Assembly: GCA_951406725.2 (NCBI GenBank)
Contig: OX597832.1
Coordinates: forward strand, 4,774,001-4,838,000
Length of the DNA: 64,000 nucleotides
Direction of reading: 5' to 3'
DNA from: Octopus vulgaris
Taxonomy: Eukaryota
This document shows positions 1-64,000 of the stretch, piece by piece. Numbering within the stretch: position 1 is the stretch's first letter; each line of letters opens with the position of its first letter. The translations under genes were made by a program, and so were the position numbers. The notes under the pieces are model-generated. The model saw only the letters and a program-made list of their open reading frames with translations. It was not told where the DNA came from and made no database searches.

Positions 1-699
1 ATTCTACCGTTTATGGTGCTTTATTCTTGCTGGATAGTAATATTATTATTTTTAATAATATCTGTATCTCTTGCATATTTTTTCACTGATCTCATGAGCC
101 ACATTTTGTATTCAATGATCAAAAGGATGAATAGCACAGCTCAAACTGTGAATCCCAACTGATTGGAGTTGGTTGTTAAAACACATCAAAGGTCATCATT
201 GTTTATTTTTCTAAGTTCAAAATTTAAATCCAGTTGGGATGAATCTTTTCTAACTCAATAAAATGAGTAATTAAATATTTTGAGATCAATTTTATTTCTA
301 TGTTAGAAAACTTAGGCTTTTTACCAAGAGAGAAGAAGAATATAAAAGAATATAAATATAAGTTGCTATTTACATAAGTAACTAAAGACATATAACAATA
401 TAACAACAGAAATTGTGCACTGACAAACTGAATTATACATTTACTAAAGTGAAAGTGTCTTCTAACTCTCAAGGGTTTTATCACATTATATACATGTACA
501 TATGATACAAACATACGTGTGAATGTGTTTGTGTGTGGAGAGGGGGAACAGTCTGAAATTTAGAGTATAACTTCTTGATATAATTTAACCACATTGTGGA
601 AAGTAAAACAAAGTTGTTACATAAGTTGCATGTGTATGTAGGCAGACAAAGATAGCAATCTGACTAGTTATATATATATAATTTTTGAAGAGTATGGTA

Positions 700-1840
700 G
701 AGAATGAAATTACTTTCTTGGAGATGAAACTATCATTTTACTCTGTAAATACTCATCTGACATAACTAGTAGTAGAAATTTCAGATCACTTTGCTATCTA
801 AGCAAAGAGATAAACTTAAATAATCAAGACTACAGAACTGGTAGTGAATTAGATTTGAAATCATATCTCAAACATAACATATACATACATTGATGAAGTC
901 ATAAATGAGCTCGACACAAAGTTATGGAAACTTACTTCACATATTTGTTACTGAACTTGACACAGTTTCGCTGTAGAGTTGGTTTAAACAAAAATATAAA
1001 TCCTACAAGCAATAACCATAAATGATTAAAGACCTTTCAATATGTTTCAAACAGATCTAAGCAGATGATTAAATAGCCATATAGTTCAATTCCTCCTTTG
1101 CCAACATAGAGAAAAACATCACTTAGGTTTCCATAATTGCCATAGCATTTCATTTAATACCATAAAGAAAGCAGTTTCTTTTCAGTTCCAGTACTGATCA
1201 TAATATTCAGACTGTAACATATACCTGTTGACATATGCAGTATGTTAAACTTATTCTGATGTTAAAAATGTGGAGGGAAATAAAACTTCAATATCTATTG
1301 AATCACATGGTTTTTTTTTCAAAGCTTCAAAAATATATTACAAATCAAACAAAATATTTCCTATTGTTCAATATCTTATATCAGCTTCAAGAAACGGAAC
1401 TCAGCTACTATACTTATTCTCCAGCTTCTAGATAAAATAGCATAAATGTAAAATTGCTGCTGTAATATTCCTAGACCTGAAAAAAGAAACTTCTGCTAAC
1501 ATAGATCATTAAATGCTAACCTTAACTTCACAGTGTTACCGTATACTGAGCATGACAGATAAAAATTATGTTGCAGATAAAACGCCTCATCTATAGCTGG
1601 ATAACCTCTGATCTCTTGAAACTGCTATATCTCATGGTGTACCCTATAGTTCAATATTCAAAAATTACTTAAGAATTACATAAATGATATGCACAAAGCT
1701 ATCAATTTAGACCTGGTCCATTCTGCTGATGATACAACAGCATTCCTTGGAGAAAGTGATATCAAATTGCTATATAAGAAACTGAACAATGAGCTAATCA
1801 ATGCCTGGTGCTAGTTTAAATCTAATAATTTCTCTTTTTA
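700..1840 (+). mobile_element. Heavily decayed L2/CR1-group LINE ORF2 (end of endonuclease through RT)
   Basis: Frameshifted motifs in the expected order: VEISDHFAI (~772), FNSSFANI (~1085), AAVIFLDLKK (~1455), ISHGVPYSS (~1628), YINDMHK, HSADDTT (~1720), LNNEL..W..FKSN. Confidence 0.75.
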
Positions 1841-1849
1841 TATATATGT

Positions 1850-2150
1850 AGATGATATCCCAAGGAGGAGCCCTCCTAAACTAATGAGATTAATGTGTTT
1901 TGATGTTCAGCTTGAACATCCATAGCAAATATATGGATAAGAAATATGGCAGTTTTGGAGAGAAAATATTGGGGGAAATGTTTAGCAAGAAGTTTTAGGA
2001 TAAGCACCAATGGAGACAATAAGTGGGAGGAAAAGAAAGGATATCAGATGGAAAAGGAGGGCCATTAAATACATTTAAGAGAGAGGAAGAAGGAAACAAT
2101 ACATCAATATGTTGTTGGCTGTAGAATGTTGGTGAGTAAATCTTTTTTCT
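1850..2150 (-). mobile_element. Decayed 3' end of an L2/Jockey-like LINE
   Basis: Minus-strand LTNILQP..CIVS..FNG resembles the C-terminus of the LINE at 57900-59400. Confidence 0.4.
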
Positions 2151-2204
2151 CATCAGCTAGATAATGTTTTGCTATGCAGTGTATAACATTTGAGTATGTT
2201 ACAG

Positions 2205-2960
2205 GTGTGCTGTCTCAGTTCTTTTACTGGTTTCAAGTCATTGGACTATGGCTATACTGGAATATTACCTGGAAGGATTTAGTCAAGTGCATTGAACCTC
2301 AGTGCTTATTTTTCCCACAACCATCGGAACACAAAACGCTTTTCATGAATGCACATTTGTGAGATGGTTGTAATATATAAATAGTTTTGAATAGGAACTG
2401 AAAAGTGAACTATGAACATGCAATGCACATGTGCACACTGAAGTCCTAAAATGGAAGAGAAGAATAAAAATGCAATGTGCATGTCAAAGTAAAAAGGAAG
2501 AGGAGAATAAAACAAGTTATATGATGGTTTGTCAGCACAAATCTAAAAAGTATGGAAGAAGAAAAAATACTTAGAATAAGGTAACGAACACTGCGTACTG
2601 GATGTATACACATACATAGTGACTACAGGGATATTCAATAACTTAAAAACTAGATCTGATATCAAGCAGCCTTGCTGCAATTTTCTTGTTTTAAACCCTG
2701 GTACTAATTCTATCAATGTCTTTTTTACCAAACTGCTAAGTTACAAGGATGAAAACAAACCAACACTGGTTGTCAAGCGTTAGTAGGAGACACACACACA
2801 TGACAGGCATCTTTCAGTTTCTATCAACCAAATCCACTCACAAAGTTTTGGTTGGCTAAGTGCTTTTGGTAGAAGACACTTGCCCAATGTGTGACACAGT
2901 GGGACTGAACCTAGAACCATGTAGTTGGGAAGCAAACTTCTTAATACTTGGCAACATCTA
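2205..2960 (-). mobile_element. SINE family B (tRNA head, CORE-like body), split by a ~370-bp unidentified insert at ~2330-2700
   Basis: Homologous to the full copy at 20387-20836. Confidence 0.8.
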
Positions 2961-3283
2961 TACTTACACAAAAAATATTTCAGGGTTAAATGTACAAATG
3001 AGCTTGTTACCCAATCACTTCTTCTAATTCCTTACCACTACCCATTATCTCTCTAACTGCAACTCTCCCTTGTTACCACTTATTTTTCTTGCTCTCCAGA
3101 ACTACATCACTTGTTGTCCATTCTTCATCCATTAATACTGCTCTCTCTCTACTCACATTTTACACTGATCATCCACCCACAGCTGAGCCATCTAATTATC
3201 TTTCATCCCCACTCACCAAACATCTCTCACTTTCCTCATGCACTATACTTGCTTCTATATCTCTCCCCCACCCCATGTCACTC

Positions 3284-3505
3284 TTATTTCTTTATTGCCC
3301 ACAAGGGGCTAAACATAGAGGGGACAAACAAGGCCAGACAAAGGGATTAAGTTGATTAGATCGACCCAGTGCGTAACTGGTACTTAATTTATCGACCCCG
3401 AAAGTATGAAAGGCAAAGTCAACCTCAACAGAATTTGAACTCAGAACATAACGGCAGACAAAATACTGCTAAGTATTTCGCCCGGTGAGCTAACGTTTCT
3501 GCCAC
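3284..3505 (-). mobile_element. SINE family A (tRNA-derived; GCCTTTCATCCTTTCGGGGTCGATAAA core)
   Basis: Reverse complement of the copy at 58209-58440. Confidence 0.9.
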
Positions 3506-3974
3506 TTGGCCGACCCATCCACAGGTTTTCTCTCTCTCATCCTTCTCCTGTCTACTGTATCATCATTACTATTCCACTGCACCTTCCCCACCACATTCTT
3601 CTGTACCTTCCTACCCCCGAACTCATGCATCATTGGTCATTCCTCACTCCTTATCCACCAGTCACTACATCCACCCCTCAACCCCACCTAATCTTTACAG
3701 TTGCTACTAGCCCCACTTCCCATCACCCAAATTCCACCTCTCTCACTCCCCCATACACTCTTGCAACCTCCATCCACCCACACTCTTAGATCTTCAATCT
3801 GTACTCACTTCTGCTCATCTTTATGGGACATCCTTCCAGCTCCAACCAATCACTCCAACTTTCTCTTCTAAGTGTGAATAGTTTTACAGCAAGAAACCTA
3901 TTCTATTTTTTCTATCATACTTTTAACTCCTCATTTTCTGGCATAAAACCACACCCCATCTGGGTTTTCCAATC

Positions 3975-4222
3975 TTGCAAGCTGCATGCACCTCACTAAA
4001 GCTGGTAGCACAAAAGAAATTTTAAAAAAAGCTTTCAGTACATACTGTAGAGTGGTTGATGTTAGGAAAGGCATCCAGCCATAAAAACCATGCCAAAGCA
4101 GACACTAGAACACAATGCAGTCCTTGGACCCATCAGATCTTATCAAACTATCCAACACATGACAGCATGGAACATGGATGCTAAATGATGATGATGGTGA
4201 GGATGAGCATGATGATGATGAC
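3975..4222 (+). mobile_element. RTE-tail-derived repeat ending in (GAT)n
   Basis: GTTAGGAAAGGCATCCAGC..CAGCATGGAA..(GAT)n shared with the RTE 3' UTR at 55140-55305. Confidence 0.7.
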
Positions 4223-4259
4223 TTTCCATCCAAATATGAAAATTTTAAAAATTTTAAGA

Positions 4260-4620
4260 TACATCGCTAGAAAAATATAAATTTAAATGGCTCAAACCAT
4301 GTCTAACCCAACAGCTCCACTTGATGAAGTATTTTAGGTAAATTTTTGGGACACTATGGTCCATTAGAGTAGGCAAGGGTTGTTGTTGGCAGAAAGATAG
4401 CTGGGTATCAGTAGTTGGTCTATTATTTCCTGGTATCATTTGAAAGTTAGAAGCACTTATTGAAGCTGAAGGTGACTGACTTTATTGAATAACATTATAG
4501 AAAAGGAGATTTATTTTTATCTTCATAGCACTTTTTGATAATAAAGTTATTATCTGTTATTATATATCTGTTTTTCTTATAAACATAAATCTGTCTTCAA
4601 ATATCTTACGCACCTTGTGT
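4260..4620 (+). mobile_element. Tc1/mariner 3' relic with a probable right TIR
   Basis: LEALIEAEGD..FIE* C-terminus at ~4448-4491; TIR-like AAATCTGTCTTCAAATATCTTACGCACCTTGT at ~4587-4618. Confidence 0.45.
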
Positions 4621-4704
4621 GTGCGTGTATGTGTGTGTGTGTGTGTGTGTTTCGTTTTTGGATTTGGCTTGCAAGATTCTTTATGTGAGTTCATGTGTTG
4701 AAGC

Positions 4705-4970
4705 ATATTTTGTTGTGTCTGGGGAGAGTCATTTTCTTTTTGCACCTTATAATTTTACACACTCACCGGTAAAATTTTCACTTATTTCTTATTTTTATTT
4801 TCTAAAATTTTCATTGTGTCTTGCAACCTTTTAGACTATTAAAAAGGTTGCAAGACGCAATGACATTTTTAGGAAAATAAAAATAAGAAATAAGTGGAAA
4901 TTTTACCGGTGAATGTGTTAAATTATAAGGCACAAAAAGAAAATGACTCTCCCCAGACACAACAGAATAT
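4705..4970. repeat. Foldback palindrome, ~128-bp arms and ~9-bp loop
   Basis: 4705-4832 is the near-exact reverse complement of 4842-4970; the ORF track shows QKENDSPQTQQN on both strands. Confidence 0.95.
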
Positions 4971-4999
4971 ATATATATTTATATATATTCAACAATTTC

Positions 5000-5750
5000 T
5001 CAACAAAATTATATTCCTTCATCAGGAAATAGCTGAGCCTGTACTTGAAAGAAATCATTTGTTAGTTTTCAGAAAGTAAATGATTTCCGTTTTTGGAAAA
5101 CTGAGATAACAAACTGAGATAGAAAATGTTTGATATATAGGCCATAAATCTCACAAATTTTTCCAGGTTTAGGGTTAGAGGAGATTGGGTCCTACTGCCA
5201 AGTAGTGTTTACCATATTTGATAGTGTAAAAGATGCACAGACTTATTAGGTGCATTACAATTTCAAGAAAAAAAATTTTAGTGCATTAAAGCATGTAATA
5301 TAGATCCAACTTTGCATATGGGACCCAGGGTGATTATTTTGAGATACTGTTTTGAAAACTATGTGTGTTATATATGCCATCAAATATGATATACATTTTT
5401 TTCTGTTATGATGACAAATGTACCAAAAATTAGTCAGGGATATACTGGGGTGTTGTCTTCATTGATCTGCTTCAGTTAACTTCAGTAAGATTCTTGCAGA
5501 TGGAGCAATATTGTAGATTCTTTGGCATCAATGTGGAGAGTGCTGTTTTGGTCAATAAGTGAATCAAGAAACAGTTATGCTATTTGTTGGTAAATGAGTT
5601 TGGGCTGTGCTGAATATTTTCTGCAGCCCTTTGTTGATGATGTTGTGGAGATGATGTATTTTTAGTTCAAGCAATGTTACAAGCTGCTGCTAGTATTTTA
5701 GTCAATCTCTTCATTTCCCTAACGAGTGGGAGGGAATTTTCACTCTGGAG
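5000..5750 (-). mobile_element. Decayed Penelope-like element C-terminus (thumb, linker, GIY-YIG) followed by a broken HHR core
   Basis: Minus-strand NIINKGLQK, RQHPS, NCNAPN, GKHY(I)G in order; ATTTC-CTGATGA-AGGAAT at ~5015-5030. Confidence 0.45.
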
Positions 5751-5772
5751 AAAGCCTTTTTTTTTTTAGGTT

Positions 5773-5808
<36 letters not shown>

Positions 5809-6109
5809 AGTTGTGTTGAAGTGTGGTTTAAGCATCATATAATGGTAACTATCTCCTGAAACATTTTCAAGTCTCTATAAGTCTATAAGAAGTATGACTG
5901 AAAGACCAGTTAACAAGCTATAGGTCATATATAATTGCTCTCCAGTTTGTTATAAGATACATTTCTAATAATAAAAAAAAAGACCATGCAAGTTATATAA
6001 TGATATCATAATAATAGAGGTAAGAACTGTATAAATCATAATAGACATTGTTCTTCAAATTAAGAGTTATATCTCCATCCTTAAAACTAAGCAAGAGCTA
6101 AACTACTAG

Positions 6110-6168
6110 ATGAGTAAATGAGATCAAATTATAGGTTGATGCCGGAGGCTTAAAGTATAATCTCTCTC

Positions 6169-6199
<31 letters not shown>

Positions 6200-7899
6200 C
6201 CCCTCTTTCCCAGATCACTTTCCTTTGCACAATCAATATCTTATTTTTATTCTATCCTCTCTTATTTTATTACAACAGGAATGTTCTGGAAGACAGATAA
6301 GTTAGAGCATTACTTTTTTATTGTCAACTCAATGTTTATATTCAATTATCAACCATTTGAATAAAAACAAAAATCAATATTGTAATCATACATACATACA
6401 AAAATGCATACATACATACATACATATCAACCATTATGTTATATATGTATAAATATATATAAAGCACAATTATATCCACACACACACACACACATATATA
6501 CACCTATATACATACATATATACATACATATATATACATATATACATATACATATATACATACATACACATACATACATACATATATACACACGTATATA
6601 TACGTACATACATATATATACAAATATATATACACACACACATACACACACACACACACAATTACATACATACACACACAGAAATACCTATCAGACAATC
6701 TATTTTATCTATTGCATCGGATTTTTCTTTTTCCTTCTCCCTCCCCCCCTCTCTCTTTAGGTAGGACACACTTAATTCTACATATTTCAGCACCCGCAAT
6801 AGGAAAAGCTATCTGGAAAAGGCTGCTATGATGAGTGTTAAGTAAAGGCTAAGTGGAAATAGCTGCTAGTGATACATATAATGGGCATTTAGTTTTGAAA
6901 TGTTTATGTACCAACTCAAAATAAAAAAAACAAACATTCTTTTCAAAGAAAAAATAGATGTAAAATAGTAAATATAAAAACAGAAATATATATCTATATT
7001 ATAACTTAGTCATGGGAAGAAGAGTAGTAGCCAAAACCTTTATTAGATCCTCCAAGAATGGAGAGAGAGGAAAGGAGAGAGTTATCTCCAGGTCAAACTG
7101 GCCTGAATGTTTCCAGCAAAGAGGACTTCACCAAAGGCATTCAAAAGCTAGGTTGTGGTGTTAAACTAGGCAAATTGAGCCAATTATTTTCCATATGGAT
7201 ATTTATGAAGATCTTATGAAGATGATAAAATGACTATCATTTTTCTTACTTAATCTCAGAAGTAAATGCTATTGAATTAACCATTTATTGGGTCGAGTTT
7301 TCATTCCCATATATAAATATATATTTACATGCTACTATTTATAGCTTCATATGCTTTAAGATACAATGTTCCAAAAAAGAATTATACACACACACACACA
7401 CACATATTTAATATCATCTGAGAAATAACCTTATAACATGCATTTCAAGACTCCTCAAATATATGTGAAATACTCAGCAATCAACAACTGTTGCCAATGC
7501 ACAGAAGCAATTGTTGTGTTTGGATTTAAGCCTGTTCATTCCATCTTCTTGTTGGCTTGTCCCTTGAATCTAAGGATTGATTTCTTCTCCTGGAAGAACA
7601 TTTGGACCATTAATGCCAGTGGCAAATGAAGCCAATCCTCAATAGTGTGTGTAGGATACACAATTGTATCAGCTACATGTGGTTGCTGGAGTTGGTAATG
7701 GTTACTGCTGTTTGGCCTTCTGCTACCACTATCTCTCCTCCTCTTTTCTTATTCTTTCTCTTTGAAACAATATGTTATTTTTTATGTTTTGTCAGTAGTC
7801 AGGATGGTTGGTTATGGTTGTCTTGAAAAACCAATGGGTTGAAGCTTCAGAATTTTGGAGATAGATAGATAGATAGAGAGGGAGGGAGAGAGAGAGAGG

Positions 7900-7942
<43 letters not shown>

Positions 7943-7988
7943 CTTTAAGCCTCCAGCATCAACCTATAATTTGATCTCTTTCACTCAT
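6110..7988. repeat. ~1.9-kb segment bounded by inverted repeats (38-bp core plus mirrored TC/TCTA microsatellites)
   Basis: 6121-6158 AGATCAAATTATAGGTTGATGCCGGAGGCTTAAAGTAT matches the reverse complement of 7940-7977 with 1 mismatch. Confidence 0.85.
6385..6680. repeat. Compound (TA/CA/TACA)n microsatellite
   Basis: Direct observation. Confidence 0.95.
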
Positions 7989-7989
7989 T

Positions 7990-8375
7990 CAGCAATTTTG
8001 GGGAATGGGGGATAGTTGATTACGTTGACCCTGTAGTCAACTGATACTTATTTTATCAACCCTGAAAGAATGAAAGGCAAATTCAACCTTGGCAGAATTT
8101 GAACTCAGAATGTAAAACAGATGAAATGCTGCTAAGCATTGCCCAACATGCTACTGACTCCTTTCTACTCTAGGCACAAGGCCCGAAATTTTTGGAGAGA
8201 GGGCCAGTCAATTATATTGACCCCTGTATGCAACTGGTACTTAATTTATTGATCCCGAAAGGATGAAAGGCAAAGTCAACCTCAGTGGAATTTGAACTCG
8301 GAACATAAAGACAGACAACATACCACTAAGGATTTCGCTCAGCGCGCTAACATTTCTACCAACTCACCACCTTTA
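7990..8375 (-). mobile_element. Head-to-tail pair of SINE family A
   Basis: Two consecutive ATGAAAGGCAAA..GAATTTGAACTC units. Confidence 0.9.
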
Positions 8376-8783
8376 ATAATGAATAAATAATACCAAAAGA
8401 TTTTCAAGAATCTTGTTTTGTTATATAATAATTCTGCAAAGAATATTTCCAGAATTTTCAACTTTAATATGTACCTCACATCAATACAACAACGACAACA
8501 ACTACATTCCGGATTGTAATAATGGAATAAGCGGATGTACTTAAAAAGGACACAGCTTGGATTTTTTGCTCTACCTATATAATATAAGCAATAGTTCTTT
8601 TTGGAATAGAGAATCTCAAAGCAATAAAGCTTTAAATAATAGTATGTAAAGACCCCTTTTGGAAAGATTTCTAGTTTTATGTGCTTTGAGATACAATGTT
8701 CCAAAAAAAATTAATTCATGTTCTCTCAAAAGTTTATAAAATTCTTTTGATATCAACAATATAAAACAATATTTTATCAACCT

Positions 8784-8988
8784 CTGGCAGAAACGTTAGC
8801 ACACCAGGTGAAATGTTTAGTGGTATTTCATCTATCTTTATGTTCTGAGTTCAAATTCCGAGGTCAACTTTGCCTTTCATCCTTTCAGGGTTGATAAATT
8901 AAGTACTAATTGTGTACTGGAGTCAATCTAATTGATTTCCCCCACCCTCCCCAAAAATTTTGGGCCTTGTGCCTAGAATAGAAAAGAA
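8784..8988 (+). mobile_element. SINE family A
   Basis: TGGCAGAAACGTTAGC (box A-like), GAGTTCAAATTCC (box B), core. Confidence 0.9.
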
Positions 8989-9918
8989 TATTTTATCAAT
9001 CTATTTTTGGATGAAGTTTTATAAACATTAATTAATAAAAGATTATTTATTTATTAATTATCAATAAAAATATTTATTAACAGCTCTTTTAAGTTTTCTT
9101 GAGATTTTAATTGTGGACTAAAAACATTCCAAACCTGACCTTCTGCAACTGAGAAAACAACTCTAACAGAACAGACGCAAGTGAAATGTTTTTCAATAAC
9201 TTGTATTCAATAATAGTAGTTAATGTCACCTTCTGTCATAAGTTATCTTACAAGACTAGTATTATATCAAGTGACACTGTTTATTACTCATCAGAATTCT
9301 TTCTCTTTTAAGATTTCCTTTTATGAGAAGAATAAGAAAAACTCTATTAGAATTGTTGATATTAGAGGAATTATAAAAGATTGAATATTAAAACTGACAG
9401 AAGAAAATATATCCTGAAATGTGACAAAATATTTTAAAAGCCTGATATAATTCAATTTACAATTAATACTTGATAAGTATATGAAATACCATAATCAGGT
9501 GTAATACTGTTAAAATACTGTCAAAAGCTCTTTGATTTCAAACTGACATCAAACAGAAAACTTCCAAAGAAGGAACATAGCAAGGTAAAAACATTCAATG
9601 ATCTAATATAATAACTGATGAGACTTTTTCTTTTTGGTCTTCAAATATCATCATAGCTATTGGGGATACATTAACATCAAATGAAATGATATAAAGTGAT
9701 TGTGTATATTGACCAATAATAGTAGTAATATACCAGTATAATAATAAAATAATGGTATGTCTCTGGGAAATTTATGACAGCAGTTTTATTCTTATAAATA
9801 TGCCATTATTTTAAAAACATTAAAACCCTATGGGAAAAAGTCAGCTATGTTTAATTTTATAGAGACACAAACACACATCACACACATGCATATGTGTGTG
9901 ATGTGTGTCTGAGTGTGT

Positions 9919-9967
<49 letters not shown>

Positions 9968-9996
9968 TTTATATACATGTATATATACATATATAA

Positions 9997-11020
9997 TCGT
10001 CATCATCATTTAACGTCCATTGTCCATGCTGGCATGGGTTGGACAGTTTGACCAGGGCTGGCAAGCTGGAAGGCTGTACCAGACTCCAGTCTGATTTGGC
10101 ATGGTTTCTACAGCTGGATGCCCTTCCTAACACCAACTACTCCAAGGGTGTAATGGGTGCTTTTGTTTGCTATTTGTGTGACACTGGTATCTTCTACAAC
10201 TGTGATTTTGCTCAGCTTGATGGGTCTTCTTCTCAAGCACAAGATAATGTCAAAGGTTTCAGTCATTGCCTCCATGAGGCCCAACACTCGAAACGAGCTT
10301 TTTATATGCCACCAGCATGGGTGCCAGTTACGTGACACCAGCATCAGCCACAACTATGATTTCACTTGGCTTGACAGGCTTCCTCAAGCATAGCATATCA
10401 CCAAAGGTCTCAGTCACTAGTCATTACCTGAATGAGGCTCAACATTTGAAGAACATGCTTCATCACTTTGTTTCATATCTTCGTGGGTCTATCTCTAACA
10501 CAGGTTCCCTCCACAGAGTTTGGCACTTCTTAACACAGCTGTCACAGCCCATGTTTCACTGCCATGTAGCTTAGCTGTTTGCACACAAGCATCATACAAT
10601 CTGCCTTTCACTCTGTGAGAGAGGCCATTTGTTGCCAGCAGAGGTAGAAGCACTCTGAACTTTGCCCAGCCTAATCTTATTTTCACAACTATGCTCTCGG
10701 AGCATCCACTTCTGCTACTAACTTGGTCACTTAGATAACAGAAACTATCTACTACTACAGGCTTACCCAACTGGCAGTTGATGGAGTTTGTTTTTCTGTA
10801 CATTTTCAGTATTTATTGTAGCTGTGCATCTTCCACATACAAAAACTATTTTCCCTGTTAACATTCCTCTGATATTGTTGCATATTTTATATGTTCATGG
10901 CTTACACTGGGTACATCTTATGGAGTTCCTACCTATGCCTTTTCTACAGATCGAGCAGGACCCTCTACCTGAAGGGAGTTGTGATTTGTCTACCTTCCTT
11001 CTTACTAAGACTTTTGAATT
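9997..11020 (-). mobile_element. 5'-truncated RTE-clade LINE (ORF remnant ~10490-11020, 3' UTR to the (GAT)n tail)
   Basis: CSICRKGIGRNSIRCTQC, FCYLSDQVSS, IRLGWAKFRVLLPLL, KGRLYDACV..LHGSETW; homologous to 53877-55305. Confidence 0.9.
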
Positions 11021-11136
11021 TATGTATATATATCTATATACACATTATATGTATATATATATATCTATATACACATTATATGTATATATATATATCTATA
11101 TACACATTATATGTATATATATATATCTATATACAC

Positions 11137-11176
<40 letters not shown>

Positions 11177-11208
11177 TATATATATGTATACACACACACA
11201 CACACACA

Positions 11209-11510
11209 CCGAGCTGGCATACAGGATGCTTACAGCCATTGGACTGAGAGGAGTGAAGGGTGGTTGTGCAAGAGGCAGCTAAAAGAGCTTCTAGTTGGCT
11301 TTGGAAGAAGACAGAGGAGTTAAGCTGGAAACCAGGAGGAGATGAGGAACAGTGATTTGGCCACCTCTGCTGACCCACCAATGGGAGGGTTCTACAGTTC
11401 AGAATCGAAACACCCAATGAACATTGGATACTGTCTGATGACATCAGTTCTTCCTGGCCAAAGCTCCATTCACCAAAGTGAATGGAGAAAGCACCTCTGT
11501 CTAGGTGTTA
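11209..11510 (+). mobile_element. 3' end of a HERO-like (restriction-like endonuclease) non-LTR retrotransposon
   Basis: AYRMLTAIGLRG, then after a frameshift EAAKRASSWLWKKTEELSWKPGG*, typical of the HERO/RLE C-terminus. Confidence 0.65.
11387..11445 (+). ncRNA. Decayed non-circularly permuted hammerhead-like motif
   Basis: GGGUuc-U-ACAGU ... C-GAA-ACACCC ... ACUGU-CUGAUGA: stem I ACAGU/ACUGU is perfect; stem III has 2 mismatches; stem II is weak. Confidence 0.55.
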
Positions 11511-11679
11511 TTAACATATATACGTTCATAAATATATCCATATCCATTTCCTTCATCAATTATCACATGTGTGTGTGTAAATACACTCATACATATATAT
11601 ACACACATGCATACATATGTGTCTATGTATCTATGCATGCATAAGTGTGTGTATTAATATGTGTGTGCATGCATGTGAA

Positions 11680-11811
11680 AAAAGCTGATGATTAACCTCA
11701 TCTCAACCCAGAGTTTCTTACCATGTACAATCTTTCAGGTAACAAAATGATGTTACCTGAATGATCATACATAGGGAAAGAGGGTAGTGATGGAGTGAAT
11801 CATCAGCTTTT
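11680..11811. repeat. Imperfect ~130-bp hairpin (MITE-like)
   Basis: Outer AAAAGCTGATGATT/AATCATCAGCTTTT; inner TTCAGGTAACA/TGTTACCTGAA. Confidence 0.8.
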
Positions 11812-11869
11812 ATCAAATAAGTAACATTTAATATGTGTACTGAGGTCTCTTCTAGTTTGTAGCATCACA

Positions 11870-13280
11870 ACCATCCGTACAAATATATACACAGACACAT
11901 GCCTTCATATATACCTAGGGACCCACGGTTGGCAATATACTCTTCCAGGAGCCATTACTGCTTGATGACCTTCCTTGTGAACCTAGAAGTACAAGACTAG
12001 TATACACTTAGCAAAGACTTGAATGAAAAGCACTGTACATGCCATGAAAAGGCTATGCATGGGTATATTTCTTGTGAATTGGAATAGCATGATAATATGG
12101 ATTTCAAATTTTGGCACAAGTCCAGCAAGCTCGGGGAAGAAAGTAAGTCAATTACATCAACTCTAGTGCTCAACTAGTACTTATTTCATGGACCTTGAAA
12201 GGATGAAAGGTAAAATTCAACCTCAGCAGAATTTGAACTCAGAATGTAAAGAAGGACAAAATGCTGCTAAGTATTTTACCTGGCATGCTTGTGATTCTGT
12301 CAGTATAATAATATTGATTTCAAATTTTAGCACAATTTTGGGGAAGGGGTGTAAGTCAATTACATTGACCCCAGTATTCAACTGGTACTTATTTTTTGAC
12401 CCTGAAAAGGATGAAAGGCAAAGTCAAACTTGGCAAAATTTGAATTCAGAATGTGAATATGGATGAAATACTAAGCATTTTGCCTAGCATGCTAATGATT
12501 CTACCAGTATAATAATGTTGACATGAGGTGTACCCTCTCTTGGACTAATAATAATCATATCACTTCTTGAAGATTATGCTTTTGTAATCCAAAAAAACAG
12601 CAGATTACCACAAAATATCTAATGAATAAAAGAAATAGTGAAGCTCTTAAACTTCCAAGAAGCAACCATAAATGTTGATCATATCACTGTTCTATGGAAG
12701 ACATAAATGTGATCAGCAGCTGCCCAGAAATGTAATTAAATTACAACCTCCCAATGCAGCATAATGCTGTTGCTAAAACAATATACAATTCCAACCCTAG
12801 AGAAAACTTCTTTAGGATAAATATAGACAACATCTCTGTTATTGAATGCATACATAGCAACACAAGGAATATTGACAGAACATTTTTCATGAGAACTTCT
12901 ACCAAGTGCAAATATAACAAGCCTGATATAAGACAGAACAGAGTAGGACAAGCCTGATTTAGGACAGAAAAGAAAAGTCATGTATGGCCATACAAGTGAA
13001 CTGCCCTACAAACTCTTCTAAAATCAGCGAGAAGGTGAATATTTATGGACAACTGCTTCAAAATCAGCAGCTCCTCTATCCTGATTATAAACTCACCATA
13101 ATTATACGAATAATTATTGGTGTAATTGGTTAAGTGAGATTCTAGGAAATCAAAGATTATCAGGAAAAGAAAGTAACCAGCTAACACATGATCAACAAAT
13201 AAAACCTCTAAATAGAAAAGAGAAAATACGCAAAGTTTTTCTAAAGTATAGTTGTTTAACATTACTGTCATCCAAATACC
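11870..13280 (+). mobile_element. Decayed R4/Dong-like RLE LINE C-terminus, interrupted by a SINE A pair
   Basis: KAMHGY, LSWTNNNHITS, YAFVIQ..QITTKYL, KC..EDINVISSCP, QHNAVAKTIY, KYNKPDI, QVNCP..EKVNIYGQL..LLYPDYK (zinc knuckle plus PD-(D/E)xK endonuclease layout). Confidence 0.8.
12098..12508 (-). mobile_element. Head-to-tail pair of SINE family A
   Basis: Two units, 12098-12303 and 12315-12508. Confidence 0.9.
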
Positions 13281-13759
13281 AGTGATGCTGCTTTGTTTCT
13301 TTATTAGAGATAGCTCCTTCCTTTTACGAAGAATTCTGATGAATATAAAAAAGAAGAAAGAAATGCTTGCATAAATGCATACATTTAAGAAACAGACAGA
13401 CAGAAATTTCCACACACAAATTTAGAGAAATTAATCTGACCGTGTCTCATTATAAATTTCAATTTGCATAATACTGGGCTTAACAAAGAGATTCCCTTTC
13501 CTTAGAAAATGAAAGTTACTTGATTCAAATATACAAATGTGTAATATTGTATGGCAACAAAGAATTAATAGAAGCAAAAAGCCAATTTCCAGTCATGAAG
13601 ATTATATACTGAATCATAAGATGTTGAAGATAATTTAATATTATGCACTCAGCATCAGAGTATCAGACAGCTACCTCACTGTACATTTTGAGCTCAAATC
13701 TTGCTAAAGGCAGCATATTTTTTATTCTCACAAGCTTTATAAAATAAGTAATAGTAAAC

Positions 13760-14176
13760 AACTCTTTTACTTTTTTACTTGTTTCAGTCATTTGACTGTG
13801 GCCATGCTGGAGCACCGCCTTTAGTCGAGCAAATCGACCCCAGGACTTATTCTTTGTAAGCCTGGTACTTATTCTATTGGTCTCTTTTGCCGAAACGCTA
13901 AGTTATGGGGACATAAACACACCACCATCGGTTGTCAAGCAATGTTGAGGGGGGAGAGAAACACAGACATACAAACTTCTACACACACATACATAAATAT
14001 ATACATATATATGATGGGCTTCTTTCAGATTCCGTCTACTAAATCCATTCACAAGGCTTTGGTCAGCCCGAGGCTATAGTTGAAGACACTTGCCCAAGGT
14101 GCCACACAGTGGGACTGAACCCGGAACCAAGTGCTTCATAAGCAAATACTTACTACACACCCACTCCTACTCCTAT
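13760..14176 (-). mobile_element. SINE family B, full length
   Basis: Reverse complement of 20387-20836. Confidence 0.92.
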
Positions 14177-15199
14177 GTTACTTTCCTTCCAACATTTATG
14201 GCTTTGTACCTCTCTTAGAAATCAATAATTATATTTTGTGTTATGGTGGTTAAGAATATTCATAAATAAAATATATTCTGAACAATGCATCATCATCAGC
14301 ATCATCCTTTTCACATCTGTATTCCATTTCTGGCATATGTTGGATGGTTCATTAAATGTCAAATTTCCATGCATCCAGTATCATCTCACTGATGTCAATA
14401 AATTCTTCATATCCAATTTAATGTCCACACAAAACCTTCTGTTTCTAATAAATTTCTCTTCCCCCACATCTTGAACATTCTTTTATATATTTATGAGTCC
14501 TACCTCCAGTACTAAACATGCCATCAAAGTATAAGAAGTCATTTACTACTTAAAGTTTACTCCTACTCTTCCAACACATCTAAAGTTTTGATTGGTTAGT
14601 AAACTTGACATCTTATTGCACCTTTTATGCATCATTATTTGCACTAACCACAAAGTACTTTAGCTGAAACTCAATCCAATATGTGTGACTTCTGCAACAA
14701 ATACCTAATTTCACATTTAAACTTTTGGAACATACCTTTTCATCTAAATTACAAACATATTTTGCAGTTTGCAGTTTCTACATAGTCTTTTCTTTTTTTT
14801 TTTTTTTTTCTTATCTAGTAAAAGAGACAGATGCAGTATTCACATTTCAACCAGCCCGTTCCAGCACTGATAATATTTGGCATAAAAAACAACAACAATG
14901 ATGATGGTAGTGGAGGGTGTGGTGTGGTGTGTGTGTGTTCTTATACAAATGTTGGGGGTGAGAACTGGAGCATTTAAAAGCAAATACTGAGCCAAAATAA
15001 TTTTCCAATTAAATGATCTCCCCTTATGTCAGTGTCCATTTTGCAGTTTGTATTTTGCAAGAACAATAAAATAAGCAGTGGACAAAGTACTGGAGATCAA
15101 TATAAACGACCTCTCAAGGAAGTTCTCCAGCATGGCCATAAGCAAATAACAGAAACTAGTGAAAGAGAAAATAATATTTATAAAAAGAAAAATAATTTT

Positions 15200-15633
15200 A
15201 TTGGTTTCAAATTTTGGCACAAGCCAAGCAGTTTCAGGGTATGGAGTAAGTCAATTGCACTGACTCCGGTATTCAACTGGTATTTATTTTATTGACCCCG
15301 AAAAGGATGAAAGGCAAAATTTACCTCAGTAGAATTTGGACTTAAAACGTAAGGACAGACAAAATGCCACAAAGCATTTTGCCTGGCATGCTAACAATTC
15401 TGTTAAAAATAATCATATTGGTTTCAAATTTTGGCACATGGCCAGCAATTTCAGGAGACAGGGTAAGTCAATTGCATTGACCCCAGTGTTCAACTGGTAC
15501 CTATTTTATCGACCTTAAAATGATGAAAGGCAATGTCAACCTTGACAGGATTTGAACCCAGAACATAAATACAGATGAAATACCACTAAGCATTTTGCTC
15601 AGCTTGCTAACAACTCTGCTAGCTTGCCACTTT
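15200..15633 (-). mobile_element. Head-to-tail pair of SINE family A
   Basis: Two units, 15200-15403 and 15417-15633. Confidence 0.9.
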
Positions 15634-16196
15634 AAAAAGTATAATAATATTAATGAATATGAAATGAAAGATTTATCTATGCTAAAATATATTTAGATAT
15701 TAATATGCAGTGAGAAGTAAAAGATTTCTTGCATAAGGAATGTACTCAATGATTATTTCATCCATGTTAAAGACATTTCATTACTGCCACAAATTTGGCA
15801 TCCTGTGAGGATTCTTCATTTCTCTTACTGTCTTCTTTTCTTGAAAAGCTCCATCAATCACACTTAATTTCATTTATAGTTAAATGTGATTGACATAGTG
15901 ATTCAGATTTCATTGCCCGAAATAAGTATATACTTTTAAAGATGACCTAATTGTCAGATGTATATTGGCAGGTTAAGTGAAAGCATCCAATGATGGAATA
16001 TATTTGTTTGTTGCTAACACCAACAGCACAAACTGGAGATTGGATTTAAAGGAAACTGTGAAACAGAAAACTGTTAATTTGCATAACCTCATTGATAGCT
16101 ATGCAATTACACAATCTCTAGCCCACTGCTTCCTTGTGTGTGTGTATCAATGCTAGCAACCAACAATTGTCAGCTTTTGCTAATGAATACCTTTAC

Positions 16197-17376
16197 TTAA
16201 CCTTAGAGCATTCGGATTACTCTGCCAAATGTAATGGTTATTTATTCACATCATTTTGAATTAGTCCTGCATTATCTTGTAGCTTTAAGATTTTGATGAT
16301 GTGATTGTTATTTTTAGGATGAAATTTTAGGGCAGGTGTGAAAGGCTGGATCTGGCTATTATGAACATAAAACAGATAGAATATTTTGGCCTAGCACTCT
16401 ACACCATATGAGATGTCATCGGGTGTACCACAGGGATCTGTCCTTGGTCCCCTCTTGTTTGTGGCATACATTAACGACATAGATGCCAATTTAAAGAATG
16501 CCACAGTATTGAAATATGCAGACGACATCAAGCTGTACCTTGAAATCAAGAGGACAGATCCTGATGTCTACAACTCTTTCCTGCAATCAGACCTAGACAC
16601 AATGCAGCAATGGATCACAGACTGGCAACTGAAACTGGCTGTGGACAAGTGTACCACCATGCATTTTGGGAGAAAAAACCCTGCGTTCACTTACTCCCTC
16701 CACAACACTGATATCAAGAAATCCTCTTGCGAGCGTGACCTAGGCATCACTGTCAGCAGTGATTTGCGTTGGTCAAAGCATATCTCTAAGATTGTCAGGA
16801 AGGCCGAGGGTGTCTTGGCATCACTCAGCAGGTCTTTTGTTAGCCGCTCTCCAGCCATCTATTTAAAACTGTATACAGCTATGGTACGACCACACTTGGA
16901 ATTTGCATCATCAGTTTGGAACCCCTATCTTGCACAGAACATTGACCTCCTGGAATCTGTCCAGAGACGTGCAACCAAACGCATACCCTCCATCAGACAC
17001 CTACCATATTCTGAGTGCCTTGTTTCCCTGGGCATGGATTCACTGAAGCTCCGGCGTTTGGCGACGGACTTGGTAAACACCCACAAAGTTATCAACCACC
17101 TCACCAACAACAACACTGAACACCTTTTTGATCTCCATGTGTCTAACACACGTGGACATGCCTACAAAGTCAGAAAACAATACAGCTCCCATGACTTTCG
17201 GAAACATTTTTTCACGCTCAGAGTTGCTGAAGCATGGAATAAACTGCCTGCGTCAGTTGTTGACTGCCATGACACTGCATCTTTTAAGGCCCTCATGCTT
17301 TCCGAAATCCGCCGAAACTACACCTGATTATATATACACTTTAGATGAGTTGTAGTGCACCTGAGCACTGTACACA

Positions 17377-17409
<33 letters not shown>

Positions 17410-17438
17410 ATGGTAGGTTTAAATGTTACAGGGTAAAC
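16197..17438 (+). mobile_element. Short MITE-like element starting TTAACC, split by the CR1 insertion
   Basis: 16197-16391 joined to 17407-17438 aligns with the uninterrupted copy at 48627-48853. Confidence 0.75.
16392..17406 (+). mobile_element. Young 5'-truncated CR1-clade LINE with an open 304-aa RT C-terminal frame (16413-17327) and (TTA)n tail
   Basis: GVPQGSVLGPLLF, YINDI, KYADDIKLY, ERDLGI, VRPHLEF..VWNP, LESVQRRATK, TRGH, FFTLRV..WNKLP. Confidence 0.95.
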
Positions 17439-18062
17439 ACTCCAATAAACATTTGACACCTAGATCATTATTTTGTCACCATATTTTCATTAAAATACAC
17501 TGCTTTTTGTTTCAATTTTGAAAATAATGAAAAATGCAGTAAAAAATTTAGTAGAATTTATTCAGATCAACTTTGGAATATATTTGTGAAATTTTGATGC
17601 AAGTTTTTAGATGACTTTAAAGCAGAAAGTTTTAGGAGTGATCTCTGGCAGTTTAGTATCAAGAAACTAGCTGAATAATACCCACTTTTCATGACAATTC
17701 CTTCCAATTCAATAGCCCTATTTCATTCTGTAGGTTACAACTGCTTATCACTTACAACTTCTGCTAGACATTTTATATTCTAAACTTAGCTAAAACCACA
17801 CGAGGAGATTTAGCTTTCTCTTTAAAACCAATAAATATTTCTACCTCCAGTAACTGCTAGTTTTACGCACTGCCTAAAAATATTCCACTATTTCAAATTT
17901 AACAGCTCACTGCATAGGAAAGGAGAAACTGAGTATGCAGGTCACATCTATCATTACTTGAATTTGTAAGTATCTCTGCCTTATGCTACTGGTGAGTGAA
18001 TCGTTATGTGGTTGCTCAACCAGCTAGAAAGAGTAGCCTAATCTTTCTCCTCTATATTTTTC

Positions 18063-18310
18063 TCTTTCACTTGTTTCAGTCATTAGACTGTGGCTATACT
18101 GGGGCACCCTCTTGAAGGATTTTAGTTGAATGAATTGACCCAAGTAGTTTTTTTTTTTCTTTTAATCCTGGAACTTATTCTATCGGTTTCTTTTGCTTAA
18201 CTGCTAAGTTATGGAAATGTAAACACACTAACACCAACTGTCAAGCAGTGATGGGGGCAAACACAGACACAATACACACACACACACACATAGATATAGG
18301 CATATACAGA

Positions 18311-18349
<39 letters not shown>

Positions 18350-18507
18350 CTTCTTTTGGTTTCCGTCTACCAAATCCACTTAGAAGGCTATGGTCAGTTT
18401 GAGGTTATTGTAGAAGACACTTGCCCAAAGTGCCACACAATGGGACTGAACCAGGAACAATGTGATTGGGAAGCAAACTTCTTACCACAGAGCCATGCCT
18501 GCACCTA
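18063..18507 (-). mobile_element. SINE family B
   Basis: Homology to 20387-20836. Confidence 0.88.
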
Positions 18508-18666
18508 TGTTGTCTGTACCAACAAGTTACTGATTGAAAAAGAAAAAGGAAGCTAACTCATTAGCTAAATGAACATTCACTATGATCTTCAGGTCTCATT
18601 TCTCAGGTGGTGCATCCATTCAGATACTGTCATTTAAGAGTACATTCAAAAGAAACCCTTCTCTTA

Positions 18667-18925
18667 TCATCATCACCATCATCATTTAATGTCCATTTTC
18701 CATAATGGCATAGAATGGACAGTTTGACAGGAGTTGGTCAGCTGGTGAGCTGCCCAGGCTCCAAGTTTATTTTGGCATAGTTTCTACGGTTGAATGCCCT
18801 TTCAAATCCCAACCATTTTACAGAGTATACTGGATGTTTTTACACAGCACTGGCACAAGTGCTTTTACGTGGCACCAGCATGGGTGAGTTTTACATGGCA
18901 CTGGCACCCATGACCCTGCAAGAAT
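18667..18925 (-). mobile_element. RTE-tail-derived repeat
   Basis: (CAT)n-TTAATGTCCATTTTCCAT end plus GTGGCACCAGC subrepeats. Confidence 0.7.
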
Positions 18926-19739
18926 AGGAATGCTCAACTAATATAAGGAATGCAGAGGATTTCATGCTGTCCTCCTCTCCATTCCACATTTTGCACCATT
19001 TTAAAGGACTATGTTCTGCACCCCACCCCACTGATAATGTTTCTTATAAAGCAAATTCTCTTCTTGTTAGTTATTAAGTTAAATCTTTCTTTCCACTTTA
19101 TTGAAATTCCTGCTTTTATTCCTGTGCTTTTGTAAAATCTAATGTTCAGTCCCTGACTCGATTTTAATAGACATATAGCTTATATTCAAATAAATAGACT
19201 ACACACCAGTGGCAATATATATATATATTAAAAAAAAACAAAATGAAACAGCTGCTGCAGAAACAGCACAGCATCTTTCTAAGTAAAGAATGATTATAAT
19301 ACAGAAAAATATTGCTTAAGCATGAAAGAACAATTATCAAATCTCAATATAAGACTTGTATAAAATGCAAATAAACAGCTGCATATGCGCATAAATGCAC
19401 ATCATTTAAATTTCAGTCTATAAAACACCTAATTCATCACTCATATAGGCATTACAAAAACATTTCTGCATCCCAAATATCAAGTGAAATAAATGGTTGT
19501 TTTATTCTATCTACTTGTCCAAGCCTTTTGTTCTTGTGCATGAGAGGTTAAAATTCACTTTTTTTTCTCATACATTTATTTGTCTGAAACACGTACCTTC
19601 CATGGTCAACTGATACAACTATTTTTCATCCACCATTCATAGAACATCACCATACCAACACAGTCTTATTTCTGGCATACATCACTTAATGCCTAATAAT
19701 CACAGTGATCACAGATATTTTTCCCTTTTTATGCAGATT

Positions 19740-19761
19740 AATATGTATGTATTTATGTATA

Positions 19762-19798
<37 letters not shown>

Positions 19799-19819
19799 CA
19801 CACACATATACATACATAC

Positions 19820-19877
<58 letters not shown>

Positions 19878-20120
19878 TACACATACAAACATACTATATA
19901 TATATATATGCATACATATATATAAACATATATATATATACATATATACACATACAAACATACTATATATATATATGCATACATATATATAAACATATAT
20001 ATATATACATATATACACATACAAACATACTATATATATATATATGCATACATATATATAAACATATATACATGTATATATATATATGTGTGTGTATGTG
20101 TGTGTGTGTGTGTGTGTGCA
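19740..20120. repeat. (TA)n-derived minisatellite/microsatellite with ~58-bp higher-order units
   Basis: Recurring CACATACAAACATACTATATA unit. Confidence 0.9.
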
Positions 20121-20298
20121 TATGTTTGTGTGTCTGTGTTTGTTCTCCCAACATCGCTTGACAACCGGTGCTATGTGTTTACATCCCCAAAACTTAGTGG
20201 TTCAGCAAAAAAGGCCGGTAGAATAAGTCGATTTGCTCGACTAAAGGCGGTGCTCCAGCATGGCCACAATCAAATGACTGAAACAAAAGAGTAAAGAG
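20120..20298 (+). mobile_element. 3' half of SINE family B
   Basis: GCTTGACAACCGGTG..GGTGCTCCAGCATGGCCAC..GACTGAAAC. Confidence 0.85.
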
Positions 20299-20386
20299 TA
20301 TATATATACACATATATACTATATATATACATATATATGCATATATATATATATACATATATATGCATATATATATATATATTTAT

Positions 20387-20552
20387 AGGCGCAGGAGTGG
20401 CTGTGTGGTAAGTAGCTTGTCTACCAACCACATGGTTCCGGGTTCAGTCCCACTGCGTGACACCTTGGGCAAGTGTCTTCTACTATAACCTTGGGCCGAC
20501 CAAAGCCTTGTGAGTGGATTTGGTAGACGGAAACTGAAAGAAGCCTGTCATA

Positions 20553-20608
<56 letters not shown>

Positions 20609-20836
20609 TGTGTGTGTTTGTGTGTCTGTGTTTGTCCCCTAGCATTGCTTGACAACCGATGCTGGTGTGTTTATGTCCCCGTTACTTAGCGGTTCGGCAA
20701 AAGAGACCGATAGAATAAGTACTGGACTTACAAAAGAATAAGTCCCGGGGTCGAGTTGCTCGATTAAAGGCAGTGCTCCAGCATGGCCACAGTCAAATCA
20801 GTCAAATGACTGAAACAAGTAAAAGGGTAAAAGAGT
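20387..20836 (+). mobile_element. SINE family B, full length (tRNA head, CORE-like body, internal microsatellite, LINE-derived tail)
   Basis: TGGCTGTGTGG (box A), GGTTCAGTCCC (box B), GACACCTTGGGCAAGTGTCTT (CORE-like); many homologous copies in the window. Confidence 0.92.
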
Positions 20837-20851
20837 ATATTTATATATATA

Positions 20852-20900
<49 letters not shown>

Positions 20901-21038
20901 TATGCATATATATCTACTACATATGTGGAAAATCGGTGTGTGTTTGTTTGTGGCATTGTTAGCTAACTCCTCCTACATCGTTTTATTGATTTTGATGAAA
21001 CTTGACACATGAGTAGAACATATATATATGTATACATA

Positions 21039-21997
21039 TCTATATATATAAAGATGAGGATGTGTGTCTGTCTGTCTGTCTGTGTGAATCCCTAAAACTT
21101 GGGAACTACACAACCAATTTCATTCAAATTTTACACATGCCTTACTTAGGGTCCATGTAGTGTCATAGGCCAAAAAAATGTTTAACTTCTTGCCTAATGG
21201 AAGCCCACAGCAATATCATATCTTCTTCACTATTTCAGTATTACGTGTCAAAAGTGAAACAATAACATCTCTCTATTGTAATGTCAGATACTTTCACTTT
21301 AATACTGAAACTATAAGACGGATGACCTGTAAGTGGATATAAAACCCAAATTAAAAAGATTCTTAACAATTCAACTTCTCAGGTTGACATTAAGACACCC
21401 ACCTCCAATAGGGGCCTTAACTCTCACTTTTAGAGCTCCATGGCCTCCACTTTTCAGGAGCAAAATCCTTTTAACAGGTCCTATAAGACTGGAATTTTGG
21501 AATATGCACATAAAAATCAGTAGTATGGGATACACATGTCATGATTAGAATTGTTTTAGGGTGTGTAAAGAGGGAAAGAACCCTCATCTGCAATTTTGAT
21601 GAAATTCAAAACATAGGTATTCCAGTTCATTACAGAAAATATAACAGAAAAGTCTAATTCTTCAATTGTGGAGGTACATGGCCAAGTGGTTGGAACAGCG
21701 GACTTGCAGTCGAGGGATCGCGGGTTGAAATCTCAGACCAGGCGATTTGTGTGTTTATGAGCGAAACACCTAAGCTCCACGCGGCTCCAGCAGAAGGTAA
21801 TGGTGAACTTCTGCTGAATCTTTCGCCACAACTTTCTCTCACTCTTTCCTCCTGCATCTATCAGCTCATCTGTGACAGACCGGCGTCCCGTCCAGGTGGG
21901 GAACCTATACGCCAAGGAAACTGGGAAACCGGCCCTTATGAGAAGGAACAATTCTTCAATTGCATGTAACACAGTCAATGCCGGGTATCTCTGCTAG
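21039..21997 (+). mobile_element. Non-autonomous Helitron carrying a nested SINE
   Basis: 5' A|TCTATATATATAAAG with a (GTCT)n tract; 3' decayed hairpin CAGTCAATGCCGGG then CTAG|T; no TSD. Confidence 0.75.
21669..21949 (+). mobile_element. Third tRNA-derived SINE family with a 13-bp TSD
   Basis: TGGCCAAGTGG (box A), GGTTGAAATC (box B); AATTCTTCAATTG at 21656-21668 and 21950-21962. Confidence 0.88.
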
Positions 21998-23579
21998 TAT
22001 ATATATATATATGAAATATATCTACTACAGATTTTCAGATTGTAAGCCCAATCTCCTAACTATGAGACAACATACACATCCTAAATTCATAGACCAATTA
22101 AACACTGAATGTGAAAGACCAGTTCAACATGTAAGATTCTGTAAAAGTAACCCTAGTAAACCACTAACTTAACTTGGAATTTCTTATCATTACTGACCCT
22201 ATTTCTTAACCCCTTGACTTATGTAACATTTGGAGAGTGTTCAGACCTTGCCTAACCATTTCTAAACTGCTAAACCTCACCAGACTTTAAGAATTTAGTG
22301 ACATGTTAGACAGCATCCTTCTGTAAACAGTGCCACATAAAGTTGCCTTCATGTTAAATACTAGTGATATCCTTACTACATAATGGTGTATGTAGTAGTA
22401 CATATCATTACTGACTGAATTACAGTTTATTCTTATGTCTTACACTAAATTATACTGCTGTTATAGTAATATTGCATGAGCAAATGACAATACTTTGACC
22501 TGAGATATGAAGGCTAGTCACATGAAATATGGGAAAAATTGAAATAAAACTTGAATATTTTTAATCCAAACGACATTTATGTATTTTGTGTTTGTATCTT
22601 CGTTGTGTATCTTTTACATCTTTAATGGCAATGTTAATCAATCTTCAAACTTAGAATGAAATCCTAAAGATTTGTTGTTGAAAATATTGCTATAAATCAT
22701 TTAGTTTATAGATTATGTTTTTCCTTTCAATGTAATATTTGTTATCATAAACAGGACCATTAAAAGTATTGTAACTAAACTAAAGTAATATTATTTTTCT
22801 GAGCAGTAATATACAAGTCTCTAAAATTCATATTAGTAATGTCTTTAGAATTTACTGTATCATTTTTTTTATTTCCCTATAAAATTCAAATTTTACCACT
22901 ATTTCATCATTGAGCCAACAATAAATAAAATCAATGTTTTCAGTAAAACCATTGATTTTCATTAATGACTTCTTGATATCATCTTTCCATTTCTGGAGTA
23001 ATTTTTTTTTTTCATATGTTTCGATATTTTCTAAGTTGTCTTCATATTTTGTTTTAAGTTTCAGAATGCATATATGTATTTTATGATTTTTAATCTTTAT
23101 GTTGGATAGTTTATTGATTTTAACAAATTTCAAATATCTTTCTTGGCAAAACAACCCTCTACTTCAAGGAAGGGTAACTGAACATATTTTTAGTTGATTA
23201 TTTGTAATCAATGCATGATAGACAAGTTCTTCAATTATAACCTTTACTTATTCCAAAATATTTTATTTTTATGAACAAAGCAAAGCAGCAATTATATTTG
23301 CTACTTGTTTTGTTTCCAACACCATATATACAAAATCCCTCACAAACCCCTCTTCATGCCATGTCCTGCTTCACCACCACATGCACACAGACACCAAATG
23401 CAGGAAATTCTCCAGTCAACGAAGAATTCTTTACACTGTAACACTCAAGGCAATGAACGATCCTCTATGTGTTCACTTCAGCCAAACAAGGGAACTTCTA
23501 CAGATTACTCAAGCCCACAAAGGAGCCACTACAGGGTCATTTGACTAACTAAAAATGATAGCTGAATCTTAGATAATAA

Positions 23580-23794
23580 CAGTTTCAAATTTTGGCACAG
23601 GGCCAACAGTTTTAGAGGAGAGGGGAAGTCGATTACATCAATCCCAGAATTAGACTGGCACTTATTTTATTGACCCTGAAAGGATGAAAAGTAAAGTTGA
23701 CTCAGTGGAATTTGAACCTAGAATGTACAGATGGATGAAATGTTGCTAAGCATTTTATCTAGCATGTTAATGATTCTGCCAGCTCACTGCCTTA
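23580..23794 (-). mobile_element. SINE family A
   Basis: Homology to 58209-58440. Confidence 0.88.
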
Positions 23795-26700
23795 CAAATC
23801 TTTGATAATAATAGGACACATTAGATGGCATAATGTTACATAGCCCCAAAAAAGACAATATAGCCATGATTGGAGGGCTTTCCATTATGTCTGTTTGTTC
23901 AGGGTTGACTGTCACTCTAAACCAGCAAGATTACTACACCTAGTGAGTTGTTTACCCCCAGAACATCCCTAATTGACCAGGGTCATTATTAAAGGTATTC
24001 CAGCTGTGACCATCCCAATTTCTTAGGATTATTTTCAACTACATTATCAAATATGTTCTTCAGTTTTGTAAGCAGAAGGATATTATTTTATGGATTTTTC
24101 ATTGCTATTTTGAGCAGGTTAAGTAACCACATCAAGACTTCTTCATGAGTTCATAAGGATAGTGGATTTGATATGTGTTACAATTATATTTGATATTTAT
24201 GTATGTAGCTTGGCTTTTGTTCCTGAAGTACCACCACCACCACCACCAACAATAACAACAATAATAATAATAAAACGAGTTATGATCACAAGCATCAGAG
24301 ACACAGTATGAACATCCAAAAATGAAAATAATACTCTAAAAATTTCCTTCAAAAGCAACTGTTCAGAATTCAAGAGTTTTCAAAAGATGTGAGGAGATGA
24401 AAATGGATAACTGACAGCTGCATTCTAGACATGTTCAACTAACTAAAAATATCTATTTGAAGGATAAAAGAAGAATAACACTTCTGTTCCATTTCAGTAG
24501 TAGTCAGTTTAGCAAACATAGGATTTCATCAGTTGAACGTGCTTTAGTTCTCAGAATAGCAATCAACTGTTAGAATTTTTCACATGGCAGTTTGAAAATA
24601 CTTGCATATTGCAAGATCATTTGTTATATTTTAATATAAAAACAATAGGAGAAAAATAAAGAGAAGCAAAATTATATAATTTGTAAATGTTATATCTGAG
24701 CTTTTATAAACTGCTCTCTGCAAGACTATTCAAAGCTTAGAGTTAAGTAAGATAACATATTAAATCCAGGGAGAACTGAACTAGTGCTAAAATAAAATCG
24801 ACTGTGTTGAATTAAATTGCTCTCTGCATATTGTGTGGGGACCACCAGCATGTCAAAGAATAGATCCAACATTTCCTCTGCATATCATAAAAGGCAACTA
24901 AAAGAGGTTGAAGTAGGATTTGCACTCCGACCTCATAAAACCCTCACTAGCAATGACTATCCAAACAAACCCATGGGTTGGGGATTGTTGCCTGAATAGT
25001 GCAAAGATGTTATCTGCCAGGAGTAGTAGGGAATCACCAACAAATGGCCAATATAGCAACACACTGTTACAGTGCACGCCTCCATACCAACCACAGCATG
25101 CAAAACCATACAATTAGTAGATTATCATTGTTTAGATCCAAGTCAGTTGTCATTTAGATTCAAGACAGACCTGTGAATCAAAGGTATTCTAGCCTCCACC
25201 AACCCATTTTTTTCATGCACTATGTACCCAGGAATCTATTATCTGATGTTCCTTCCTTTTCAAACTGTTGATGAAGATTTATTAGTTATTTCTTTCAAAG
25301 TGAAAAACTGCATACAGAGTCATAATGCTGTGGTAAAGAAAAGTATGTGTAGAGGGTAGGGAGGACTTTTACTCTTATTGCTCTTTTTTCCCAACCAATA
25401 GGGTTAAGGCTATAGAATATATGAGTAAATACTGAAGTACAATAACCTTAATTGGCATTCTTCCTATAGTAAATGCAAAGAATAAAGCAGCTATGGTTGT
25501 ACACCTAAAAAATACAATACTTTCAGATAAACTTACTTAAAAGCAATATAACATCAAATAACAGCACCTACAAAGGTGTACAACAGAACATGAAAAATTT
25601 GTACCTAACTACTTGACAGAAAATTGATACAATATTATTATAACAGTCAAGTGTCAAAGAGAAAAGCTATAGGAAAATGATGCAGAATGTTATCCATTCC
25701 AAAAGGTAGGTGGAATATATTGTAGGAATATACAGAATACATATTATTTGAAATTGGTTTTATTCTGTAGAAAAAAGCGAATATGAATACATTTTTTACT
25801 TGCTGCTGGTCATTGAGGGTGACAATTTGATATTCCAGCTGGAAAGTGAAGAAGCTGGTTATTTAGGTTAAGAACACAAAAGAAAGTAAAGCAATGTTGA
25901 TTGCTCATTGGCCAGTGATTAAACATGTCAACTATCCAGTAAAATGGAGGCACAACTAAATCATGTTGTAATATAGCTTGCAATGAAAATTAAATATTTT
26001 TGTATCTAATGGAATGCCAAACATGAAACATTCACCTTAACATAAGGTAATCCCAAGATGAACCAGATTAAATGTAAAATCTAGCTGAATGAAGAATCTA
26101 GGATTAAGGTAGAATCAAAAATAATCCCATTAAAAATAGAAAAACTATAGGATAGATAGAAAAGGAAAAGGGAATCACTTATGCCATCACAGAAGTAACA
26201 AGGAAGGATAAAACAAAGTAACACTGATACTGAATATGAGAGGATTTAGAAAATGGAAAGCATAAGAAATAGTTACTAAGCAAAATGACAATTATTAAGA
26301 GAGATAAAAATGCAATTACATAAAGCAATATGAAGAGATAAGATCTTGAAAAAGATACGAGTAAACAAAACTGTTGCCAATGATATGCTATATTTTGGAG
26401 AAATATTAGAAATTATAAATAAGATAAAATAAAAACAGTACAGAAGCAGGGAGGAAAAGAAGACTGACAAAAAAATGAAGTTAGCTTTCTTTAATTGGGG
26501 GAGGGGGAGAGAGTAAGAGCAAAAAACCAATATTTGCAAAGACTATAAAAATTCAGGCAAAAATGTAGAGATTGCATAGTTTTGTATAACAGGAAACAAA
26601 AACAATTCAAAGACACAGAAAATGAAGAGCTATGAAAAGTAGATCAAACACCACCACCAAATCAAAACAATGCAAGATTTTATTTAATGTCTGAATTTTC

Positions 26701-26849
26701 TTTTATCAGTTTCGTGGAGAAGGGGAAGCACCTATGAACTTTGTGTGTCTTTTTGTTCAGTTTGAACTTTAGTAAATTTGCAACTATAGAAAAAACCACG
26801 TGTGCAGAAAAAAGTATGCTAACTTTCATCTCCATAGGATTATGTTTTT

Positions 26850-28000
26850 AGAAATGATAGAAAGGAAGTGACATTACTGAATCCTGGGGTATGTAGAATG
26901 TGGGTTAGAGAGAGCCTCATTAGCACATGCTGCAATGGTGTAGCATAATGGGAAGCTTTAGAGCCAATAAATGAGAGAGAGAGATGTAGAATATAGGCAT
27001 GCAACTTAGACAGTTCTCACACCAGATGTAGTCAAAAGTTTCACTGATAACGAGGGCAAGAACACAGGTTTCATTGTAGCTCTCAAAAATGAGGAACCAT
27101 TAGAGAAGTGTAACTCAAGTCCTATAGATGCCATACTGCTGATCATTGGTGGAGACTATAGGTAATGAAGGAGGTGATTTTTAACAATTGCTTCAAACAC
27201 ATTTAGACATTTGAAATGAATGTTATAGGTCAGGTGTTGCTAGGTCAGAGAAGTTTTTCCTTTAGTACAGACTACACTGTGGTCTGTTTCCAAAAATTAT
27301 AAGTGACTCAAAGAGAAAAAGAGAGATTCATGAGGATAGGGGCTAACTTGAGCGTACTGTTTGAGAGTGAAGAAAGAATGCCATCAGAAACATTCAGCTT
27401 GTACTGATCAGAAGACTTTTTCAATCAGTGACTGTATAAATGGAGGTGAGAAAGGGAATAGACTTCATCCAATTACTGCTTCTATTAGGTAGTAATTGGA
27501 TAATACAGTGGTTGCAGAAACAGTTATGCCACAAGGTGAAGGTTGGGTTTGAAAATGAGAAACAAATCATGGCTGTTCAGTCTATCTAATAAGTAAAGGG
27601 GTAGGTGTGGTGCAGACCATCAAGGGTGACAAATGATTCAGCCTCTTAAATAATGGTGTTAGGGTGTGCAGGATGGTTACTAGAGTCAGGAGTGGTCATG
27701 TACACTGAAGATCATAAATATGATGATTTCAGAAAGAATGTGAATAAACATGAGACAGATGTCATCAATGCAATAAATAAAATAATAAATGAAACAAATA
27801 AATAGCTGTTAGTGATTGGAGGAGTTTGGGAAGTAAAAGACAGAACAAGGGAACTTAGAGAAATAGGGAAAAGAGACTTCGAACCACAACTGGAAGTCAT
27901 TGTTAGTAAAATACTGGCAAGTTATAAGAAGAGTGGATTCTATGTACACAAAGACATCACCTTTCACAGGATGAGAGGTTTGTCTCCGAAAGAAAAAGGA
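26850..28000 (-). mobile_element. Decayed LINE ORF2 N-terminal APE endonuclease region (Jockey/L2-like)
   Basis: Minus-strand KGDVFVYIES, NDFQLWFEV, FSVH, EAESF, DRLNSHDLFLI in the expected order. Confidence 0.55.
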
Positions 28001-28319
28001 TGTATTTTCTGCATTGAAAATTCAGTCACTTCTTAATTTTTAAAACAGTTTCCTGAAATAACATACACATTAATTCCTGCTAAATCAACCACTAGATCAG
28101 GAGCATTTATGGCTAAAACATTTCAGAAATAAGAATAATTAGTTTCTGATAATTTATTATAGCCAATCCACTAAATATGCATTCCTGTTGAAACTCAGCT
28201 AGTAAAAGATATAGCCATATATTAGTTTTCTTTGATTCCCATTATCAAATAGTGTTGCTAATTTCCTGGAGTGTTTCCTTTAGATTTGAATTGCTAACAA
28301 CACAGATAACCCAATCATA

Positions 28320-29745
28320 ATACAAAATAAGGAAAAAACATTAAAACAATTGAGTGGATTATTTAAGAAGAATGAAAATTGCAATATTACATTTGTTTAT
28401 ACAGAAAATAAAATATGTTTGCTCTGTGATTCCTTAATTGCAACAGTGAAGAATAACAATGCATACCAGCATTGTATAACTCATAATAACCCCCAATTAT
28501 GCAAAACTGGGAGAAAATTCCTGAGTCTGCACCTGAGAAATTGTAAGATGCACAGTAACACCAATTGTTAATATTTTAAATGTAGGAAACAAACTAATAT
28601 TACTGAATTAAATTATAGAAAAGCATAGATACAAGTAAGAAATGGCAAGCCATTCAATAACATGGAAATTATTACAATAAAAGAATATGGCATTGAAATG
28701 GTAGCACATTTAGATTCAAGTACCTCTTTTAAGAACAGATTAGAAATTGCTTTCAAGTTTTGGCACAAGGCTAGCAATTTCTGGGTAGGGGTAAGTCAAT
28801 TATATTGACCCTAGTGCTCAACTGGCACTTATTCTATTAATCCCACAAGGATGAAAGGCTAAGAATTTGAACTCAGAACGTAACGATGAACAAAATGCTG
28901 CTAAGCACTTAGTCTGGTGTACTAATGACTCAACCAACTTGCCACCTTAAATGACGGATTATGAATTACATACACCATGAATTTATACATGATGTACAGA
29001 AAAACTTAATACAATAACATATTCTAATATCATTATAACTTGATTTAACCTAGTAGTAAAATTCTCCCATTAATGGTAAATTCATCAGAAGCAAACCATA
29101 TGGTTAACATGTTCTGGTTGCCTTCCTAAGATTATACACAAAAACTGCTAGCAAGGACCATGGCAAGATGAACATAAAGGATGATCTATTCCATTCTGAC
29201 TCATCCCAACAGATAGCACAAAATGAAAGAGCAACCAGAAATCTTTATCTACACCCTGGAAGAGTATATGAAAATGGGCTTGTGAAACTTGTTTGCAGCA
29301 AAAGCATCATCCATAATTACACAAAGAACTTTTTTGCAAGACAGAATTGCCCTGAAATCATTTTATGTAAGAGAAAAGAAATTAAAAATTCAATGTGCAT
29401 GTTCTTCAACTTGATTTAACCTAGAAGTGATTCTTTCTCCTTGATGTTAAATTCACCAAAACCAAAGCATATGTTCATTATGATAGTATTGTATCTTATT
29501 ATAAGATATTATTTGACTGAATAGGTAAAAACATTTTTCATTTGTTTTAAGATAGTGGATGTGGATCTCCATATGAGTTATGTTTTGAGTACTCTTGTTG
29601 CAAGGACATGTGGAACTGACATGGCTGTATCTTCACTATGAGATGAACTTCAATTCTTGTAATTTACTAAGTGTATGCACAAATGGTGCTTTCTATGGAA
29701 AGAGAAATACCAAGTATTTGTTGCACTACTGCAAGAAGTATTTTC
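28320..29745 (+). mobile_element. Decayed hAT (Buster/SPIN, GTF2IRD2-like) transposase relic
   Basis: ICLLCDSLIATVKNNNAYQHCITH (BED-like finger), NGKPFNNMEII, ARTCGTD, LLSVCTNGA (= VCTDGA), FVALL. Confidence 0.75.
28748..28950 (-). mobile_element. SINE family A nested in the hAT relic
   Basis: Homology to other copies. Confidence 0.85.
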
Positions 29746-30354
29746 AAATATATATATTAATTTCCCTCCATTGTGTGTATGTGTGTGTGTGTATTCTTTT
29801 TGCCTCAAAAGAATCACCGAATCAAATTTGCTGCATGAATAGAACTAAATATTGAATTCTTAAAAAAAAGTCATGAATTGATTTATTGTTTAATTTCCAC
29901 TTGTTTTTAGTTCATTTTTTTCTTCTTCAGACAAATAAGTGAGTCTTTAATTGTTTAAAGATCTCATATAATCACAAAATTATTATTTTGCGTATAGAGC
30001 TCATAAAATAACTGGTTTTAATTAAAATTAGTCATTATGTCTTCAAAAATATAACATGCTGACATGTATTCTAAATTATCAATATGTGGCTTAATTGAAT
30101 GTGATTAAATAAGATGAGATGACTCAATGTAAAAAATAGAGAGATTTAGAGAGAAATTTATATATGCAATAATAAAGAATAATGACAAAATCATAGAGAA
30201 AATATTACAATCAAAAGAAAAAAGAAAGTAGTGAGCAGAAGATATAATAGAACATTCAGTTCTTGGTTGAAAGATGGAGGTGTAGAAACAAGAGATTAGA
30301 AGAAATCTTGCTAATGCAAAAGTAGAGAGATTCTATTAAGGTAATACTTCTTGA

Positions 30355-30730
30355 ATGTGTAATGAAGTAGACAAAACTGTCAACCACATCAGGGCTATTA
30401 TAGCATAAGAATAGTGGTTCCTATACATTTCTTTTACTTGTTGTACACTTTAAAGGAAATAAAATAATTTGGTGTTTGTGCTTAAAGTAAAACAATTTAA
30501 AAAGATTATTTAAATATTTAAGCCTACAAATATAATTAATCTAAACTAAAAGAAAATAATAAATTTATTAATAATTTTTTTAAAATAAATTGTTTTACTT
30601 TATGCACATACACCAAATTATTTTATTTCCTTTAAAGTGTACAACAAGTAAAAAAAATGTATAGGAACCACAATTCTTATGCTATAATAGCCCTGATGTG
30701 GTTGACAGTTTTGTCTACTTCATTACACAT
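30355..30730. repeat. Foldback element: 145-bp inverted arms, 86-bp AT-rich spacer, candidate TSD
   Basis: 30355-30499 matches the reverse complement of 30586-30730 with few mismatches; ATACTTCTT at 30344-30352 and 30729-30737. Confidence 0.92.
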
Positions 30731-31344
30731 ACTTCTTTATTCAATAAATAAAACACAGCTATTAAGGCTTTATACTTAGACTAACAGCTTATAGTATTCT
30801 ATTATTTTCACAGTATGTCCAGCTTCATTTCAAGACACAATATTTGAAAAGTGCCACAACTGGTTAGCAGGAAGCTTTTATTCAAAGTTGATAAAAGCGA
30901 GAATTATCAATAATCAAAGCTGTTAATAATTATGACAATTATAAGAGCCTACAAAATTTCTCTAAAAACAACAAAAAAAAAACAATTTTCCATGTAACAG
31001 AAGTACAGAGACCTAGACATGATAAGTCTTTGTTCTTGATCTTTGTTTCAGTTCTATACTATACATCAGTCCATCTTTGGATTTCTGTAGGATATCAGTA
31101 AAAGACTGCTTGAACTTGGGTCAACTTTTCTCCAATTCTAGAGAAAGAATTCTGTTAGTGGTCCCCATGACTCTACTCACAGTGCAACATAACCACTAGT
31201 ACTTGACTCAAAAGGCTGCATAGCAAAGTTGATTTCAGTGGGATTTGAACTCAGATAGCCAAAACAAAAACTGCAAGGCATTCTATCCTATTCTCAAGCA
31301 AATCTACTAATTCACCACCTGAACTACACTCTACTGATTACTAG

Positions 31345-31700
31345 GATCATGCACGGTATGTTGGGCAAGTGACTTCTAATATAGCCCCAGGCCAGCCAAT
31401 GCCTCATGAGTGAATTTGGCAGTCAGAAAACTGAAAGAAACTCATCATGTGTGTGTGTGTGTGTGTGTATGAACGTGTGTGTTTGTGTTTGTATTCACCT
31501 GCCCACTACCATTTGACAATTAGTGTTGGTTTGCTTACATCACTGTAACTTAGTGGTTCAGCAAAAGAGGCCAATAGAATAAGTATCAGACTTATCAAAT
31601 AAATAGTGGAGGGAATCAGTTTGTCTGACAAAACCCCTCGAGACAATTTCCCAGCATGGCTGCAATCCAGTGACTGAAACAAGTTAAAGGTAACAGAAAA
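31345..31700 (+). mobile_element. SINE family B (older copy)
   Basis: TTGGGCAAGTGACTTC..CCAGCATGGCTGCAATCCAGTGACTGAAAC. Confidence 0.8.
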
Positions 31701-31974
31701 AGACTACGAATTTTTCTAGAACCCTATGCATTGTTATTCTTCACTATTGCAATTAAGGAATCACAGAGCAAACATATTCTTTTATTTTCTGTATAAACAA
31801 ATGTAATATTGCAATTTTCTCGAACCCTATGATAAACAAGAAATAAGAATAAGGATTGAAAATATCAGGATTTGGCCTGAGTACTGAGAAAACTCTGGGA
31901 CAAGTAAGTAAAAGATATCCCTATTGTTATAAGAGAAGTAGTAAACACGGGAATCAATACTGACTCTTAGGTAA

Positions 31975-32285
31975 TCATCACCATTGTCATCATTTAATGT
32001 CTGTTTTCCATGCTGACAGGGGTTGCAGGGTTTGACAGGAGCTGGTCAGCCAGAGAGCTGTCCAGGCTCCAAAATCTGTTTTGGTAGGACATTCAGCTTT
32101 CTACAGTTGAATGCCCTTCCTAATGCCAACCACTTTACAGCGTGTGCTGGGTACTTTTTACATGCAAGCGGCATGACTGCTTTTATGGGGTACTGGCACA
32201 AGTGCACTTCATGTGGCACCAGCATACATGCATTCTATGTGGCACTGGCACAAGTGCACTTTACATGACACCACCATTCACAAGA
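31975..32285 (-). mobile_element. RTE-tail-derived repeat
   Basis: Same terminal motif and GTGGCAC subrepeats as 18667-18925. Confidence 0.7.
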
Positions 32286-32699
32286 CAAATACCTCTTGTC
32301 AAAGAGAGGGAAGAGGGGCATGACCATAAAGGACATGTCTGTAACTATTAGAGAAACTGTTATCTTCCATTTTCCTTCACAAAACATGAATTGCTTTATA
32401 TGATCGATATGGACCTTTGATACCATCATCATCATCAGTTTAACATCCACTTTTCCATACTCAGGATGGACAGAATTTATGGTGGATTTTCAACAGTCAG
32501 ATGCCTTTCCTATTTCCAATATTCACCCATTTCCAGAAAAAGCAATATTTCCTCATGACCAAGCATGTGTTCACAGAAGACTGAAATCAAAGGACACCAC
32601 TTGCATGACAAGACATTTACAGCTATCATACTAGGAAATAATTGCGCATATAATATATATATATATATGAAAAGATAGATAGACAAACAGACAGATATA

Positions 32700-32855
32700 T
32701 ACACACACACACACAGATGGCTTCTTTCAGTTTCCACTCGCAAGGCTCTGGTCAGCCTAAGGCTATAGTAGACACTTAACCAAGGTGTCATACAGTGAGA
32801 CTGAACCTGAAATGATATGGCTGGGAAACAAACTTCTTACCATACAGCCACACCT
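32700..32855 (-). mobile_element. 5' half of SINE family B
   Basis: CTTCTTTCAGTTTCC..GACTGAACCTG..CAGCCAC. Confidence 0.8.
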
Positions 32856-34397
32856 GGTTTTTTGATTTATTGATGCCAGTATATTTCTGGTATTCATTTT
32901 ATGAATCATTGGGGAAGAAAAGGAGAACTTCAGAACATAAAGAGATATAACTAAATACTGTTAGGCATTTATTCCAATATTCTTGTCTTTCCCCTACTGC
33001 AAGCAAGCAATAAATTAAAAAAGGTTAAATCCAACAATAAATTAATGGAATTATATCTGCACAACTCTATGATAATATTATTTCTATAATATAGCATTTT
33101 CTTATTATTAATGCACCTAATGTGGAATGAAAAGATATAAGCTTCAGTTTCACAACCATTCCAAATATAATGGAAGAACTTAGAATATATATCCAACTCT
33201 TAGTAGTGACAGATATGAATGACACTTTTCCAATATTTTTCTGAGAGAAAATTCCTCATGAAATTTTAATGTTATTAATTATTTGACCAAACTAGACAAT
33301 CAGCTTGTCAGTCAGGCAATACAAAAAGAGAAGAAAAACGGGAAGGACAGGGAGGGGGAGAGAGAAAGAGTGAAAAAGAGAGACAGACAGACTGACATAT
33401 AGAAACCAATATAACGAGTCACTCTAAAATTCTTTGAAGATTTTCATATCTCTGTATAGCATAGTATATGTTACATAGTGATGCAAAAACTACTCTAACG
33501 TAATAAATATTTAATTTTGAAAAAAAATGGTAAAGTAGGTTACATAATGTCCTGTAAATTTATTCTTTATTGAGACAAAATTGAGTGGTTGCTTTAATTT
33601 ATGAATCAATAATGGCAAGTATCTGTTTTAACATGATAGAATCATAAAATATATTAGCACTTCTTTATAAGTAAATGCTTGAATATTGTCAATAGCATGG
33701 AATTATATTTGGATTCATACACAGCATATCAATGACCTATTATCTTTGATAGAAAAAGGTGAAAAAAAAATGGCTGACACACAATGTGAAATTTATATTA
33801 AAATTGATTTCTTCCAATGTACATAGGTACTACTCTTTCAAATTCTTATTTATAAGCGGAGAGTGAAAACAGAGGAGCTGTATATAACTACAGAATACTT
33901 TACTTTTGTTTCCTAAAGTTAACAGGAAGTGACATTGTTTAAAGAACATAATTTCAATGGAGAAACCAAACAAGTCTGAAATTAAAGAAGAGAAACTAAA
34001 GGAATGTAATTTATTGTGAATCCTATGAAACAATTTGTTTATTTAGAATCATTTAAGATATTTCATGTTCTCTCTGTATGAAGACACTATGTGTTCTTAA
34101 AGAACAGGATATGAAAATAGGTCAAACATTTGAAAGCATATTCATGTATTCTTCAAGTTTGCATTCAGCAGAGATTGGTAAAGGGCATTATGAAATTATA
34201 ATTACCACTACCAAGATTGGAATAATTGGATAAAATGAGTTAATATTTTCAGAACATAATTCAGAACCATTCTTTCTGTTTCAGTTTGTGAAAACCAACA
34301 AAAACCCTGAAGTCCCACCCATTTTTATATGACACATCAATTTAATTATTCTGCTGTTTTCATACAAATCTCAAATCATGAATAAATAAGTGCAAAC

Positions 34398-34499
34398 CAA
34401 ATTCTTCTTGAGATGCTTTGTTATTTCTGGAGGACAAATCCAATCTTGCTTGAGAAGCATTCTATCTGTCAAGAACTTCTTGTCTGAGCACATTTCCTC
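34398..34499 (-). CDS. Candidate internal exon, phase 0/0: EEMCSDKKFLTDRMLLKQDWICPPEITKHLKKNL
   Basis: Acceptor ttgtatttag|GAG, weak donor TTG|gtttgc, 102 bp with one open frame, non-repetitive context; no recognised homology. Confidence 0.25.
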
Positions 34500-35095
34500 C
34501 TAAATACAATAAAGCAAAGGAAGTTATCCTTTCTTCTTCGAAATGAAAGTTTCTTGCGCCATAGAACTATTCAATCTGTTTAAATTTTAGCTGAAAACTC
34601 AGTCTAAAGATTTATTCAATCTATTTAAATATTAATTGCAAGCTTAGTTTTGTATTAGCACCTGTAACCATTCAGTTACATTACATAATATACAATGTAG
34701 CCACTTAAACAATTCTGAACATCCTAACAGATAGGCAGATAGTGGCCTCCTATACTTCTGCAATATCTTGAACATCAGCAGATGTTAAGAACAAGTATAT
34801 CAAAATTTCTCACTCAAATTACCAATAGCTAGAAAAGCAGAAAATAGATAAAAAGAATTTTATCTATGAAAATCATTCAATTACAGAATACTTCTTCCAG
34901 TAATATATACAAATTCAATGGAACACTGAAAACATTTTTCAGTATATACACAAATATATATGCATTTTACCAACATCATTATTATTTAAAGTCCATTAAA
35001 TGATTATGGTGATAAAATGTATGTATGTATGTGTATATATCAAAAATTGTTTTCAGAATTTCACCCAATTTTTATATTTTATATATACATATATG

Positions 35096-35721
35096 CTGTG
35101 CTTGAGAAGACCCGGCAAGCCAAGTGAGACCATAACCTTGTGGCCTATGCCAGTGGTGTAACCAGCCCACTTATGCATACCTTTCCTTCATTGGACGCTA
35201 AACTCTGCTTGTGAAGACCTGTTGAGGCAAATGAAATCAAAATCAAATTCAATGACAGCACCTCATGACTGGCATCCGTGCTAGTGGAGCACTAAGGGCA
35301 CCATCTGAGTGTGATCGTTGCTAGCACCACTGACTGGCTCCCATGCCGGTGGCACATAAAAGCACCATTCGAGCATGATTGTTACCAGTGTCACCTTACT
35401 GGCACTTGTGCCAGTGACATATGAAAAACAACATTCAAGCAAGGTTGTTGCCAGTGCCGCTAGACTGGATGCTGTGCAGATGGCACATAAAATGCACCAT
35501 TTGAGTGTGGCCATTGCCAGTACCATCTGACTGGCCTTCGTGCTGGTGGCACGTAAAAGAACCCACTACACTCTCAGAGTGGTTGGTGTTAGGAAGGGCC
35601 TCCAGCTGTAGAAACTCTGCCAGATCAGATTGGATCCTGGTGCAGCCATCTGGCTCGCCAGTCCTCAACCAAACCATCCAACCCATACCAGCATGGAAAT
35701 GGACATTAAATGATGATGATG
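35096..35721 (+). mobile_element. RTE LINE 3' end/UTR with an internal ~60-bp tandem array and (GAT)n tail
   Basis: Aligns with 54590-55305, including the last ORF codons (YAVLEKTRQAK*). Confidence 0.9.
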
Positions 35722-35743
35722 CTTTTATATATATATATATATA

Positions 35744-35784
<41 letters not shown>

Positions 35785-36124
35785 TACATACATACATACA
35801 TACATACACACATACATACATACATACATAAGAGAAAGAGGGAGTATATTTGTATTTGTATCTGAAACATATTCAACAAATTTTCACTCATTGTCAGATT
35901 ACACACACATGTACATTGAGATGATTTTCTTTTTGATATTCTTCAAAATAGTTCTAGCTGTGTTTCTTTTCATTCTGTTAAGCAGTATATGTAACTCTCA
36001 AAGTAAACAATATTCGATTCATTATAATACCTGCAGGACTTTCACAAGGCAGAGATAATTTTCAATGGTTCGTTAACCCATTTACACATGCAATTCACTT
36101 TTTATGCTGGAAAATACAACTTAC

Positions 36125-36160
36125 ATCTATTTCCTCAGTCTCCTTTTTGGATTTCTCTAT
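36125..36160 (-). CDS. Candidate micro-exon, phase 0/0: IEKSKKETEEID
   Basis: Strong acceptor tattttttgttgtag and donor GAT|gtaagt; purine-rich 36 bp. Confidence 0.3.
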
Positions 36161-36973
36161 CTACAACAAAAAATACTTTTTGTAATACAAAGCACAATCC
36201 TTATAACATTCCAGTTATGTTTCAAAACCTTTATCTCACAAAATTAAGTCAACCCACAGTGATCCTTAATTGCATAGCTCAACTTAATATTATAATTATT
36301 GCTTTCAGAAAATTTCCCAAAACATTGTACATGTAATATTTCTCTCTTATAACAGTTGTAAAAATATTTCTATCCGTACAAGGCATTATTCAATGTGATG
36401 ACATTTATTAAAGTAGTAACATTTTAACAAGCGTTTGCTATAAGGCGTTAATTACTATATCAAGTTTAATTGTAGCAGATTTGTAATATTTCTTCTTGAA
36501 ACATCTATTAATGTCAGTGACTGCTAATTATAAAACAATTATTCACATATCTAGTTTGTTTTCTCTTCAATAAAGATACACAAACACAGAGAGATGTTTC
36601 CTGTGAGCTATAGAAACATTGTTCTCCTGAAAATCTTGCCATAATATGGAATATTGTAGCATGAAACCTATTTTCCTTTTGACATCCAAGTTATATGGAA
36701 GTTACATAAACACAACAATAAGAGAAAATAATATTATGGAAGTTGACATTAACACGAGATCTTTATGAATGCAACACTTCTTTCTACAATGTATGAAATG
36801 CCTATACACATACACATATATACACACACATATATATATATGTATGTGGAGTGTTCAGCCAATCGCACATTAATTTCACAAGCAGGCTGTTCAATTCTTT
36901 GGATCAACTGAAACACTCATTATTGTAACTGACAGAGTGTCAGTATAGTATATACATACATACATACATACAT

Positions 36974-37044
<71 letters not shown>

Positions 37045-37645
37045 TTTATTAAAGCTACAAAATTATCTCAAAACTGTTACTGAGAGTTTCACATTCATGT
37101 TTGTCGATATTTGGTATTCGAGTACTATTTTTTCCACCTTGTTTTGCATTTACATGTGTGTGTGTGTGTGTGTGTGTTTGCATGCGTACGTATATATTTA
37201 GATATATTACGTAATCAAAATTTAATAATCTGCTAACATACTTTACATCCTTCTGAGGAATTTCAACAGATTAATTAAATGAAGTGTGTAAGGTTACTGT
37301 ATCTTGAATGTATTTACAACCCTAAGCATTACCAGAGACCAATGAACATGCACCTGCCAAAATGATAAGACAATTAAAATTGACTTAAGAATATTACAAT
37401 TAACGTCTTTAACAATATCTTGTTCACAAGTAATTTCAAGGTTTCTCTAATTCAGCTGCTTGATAAAATACAATTTTACACATTACATAGTTTCAATGTT
37501 TTAAACAGCTTTTAAATGGCATTATCATTTCTACAAGAATATTATATTTAATTAATTCCATAACTGAATATTAGATGAAAGTACTAAACGTGATTCTATT
37601 ATTGTTGAATACAGATGAGAACACACAAAATAGTTTAGCATCTAT

Positions 37646-37863
37646 ATTGATTTCAAATTTTGGCACAAGGACAGCAGATCTGAGGGAGAGGCTAAGTTGA
37701 TTACATTGATCGCAGTGCTTGACTGGTACTTATTTTATTGACCCTCAAAGGATGAAAGGCAAAGCTGACCTCGGTGGAATTTGAACTCAGAAATGTAAAG
37801 ATGAACAAAATGCTGCTAAGCATTTTACCTGGTGTGCTAATGATTGCACCAGCTCACTGCCTT
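37646..37863 (-). mobile_element. SINE family A
   Basis: Homology to 58209-58440. Confidence 0.9.
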
Positions 37864-38289
37864 GTTTAGTATATATATTACAATTTCAATCTCATCATCC
37901 TCAATTTAGCATTTACTTTTCCATATTTGAAGGGTCAAACAAGAATATGTCTGGTTAGTTTCCTACAGCCAGATGTCCTTCCTATTTCCAATCTCCACTT
38001 GCTTCCAAGCAAGATAATAATCACCCAATTTATCAAACAACAGCTAGGGCAGATTTATGGAGAGAATGTGGAGCAAACTAGCAACACTATATGAATGTGT
38101 TTTTTGCTTACAAATATCATGCACCATGTCAGGGAAGGCAGGTCAAAAGGCCTTTGATGTGCTTTGCAGTGGACTGTGAACAAATAACACTATGAGTGAA
38201 GCTGTGGTTTATAATAAGCAAGCAAACACACATGAAGAAGAAGGAGATATGAACTCACTCACACAAAACACATAGACACACATGCATAT

Positions 38290-38596
38290 CTTTTATCTTT
38301 TATTTGTTTCAGTCACTGAACTACAACCATGCTGGAGCATGACCTTAAAGGGGTTTTGTCAAACAAAAACAAAGAAACACACACATAGATATATACATAT
38401 GTATACATGCATACACACACATATATGTGTGTGTGTGTATGTATATATACACACATTAGTTTCCACCTGCCAAATTAACTCACAAGACTTTGGTTGTCCC
38501 AAGGCTATAGTAGAAGACACTTGCCCAAGATTCCACATAGAGTGACTAATCCCAGTATCATGTGGTTGGGAAGCAAACTTCTTACCTCACAGACAT
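38290..38596 (-). mobile_element. SINE family B with an internal deletion
   Basis: Tail and head motifs present. Confidence 0.8.
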
Positions 38597-38966
38597 ATAT
38601 TGAGATGGCTAGTATACCTTACATTGTCGTGCAGTTACTGTTTACATCTCATTCAGAGATTTATTATTGCTTGCAGACAGTTTTTCGAAATCAGTGACGA
38701 AAAGTTACTGGAAAAACGATATATAAGGATTTGCAAACAGACTCCCTTCATCGAAAACCAGCAAAGACAGCCAAATACCTAGAAACTGCAGTCCGTGCAT
38801 ATCACTTAGGTTGACGAGAGAGGGATGACCTCCCTTTGCAAATACCATAAGGGCACAGAAAGTGTGCCTAAAGCCAGCTGGAGACAATGACCTCCTGGGG
38901 CTACAAGCTACAGTAACACCCACCCTTAGTGGTTAGCCATATTGAGATGGCTAGTATACTTTACAT
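38597..38966. repeat. 314-bp GC-richer segment between 28-bp direct repeats
   Basis: ATATTGAGATGGCTAGTATACYTTACAT at 38597-38624 and 38939-38966. Confidence 0.85.
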
Positions 38967-39148
38967 AACCAGAAATGGTTCTGTTGGAAGTAGCATTAAT
39001 TTTCTTAGGTCTTTCAATTTTCTTTAATTAATCAATAAACCAATTGAGTAAACCTATCAGTAATGTACCTATAATGACAACTGGAAACAGCTGTAAGCTA
39101 AATTTGCTCCAATAAGGGAAAAATATGTAATGACCATTATTTTTAACT

Positions 39149-39199
<51 letters not shown>

Positions 39200-39282
39200 G
39201 GTCCCGGGTTGATTCGGGGTTAACCACAGTAAGTAAGGTACTCAATACATAGCAGAGTAAAATTAATTTATTATATAGAAGG

Positions 39283-39333
39283 AGCTTCTACAGGACTAGT
39301 ACTGTTTCATTCAAGAGAAATCTTCAGGAAGCT
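39283..39333 (-). ncRNA. Type I hammerhead ribozyme (inverted copy)
   Basis: Exact reverse complement of 41576-41626. Confidence 0.85.
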
Positions 39334-40072
39334 ATTTAACAAGAATTGTATTAGCATTTATACATTTAGGCAGGTTTAAAGGAGTGGTGGTGGGGGACTT
39401 TTTTGGGGGTAGGCATAGCGCAAAATATCATACTTGGGGGAGTGGTCAAGGAGTCAGTGGTAAGTTAGATGAAAGAATAGATAAATAAAAAAATAAAAAT
39501 ATAAAATAAAAAAATAAAATAAATTAAAAAAATAAAAAAATATAAAACAAAAAAATAAAATAAAAAAATAAAATAAAAAAATAAAAAATATATATAAATA
39601 ATATATATAAAAATATATATAAAAAAAAAATATATATATAAAAAAAGGGGGGATATAGTTATAGGTAAATAAGGAGATTCTCACTTATACCTATACACAT
39701 ATGTATACGTATCTACACACACATATATACACATATATATATACATATATATATATACATATATACACATATACATATATACACATATACATACATATCT
39801 ACATACACACATACATACACCCGCCCACATATACAAATTTATACACATGCACATGCATATACCTGTCTACACATACACACACGTATATATGCATACACTC
39901 ACTCCCATGCATGCACGCATACACACATGAATATATATACCCACAACCACACATACATATATACACAGAAAAATATATATTCATACGCACATACACTCAT
40001 GCACACACAACACACCTAGTTCCCTATATACACATATTTACACCTATATATACATACACCCACATACACACA

Positions 40073-40110
<38 letters not shown>

Positions 40111-40207
40111 CACGCATACATATATATACATGCGTGCACATACATACATATACACATATACATACACATACACATGTGTACCTATACATACCTACACATA
40201 CACACAC

Positions 40208-40254
<47 letters not shown>

Positions 40255-40643
40255 CCAATACAGGCCCATTCCCTAATTTTAATTTTATTATCTTCATTTA
40301 TTACTTTTGTTATCTTTGATCGCTAGAGCTAAGGATCCTGGCTATGGCAGCATGTCCATTTGTCTGTCTACTAGAAGGCAAGTACTCATTCCCGCACGCA
40401 CACTCATTAGCACGTACATTCACCCATTCATACACTCATACACATACACGTACGCACGCGTTATATTCATACATACAAACATCTACATACGTTCACGTAT
40501 ATACACATACGTACTCGTACCTACAGATTCGTGTCTACACTTTAGGAGGCTAGTATATACATATACACCAATAAATATACATATATATATATATACACAT
40601 ATACATACACACACACACATATACTCCTACATACAGATACATA

Positions 40644-40704
<61 letters not shown>

Positions 40705-40903
40705 ACATACACACATATATATACACACACATACATACACATATATATACATACACAAACATATATACACACATATATATATATATATACACACATACAC
40801 ACACATACATACATATACACACAAACACATACATACGTATACATACATACATACATCCATACATCCATACTTACATGCATTTATACGCATACACACACCC
40901 CCA

Positions 40904-40942
<39 letters not shown>

Positions 40943-40996
40943 TCACACATACATATACAAATATACGCACACACATACATACATACACGTATACAT

Positions 40997-41420
40997 ATAC
41001 ACGCACATACACATATACATGCGTACCCATACACGTGCACACACGCACGTGCATCCATATATATACACACACACACATATATACACGTGTGCAAGCATAC
41101 ATACATACTCATACACGCACACATACTTACATATACATATATGCACACACTTACACACATATATACATACACATATACATGCATACATACATATATGCAT
41201 ACATACACATACACGCACATACACATATACATGCGTACCCATACACGTGCACACACGCACGCGCATCCATATATATACACACACACACATATATACACGT
41301 GTGCAAGCATACATACATACTCATACACGCACACATACTTACATATACATATATGCACACACTTACACACATATATACATACACATATACATGCATACAT
41401 ACATATATGCATACATACAC
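40997..41420 (+). repeat. 212-bp tandem duplication inside the cryptic microsatellite
   Basis: ACGCACATACACATATACATGCGTACCC at 41001 and 41213; the units are near-identical. Confidence 0.9.
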
Positions 41421-41575
41421 ACACGCGCACTCTCTTTCATCTAACTTACCACTGACTCCTTGACCACTCCCCCAAGTATGATATTTTGCGCTATGCCTAC
41501 CCCCAAAAAAGTCCCCCACCACCACTCCTTTAAACCTGCCTAAATGTATAAATGCTAATACAATTCTTGTTAAAT

Positions 41576-41626
41576 AGCTTCCTGAAGATTTCTCTTGAAT
41601 GAAACAGTACTAGTCCTGTAGAAGCT
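41576..41626 (+). ncRNA. Type I hammerhead ribozyme, predicted cleavage after GUA (A41620)
   Basis: AGCUUC CUGAAGA u UUC-UCUU-GAA u GAA ACAG-UACUAGUC-CUGU A GAAGCU: 6-bp stem I, full core, short stem II, 4-bp stem III with ACUAGU palindrome in the loop. Confidence 0.85.
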
Positions 41627-41637
41627 CCTTCTATATA

Positions 41638-41677
<40 letters not shown>

Positions 41678-41679
<2 letters not shown>

Positions 41680-41825
41680 GATGTGCTTCTTTCAGTTTCC
41701 ATGTACCAAATCCATTCAGTGCTTTGGTTGGCTTTGGGCAACAATAGAAGATGCCTGCCCAAAGAGTCACAAGGTTTACTGAACTTGAAACCATATATTT
41801 GGAAAGTGAACTTCTCAACTGCTCA
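41678..41825 (-). mobile_element. 5' half of SINE family B (decayed)
   Basis: CTTCTTTCAGTTTCCATGTACCAAATCC motif. Confidence 0.7.
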
Positions 41826-42387
41826 ACTTGTACCAAATAATAATTTACTTATGTAGATGCACAATTTAGAGTTTAAATCAAATAATCATTATTAAAGTTC
41901 AGAATATCAAAATTATTTTCTCCACAACAGACAGAAGTAGGGAGTAATTTTATGGCTGTATTTAAAGTATATTTCAATATAAACTAATTAAACAATAACA
42001 TCTGCAACAAAAACCATAAATATAAATGAACAATTTGAAGCGTTAAATAAGAAATAAATTTGAATGTCTAACATTCAAATGTCTCATTACAGAAAACGGA
42101 AATGAGACCTGCATCTTTGAGCTAAGAAAAGACTAATTTGACCTTTCAATGAGGTTATAACTCACGACATAACTTTTATCTTTTCAAAATATCAGAAAAT
42201 AAATCACAATTAATATAATGATTTCTTACAGCTATGAAGCTTGCAGAATACAATAAACTGAAACAGACATACTTATCCAGGAACTTACAACACTATGAGA
42301 TATTCTACAACAGAAATATCACTACCATTTTTGGGTTTTGGTTTTCAAGGAATATTTTTAAAGAATAGATATGTTAATTATATGGAA

Positions 42388-42785
42388 ACAGGCACTTTGC
42401 TACCACGTGATTTCAGGTTCAGTCCAGTATCTTCTATCATAGCCAGGAGCCAACCAATGCCTTGTGAATGAATTTGGTAAACAGAAACTGGGTGAAAGCC
42501 AGTCATATAAATGTGTATGTATGTATGTACGTGTGTGTGTGTTGAAGTATGTATGTATATATGTTTGTGTGTGTCTTTGTGTTTGTCCCACCATGGCTAG
42601 ACAACTGGTGTTGGTCTGTTTATGTTCCCATAACTTAGCAGTTTGACAAAAGAGACCAATATTTTATTCTAAGTACCAGACTTATAAAATATGCACTGAG
42701 GTCAATTTGTTTGATTAAAACCTTTCAAGGAGGTACTCCAGCATGACCACAGTTCAAAGATTGGAACAAGTTGAAGAAAAAGAAT
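42388..42785 (+). mobile_element. SINE family B
   Basis: GGTTCAGTCC, GAATTTGGTAAACAGAAACTG, CCAGCATGACCACAG tail. Confidence 0.8.
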
Positions 42786-42809
42786 TGAATTGAATGAGAT
42801 ATTATTAAT

Positions 42810-43503
42810 GCAGCTGAATTTCACTTCATTACTGGGATGGTGGACTAACAGAATTGTAGTATTTGTTCTGAGTTCAAATTCCAGTGATGTCAACTTTGCC
42901 TTACATTTTTTCTTTTGAGTGTGGTGGGGGTCAATAAAATAAAGTACTATTCACGTAATTGACCACCCTTTTCTTCTATAAACCAGTGGCCTTGTGCCTC
43001 AGTTATAAAACATTAATGAGGTAATTTTAACTGATTAAAAGTTGGGGTCAGAGGGGGTTCATTACATTACTCATGTTTGCCTCCTTTCCCTTAACTATAT
43101 ACATTTCCTGCAGAAGGCATACTGAGTAAATTTTTCCATATCATGATTTTAAAATACCTAATAAGCCAATTTTTTTAAACTCACATATTCTAAGACATGG
43201 TAAGTCCTGGTAAGATTATGATAATAATTAATTAGGAGGTCTTAGAGTGAAATATGTCCAAATTTATCACTATACAAAGATCAGATGCACACTACACTTA
43301 TGCCACCATATTTTTTAAGCGATTTATAAGGTGGCGAACTGGCTGAAATATAAGCATGTCAAACAGAATGCTTTGTGGCATTTTGTCTGGCTTTACACTC
43401 TGAGTTCAAATACTGCTGAGATCAACTTTACCTTTCAGCATCGATAAAATAAGTACCAGTTGAACATTGGAATCAATGTAATTGACTTATCTCCTGCTCC
43501 AAA
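42810..43503 (+). mobile_element. Two SINE family A copies (~42810-43010 and ~43326-43503)
   Basis: TTCTGAGTTCAAA..CAACTTT..GATAAAATAAGTAC motifs. Confidence 0.8.
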
Positions 43504-44784
43504 ATATTAAATCAATTTTTATTAATTTGGATTCCAGAGTTGTCTCTCTTGCTTTTCTTATCAAGAATTATCATTAATGGATTTTTTTTTTTTGTAAACC
43601 TTTTCATTACAGATATAATCTTAATTGGTCAAACATATTTTAAGCTCAGTACATTAAGAATGTTAACACCTACTTAAGTCATTAACACAGAGATCGTTTA
43701 AAATGTTATCCCTTAGAACACTGAAATTTACATTAGTGAGTGAATGTATACAAATTTAAAAAAAAAAACATCTAAATAATAGCCTTTCTTTAAAATTAAA
43801 TTTCTTAACAATTGTAACTTAAAGTAATAATGACGGGGAAAATTAGGAGGATTAACAATTTTCAGTTTATAATTAATTATTGATAAAACTTACTAAAGTA
43901 ACTATGCACCACTCCCAAAATGCATGGCTTTGTACCTATATGAAAAATCATTATTAATTATTGATTTAATTAATTTAATTAGCTTCTAATTAATTTGCTA
44001 CATAGTTCATTAAATATAATGACACTTATCAAAAATTATACTTGAATATTAAATTTTACATGTCATGATATATTCAGATTAAATAAATTAATGCCACAAT
44101 ATTATTTTATATAAATAAATAATTGGATTCATTCGTGTGTGTTTTTAATGAAAAGTTTATATGACTTATATTTCCTGTCCACAAACTAACATTACTTGTA
44201 ATCTTATATTCTGCTGATGATATTCCTCCAGAATATTATTTTAAACAAACTAGTTCATTATAAATATTAAACTCCAACCTTTTAATCAGATTTCCAACTC
44301 CATCAATCTGCCTTGTAGGCATAACTCTTGTGATTTAAGAAAGTAGAAATCCCAAAGATAAATTCATTCTCTCTCATATGCATGCATGTGTGAATGTATG
44401 TATGTACATACGTATGTATATATAAACATTATCAATCTGAGGCAAATTGTCTCACCTGGTCTATGATTTCCAGGTGTTTTAACAACCAGCGTTAATAAGG
44501 AGGTTTCCCTAAGTGCTGTCCCACAGCAAATATGGTGAATAAACAAAACACATACATTATGTATGCATGGTCAATGTTTACCTTATTATTGCTGCTTTAA
44601 ATTCATAATTTAATGTATATATATATATATTTCTACCCTTATGGGGCTTTATTTTACCGGAAAGTAATACATTTGTATTGCAATATTATTTTTCATTGAA
44701 AGTTTTTTCACTGTTCTCGATCAGCTAATGGCTAGGCATTCAGGCAAGTATACTGACATTGATGTGGCAACATTTGAAATATTA

Positions 44785-44855
44785 ATGCAGCTGATGAAGA
44801 CCGATCAAATTTACATTGTCAAACGTATTTGAAGAGTCAGAAACCGGTCCTGCAT
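44785..44855 (+). ncRNA. Minimal/dimer-type type I hammerhead ribozyme, predicted cleavage after GUC (C44849)
   Basis: AUGCAG CUGAUGA a GAC..UCAAAU..AUUUGA..GUC a GAA ACCGGU C CUGCAU: 6-bp stem I, extended stem II, palindromic ACCGGU stem III. Confidence 0.85.
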
Positions 44856-45426
44856 GATCCGAATCTGGGTTGTCCATTTATCAAATGGTCTTCCTAGAGG
44901 TAAGACAAATTTTTCATGTTTATTGCACACACACATACTCATCTTTGCTAGTATATACAGAGTGAAGCTTTACAATAGCGTCGTATTTGTATCGATTGCT
45001 ATTTTTTAGTAAATATTGGTGTCTTGTTGTACCACTCATCTGTTTATATGTGTGTGTGTGTGTGTTGTTGTGTTTCAGGAGTCTTTTTTTTTTTTGCATA
45101 ATAAACACATGCACTAGATATTCGTTCTTCACTCATTTATTACTGTTCTTATTTTAACTCACAAGGACAGAAAGTGTCACTGAAGAGGACACAGATGTGT
45201 GACATAAGATTTCCTGACAATGGACATGAGTTAAGATAAGAAGAGTAATAAACAAGTGAAGAACAAATATACAGTGCGAGTTTATTCACCAAAAATGAAA
45301 AAAAAAAAATGGCCATCCCAAAATAAAACAATGTCCATTTCAACACATGGTTTCACATCAGGAATGTCGCAACACAAATTCATAAACATATATATATATA
45401 TATATTAAATTATGAATATATACACA

Positions 45427-45481
<55 letters not shown>

Positions 45482-45535
45482 TTATGAATTATATATATAT
45501 ATACATATACATATTAAATTATGAATATATATACA

Positions 45536-45582
<47 letters not shown>

Positions 45583-45594
45583 CCTGGGTATGCG

Positions 45595-45800
45595 GTTAAG
45601 AAATTTTCTTCATTTCCAATCTACCATGAAAACATGTCTGGTCATGGGGAAATATTTTTGCTTAGAAATAGGTGAGAGTTAGCAACAGGAAAGGTATCTG
45701 GTCATAGAGAATCTGCCTCAGTATATTCCATCTAGAACCGTCCAACCCATGCTAGCATGGAAAACGGACGCTAAACGAAGATGATGATGATGATGATGAT
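45595..45800 (+). mobile_element. RTE-tail-derived repeat ending in (GAT)n
   Basis: CCAACCCATGCTAGCATGGAAAACGGACGCTAAACG(GAT)n. Confidence 0.75.
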
Positions 45801-45832
45801 ATATATATATATGTGTGTATATTTATATTTAT

Positions 45833-46272
45833 ATAAATGTAAACATATACACTAACAGAGCCCTTAATCACCTAAAAAATGCTGATTGACAATTCTTAAT
45901 ACTGACGTCAGTTTCAGTAATTTCTGTTACCTCACCAGTTAAGACTAGCTCGAAATTTGGTTCTTTTTGAACTTGCTTCTCTATTAGTATATATGTTTCC
46001 ATCATCCAAATTAATGGATAATTTATCAATTCGTTAATGAATATACATAAAATTAATATAAACAGCACTTTGCTATGTTTCACCAAAACGGAGAATTATA
46101 TTTGTTACTAACTGTGACTAGGGTGTTAAGAACACCAACATAGCAAAAAATAAGAGCTAAAATGCTCTAATGCTGAGGTCAACACACATAAATGTAAACA
46201 TATAGACTAACAGGGACCTTAATCATCCAAAAAATGCCAATTGAGAATTCTTAATACTGACGTCAGTTTCAG
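45833..46272 (-). mobile_element. Partial tandem (~1.24-mer) of a 355-bp HHR-containing unit
   Basis: 45833-45917 repeats at 46188-46272 (offset 355); both copies contain the HHR cleavage-site half. Confidence 0.8.
45895..45943 (-). ncRNA. Type I hammerhead ribozyme with an A6G core change
   Basis: CUUAA CUGgUGA GGUAA-CAGAAA-UUACU GAA ACUG-ACGU-CAGU A UUAAG; all three stems pair; 12-nt palindrome in stem III. Confidence 0.8.
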
Positions 46273-46698
<426 letters not shown>

Positions 46699-47289
46699 GC
46701 ATGTTTTCACTTGATTACAATAATTACATTTGTAATTTCCAGCCACCTTTTCCTAAATCAATCAAGTCACAATCTGATAGTACACATTTCTCCTGCCAGC
46801 TGCACTTTACACAATACCAAATACCTAGAATTCATATCACAAGGTTGTTATCTGGGAATATTTCTGTTTACATCAAGAATCAGAATCTCTCTAAAAACCA
46901 TAACTTGTAAACTGTATATATATGCAGAAGTGTGTATGTATGTATGAATTAGTGCTTATGCTTATAACAAGTTACATATAATAAAAACAATTTTACATTA
47001 AACTGAAGGGTTACTCAATACTTCTTGTAGAGTACATAGTTATTATTCTTTTATAAGAATAGAGTTGACAGTGACTTTCAAGTGTCAGCATGGAGGCTAA
47101 GCAGGTTGAAACTTCAAAATTCTAGTAAAGGAATAACATAAAGAGTCTTCAGGCTAAATCTGAGGATTTTTCGTCTCCTTTTTTCAAGAATAGCTTGATG
47201 TATTTGAAGGACTGGAAGCCATCTGAATATTGGAAAAGAGTTACCTGTATCATGACTCTCACCGGGTATCAAAATGCTTAGGCACTCTA

Positions 47290-47961
47290 AAGGCTGTAAG
47301 ATGTAACATGGACAGCTGCAAGGGAGACTACAAAAGCCATAACCAGCAAGAAGTGACACAACAGGCATTCAGACAATGTTCACATGCTGCAATTCATCCC
47401 CAAATCAGTAAACCTAGCTCTGAGCCCTAGGCTCGATTCAGGCAGCTATGTGAAGCTGCTAGAGATGGTGGTCAATCTCTGGCTGGGAGGGTTGCTGCTG
47501 GAAGGCCATATGTGAGGCTTCAAGATTCAGCTCTTTGCCATACTTCTGAAAAGAGTTAGAGGTGGTTGTTGGAGAATTTCTATGACTTCATCAGCCCCAA
47601 GTTCTGGCTTCCTAATTCCCCGGATTGTAATCCCATGGATTACTATGTGTGGGATATAGTTGAGAAAGATACCAACTACTCTGCCTGCAACACAAAGACC
47701 AAGCTGGTGGCCAAGATGAATGAGGTATCTGAGGATCTTCCCAGAGACACAATGAGGCACATGAGCCACATTCCAGAGCTTTCTTGCAGCCATGGTAGAA
47801 GTTGAAGGCAGCTACTTTGAGTAAACTGTTATCTCCCAGCCATAATCTAGTTGATAGTTTTGGGGTTCTTTTAAATAAATTAATTTTTGGATGAGATATT
47901 GTTTTCTTTTCGTTTTATCTTTGTATGCAAACTATCAAATTTAACCCAAACGCTTGGTATA
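47290..47961 (+). mobile_element. DD37D (maT-type) Tc1/mariner transposase pseudogene, 3' half with right TIR
   Basis: GRPYVRLQDSALCHTSEKS*RWLLENFYDFISPKFWLPNSPDCNPMDYYVW with 37 residues between the two Asp; ends EGSYFE*; TIR-like segment at ~47930-47960. Confidence 0.9.
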
Positions 47962-48626
47962 TATGTATATACACATGAAATAGCTGGTAAGTAGAAGCTT
48001 TTTACAGTATAAATTTCTCTGCATAAAAAGAATATTTCATTTAAGGGTTAACTGAGCCTAAATGACTGGCCTTGTAAATATTTCAGTTAATAAAACATCA
48101 AATTTTAAAAAATTTTGTCTTATCAAACTTTAAAGCTTCTTCTGTGTTATTCAGTTTCTTTAACTGAAGAATTTTTCCATTTAGTAGTATCGTGTGTGTG
48201 TGTGTGTCTGTGTCTGTGTGTGTTTGTGTGTGTGTTTTTATCTACATTATTTTTATATCACTATAACTTGCTGTCATTTTTAGCTGCCATATCTATTCAA
48301 ATTTGACAAGTATCTGACAAACAAGATTATGACATAGTGAAAAAGAGCAGTGAAACTTTTAAACATAGAGACAGAGTTGAATCTAGCAGAATGGTGGGAC
48401 AAAATGACAGTTAGATACTATATTGACGATATATTGATCAAAGAATAAAGACAAAAATATTGAGTAATAGTTTGGAGAAGTCACTTATTGGAAAATAATC
48501 TTGTTAAAAAAGGCATCAACTACAATAAGGTTTCAAAAGCAAAAACTTAATTTCAAATCCAGTAATTAAAACTTGATATGTTGACACATTTGACAAAAAC
48601 TAATGCTTGTAAAAGAGATGTACTGT

Positions 48627-48853
48627 TTAACCCTTTAGTAATCAGATTATTTTCTCAGATGTAATGCTTATTTATTCATATTGTTTTGAATTAAACATGC
48701 ATTATCTTGTAGCTTCAAGATTTTCATAATTGATTGTTTATTTTTAGAATTACATTGTAGGATAGGTATGAGAGGCCAGATATGGCCACTTTGAACATAA
48801 AACAGGTAGAATATTTGAGCTGGATATGGCTGGTTTAAATACCATCAGATTAA
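48627..48853 (+). mobile_element. MITE-like element, TTAACCC..TTAA
   Basis: Homologous to the element split by CR1 at 16197-17438. Confidence 0.75.
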
Positions 48854-49327
48854 GGATATTTATTTCTGTTTTCAATAAAAGTCAGTTTAGTATATTAAAA
48901 TCTGTTGAAAATATACTATTAAGTTGATTTTCTTGTAGTCATTCCAGGAACTATTTTCAAATAAATATTATAATATGAATGTCTTACATTTGAAGAACAG
49001 AACTGATGTGTAACATGCAAGGACTACTCTATACATGATTATTCCTTTATATTTTCAAACATTATTTTAATTTCAGTAATTCCAAAAACAATCAGTAATG
49101 ACAATTGCTTAATGCACGAGATGTATGTAGCTTTAGGTTTCATTTTCAGGTCGTGAAGGAAAGAATTAGAAGAAAAGTGAATCAAATGAAAATAAGAAGT
49201 GAGAGTAAATAAAGAGTATTCTTTATTGTTAAGAAAAATTGTGCAACAAGTGCCAGGCAGACTAAGTGTCTTTCAGTACTTAGATACAGACATGCATAAA
49301 CATTATACATGTGTGTGTGTGTGTGTG

Positions 49328-49376
<49 letters not shown>

Positions 49377-49752
49377 TATTTTTAGAATTACATTGTAGGA
49401 TAGGTATGAGAGGCCAGATATGGCCACTTTGAACATAAAACAGGTAGAATATTTGAGCTGGATATGGCTGGTTTAAATACCATCAGATTAAGGATATTTA
49501 TTTCTGTTTTCAATAAAAGTCAGTTTAGTATATTAAAATCTGTTGAAAATATATTATTAAGTTGATTTTCTTGTAGTCATTCCAGGAACTATTTTCAAAT
49601 AAATATTATAATATGAATGTCTTACATTTGAAGAACAGAACTGATATATATATATACATACATACACACACACACACACATGTATAATGTTTATGCATGT
49701 CAGTATCTAAGTACTGAAAGACACTTAGTCTGCCTGGCACTTGTTGCACAAT

Positions 49753-49756
<4 letters not shown>
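48733..49756. repeat. Complex local duplication A..B-A'-revB
   Basis: A 48733-49007 = A' 49371-49645 (275 bp, 1 mismatch seen); B 49234-~49340 is the reverse complement of ~49646-49756. Confidence 0.95.
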
Positions 49757-49827
<71 letters not shown>

Positions 49828-49831
<4 letters not shown>

Positions 49832-49975
49832 CATGATTGAATGGTGAGGAAGCTTCCTTCTTAATTGTGTGGTCTCAGGTTCCATCCCACTGTGTGACAC
49901 CCTGAGCAAGTGTCTTTTACTATGCCAGGACAACCAAACCCTTCTGAGAGGAACTGAAAGAAGCCCATCTTGTGT
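49828..49975 (+). mobile_element. 5' half of SINE family B
   Basis: GGTTCCATCCCACTGTGTGACACCCTGAGCAAGTGTC. Confidence 0.75.
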
Positions 49976-50239
49976 GTGTGTGAATAAATAAAATAAATAT
50001 CAGTTTGTACTAGGACCTACTCAATCAAATATACAACTCTCCAACAAATTTGTAGCCCAGTAAATCAATATTTGAATTACTATTCCACCTAACTCTAGAA
50101 ACTGACACTGTACATTGCAGTATAAATGTCAGCTATAAACAATAAAGGTCACTAATATAACATGCTAAAAGTTGGTACTGGTAACTTGTGACTGCAATCA
50201 TAATGTTCGTATTAGAATTGCTCCTAATATCAACATTAT

Positions 50240-50440
50240 GATTGCACGGCTTGAAATTTTAGGAGCTGGGGTAAGTCAATGTTCACGGCCCCAGTACATG
50301 GCTAGTTCTTCATTTTATCAACTCTTAACGGACGAAAGACAAAGTTGACATCAGCAAGATTTCAACTTAGAAAATATAGAGCCAGAAGAAATGTCACAAG
50401 ACATTTCCTCAGAAGCTCTCTTTCTGCCAATCTATCAGCC
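50240..50440 (-). mobile_element. Old SINE family A copy
   Basis: GGGGTAAGTCAAT..GACGAAAGACAAAGTTGAC. Confidence 0.65.
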
Positions 50441-50819
50441 TTGTTATAATAAAAAGACTTCAGATCAAATTTCTTCACAACTGATTTTACACTAATAGTG
50501 TGTACCCAACCAAGGTTTTAGAAATATCGTAAAGAATTCTGAAATGACTAATTTGGAAGTGCAAGCTAATGAATACCTGAGTATGTGTTTATGTGTAACT
50601 ACTTGATTATGTGAGTGTAAGTAGTGTATATACAGATGCATGTGTATGAAAGGCTGAGGAATAATAGAGAGACTTGCGAGAAATATATAATAGTCATTAG
50701 CAACATATGGCATCATGATAACACTATACCATTGATGAAATATCTAATTAAAAGTACATAACTATGTTTTAAAGAAGTGAATAGGCACAACAAAAGAGGT
50801 ATTGTGTACTTTTATATAA

Positions 50820-51239
50820 ATATATATACATATATACACACATATATATACATCCATACATATATATATATATACATACATATATACATACATACACACA
50901 TATATATACATACATACACACATATATATACATACATACATATATATATATACATACATACATATATATACATACATACATACATATATATACATACATA
51001 CATATATATATACATACATATATATATACATACATATATATATACATACATATATATATACATACATATATATATACATACATACATATACATACATACA
51101 TATACATACATACATATATATATACATACATACATATACATACATACATATATATATACATACATACATATACATACATACATATATATATACATACATA
51201 TATATATACATACATATATATATACATACATACATATAC

Positions 51240-51272
<33 letters not shown>

Positions 51273-51471
51273 CATACATATATATATACATACATACATA
51301 TACATACATATATATATACATACATATATATATACATACATATATATATACATACATATATATATACATACATATATATATACATACATATATATATACA
51401 TACATATATATATACATACATATATATATACATACATATATATATACATACATATATATATACATATATAT

Positions 51472-51514
<43 letters not shown>

Positions 51515-51560
51515 TACATATATACATACGTATACATATATAAATAAAGATAAATACATA
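50820..51560. repeat. (TACA)n/(TA)n compound microsatellite
   Basis: Direct observation. Confidence 0.97.
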
Positions 51561-51562
51561 CA

Positions 51563-52965
51563 TATCTTTTATCTTTTACTGGCTTCAGCCGAGGGCTGAG
51601 GTCATGCTGGTGCACCACCTGTAGTTACTCGGTGTTGTTTCCGATATGGTTTTTGATGAAATAGTGAATTGGATGCAACTGCTCTTCTTAGCGTTTCGTG
51701 ACACAATGTGGGTTCAACTGGTATCTCAGACACTTGTCCAGACGTTCCTTGAAGACTTCCACATGAATACCATGTAGATCTCTAAGGTTGCCTGGAAGGA
51801 TGTTGAACAATTGCGGGTCTTTGAAACCCAGACTATTGCGGTACTGTGTCTTCATTTTAGATGGGGAAAACAGGATCTTTGGTATGATGCAGTGCTGTCC
51901 AGTTCAATGAATGGTATAGCTGCCAATTCCAAAATTAGGAGCTTAACCCTCCAAGATCTTCCAGATATATATCACTGTATATCTCTCTCGTCTTCTCTCC
52001 AGGGAATAGAGACTCAGCTCCTTTAACCCCTCCCAGTAGCCCATCTTTTGCATTTAGTCAATCTTCTTTGTATATTGGTGCTGGATTGCTTCGAGTTCAA
52101 CAGTTTATTTCACACACTCTGGGAACCATTGTTGGGAGCAGGGGTCCGAGCGGCTGGGAACGAAAGTCTTCCATAGGGGTAGCAGGACTTCCCTTTCCCT
52201 GGTTCTGAATACCCTCAGAATCCAGCCAGCCACTCGCCTGCACAGTCTCGCAACTTGGTAATATGCACATGTAATGTAGTATCATTGCTCATGTGAACAC
52301 CCAGGTCACAGACTGACTCTGACTCTGGGATCATATTACCTTCTGATCCAGTGTATTCCAATTCTAGCCACGTGTTGGACTGATAGTGGAGTGCCTGAAA
52401 TTTCATAGCATTGAACTGCATGTTATTTTTGTTAACCACTTTGTAGATTTTTGTTCATGCCTTTCTGCAGTCTTATGATGTCCTCGGGGCTCCTAACTGC
52501 CTGCGATACTTTGTGTTGTCAGAATAACTGGTCAGATTGGCTGACAGTACCATGGAGGGCATGTCTGAGAGTGCCACGACATGAAAATTGGTGTCCCTTC
52601 AGAGTGAGGACCATTGGCCACAACTGTCTGACTCCTGCTCTTCAGAAAATCATGCAGCCACTCTCCTAGTTTCCTGGTAATACCAAGGTTTCACAACTTA
52701 TGACATAACATGCTATGACTGACATTCTTGAAAGCCTTGCCAAAGTCAAGGTATATCACGTCTACAGCTGACTGATTTAGCTGTGGCTTCAGTACCCAGA
52801 CAAAGTGCTGCAGCAACTGTGTAAGGCAGCTCCTCCCTCAACCAAAGACATGTTGTGTGTTTGTCGGAAGGATCTTTCACTCCGGGAACATGATCAGCCT
52901 TTTTCTGACTGTGTTCCACTGTCTTAATAATATGTGAAGTCAGAGAGATGGGCCTGTAGATTTCC
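51563..52965 (-). mobile_element. 5'-truncated, decayed CR1-like LINE with an intact 3' tail
   Basis: YRPISLTSHIIK, VIYLDF.KAF, NNMQFNAMKFQ, VCDLGVHMS; tail GGTGGTGCACCAGCATGACCTCAGCCCTCGGCTGAAGCCAGTAAAAGATAAAAGA. Confidence 0.9.
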
Positions 52966-53133
52966 TGGACCATGGTTTCTGACTTTAAATTAGCAAATAA
53001 AATAATTTGCTAGGTGAAGTCTTCAACAACAAGTACGCCTAGATTAAACATGTTTAATACCTGTTGATGAAGAATTCGCCTAGAAAATTATTTTCTCTGC
53101 GAATTTAAAGTCAGAAACCAGGGTCCAGGAAAT
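52960..53133. repeat. Imperfect foldback (76-bp arms) of two outward-reading hammerhead-like units
   Basis: 52960-53035 approximates the reverse complement of 53058-53133; TTAAACATGTTTAA palindrome in the spacer. Confidence 0.9.
53060..53129 (+). ncRNA. Hammerhead ribozyme variant (U at position 3), predicted cleavage after GUC (C53125)
   Basis: CCUG uUGAUGA a GA AUUCGC..AGAAAAU-U-AUUUUCU..GCGAAU..GUC a GAA ACC-AG-GGU C CAGG. Confidence 0.65.
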
Positions 53134-53444
53134 AGATGGTAAACGATTTTATTTTTCATTCCCTTCAAAATTTATCCCTAATAGTGGTTTGAATTTTGGC
53201 TATTCCTTCTAGCGCGCCAGGTATCCGCTGATTGATACCTCTTATGTGTTTAAATGTACACTGTATTTATATGAATAATATATAGTCTATTGACTAATTT
53301 TTCAACAAGCTAGGCCACTGGTTGTAAAAGTTTCTAAAATTTAACTTACCCTGATATTATTAATTATATACATATATGTATATACAAATATATATATATT
53401 CATACATATCTATAAATATAGGTGTGTGTGTATATATATATATA

Positions 53445-53838
53445 CTCTTTTACTTGTTTCAGTCATTTGACTGTGGCCATGCTGGAGCATCGCCTTTAGT
53501 CGAGCAAATCAACCCCGGAACTTATTCTTTGTAAGCCCAGTACTTATTCTATCGGTCTCTTTTGCCGAACCGCTAAGTGACAGAGATGTAAACACACAAG
53601 CATCGGTTGTCAGGCAATACTAGGGGGACAAACACACAAACACACACACACATACATATATATATACATATATACGACAGGCTTCTTTCAGTTTCCGTCT
53701 ACCAAATCCACTCACAAGGCATTGGTCGGCCCGGGGCTATAGCAGAAGACACTTGCCCATGATGCCACGCAATGGGACTGAACCCAGAACCATGTGGTTG
53801 GTTAGCAAGCTACTGACCACATAGCCACTCCTGTGCCT
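53445..53838 (-). mobile_element. SINE family B, full length, young
   Basis: CpG-retaining reverse complement of 20387-20836. Confidence 0.92.
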
Positions 53839-53876
53839 ATATATATATATATATATACATATATACATGCATATAT

Positions 53877-55305
53877 ATAAATGTATAAGATGTACCCAGT
53901 GTAAGCTATGGACACATAAGAGGTGCAGCAATATCAAAGGAAGGCTAACTGGGAAGATAGTTTTTGTATGTGGCAGATGCTCTGGAGTAATAAACACTGA
54001 AAATGTGCAGAGAACAACTTCTGCCACAATCCAGGAAGAAAAACTACAAGTATTTGATAGCTTCCGTTACCTAGGTGACCAAGCAAGTAGCGGAGGAGGC
54101 TGTGCTGAAAGTGTAACTGCTAGAATAAGAATAGCCTGGACAAAGTTCAGAGAGCTCTTACCTCTGCTGGTGACAAAGGGTCCCTCGCTCAGAGTAAGAG
54201 GTAGACTGTATGACGCATGTGTACAAACACCCATGCTACATGGCAATGAAACATGGGTGGTGACTGATGAGCACATGCGTAAGCTCACAAGGAATAATGC
54301 TAGTATGATCCAATGGATGTGTAATGTCAGTGTGCATACTCAACATACCTTGAGAGAAAAGTTGGACCTAAGAAGCATCAGATGTGGCATGCAAGAGAGA
54401 CGACTGTGCTGTTATAGTCATGTGGTGAGAATGGATGAGGATAGCTGTGTGAAAAAGTGCCACACCCTAGCAGTTGAGGGAACCTGTCGAAGAGGTAGAC
54501 CCAGGAAAACCTGGGAGGAGGTGGTGAAGCACAACCTTCGAACATTAGTCCTCACTGAAGCAATGACTAGTGACCGAGACCTTTGGAAATATGCTCTGCT
54601 GGAGAACACCCAGCAAGCCAAATGAGACCATAAACCATGACCTATGCCAGGGGTCTAACCAGCCATCTTATGCATACATTTCCTTCATTGGACACTAAAC
54701 TCTGCTTCGAAGACCTGTTGAGGCAAGTGAAATTGAAATCGAAATCAAATTCACTGGCTATCATCCATACCGGTGGAGCACTAAGAGCATCATCGGAGCA
54801 TGATCATTGCTAGAGCAGCTGACTGGCTTCCATGCTGGTGGCATGTAAAAAGCACCATTCGAGTGTGATCATTACCAGCATCGTCTTACTGTCACGTGTC
54901 GGTGGCACATGAAAAAACATTCAAGCGAGGTAATTGCCAGTGCCGCTGGACTGGCTCCTATGCAGGTGGCATGTAAATAACACCATTTGATCGTAGCCGT
55001 TGCCAGTACCGCCATACTGGCTGATGCTAGGGTCGCCTGACTGGCGTCTGTGTCGGTGACACGTAAAAAGCACCAACTGATCATGGCTGTTTGCCAGCCT
55101 CCTCTGGCCCCCGTGCCAGTGGCACATTAAGAGCACTCACGGAGTGGTTGGCATTAGGAAGGGCATCCAGCTGTAGAAACTCTGCCAGATCAAATTGGAG
55201 CCTGGTGCAGCCATCTGGTTCGCCAGTCCCCAATCATCCAAACCGCCAGTCATCCAAACCATGCTAGCATGGAAAGTGGATATTAAATGATGATGATGAA
55301 GATGA
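53877..55305 (+). mobile_element. 5'-truncated RTE-clade LINE: open C-terminal frame to 54625, then 3' UTR with a tandem array and (GAT)n tail
   Basis: CTQCKLWTHKRC..CGRC, FRYLGD, ARIRIAWTKFREL, RLYDACV..MLHGNETW, RRGRPRKTW. Confidence 0.95.
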
Positions 55306-55730
55306 TATACATATACCTATATACATACAAATATATATATACTTATATACATAGAAATATATATATATATATCTATATACATACAAATATATATATATAT
55401 ACATACAAATATATATATATATACATACAAATATATATATATATACACATATATACAGACAAATATATATATATACCTATATACATACAAATATATATAT
55501 ATATACCTATATAAATACAAATATATATATATATACCAATATAAATACAAATATATATATATATACCCATATAAATACAAATATATATATATATACCCAT
55601 ATAAATACAAATATATATATATATACATACAAATATATATATATATACCCATATAAATACAAATATATATATATATACATACAAATATATGCATACAAAT
55701 ATATATATACATACATATATATATATATAT
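55305..55730. repeat. AT-rich minisatellite (TACAAATATATATATATAC-type units)
   Basis: Direct observation. Confidence 0.92.
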
Positions 55731-55794
55731 ACATCATCATCATCGATATGCATGCATGGACGCATGCACACGCCGTGTGTGCGCGCACACACAC

Positions 55795-55835
<41 letters not shown>

Positions 55836-56199
55836 CACAGGGTCCTGCCACAGTAGAAAGAGTATTTCCAATGCTGCACTTAACCTGAGCTATCCACACA
55901 GTCAGATTCCAGACTAATATCAAAATTCTTCAGCCATTGAAAATTCAGGTTTCAGAATTCTAAAATCGTTGTGTGTGTTTAACAAAAGAAAAATATGATC
56001 CAAATATGAAGACAAAGAAAGACTTCAACATATTTTTGATGATCAGTTACAATTATTAAGTAAATTTTTACTTGAAACTTTAGCATGAACTGGAGTTGAA
56101 AACAGAGTTAGTACAGAAACAAATGTAACTGATTGCTAAAAATCTACCTTTGTCTCCATATTTGGATTAAATATTTATGTATGTATATATACACGTATG

Positions 56200-56244
56200 C
56201 ATCTGCATGTGTATGTATATATATTTATATACATATACACATAC

Positions 56245-56279
<35 letters not shown>

Positions 56280-56761
56280 CATATATATATATATAAATAC
56301 ATATATATACATATATATATACTTATATATACATATATATATACATCATCATCATCATCATCATCATTTAACGTCCGCTTTCCATGCTAGCATGGGTTGG
56401 ACGGTTCAACTGGGGTCTGGGGAGCCCGAAGGCTGCACCAGGCCAGTCAGATCCTATATATATATATATATATAAATACATATATATATACTTATATATA
56501 CATATATATATATACTTATATATATATACACATACATACATATTCATATATATATATACTTACATACATATTCATATATATATATATACTTACATATATA
56601 TATACATACATACATATTCATATATATATACTTACATATATATATACATACATACATATTCATATATATATACTTACATATATATATACATACATACATA
56701 TACATATATACATACATACATACATACATACATATACATATATATATACATATATACAGAC

Positions 56762-56800
<39 letters not shown>

Positions 56801-56937
56801 CATATATATATACATACATACATATACATACATATATACATACATACATATACATACATATATATATACATACATACATATACATACATATATATATACA
56901 TACATACATATACATACATATATATATACATACATAC

Positions 56938-56981
<44 letters not shown>

Positions 56982-57093
56982 GTATATACATACATATATG
57001 TATATACATACATATATGTATATACATACATATATGTATATACATACATATATATATACATACATATATATACACACATATATATACACATAC

Positions 57094-57152
<59 letters not shown>

Positions 57153-57230
57153 CATACATATACATATATATATACACACACACATATACATACATACAGA
57201 AATATATACAAACACACACACACACATATC
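56200..57230. repeat. (TA/TACA)n microsatellite containing a short RTE-tail fragment (56345-56453, - strand)
   Basis: Direct observation; (CAT)n-TTAACGTCCGCTTTCCATGCTAGCATGGG. Confidence 0.92.
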
Positions 57231-57264
57231 TGAATATCTATCTATCTCTGTATATATATATACT

Positions 57265-57685
57265 TTTATTTTTTTACTTGATATCTCTGTCACTGAACTC
57301 CAGCCATCCTGGGGCACTGCCTTGAAGGGCTTAGTCAAACAAATCAATCCCATTACTTAATGTTTAAGTCTAGTATTTTCCCTACCATTTTCTTTTGCCC
57401 AGCTGCAATTTTGTTAACACAAACAATCCAACATCAGCTGTGAAGGAGAAGATAAAACACAAACACATACGCACACGTGTATGTGTGTGCATATATATAT
57501 ATATATACACACTCACACGTGCACACACACATACATGACAGGCTTTCGCAAATTTACTCACAAGACATTGGTTGTCCCAGGTCTATCATAGAAGACACTT
57601 GTCGAAGGTGCTGCAAATTGGGACTGAACCTGAAACCTCATGGTTGCAAAGTGTGTTCCTTAACCATACAGCCATACCTGTGCAT
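57265..57685 (-). mobile_element. SINE family B (older copy)
   Basis: Head and tail motifs. Confidence 0.8.
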
Positions 57686-57832
57686 ATATTTACACAATAT
57701 ACATACATATATACACTGTTGCTGATGTTGAAATTCCAATGAAGGAGCCTTGGATCTAGGTTAGAAACTGGTTCTTTCTCTATTGGCAAGAAGTCTTGAA
57801 ATAAACTGAATGAATGAATGTATGAATGAATG

Positions 57833-57878
<46 letters not shown>

Positions 57879-57899
57879 TACATACATACATACATACAT

Positions 57900-59400
57900 A
57901 CAATTTGCTAAGTCTAGTGGAAGGACAGAACCTTGTAAGCCTTCCACAACAGGTGACATTGATGGGTGTTAATATTCTGGTTAAATTGTTGCAGAATAAT
58001 GCCTACAAGAAGAATGTGAACAATGACGATATTCCAGAGAAAGAAGGAATGAGAATAATACATAATGTGGGACTGAGGATTAGTTGGACACAGCAAGGAG
58101 ACAAGAGGTGGAGAGAGACATATGGGTCAGGGGTACCTCATTGGTTGAATTATGAGACGAGACCATTATAACAGCAATAGAAAAAACAAGAGAGAGGAGA
58201 CAGTATGTTGGCAGTGAGCTGGCAGAAACGTTAGCACGCCAAGCGAAATGCTTAGCAGTATTTCGTCTGCCGTTACGTTGTGAGTTCAAATTCCACCGAG
58301 GTCGACTTTGCCTTTCATCCTTTCGGGGTCGATAAATTAAGTACCAGTTATGCACTGGGGTCGATGTAATTGACTTAATACCTATGTCTGTCCTTGTTTG
58401 TCCCCTCTGTGTTTAGCCCCTTGTGGGTAATAAAGAAATAAGTATGTCTGTAGGTCAGGGGCTGGAATGTGTCCATCAATGATAGTGTGCAAATCAAGCA
58501 GGTGGCCTTTCTCTGGGTGTGGTCCAGGATGAAAGGGTGCATCGTGGCAGCCTTGTTATAATGTCCCAGATACGGATGCAGTATTCAATTTCAGGCTTCA
58601 TCTGAATTTTGTAGTCACTGAAGTCTGAAAAGAGAAGAGCTACTCATTGTGATGCACTTCTAGCTTTGCTAAGGATGTGTGTTTATAAGGAGACCTCCTA
58701 GATGACAGCAAGGTCCAGCATTTGGAGGGACTTTGAGTGCTCTAGCTAAGTGCTATTTATGATTTGAGGGTGTATGGTGCTGTTTGTTAATATGAGTAAT
58801 GTTTGAGTGATTTTGCCATTAAAAGAGACAAGATTAGAAAACACACTCATTTATTGAAATCAATGCAGGTTTGGTATATAGTGTCAAAGTTGTGTGTAGA
58901 TGATGTATGATTGGGGAATGTTAGGGAGGAATAAAGTGTGCCATCTGAATAACAAGGGGCATTTTCAAATACAGTAGCAAGTAGGTCATTGTTGAGTAAA
59001 AAGAAGAGAGTGGAGGGTGAGCAGAACAGAACCCTGGGGGATACCAGAGTTGACTGTGAAAAGAGTAGACAGTGCTGCAATAGTATGATCTGCTAAGAAG
59101 TTACTAATGAAAGAGATGAAAGATGGGTGGAGCCCATAAGCAGAAAGTTTTAAGAGATTTATATGCTTAGATGTGGTTGAATGTTTTACTGATTTCAGCA
59201 ACAACATTGCTGTCACCAATTTCTCTGAAGTGACAGGTGAATGACGTGAAGGAGGTCTCCAGTAGATCTGGCTCAGTGGAAGTCGGACTTGTGGTCACCA
59301 AGGAGATAGAGGAACATTCAAGGTAGTGGAGAATATCACTATTAATGGTTATCTCCATTACTTTGGAGATGCTTGAAGTAAAAGCATGACGAAGCTCCTC
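57900..59400 (-). mobile_element. Decayed Jockey/L2-like LINE (RT to 3' end), interrupted by SINE A
   Basis: KLSAYGLHP..FISNFL, NSGIPQGSVL, TLFFLLNNDLL, YSDGTLYSS, QPLTYRHTVSSL, HSFFLWN..LQQFNQNIN. Confidence 0.85.
58209..58440 (+). mobile_element. SINE family A, full length, young, with a 7-bp TSD
   Basis: Box A/B motifs; AGTATGT at 58202-58208 and 58441-58447. Confidence 0.93.
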
Positions 59401-59579
59401 TTTATCATATGCATTCTCCTCATCCAACAGCCTTTCATAATAGCATTTCCATGTGTCTTCTTTGTCATCAGCAGCAACAGCAGAGCTATATTTATCATTT
59501 CAAATACATGTACATATACATTTATGCATGGTTGTGTGTGTGTCTGCGTGCCTGTGTGTATGTGTTTGTGTGTATATAT

Positions 59580-59915
59580 TCTTTTATTCCCTGACTTGTT
59601 TCAGTCATCTGACTGCGACCATGCTGAAGCACCATCTTTAGTCAAAATCAAACCCAAGACTTATTCTATTGGTCTCTTTTGCCAAACTGCTTAGTTACAG
59701 GAACGTAAACATACCAACATCGGTTGTCAAGTGATGGTGGGGGACAAACACAGACACACAAACATATATATATATATGACGGGATTCTTTCAGTTTCCAT
59801 CTACCAAATCCTCTCACAAGGCTTTGGTCACTTGCCCAAGGTGCCACACAGTGAGACTGAACCCGCCACCATGTGGTTGGGAAGCAAGTTTCTTACCACA
59901 CACCATGCCTGCGCC
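59580..59915 (-). mobile_element. SINE family B
   Basis: Homology to 20387-20836. Confidence 0.88.
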
Positions 59916-60066
59916 TATATATATATCATCATCATGTGCAACAGAATATTGGTATATTGAAAGAGATGTTGGGCATAAGAGGAATTTCGTGTGTGTGTGT
60001 GTGTGTGTGTATGTATACACACACATATATAGACAGACAGACAGACAGACAGACAGATAGATAGAC

Positions 60067-60465
60067 ACAGGCATAGCTATGTAGTTAAGTTCACTACCCA
60101 ATCACATGGTTTCAGTTTCAGTCCTACTGTATGGTACCTTGAACAAGTATCTTCTACGACACCCTCAGTTTGACTAAAGCGTAGTGAGTGGATTTAGCAG
60201 ACAGAAACTGAATGACTCTGTGTGTGCTGTGTGTGTGTGTGTGTGTGTAAGTTCTATACGTTTGTCCCTCGCATCATAGTCGTAAATGAGCGTCACAGTC
60301 ATACAAGCAGGGTCCTACATTTCCAGTCTGCCATGAAAACATGTCCGGCTGTGGTAAAATTCGAAACAACTGAAGGGTTGAGGATAGAAAGGGCATCCAA
60401 CCATAACAAAAATTTCCTTTGAACAAAGCAAGCATATAAACGCAGCTGTGATGATGATGATGATG
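60067..60465 (+). mobile_element. SINE B-like head followed by an RTE-tail-type segment ending in (GAT)n
   Basis: GGTACCTTGAACAAGTATCTTC; AAGGGCATCCAACC..(GAT)n. Confidence 0.65.
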
Positions 60466-60503
60466 ACATATGTAGGGAGAGAGCGATACACAGACAGATG
60501 AAC

Positions 60504-60540
<37 letters not shown>

Positions 60541-61495
60541 CATACATACACACACATTATATGTTTATATATAATACATATACATACAAGTAACGTACGC
60601 ACGTACATACATATGGGGGTGGGGTTATATACTTAAATGCTTGTTTGGCACACGAGAGTATCTCAATCAAATTATAACACAATGTTGAATTTTCAAGCTT
60701 ACATTTATAATTCCACTTGTTTCTTTTCCGTATCACGAATTCGGTTGTGAGAAACACTTAAGGGAGTTCCAAATTTCCAATAATATTTAGGGAAAATTTG
60801 GATGAGAAATTATTTGGCGAAAGATTTAAGCGTTGGTATTATTGCCAACTGAACTATATGTTTACTTAACGTGTGTGTAAACATATCTTAATTCATGTAT
60901 GAATGGGCAGTTGAGGTGATATAGATGTTTGTAAATAAATACATGTAAAAATATGTAGGTATACGTGAGTGTGTATATTTTACATGAGATATTGTTAAAT
61001 GAATTGGCATTTGTTTGCGTAAGGATGATTAGATTCATATTGGCTGTTTCTGAGCCTGAGTCAACATTAAATCGGTTTTCAACATGGCCTAGTGTATATC
61101 ACTGAGGAAATGAACAGCTGGGCATTTCAACCTATAATTCTATAAAGACCACGAAGTAAAAATTTGGATCTGATAGCTACAGGTATGTCATAGCAGCTGA
61201 AGGATTGCCAACATACATAATGAAGACGATCAGAGTTTGTTGACGGAAGTTGAAACACAAACGAGTAACATATTTTCAAGTATGCAGCAACAATCACAGA
61301 GATATACATACAAACATATATATCTGCAGATAAGCATATAAGGATATAATAATCAGTGGCATTGAAAGGAAACAGTCAACTATGGGGGTTAACATGTTTA
61401 AAGTCGTGTGTTTAAATTTAAATGCTATGAAAGAGTGCTAAAAGGAAAGAGAGAGAATCATTCCGGGTGTCAATACAGTGTAGGCACGCCGCAGG

Positions 61496-61532
<37 letters not shown>

Positions 61533-61590
61533 AATAATAGAGATGCATACAAACACAAAATAGTCATAAATAACAGTGAATGTACGTGTG

Positions 61591-61635
<45 letters not shown>

Positions 61636-62689
61636 GAAAGAATAGAGTTTTTAAAACAAGATACCTACACATATCTGGACACCATGCGTACATATACATA
61701 TAGACCGAATACATGTATACGAATGTGTGTGTACGTATGTATATACATATATATATATATATATATATACACACACTTTCCTGTAAACATCATCTAATGC
61801 ATACGTACATATAAACAATGTGCGTGTTTGTTGGTACGCATGAACATGCTTACACATAAACATCTTATATACGTACATAGAAGCTTCGTATATACATACA
61901 TCATAAAAACATCATACACACACACAAATGTATGTATGTATCTGTGTGTGTATGTAATAAGTATGTACGTAGATACATTGATACATAGAGATGTGAACAT
62001 CCAGTATGTGTCAATGTATCTTACGTACATTTGTACATATCCATATAAACACCTTACAAACATACATCCTGCGTACATGTATGTAGATACAAACACGTAC
62101 ATAACAAGACACGTACACATATGCATGATTACGAAGGCAAACACACACATACAGACATTGCGATATAGTCTGCAATGAGGTGTGAAATATGTTTATAAGT
62201 TATGTGTATAACGATGTTGCAAATGTCAGGGAGGGCGTGAAATTAAAGTGTCATTTGTTATTTAATTGATATATCGTGTAAAATGTTTTGAATAGAATGG
62301 AGCCGATAATAAATGGCCACGAGGTGAAATTTCTTTACATCTTTAAGTATATATATGTATATATATACTTCATAAATACACTAATAGTGAACAACTACAT
62401 GACCAACATATCTACTGATATGCATTGACAATTATCCTGCACATGTGTGTACAAACAGGTGCCTGGTTGCAGCTGAAGAACAGTAAAGTGCAGATGTCTT
62501 TTATAGAGCTGTCAACAGACAATAATCAAAGAGTAAAGTTACAATTAAATGACACTTACACAATAGTGTGGATTTTCCTCAAAAATGGTACATAGTCCTC
62601 CAATTTCTAAATCAAACGGTTCGACGGTTGAGTTATAATCAGACGTTGTATGTCCGTCCATTGAAAATTTGTGAATGACGACTGTTCAC

Positions 62690-63330
62690 TGTTCTTAATA
62701 TCTCACCCTCTCGCTCTCCCGTTCCTCACAACATTCTCTGTCTGTCTGTCCGGCTCTTCTCTCTCTCTCTCGCTCTCTTTTCCTCTCACTCTTTCTTTCT
62801 CTCTCTATTTTTCATACTTTTTATTCGTCTCTCTCTCTCACACTCTTTTTCTCATCCACTATCTATATCTCTTTTTAAATCTGTCTATTTCATTATTGCT
62901 CTATCTTCATAAGTATTTATTATTTAATCTAATTTGCTTTGTCTTTCACTTTCCTCACTCCGTAATTCTTTTCCAATGAAGCTAACTCCTGCATTTATTT
63001 ATCCTTCCTCGTTCTGCTTTTCTCTCATTCCATGTTACATAGAACCCTTTCACTATTATGTAAGGCTTTACCTTTCTTTTTTTATTCTTTTTACTTTCTA
63101 CAGTGTGTTGTATCTGCCACTTTTTCATCTCATCTCTCTTTCATTCTATAGCATCTCCCTCAACACGTACAGCTTTATGGACTTAATCCTTTACGTTTCA
63201 CCTATCTTCCTCTCTTCCACTCTATACCAACAGGATTTATCTCTCACTCTCTTTCTCTTTCTCTCTCTCTCTCTCTCTCCCTCTCTCTGTCTTTCTCTCG
63301 CACTCCCTGATCCAAATTTCTCCTCCTAAT
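62690..63330 (+). repeat. Pyrimidine-rich (CT)n-derived low-complexity tract
   Basis: Direct observation. Confidence 0.85.
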
Positions 63331-63769
63331 ATCAAACTAATATAGATTAACTATCAACTTTACGAGGACTACGCCATTCAACATTCCATCACTTGTAATT
63401 TGAACCTGCGGAGTCTTTTAGTCTTTTTATTGAGAGATTTCCATATGAATTGAAACCAAATCTCGAGCACTTCGAATGTCACCTGGTATAGACGTCTAAG
63501 TTTTTTTTTTCCTTCTTTTTCTTAAAGGTTTTCCTTTCATAAATATTGTCAGGGTTGAACATATTTATCGGGAGAATTCACCTCTCTTTCTCTCTCACTC
63601 TCTTTTACACATACGCGCGCACGCACACACACAACTGGCAAACCTCATGTTTTCTCACTTCGTATATTTCTTTCATATATTTTGAAAAAATTAAATAATT
63701 CCTCTTGAACAAAACCTATAAAACTTTGTACGGTATAAATACAGGAAACAGTTAAATAAATCAATTAAT

Positions 63770-63851
<82 letters not shown>

Positions 63852-63853
<2 letters not shown>

Positions 63854-64000
63854 CTTGTTGCAGCCATGCTGGGTCACCGCCTTGAAGTATCTTTAGTCGA
63901 ATGAATCGTCCCCAGAACCTTTTTTTAAAGTCTGGTACTTATTTTATCGGCGGCTTTTACCGAACCACTAACTTACGGGGACAAGCACACCTACACCAGT
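63852..64000 (-). mobile_element. 3' end of SINE family B, running off the window
   Basis: GCAGCCATGCTGG..GGTACTTATTTTATCGG..AACTTACGGGGAC. Confidence 0.85.

Follow-up and report, generated by a model that had tools for sequence, protein, structure and literature searches.

A standard insertion of a Penelope-like element (PLE) includes an inverted 5′-truncated copy, which gives flanking inverted repeats, along with a 30–40-bp tail at one end and a (TA)n target (PMC8557442). The complete, endonuclease-bearing (EN+) elements encode a telomerase-like reverse transcriptase together with a GIY-YIG domain. Hydra-clade PLEs such as Penelope-13_HM, Hydra-1_Ajap, and Hydra-1_Obim target (TA)n and place a type I hammerhead close to the 3′ end (at a distance of 36 nt in Hydra-1_Obim); their proteins are characterized by RWK, DKT, and CxCX5C motifs and an endonuclease that lacks CCHH. 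Penelope-13_HM carries such an inverted 5′ copy, and its hammerheads on the two strands are identical (PMC8557442). Hammerhead pairs on opposite strands, 100–700 bp apart, are described in PMC4209133. Penelope insertions of Adineta vaga have inverted 212-bp pLTRs, palindromes at the inverted junction, an optional one-sided tail, and captured non-coding spacers of 0.9–1.5 kb (Arkhipova et al. 2013, PMC3846280).

The insertion reaction has been followed in vitro for PAc (Poseidon of Anolis), a PLE with AT-rich targets (Frangieh et al. 2024, PMC11167929). The PLE protein cuts and extends both target strands, cleavage by the hammerhead is not needed, and reverse transcription (RT) starts at two adjacent internal sites downstream of the hammerhead, which define the tail. 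From these steps, exactly one tailed and one tail-less outward-facing end would be expected. The PAc hammerhead is inactive without protein, and what PLE hammerheads do has yet to be settled (PMC8557442, PMC11167929). Non-LTR retrozymes also have type I hammerheads with a real stem III; they are non-coding and high-copy, and consist of units in head-to-tail tandem, every one with its own hammerhead (Cervera and de la Pena 2020, PMC7229834; bioRxiv 10.64898/2026.07.22.740005).

PLEs make up 6.83% of the Octopus vulgaris genome, where 190 families are counted, 31 of them recently active (PMC13282606), and hammerheads in octopus PLEs are already known. Here, we analyzed a 64-kb stretch of O. vulgaris DNA (the window) with an element that ends in two inverted arms, each with a hammerhead motif. 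We consider it likely that the two arms are the 5′-truncated end modules of one recent head-to-head insertion, made by a Penelope-like family of octopus that is present in high copy and has a hammerhead of Hydra type. A search by titles and abstract openings found no published work that addresses this family or the masking of PLE hammerheads by antisense sequence; the family may already be annotated in the O. vulgaris repeat library.

Layout of the element and its inverted arms

See Table 1 for the coordinates of all features. The two arms are 211 nt long each and complementary at every position (211/211, 100%). They are separated by 1956 nt, and sequence comparison found no third copy of the arm in the 64-kb window. 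The left copy extends 69 nt past the inverted repeat. Tracts of (TA)n adjoin both outer ends, 43 nt on the left and 35 nt on the right (41642–41676; Table 1 gives the part after the arm), and the outer flanks of the element read as a single split (TA)n. These measurements bear out the original prediction, which had described identical inverted arms, a left arm about 70 bp longer than the right, and (TA)n at both ends. The flanks and middle of the element show no mirroring, and the two inner junctions of the arms differ from each other. Furthermore, the left arm is adjoined by a T-rich tract of about 200 nt whose start is common to the family, a feature that the prediction had missed. No ORF was found in the element copy, including the 340 nt upstream of the left hammerhead.

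Table 1. Features of the inverted element in window coordinates
Feature	Position	Strand	Remarks
(TA)n tract, left half of likely target site	39154–39196		43 nt; from sequence
Tail, extension of left copy past the inverted repeat	39197–39265	-	69 nt; ends 92 nt past hammerhead cut site
Left arm, pLTR-like end module	39266–39476	-	C-rich 143-nt leader, hammerhead, and 17 nt after stem I; high-copy family
Type I hammerhead motif, left	39283–39333	-	Predicted cut between 39289 and 39288
T-rich tract (A-rich on +) upstream of left arm	39477–39659	-	Likely normal upstream sequence of the family; aligned stretch is 39477–39500
Imperfect 36-nt palindrome at strand-polarity switch	39660–39695		Likely head-to-head junction, center about 39678; 3 nt of indels
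CA/TA-rich cryptic microsatellite middle	39696–41432		C>G on +, no CpG depletion, no ORF
Tandem duplication, 212-bp period	40997–41430		40997–41218 vs 41209–41430, 3 mismatches in 222; ends 2 nt before right arm
Right arm, tail-less, 5′-truncated	41433–41643	+	Ends 23 nt past cut site; family-wide end
Type I hammerhead motif, right	41576–41626	+	Predicted cut between 41620 and 41621
Competing hairpin over cut site and 3′ strand of stem I	41619–41633	+	Predicted; probability 0.98 in whole arm, 0.52 in 41560–41643; mirrored in left arm
(TA)n tract, right half of likely target site	41644–41676		From sequence

Zero differences over 211 bp place an upper 95% bound of about 1.4% on the divergence between the arms. 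Using the calibration of PMC13282606, in which a distance of 0.09 corresponds to 25 Myr, the element would be under about 2 Myr old, provided that no gene conversion has taken place.

This layout has the anatomy described for PLEs in PMC8557442 and PMC3846280. The end repeat has a hammerhead near its 3′ end, with the two element ends 23 and 92 nt past the cut, and an inverted 5′-truncated copy gives the flanking inverted repeats. A tail of 69 nt is present at one end only, and both end types recur among other copies of the family. The target is (TA)n, again also in other copies, and any target-site duplication would be hidden in it. The tail is longer than the 30–40 bp of PMC8557442 and the 31 bp of A. 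vaga, where target-site duplications are visible. The two adjacent starts of PAc, the AT-rich target, and the cleavage and extension of both strands all have a counterpart in this arrangement. A recent Penelope-like insertion with an inverted pLTR, as originally proposed, is supported by the family-wide ends and by this match to known PLE anatomy. The further description of the element as non-autonomous holds for this ORF-less copy only and goes no wider, as the parent element was not found. PLE membership is likely on anatomical grounds, with no RT or endonuclease (EN) ORF linked to the end module.

The combination of a (TA)n target and a canonical hammerhead near the 3′ end is that of the Hydra clade, to which it is not exclusive, and we take this assignment as a lead only. 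Unlike the Hydra-clade PLEs, the present copy has no ORF, and its hammerhead loop III is 8 nt long and near-palindromic, compared with 1–3 nt in all 25 Hydra rows of PMC8557442. The stems differ from those of Hydra-1_Obim, and a search of the supplement for eight 12–18-nt motifs taken from the arm and tail found none of them. Judged by these stems and motifs, the present family is therefore a different one from the octopus PLEs already known to have hammerheads.

We rejected two other identifications. The motifs here lie on opposite strands, unlike the head-to-tail tandem units of non-LTR retrozymes, and no such tandem arrangement was found at this locus. Separately, a suspected PLE remnant at 12700–13700 was set aside, as its motifs were in the wrong order and it had no Pfam match.

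The repeat family in sequencing runs

We used sequencing runs to look at the arm beyond this locus. At least 75% of 24 sampled words were contained in 20 of the 24 listed runs, which span 8 studies (6 without the two possible sources) and 3 organism labels. Four runs were aligned to the 314 bases of 39187–39500, namely X2 and X3, either of which may be the source, X4, and X5, which we guess to be RNA. The alignments comprised 2408, 2613, 1456, and 19 contigs of X2, X3, X4, and X5, respectively. Thousands of distinct contigs on 314 bases indicate many diverged copies, and the arm forms the end of a repeat family that is very abundant; summed depth in these runs is not a copy number. A search of viral contigs gave no match. 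A metagenome scan gave 9 loci, and its exact matches of 19–23 nt did not continue as a hammerhead and were judged to be chance.

Both ends of the element recur in the family. Among the loose ends listed, 12, 12, and 14 contigs of X2, X3, and X4 pass into (TA)n at 39266, where the short end of the element lies, and 3 contigs of X2 do so at the tail end (39189). All four runs cover the tail, whose depth is of the same order as that of the arm, and two X3 contigs bridge tail and arm with at least 31 letters on each side. Contigs also continue upstream of the arm and are A-rich on the + strand like the left copy; in X2 and X4, this A-rich character is seen in the loose ends at 39485. Of the 140 loose ends, 24 were listed, and the right inner junction (41432/41433) is not one of those 24.

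A non-autonomous DNA transposon (MITE or foldback) that inserted at TA, with 211-bp terminal inverted repeats and a chance hammerhead, would also have perfect inverted repeats, TA flanks, and no ORF, and the recurrent end at 39266 fits a terminal repeat as well. However, the family sequence extends 69 nt beyond the left repeat, in a stretch that contigs connect to the arm and cover to a comparable order of depth, so the repeats are not terminal. Other copies exit the arm internally, at 39333 and 39408, and the inner junctions differ from each other, as 5′ truncation would give. We consider a DNA transposon extremely unlikely.

The arms also share letters that are rare in the family. At 39300, 39335, and 39383 the window has the minority letter by depth in X2, X3, and X4, and both arms share it; at 39300, the other letter makes up 86%, 92%, and 88% of the summed depth in the three large runs. 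These shared minority letters favor one template for both arms, or later conversion, and disfavor a collapsed consensus. This bears on whether one arm could be an assembly artefact from a collapsed repeat or a fold-back read. Perfect identity in a repeat-rich region is what such an artefact would produce, PMC8557442 warns that structures of this kind trouble assemblies, and no read or contig among those aligned spans the whole element. Against it, the flanks and middle are not mirrored, both outer end types are present in other copies, and a collapsed consensus would tend to the majority letters rather than those that the arms have. We give hardly any credence to an artefact and retain a genuine head-to-head insertion as our reading.

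Several contigs leave the arm at other positions. At 39333, the 5′ edge of stem I, 7 X2 contigs exit into mixed letters (agreement 0.64), and one X5 contig folds back about a 4-nt palindrome. This hints that some family copies begin at the hammerhead edge; neither arm of the present element does. At 39408, 10 X2 and 4 X4 contigs diverge upstream into related sequence, which is likely a second subfamily that shares the hammerhead end. At 39193, a single 499-nt X5 contig matches the tail and then continues for 406 further non-repetitive letters that are not in the window. These letters may belong to the parent element on the far side of the RT start, and if so, four apparent (TA)n letters would be common to element and target. 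One X5 contig exits the arm at 39398 into CA/TA sequence.

X5 has a 198-nt exact match to 39302–39499 and a 61-nt exact match over the core. These matches show neither transcription nor cleavage. No RNA run was listed with the sampled words. Two X5 contigs exit at 39302, and a splice junction in stem III was considered there and dropped, as the donor context is weak and the loose letters occur nowhere in the window. We take these loose letters to resemble a library adapter end.

The probable head-to-head junction and the microsatellite-rich middle

The palindrome listed in Table 1 was the best fold-back among 650 non-simple centers in the element, and its score was reached by 1 of 6000 background centers. 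Cumulative G-C peaks at 39676, with G exceeding C on the + strand before this point and C exceeding G after it. This palindrome, with its center near 39678, is probably where the two copies meet head to head. The left copy would then comprise about 480 nt (tail, arm, and T-rich tract) and the right copy 211 nt, with probably 1.7 kb of CA-rich sequence between them. The interior had been proposed as a single 1956-nt unit of CpG-retaining cryptic microsatellite with a 212-bp tandem duplication. The unit probably does not stand as such, as the left copy seems to continue to the palindrome, whereas the sequence character, the CpG retention, and the duplication (3/222 mismatches) were all confirmed.

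With the duplicate left out, the interior has 28 CpG dinucleotides against 24.2 expected, whereas 22 other purine-pyrimidine tracts of the window have 33 against 67.2 expected. Since these other tracts are depleted and the middle is not, the middle probably came from elsewhere; it could be either the family's own 3′ region or captured DNA. Spacers captured at inverted junctions are known from A. vaga, as described above. The middle contains internal (TA)n runs. With 3 nt of indels in the palindrome, 3 mismatches in the duplication, and none between the arms, the middle seems in part to predate the arms. The period of the duplication, 212 nt, is nearly the arm length of 211 nt, which may be chance. 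The only sizeable non-repetitive island of the middle is at 40250–40420, with no second copy in the window.

The middle (39696–41432) could instead be a resident host microsatellite, into which two short PLE end modules were inserted 1.7 kb apart at TA-rich spots, either independently or as a coupled pair. The abundance of the family and the long CA/TA tracts that are common in the window favor this, and the internal (TA)n runs, the greater number of mismatches in the duplication than in the arms, and the X5 contig that passes from the arm at 39398 into CA/TA point the same way. On the other hand, no difference separates the arms, which have minority letters of the family in common; the outer flanks look like the two halves of a single (TA)n; and the middle has kept its CpG in a window with an overall CpG observed/expected ratio (o/e) of 0.29, where other such tracts are depleted. 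A resident middle is decidedly improbable by our estimate, and we return to a single insertion.

Such an insertion could have proceeded along the lines of the PAc reaction. A PLE protein with RT and GIY-YIG domains, supplied from elsewhere, would cut both strands of a (TA)n tract. From each 3′-OH, cDNA synthesis would then begin on the element RNA, at one or the other of two internal starts that lie 23 and 92 nt past the cut site, as suggested by PMC11167929 and by the recurrence of both ends in the family. Use of the two start sites would give the tail-less right end and the tailed left end. The cDNAs would grow inward and be joined head to head, with the left copy reaching the palindrome near 39678. 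The right copy of 211 nt would be joined via the 1.7 kb of microsatellite-rich sequence, taken up by template-jump capture or as part of the template RNA.

The hammerhead motif, its predicted masking, and the host context

The hammerhead cores are at 41582–41604 (+) and 39327–39305 (-), both facing outward. CUGANGA, GAAA, and UH occur in order and are closed by stem I. Stem I comprises 6 bp, stem II begins with a U-U pair followed by 3 bp, and stem III has 4 bp with a loop of 8 nt; all three are Watson-Crick stems, with stem II weak (probability about 0.1). The cut triplet GUA ends at 41620 and 39289. Stem III and its loop in the right motif are near-palindromic, with 14/16 positions self-complementary. 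The full type I descriptor finds 2 sites in 64 kb, exactly these two, and 0 in 60 windows shuffled in two-letter blocks.

The usual G10.1-C11.1 pair of type I hammerheads is absent, with U-U in its place. U-U at the base of stem II is a described variant in Hydra PLEs (PMC8557442) and in axolotl, including HHR_Amex2 (PMC7229834). By our own count in File S2 of PMC8557442, 14 of 25 Hydra-clade families have U-U there, and 4 of the 25 have a stem III identical to that of the present motif. A scan of the 64 kb found no Rfam hammerhead match at the gathering score. At E≤10, the whole element gave 120 sub-threshold matches, nearly all to microsatellite-like miRNA models and 0 to a hammerhead, and the hammerhead alone gave 2 weak unrelated matches and no hammerhead model. 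The motif had been called a textbook type I ribozyme, which fits its core, its 6-bp stem I, and its 4-bp stem III but not the missing G10.1-C11.1 pair or the lack of Rfam recognition. Six substitutions are listed among copies, and only one of them affects the core; it is at N7 (39323), a free position, which weakly favors our reading. An ATG lies inside stem II, and its frame is closed after four codons, in contrast to PAc, where the ORF starts in stem II.

We then considered how the motif would fold, using equilibrium predictions that leave out tertiary contacts and protein. The 51-nt motif alone is predicted to fold into the active pattern at -7.3 kcal/mol. A strand-swapped dimer through the near-palindromic stem III is predicted at -27.0 kcal/mol, compared with -14.6 kcal/mol for two monomers, and would fit the dimer mode of hammerheads reviewed in PMC6765202. 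With more flanking sequence, the competing hairpin of Table 1 comes into play. The predicted probability of stem I is 0.99 in 41560–41626, 0.45 in 41560–41643, 0.39 in 41433–41626, and 0.00 in the whole arm. The ribozyme is thus predicted to be hidden by its own 3′ hairpin even without antisense; transcribed alone, it would be hidden once about 17 more bases are made.

The inverted layout would add a second mask. Whichever the direction of transcription, the antisense arm comes first. All 211/211 pairs form in both predicted whole-element folds, and at five growing lengths all arm bases made so far were paired. In read-through RNA, the antisense arm would zip all 211 nt, and neither ribozyme would fold. 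The geometry had been correctly foreseen in the original prediction, which expected self-cleavage to compete with the duplex. The competition is not a balanced one, as the arm duplex, at -398.6 kcal/mol against about -8 for the ribozyme, is predicted to win outright. Because the 3′ hairpin already hides the ribozyme, the antisense lock is predicted to be partly redundant. With the antisense arm first, all 211 nt zipped, and the hairpin in addition, this copy is likely inert as a ribozyme and at most a double-stranded RNA substrate.

It had also been suggested that masking spares a host pre-mRNA from cleavage. We found no support for this in the window, where a Pfam scan of 400 of 400 non-simple ORFs of at least 45 aa detected no host gene or exon; short exons could be missed. 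The scans used E≤0.01 and E≤0.001 and returned one match above the cut-off (RVT_1, a retroelement RT) and three below it. The RVT_1 match is a 310-aa open frame at 16395–17327 (+) with a partial domain (16395–17324, E 1.3e-17), an unbroken fragment of a non-LTR retroelement. A second, retroelement-like fragment of 266 aa lies at 53825–54625 (+) and had 32 matches; the two that are named to an animal species come from Octopus vulgaris (81% identity, 41% of the query covered) and O. bimaculoides (78% identity, 32% covered). The CpG o/e over 1–60000 is low, at 0.10–0.38 in 25 of 32 bins of the window, and rises to 0.75–0.83 in the last 4 kb. Low CpG o/e fits a methylated gene body in invertebrates, and the low-CpG part of the window may be a methylated gene body or a large intron.

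These observations bear on whether the inverted layout is itself under selection, as an antisense lock that keeps an intronic hammerhead from cutting host pre-mRNA. The predicted full pairing with the antisense arm first in both directions is what such a lock would need, and the low CpG o/e would suit a methylated gene body around it. However, no host exon was detected by the Pfam scan, and stem I is predicted to be unformed even without antisense. Inverted ends are a routine product of PLE insertion (PMC8557442, PMC3846280). PLE hammerheads cleave weakly or need protein (PMC4209133, PMC11167929), and axolotl motifs with U-U were 22% cleaved in an hour as monomers (PMC7229834). We regard a selected lock as very unlikely. 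Since masking follows automatically from the known geometry of PLE insertions, it is likely a by-product of that geometry and not a selected function.

We can picture a broader scenario, though we doubt it. The family would be a young, very high-copy octopus PLE family with a dimer-capable hammerhead that is doubly locked, by its 3′ hairpin and by an antisense arm that the element's own two-strand insertion generates. Inverted copies would be tolerated in introns while solo sense copies are purged, and the perfect 200-bp duplexes would feed the A-to-I editing that is very high in octopus. An unusually strong hyper-editing signal has been described in octopus, and a lizard Penelope is heavily edited (PMC5625713). 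If transcribed, the inverted copies would yield perfect duplexes.

As a single locus, the element is ordinary, yet it is a clean natural record of a PLE insertion. One event appears to have used two start sites 69 nt apart, one for each end, as expected from the in vitro work on PAc. Furthermore, the family offers a testable case for the role of PLE hammerheads: its stem III is complete and the loop near-palindromic, a hairpin is predicted to cover the cut site, and some copies apparently start at the edge of stem I.

Follow-up and report, generated by a model that had tools for sequence, protein, structure and literature searches.

A 355-nt hammerhead repeat in the Octopus vulgaris genome: a probable decayed copy of a non-LTR retrozyme-like family

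On the minus strand of a 64,000-nt stretch of the Octopus vulgaris genome (the window), one and a half hammerhead motifs lie one repeat unit apart between simple repeats, which raises the question of what kind of element left them there. We consider it fairly probable that the locus is a decayed 1.24-unit copy of a many-copy, non-coding 355-nt hammerhead family whose intact members are likely non-LTR retrozymes mobilised by Penelope-like elements (PLEs).

The locus and its hammerhead motifs

A repeat finder located an 85-nt direct repeat (45833-45917 and 46188-46272) with a spacing of 355 nt, the two copies being identical at 77 of 85 positions (91%) and different at 8. The features of the locus, in the order in which the minus strand is read, are as follows.

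46274..46698, no strand: 5′ flank, a purine microsatellite of 425 nt made of (GA)n, (AGA)n and (AAGA)n (TRF)
45833..46273, minus: whole element, 1.24 units of the 355-nt repeat; family similarity stops at 46270-46273 and the repeat at 45833
46188..46272, minus: upstream copy of the 85-nt redundancy (repeat finder)
46249..46270, minus: 3′ half hammerhead from GAA onward, with the palindrome at 46267-46256, A17 at 46255 and the 3′ strand of helix I; predicted cut 46255/46254
45900..46254, minus: 355-nt monomer from cut to cut, with a predicted rod-like fold
45894..45944, minus: complete type I hammerhead (descriptor match); predicted cut 45900/45899
45901..45912, no strand: 12-nt palindrome without mismatch that makes up helix III and is unchanged between the two repeats; the core is an alternative pairing partner of its 3′ half
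45833..45917, minus: downstream copy of the 85-nt redundancy (repeat finder); the element ends 67 nt past the cut site
45780..45832, no strand: 3′ flank, AT-rich and of low complexity, then (GAT)7 (from the sequence)

The preliminary description had placed a 3′ half hammerhead followed by a complete one on this strand, two cut sites 355 nt apart, a terminal redundancy of about 85 bp and an A6G change in the core. All of these were recovered, the cut sites at the very positions that it had given.

The hammerhead numbering and the descriptor motifs used here agree with PMC4209133. The architecture of the motif is that of a type I ribozyme, with three helices around CUGAUGA and GAAA, an NUH triplet and an open helix I. 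In the downstream motif, helix I has 6 bp, the core occupies 45938-45932, the triplet is GUA with A17 at 45900, and helix II consists of 5 bp (45931-45927/45920-45916) capped by a 6-nt loop. The core is not intact at this locus, since its position 6 (45935) is G. An internal loop adjoins helix I in the predicted fold. A strict hammerhead descriptor matched once in the 64-kb window, and a relaxed one gave 2 matches in the window against 1 match in 40 dinucleotide shuffles. Rfam returned no match at the gathering score over the whole window and nine weak matches, none to a hammerhead family, when 45600-46400 was searched to E = 10.

The element begins inside helix II and stops 85 nt beyond one full round. 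No target-site duplication was found at its ends and no second copy of the unit within the 64-kb window. When preference for microsatellites was tested, the locus failed at a margin of 25 nt and passed at 40 nt (308 of 40218 overlapping intervals), the latter margin having been picked post hoc, which makes the test a weak one. The locus holds one and a half ribozymes, whereas two consecutive complete hammerheads are taken as the sign of an active retrozyme in bioRxiv 2026.07.22.740005.

Other features lie close to the element. The ordinary-complexity stretch directly 3′ of it, behind (GAT)7 (45580-45780), is probably another dispersed repeat, and the 51-nt arms of an inverted repeat at 45111-45161/45227-45277, separated by 65 nt and 86% complementary, have the look of a small MITE. 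About 1 kb from the element there is a second type I hammerhead on the plus strand (44785-44855, within approximately 44636-45047). Its CUGAUGA core is intact, A9 is followed by one additional base, helix II is long, helix III contains a palindromic segment of 6 nt, and cleavage at the GUC triplet is predicted before 44849; the design resembles that of the minimal ribozymes of PLEs. Its sequence is unrelated to that of the 355-nt unit, its orientation is convergent, and (TA)n and (GT)n runs flank it. The surrounding 412 nt show no unusual structure (folding z 0.0), and the reading frame upstream of it had no Pfam or Atlas match.

The family in sequencing runs and the age of the copy

Words of the unit were present in 20 sequence sets from eight studies and four organisms, two of the sets containing at least half of the words; no RNA set was listed among them, a blank that carries no weight as evidence. 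Contigs from 4 of the 24 listed runs were aligned to the unit at a likeness threshold of 80%: X1 and X3 are DNA from organism A, X7 is DNA from organism C, and the fourth run, from organism A, is guessed to be RNA. The matching contigs numbered 850 in X1, 1104 in X3 and 1150 in X7, most of them less than 90% alike to the unit, and 82 in the guessed-RNA run, where contigs are unable to reveal ends, strand or circles. The 355-nt unit is a many-copy family in two organisms. The poorly covered part at 45942-45975, where depth is low, was left unused, copy number was not read from contig depth, and the rows considered were 40 of 187 differences, 15 of 77 joints, 24 of 807 loose ends and 32 of approximately 3390 pieces. 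Pattern scans for the unit found no locus in viral contigs, metagenome contigs or prokaryote genomes.

The ribozyme core of the family is the standard one. At 45935, A6 accounted for 769 of 857 depth units in X1, 470 of 528 in X3 and 1237 of 1421 in X7 (about 87-90%), and for 14 of 21 in the guessed-RNA run. Among the loose ends listed, 13 contigs of X1 and 21 of X7 continued behind 46270 into the 5′ half of a hammerhead with CUGAUGA. The G10.1-C11.1 pair was restored in 39%, 71% and 64% of the family depth in the three DNA runs.

Two contigs repeat the unit at other loci. Record 18 of X3 covers 46172-45971 and then 46273-46107; 52 letters stand between the two parts, as many as in the window, which gives a period of 355. 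Record 29 of X7 covers 46075-46273 and then 46029-46188, with a period of 357. Each holds about 1.2-1.3 units, and the segment that is held twice differs from the redundant segment of the window; they are longer tandems or other permutations, a choice that contig ends cannot make. Since the period recurs at other loci and contigs cross the interior of the unit unbroken (record 26 of X7 from 45936 to 46191, and others likewise), the family closes on itself at approximately 355 nt. Of the permuted or multimeric copies with a CUGAUGA consensus that were looked for, the consensus and partial tandems with periods of 355 and 357 nt were found, but no contig with two complete ribozymes or a full dimer was present among the 32 of approximately 3390 pieces listed. 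None of the 15 of 77 joint rows listed came from the guessed-RNA run. Joints that go back from 46267-46273 to 45972 were not accepted by themselves as proof of a tandem, since a lone copy that extends through the ribozyme produces them too. The adjacent units of record 29 of X7 are unequally like the window (8 other letters in 160 and 35 in 199), and this contig is possibly a mosaic tandem of two subfamilies produced by template switching or gene conversion.

These results bear out the proposal of a retrozyme-like monomer made in the preliminary description: the family is of high copy number, its core is standard, the same period occurs elsewhere, and no coding signal was detected. The runs speak against a unit that exists in a single copy or is invariably joined to a coding PLE, given the copy number and the contigs with the same period elsewhere.

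Depth was uneven along the unit, and one segment stood out in all runs.

46044..46180, minus: highest contig depth in the unit in all four runs, with the peak at the hairpin 46168-46153 (depth and fold)

The depth over the ribozyme is far below that of this segment, and most matching copies therefore seem to lack the ribozyme or to be too diverged there. Below 46044 the depth dropped approximately 2.6- to 4-fold in all four runs, and among the loose ends listed, microsatellite-like ones clustered at 46041-46051 in 12, 9 and 18 contigs. At 46146-46179 the depth was about ten times that over the ribozyme in the three DNA runs, with a peak in the fourth run too; this part may be common to other families, or it may be the best-kept site for binding a protein.

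Comparison with the family also dates the copy. A6G is carried by a minority of the family, and changes of the CpG-decay type make up 12 of the 40 listed differences from it, both of which agree with the aged copy that the preliminary description had suspected. The unit has 4 CpG, against 14 with the family letters. The two 85-nt repeats are 0.10 apart (Jukes-Cantor) and, on an Octopus scale in which 0.09 corresponds to 25 million years (PMC13282606), the insertion would be approximately 14 million years old if the repeats were identical at insertion, an order of magnitude only, computed from 8 differences of which 3 are at former CpG. As for the ribozyme, A6C lowers hammerhead cleavage in Mg2+ by orders of magnitude (PMC7151607), and changes at core position 6 give low activity (PMC3088659); no published assay of A6G was found among the matches listed. 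Because its sole catalytic half carries A6G and a weakened helix II, the copy at this locus is likely dead.

Predicted folds of the monomer and of the palindromic helix III

The cut-to-cut monomer has a GC content of 31%, or 36% with the family letters. It folded better than its shuffles (z -3.2, with 0 of 100 shuffles lower, and -3.9 in a separate run), and 2 of the 30 control windows tested, out of 105 eligible, scored a lower folding z. The plus strand reached -4.4, so that the fold does not tell the strand. One control window, 15621-15975, had a folding z of -5.3 (20 shuffles), with only two short inverted repeats around it.

When the 38 listed family letters were put into the unit, the minimum free energy (MFE) went from -86.7 to -119.8 kcal/mol and 89 of 116 pairs were kept, this sequence being an unphased composite from 40 of 187 differences in which a few letters are not the majority in every run. 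Random letter sets of the same types, drawn with CpG context left free, had a mean of -79.0 (sd 5.1), and 0 of 200 reached the MFE or the kept pairs of the family letters. In these models the family letters strengthen and preserve the same rod-like fold. Two arms are common to the folds of the window and of the family.

46196..46240, minus: 5′ arm of long helices continuing helix I and linking the monomer ends; pairs with 45998-45957
45957..45998, minus: 3′ arm of the same helices; pairs with 46196..46240

The outer long helices can also form locally around one ribozyme. Changes on both sides of a pair were found at 46142/46074, where two transversions held 96-98% of the X1 depth, and in helix II at 45929/45918, which is U-A here and C-G in the family; neither is of the CpG type. 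The pairs 46239/45958 and 46229/45968 lie on paired arms and reflect CpG decay, so they were not counted as covariation; nor, for that reason, was 45925/45916 of the masked fold.

The palindrome in helix III offers a second way to fold. The energies that follow are nearest-neighbour predictions in which tertiary contacts and proteins play no part. For a single-strand ribozyme, pairing of the core to the 3′ half of the palindrome was favoured over the active fold with the window letters (-11.3 against -4.6) and with the family letters (-14.5 against -9.2). With two strands and the family letters, the best structure was a double hammerhead with a shared 12-bp helix III, at -34.1, while two masked monomers came to -29.0. 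With the window letters a better fold (-27.6) than the double hammerhead (-24.9) existed. The downstream catalytic half and the upstream half site, given the family letters, formed a complete ribozyme as their best structure, and the two palindromes paired with each other in the predicted fold of the whole 441-nt transcript. The palindrome is thus predicted to mask the core in the monomer and to free it in the dimer.

Palindromic helices III have precedents. Dimer action through them is established for animal and viroid hammerheads (PMC4209133), and in newt satellite 2 and the avocado sunblotch viroid, which form double hammerheads, they favour cleavage of the multimer over that of the monomer (PMC4209133, PMC3088659), as predicted here. 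In those two cases the monomer is held to be inactive because helix III is unstable; here a helix III could form in the monomer, but the core is the predicted partner of the palindrome. A stem of 1-2 bp with a loop of 2-4 nt is the usual helix III in animals (PMC4209133), in place of the 12-nt palindrome of this unit. For some mussel circles, masking of the ribozyme is predicted too (PMC7229834). It is doubtful, though conceivable, that the octopus family makes a 355-nt circular RNA in which one 12-nt palindrome would lock the core in the monomer or circle and would build the double hammerhead in the tandem. If so, a 1.24-unit insertion would suffice to release a monomer, one catalytic half serving both sites, and the sequence itself would encode an answer to why the retrozyme circles of animals escape re-cutting.

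Origin of the element and its relatives

No coding signal was found in the unit, which is probably non-coding. Two unit frames retrieved 0 of 19 protein candidates at E ≤ 10, in a search that is weak for short decayed queries, and no Pfam family was found in the unit frames, which are likewise short and decayed. The single match of a 75-aa frame among 1.84 billion representatives was rejected as spurious, for it consists of a six-fold low-complexity repeat within a cytochrome b fusion. The synonymous share of the family changes was 8/29, 8/28 and 12/24 in the three minus frames, without synonymous bias. A stop-free frame of 76 codons crosses the ribozyme, and an equal run was seen in 194 of 2000 shuffles. 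One unit frame was presumed to resemble the end of a PLE GIY-YIG endonuclease; the likeness was rejected because there was no protein or Pfam match and the family keeps stops there. No reverse transcriptase (RT) plus GIY-YIG open reading frame (ORF) was found in or adjoining the element, which is not an autonomous PLE, although a remote PLE origin is possible.

Retrozymes are known from mussels, corals and salamanders. Non-LTR retrozymes have units of about 150-450 nt with a GC content below 45-50% and one type I ribozyme each, and those of mussels, of 350-390 bp, are expressed as circles (PMC7229834). The unit agrees with this description in size, GC content, ribozyme type, copy number, self-pairing and lack of coding signal, and the family most likely works like, and belongs with, the metazoan non-LTR retrozymes. 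Those of Mytilus galloprovincialis (PMC7229834) are the closest in kind, with one type I hammerhead per unit of 350-390 nt, GC content below 45%, a self-paired monomer, many dispersed copies and a mollusc host; this likeness is one of description rather than of compared sequences, and the locus differs by its 1.24 units and its mutated core. The PLE-derived retrozymes of vertebrates (Li, Clavereau, Pollet, bioRxiv 10.64898/2026.07.22.740005) likewise carry type I ribozymes, occur as monomers or short tandems a few hundred bases long, and are found in PLE-bearing genomes. That work covered 31 vertebrates, 3 insects and 1 anthozoan and no mollusc; 8 of the 9 dimers tested in it failed to cleave, and the present locus falls outside what it calls active.

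For retrozymes it has been described that tandem transcripts self-process and that the monomers circularise, with PLEs as the proposed, unproven helper (PMC7229834); O. vulgaris has Penelope-like families with recent insertions (PMC13282606). By analogy with this literature, tandem transcripts of the octopus family would cut themselves once per unit, the released monomers would close into circles, and a Penelope-like RT would write a little over one turn of the circle into DNA that is AT-rich or made of microsatellites. A greater-than-unit cDNA made from a circle would explain an element that starts in helix II and ends 85 nt past a full round. A linear tandem template explains it as well.

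Such a template is the basis of an alternative that we think unlikely, namely that the same non-coding family behaves as a mini-PLE whose linear tandem transcript is copied from an internal start downstream of the ribozyme, circles being absent or a by-product and the redundancy an ordinary partial tandem of the pLTR type. Reverse transcription of the anole PLE does begin internally, 111-118 nt into the ORF with the ribozyme cut at +26, and its ribozyme is not needed for insertion in vitro, where ribozyme mutants insert normally (PMC11167929). PLEs are known to have non-autonomous derivatives that carry pLTRs and occur as head-to-tail copies (PMC8557442), and the octopus element stops 67 nt past the cut. 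The pLTR hammerheads of PLEs, minimal or with a palindromic helix III (PMC4209133; PAc, PMC11167929), resemble the locus in their partial tandem arrangement, type I fold, dimer-type palindromic helix III, end a short way past the cut and AT-rich or microsatellite setting; the locus differs from them in that its ribozymes do not enclose an ORF, A9 and 10.1 follow one another without an additional base, helix II has 5 rather than 7-8 bp, and the unit closes on itself after 355 nt. A preferred 3′ end is weakly suggested by the fall in depth at 46044 and the loose ends at 46041-46051, but the 3′ end of this copy lies elsewhere. The conserved long helices join the ends of a cut-to-cut monomer, as they would in a circle, although the outer ones also form locally, and the family keeps an intact core and the covariation in helix II, which speaks for the retrozyme reading.

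It is quite improbable that the redundancy arose at the DNA level, by trimming of an array among microsatellites or partial duplication of a single copy, in which case the shape of the locus would be uninformative on the inserted cDNA. Both ends abut unstable simple repeats with no target-site duplication found, tandem repeats have been proposed to arise where a PLE terminus is amplified locally (bioRxiv 2026.07.22.740005), and 4 letters foreign to the family occur in both repeats, each homologous site being counted once. All 4 are of the CpG-decay type, however, so they need not mark a late duplication, nor do they prove one template; another CpG decayed oppositely in the two repeats. Moreover, a duplication puts the 3′ half ribozyme exactly one period upstream only if the unit was already circular or tandem. 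Very improbable, in our judgement, is a pair of 5′-truncated ends of an autonomous coding PLE in tandem, in which the spacing of 355 nt would be accidental and the upstream sequence the end of a GIY-YIG frame. PLE insertions are typically truncated partial tandems with pLTR ribozymes and a preference for microsatellites (PMC8557442, PMC4209133), and the 76-codon frame runs through the ribozyme. Against this stand the same period at other loci and in a second organism, the protein and Pfam searches with their one spurious match, read with the caution due to short decayed queries, the lack of synonymous bias in any frame and the frequency of such a run among the shuffles.

The element would be of a known kind that apparently has not yet been described in cephalopods, and repeat libraries may carry the family under another label. 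No title or abstract on a hammerhead, retrozyme or Penelope repeat family of this type in octopus or cephalopods was found in a search that mostly lay outside subscription papers. The words octopus and cephalopod do not occur in the main text of PMC7229834 or in two supplements of PMC4209133, although other supplements of these papers and those of the bioRxiv preprint may list cephalopod motifs, and the word ribozyme does not occur in the main text of the cephalopod repeat surveys PMC13282606 and PMC8967140. The locus itself is ordinary, a likely dead copy of a known class; the family would extend non-LTR retrozymes to cephalopods. It offers a test case for the mobilisation of such units by PLE proteins, proposed in PMC7229834 and bioRxiv 2026.07.22.740005, and for how the ribozyme of a circle is kept from cutting, a question that the discussion of PMC7229834 leaves open.

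The window also contains LINE fragments on its plus strand. The one at 16395-17327 had an RVT_1 match (E 1.3e-17), and the one at 53825-54625 was PHD-like plus post-RT. The named relatives of the stretch 53870-54622 were mostly from Octopus bimaculoides and O. vulgaris, with 67-81% identity over 19-55% of the query.
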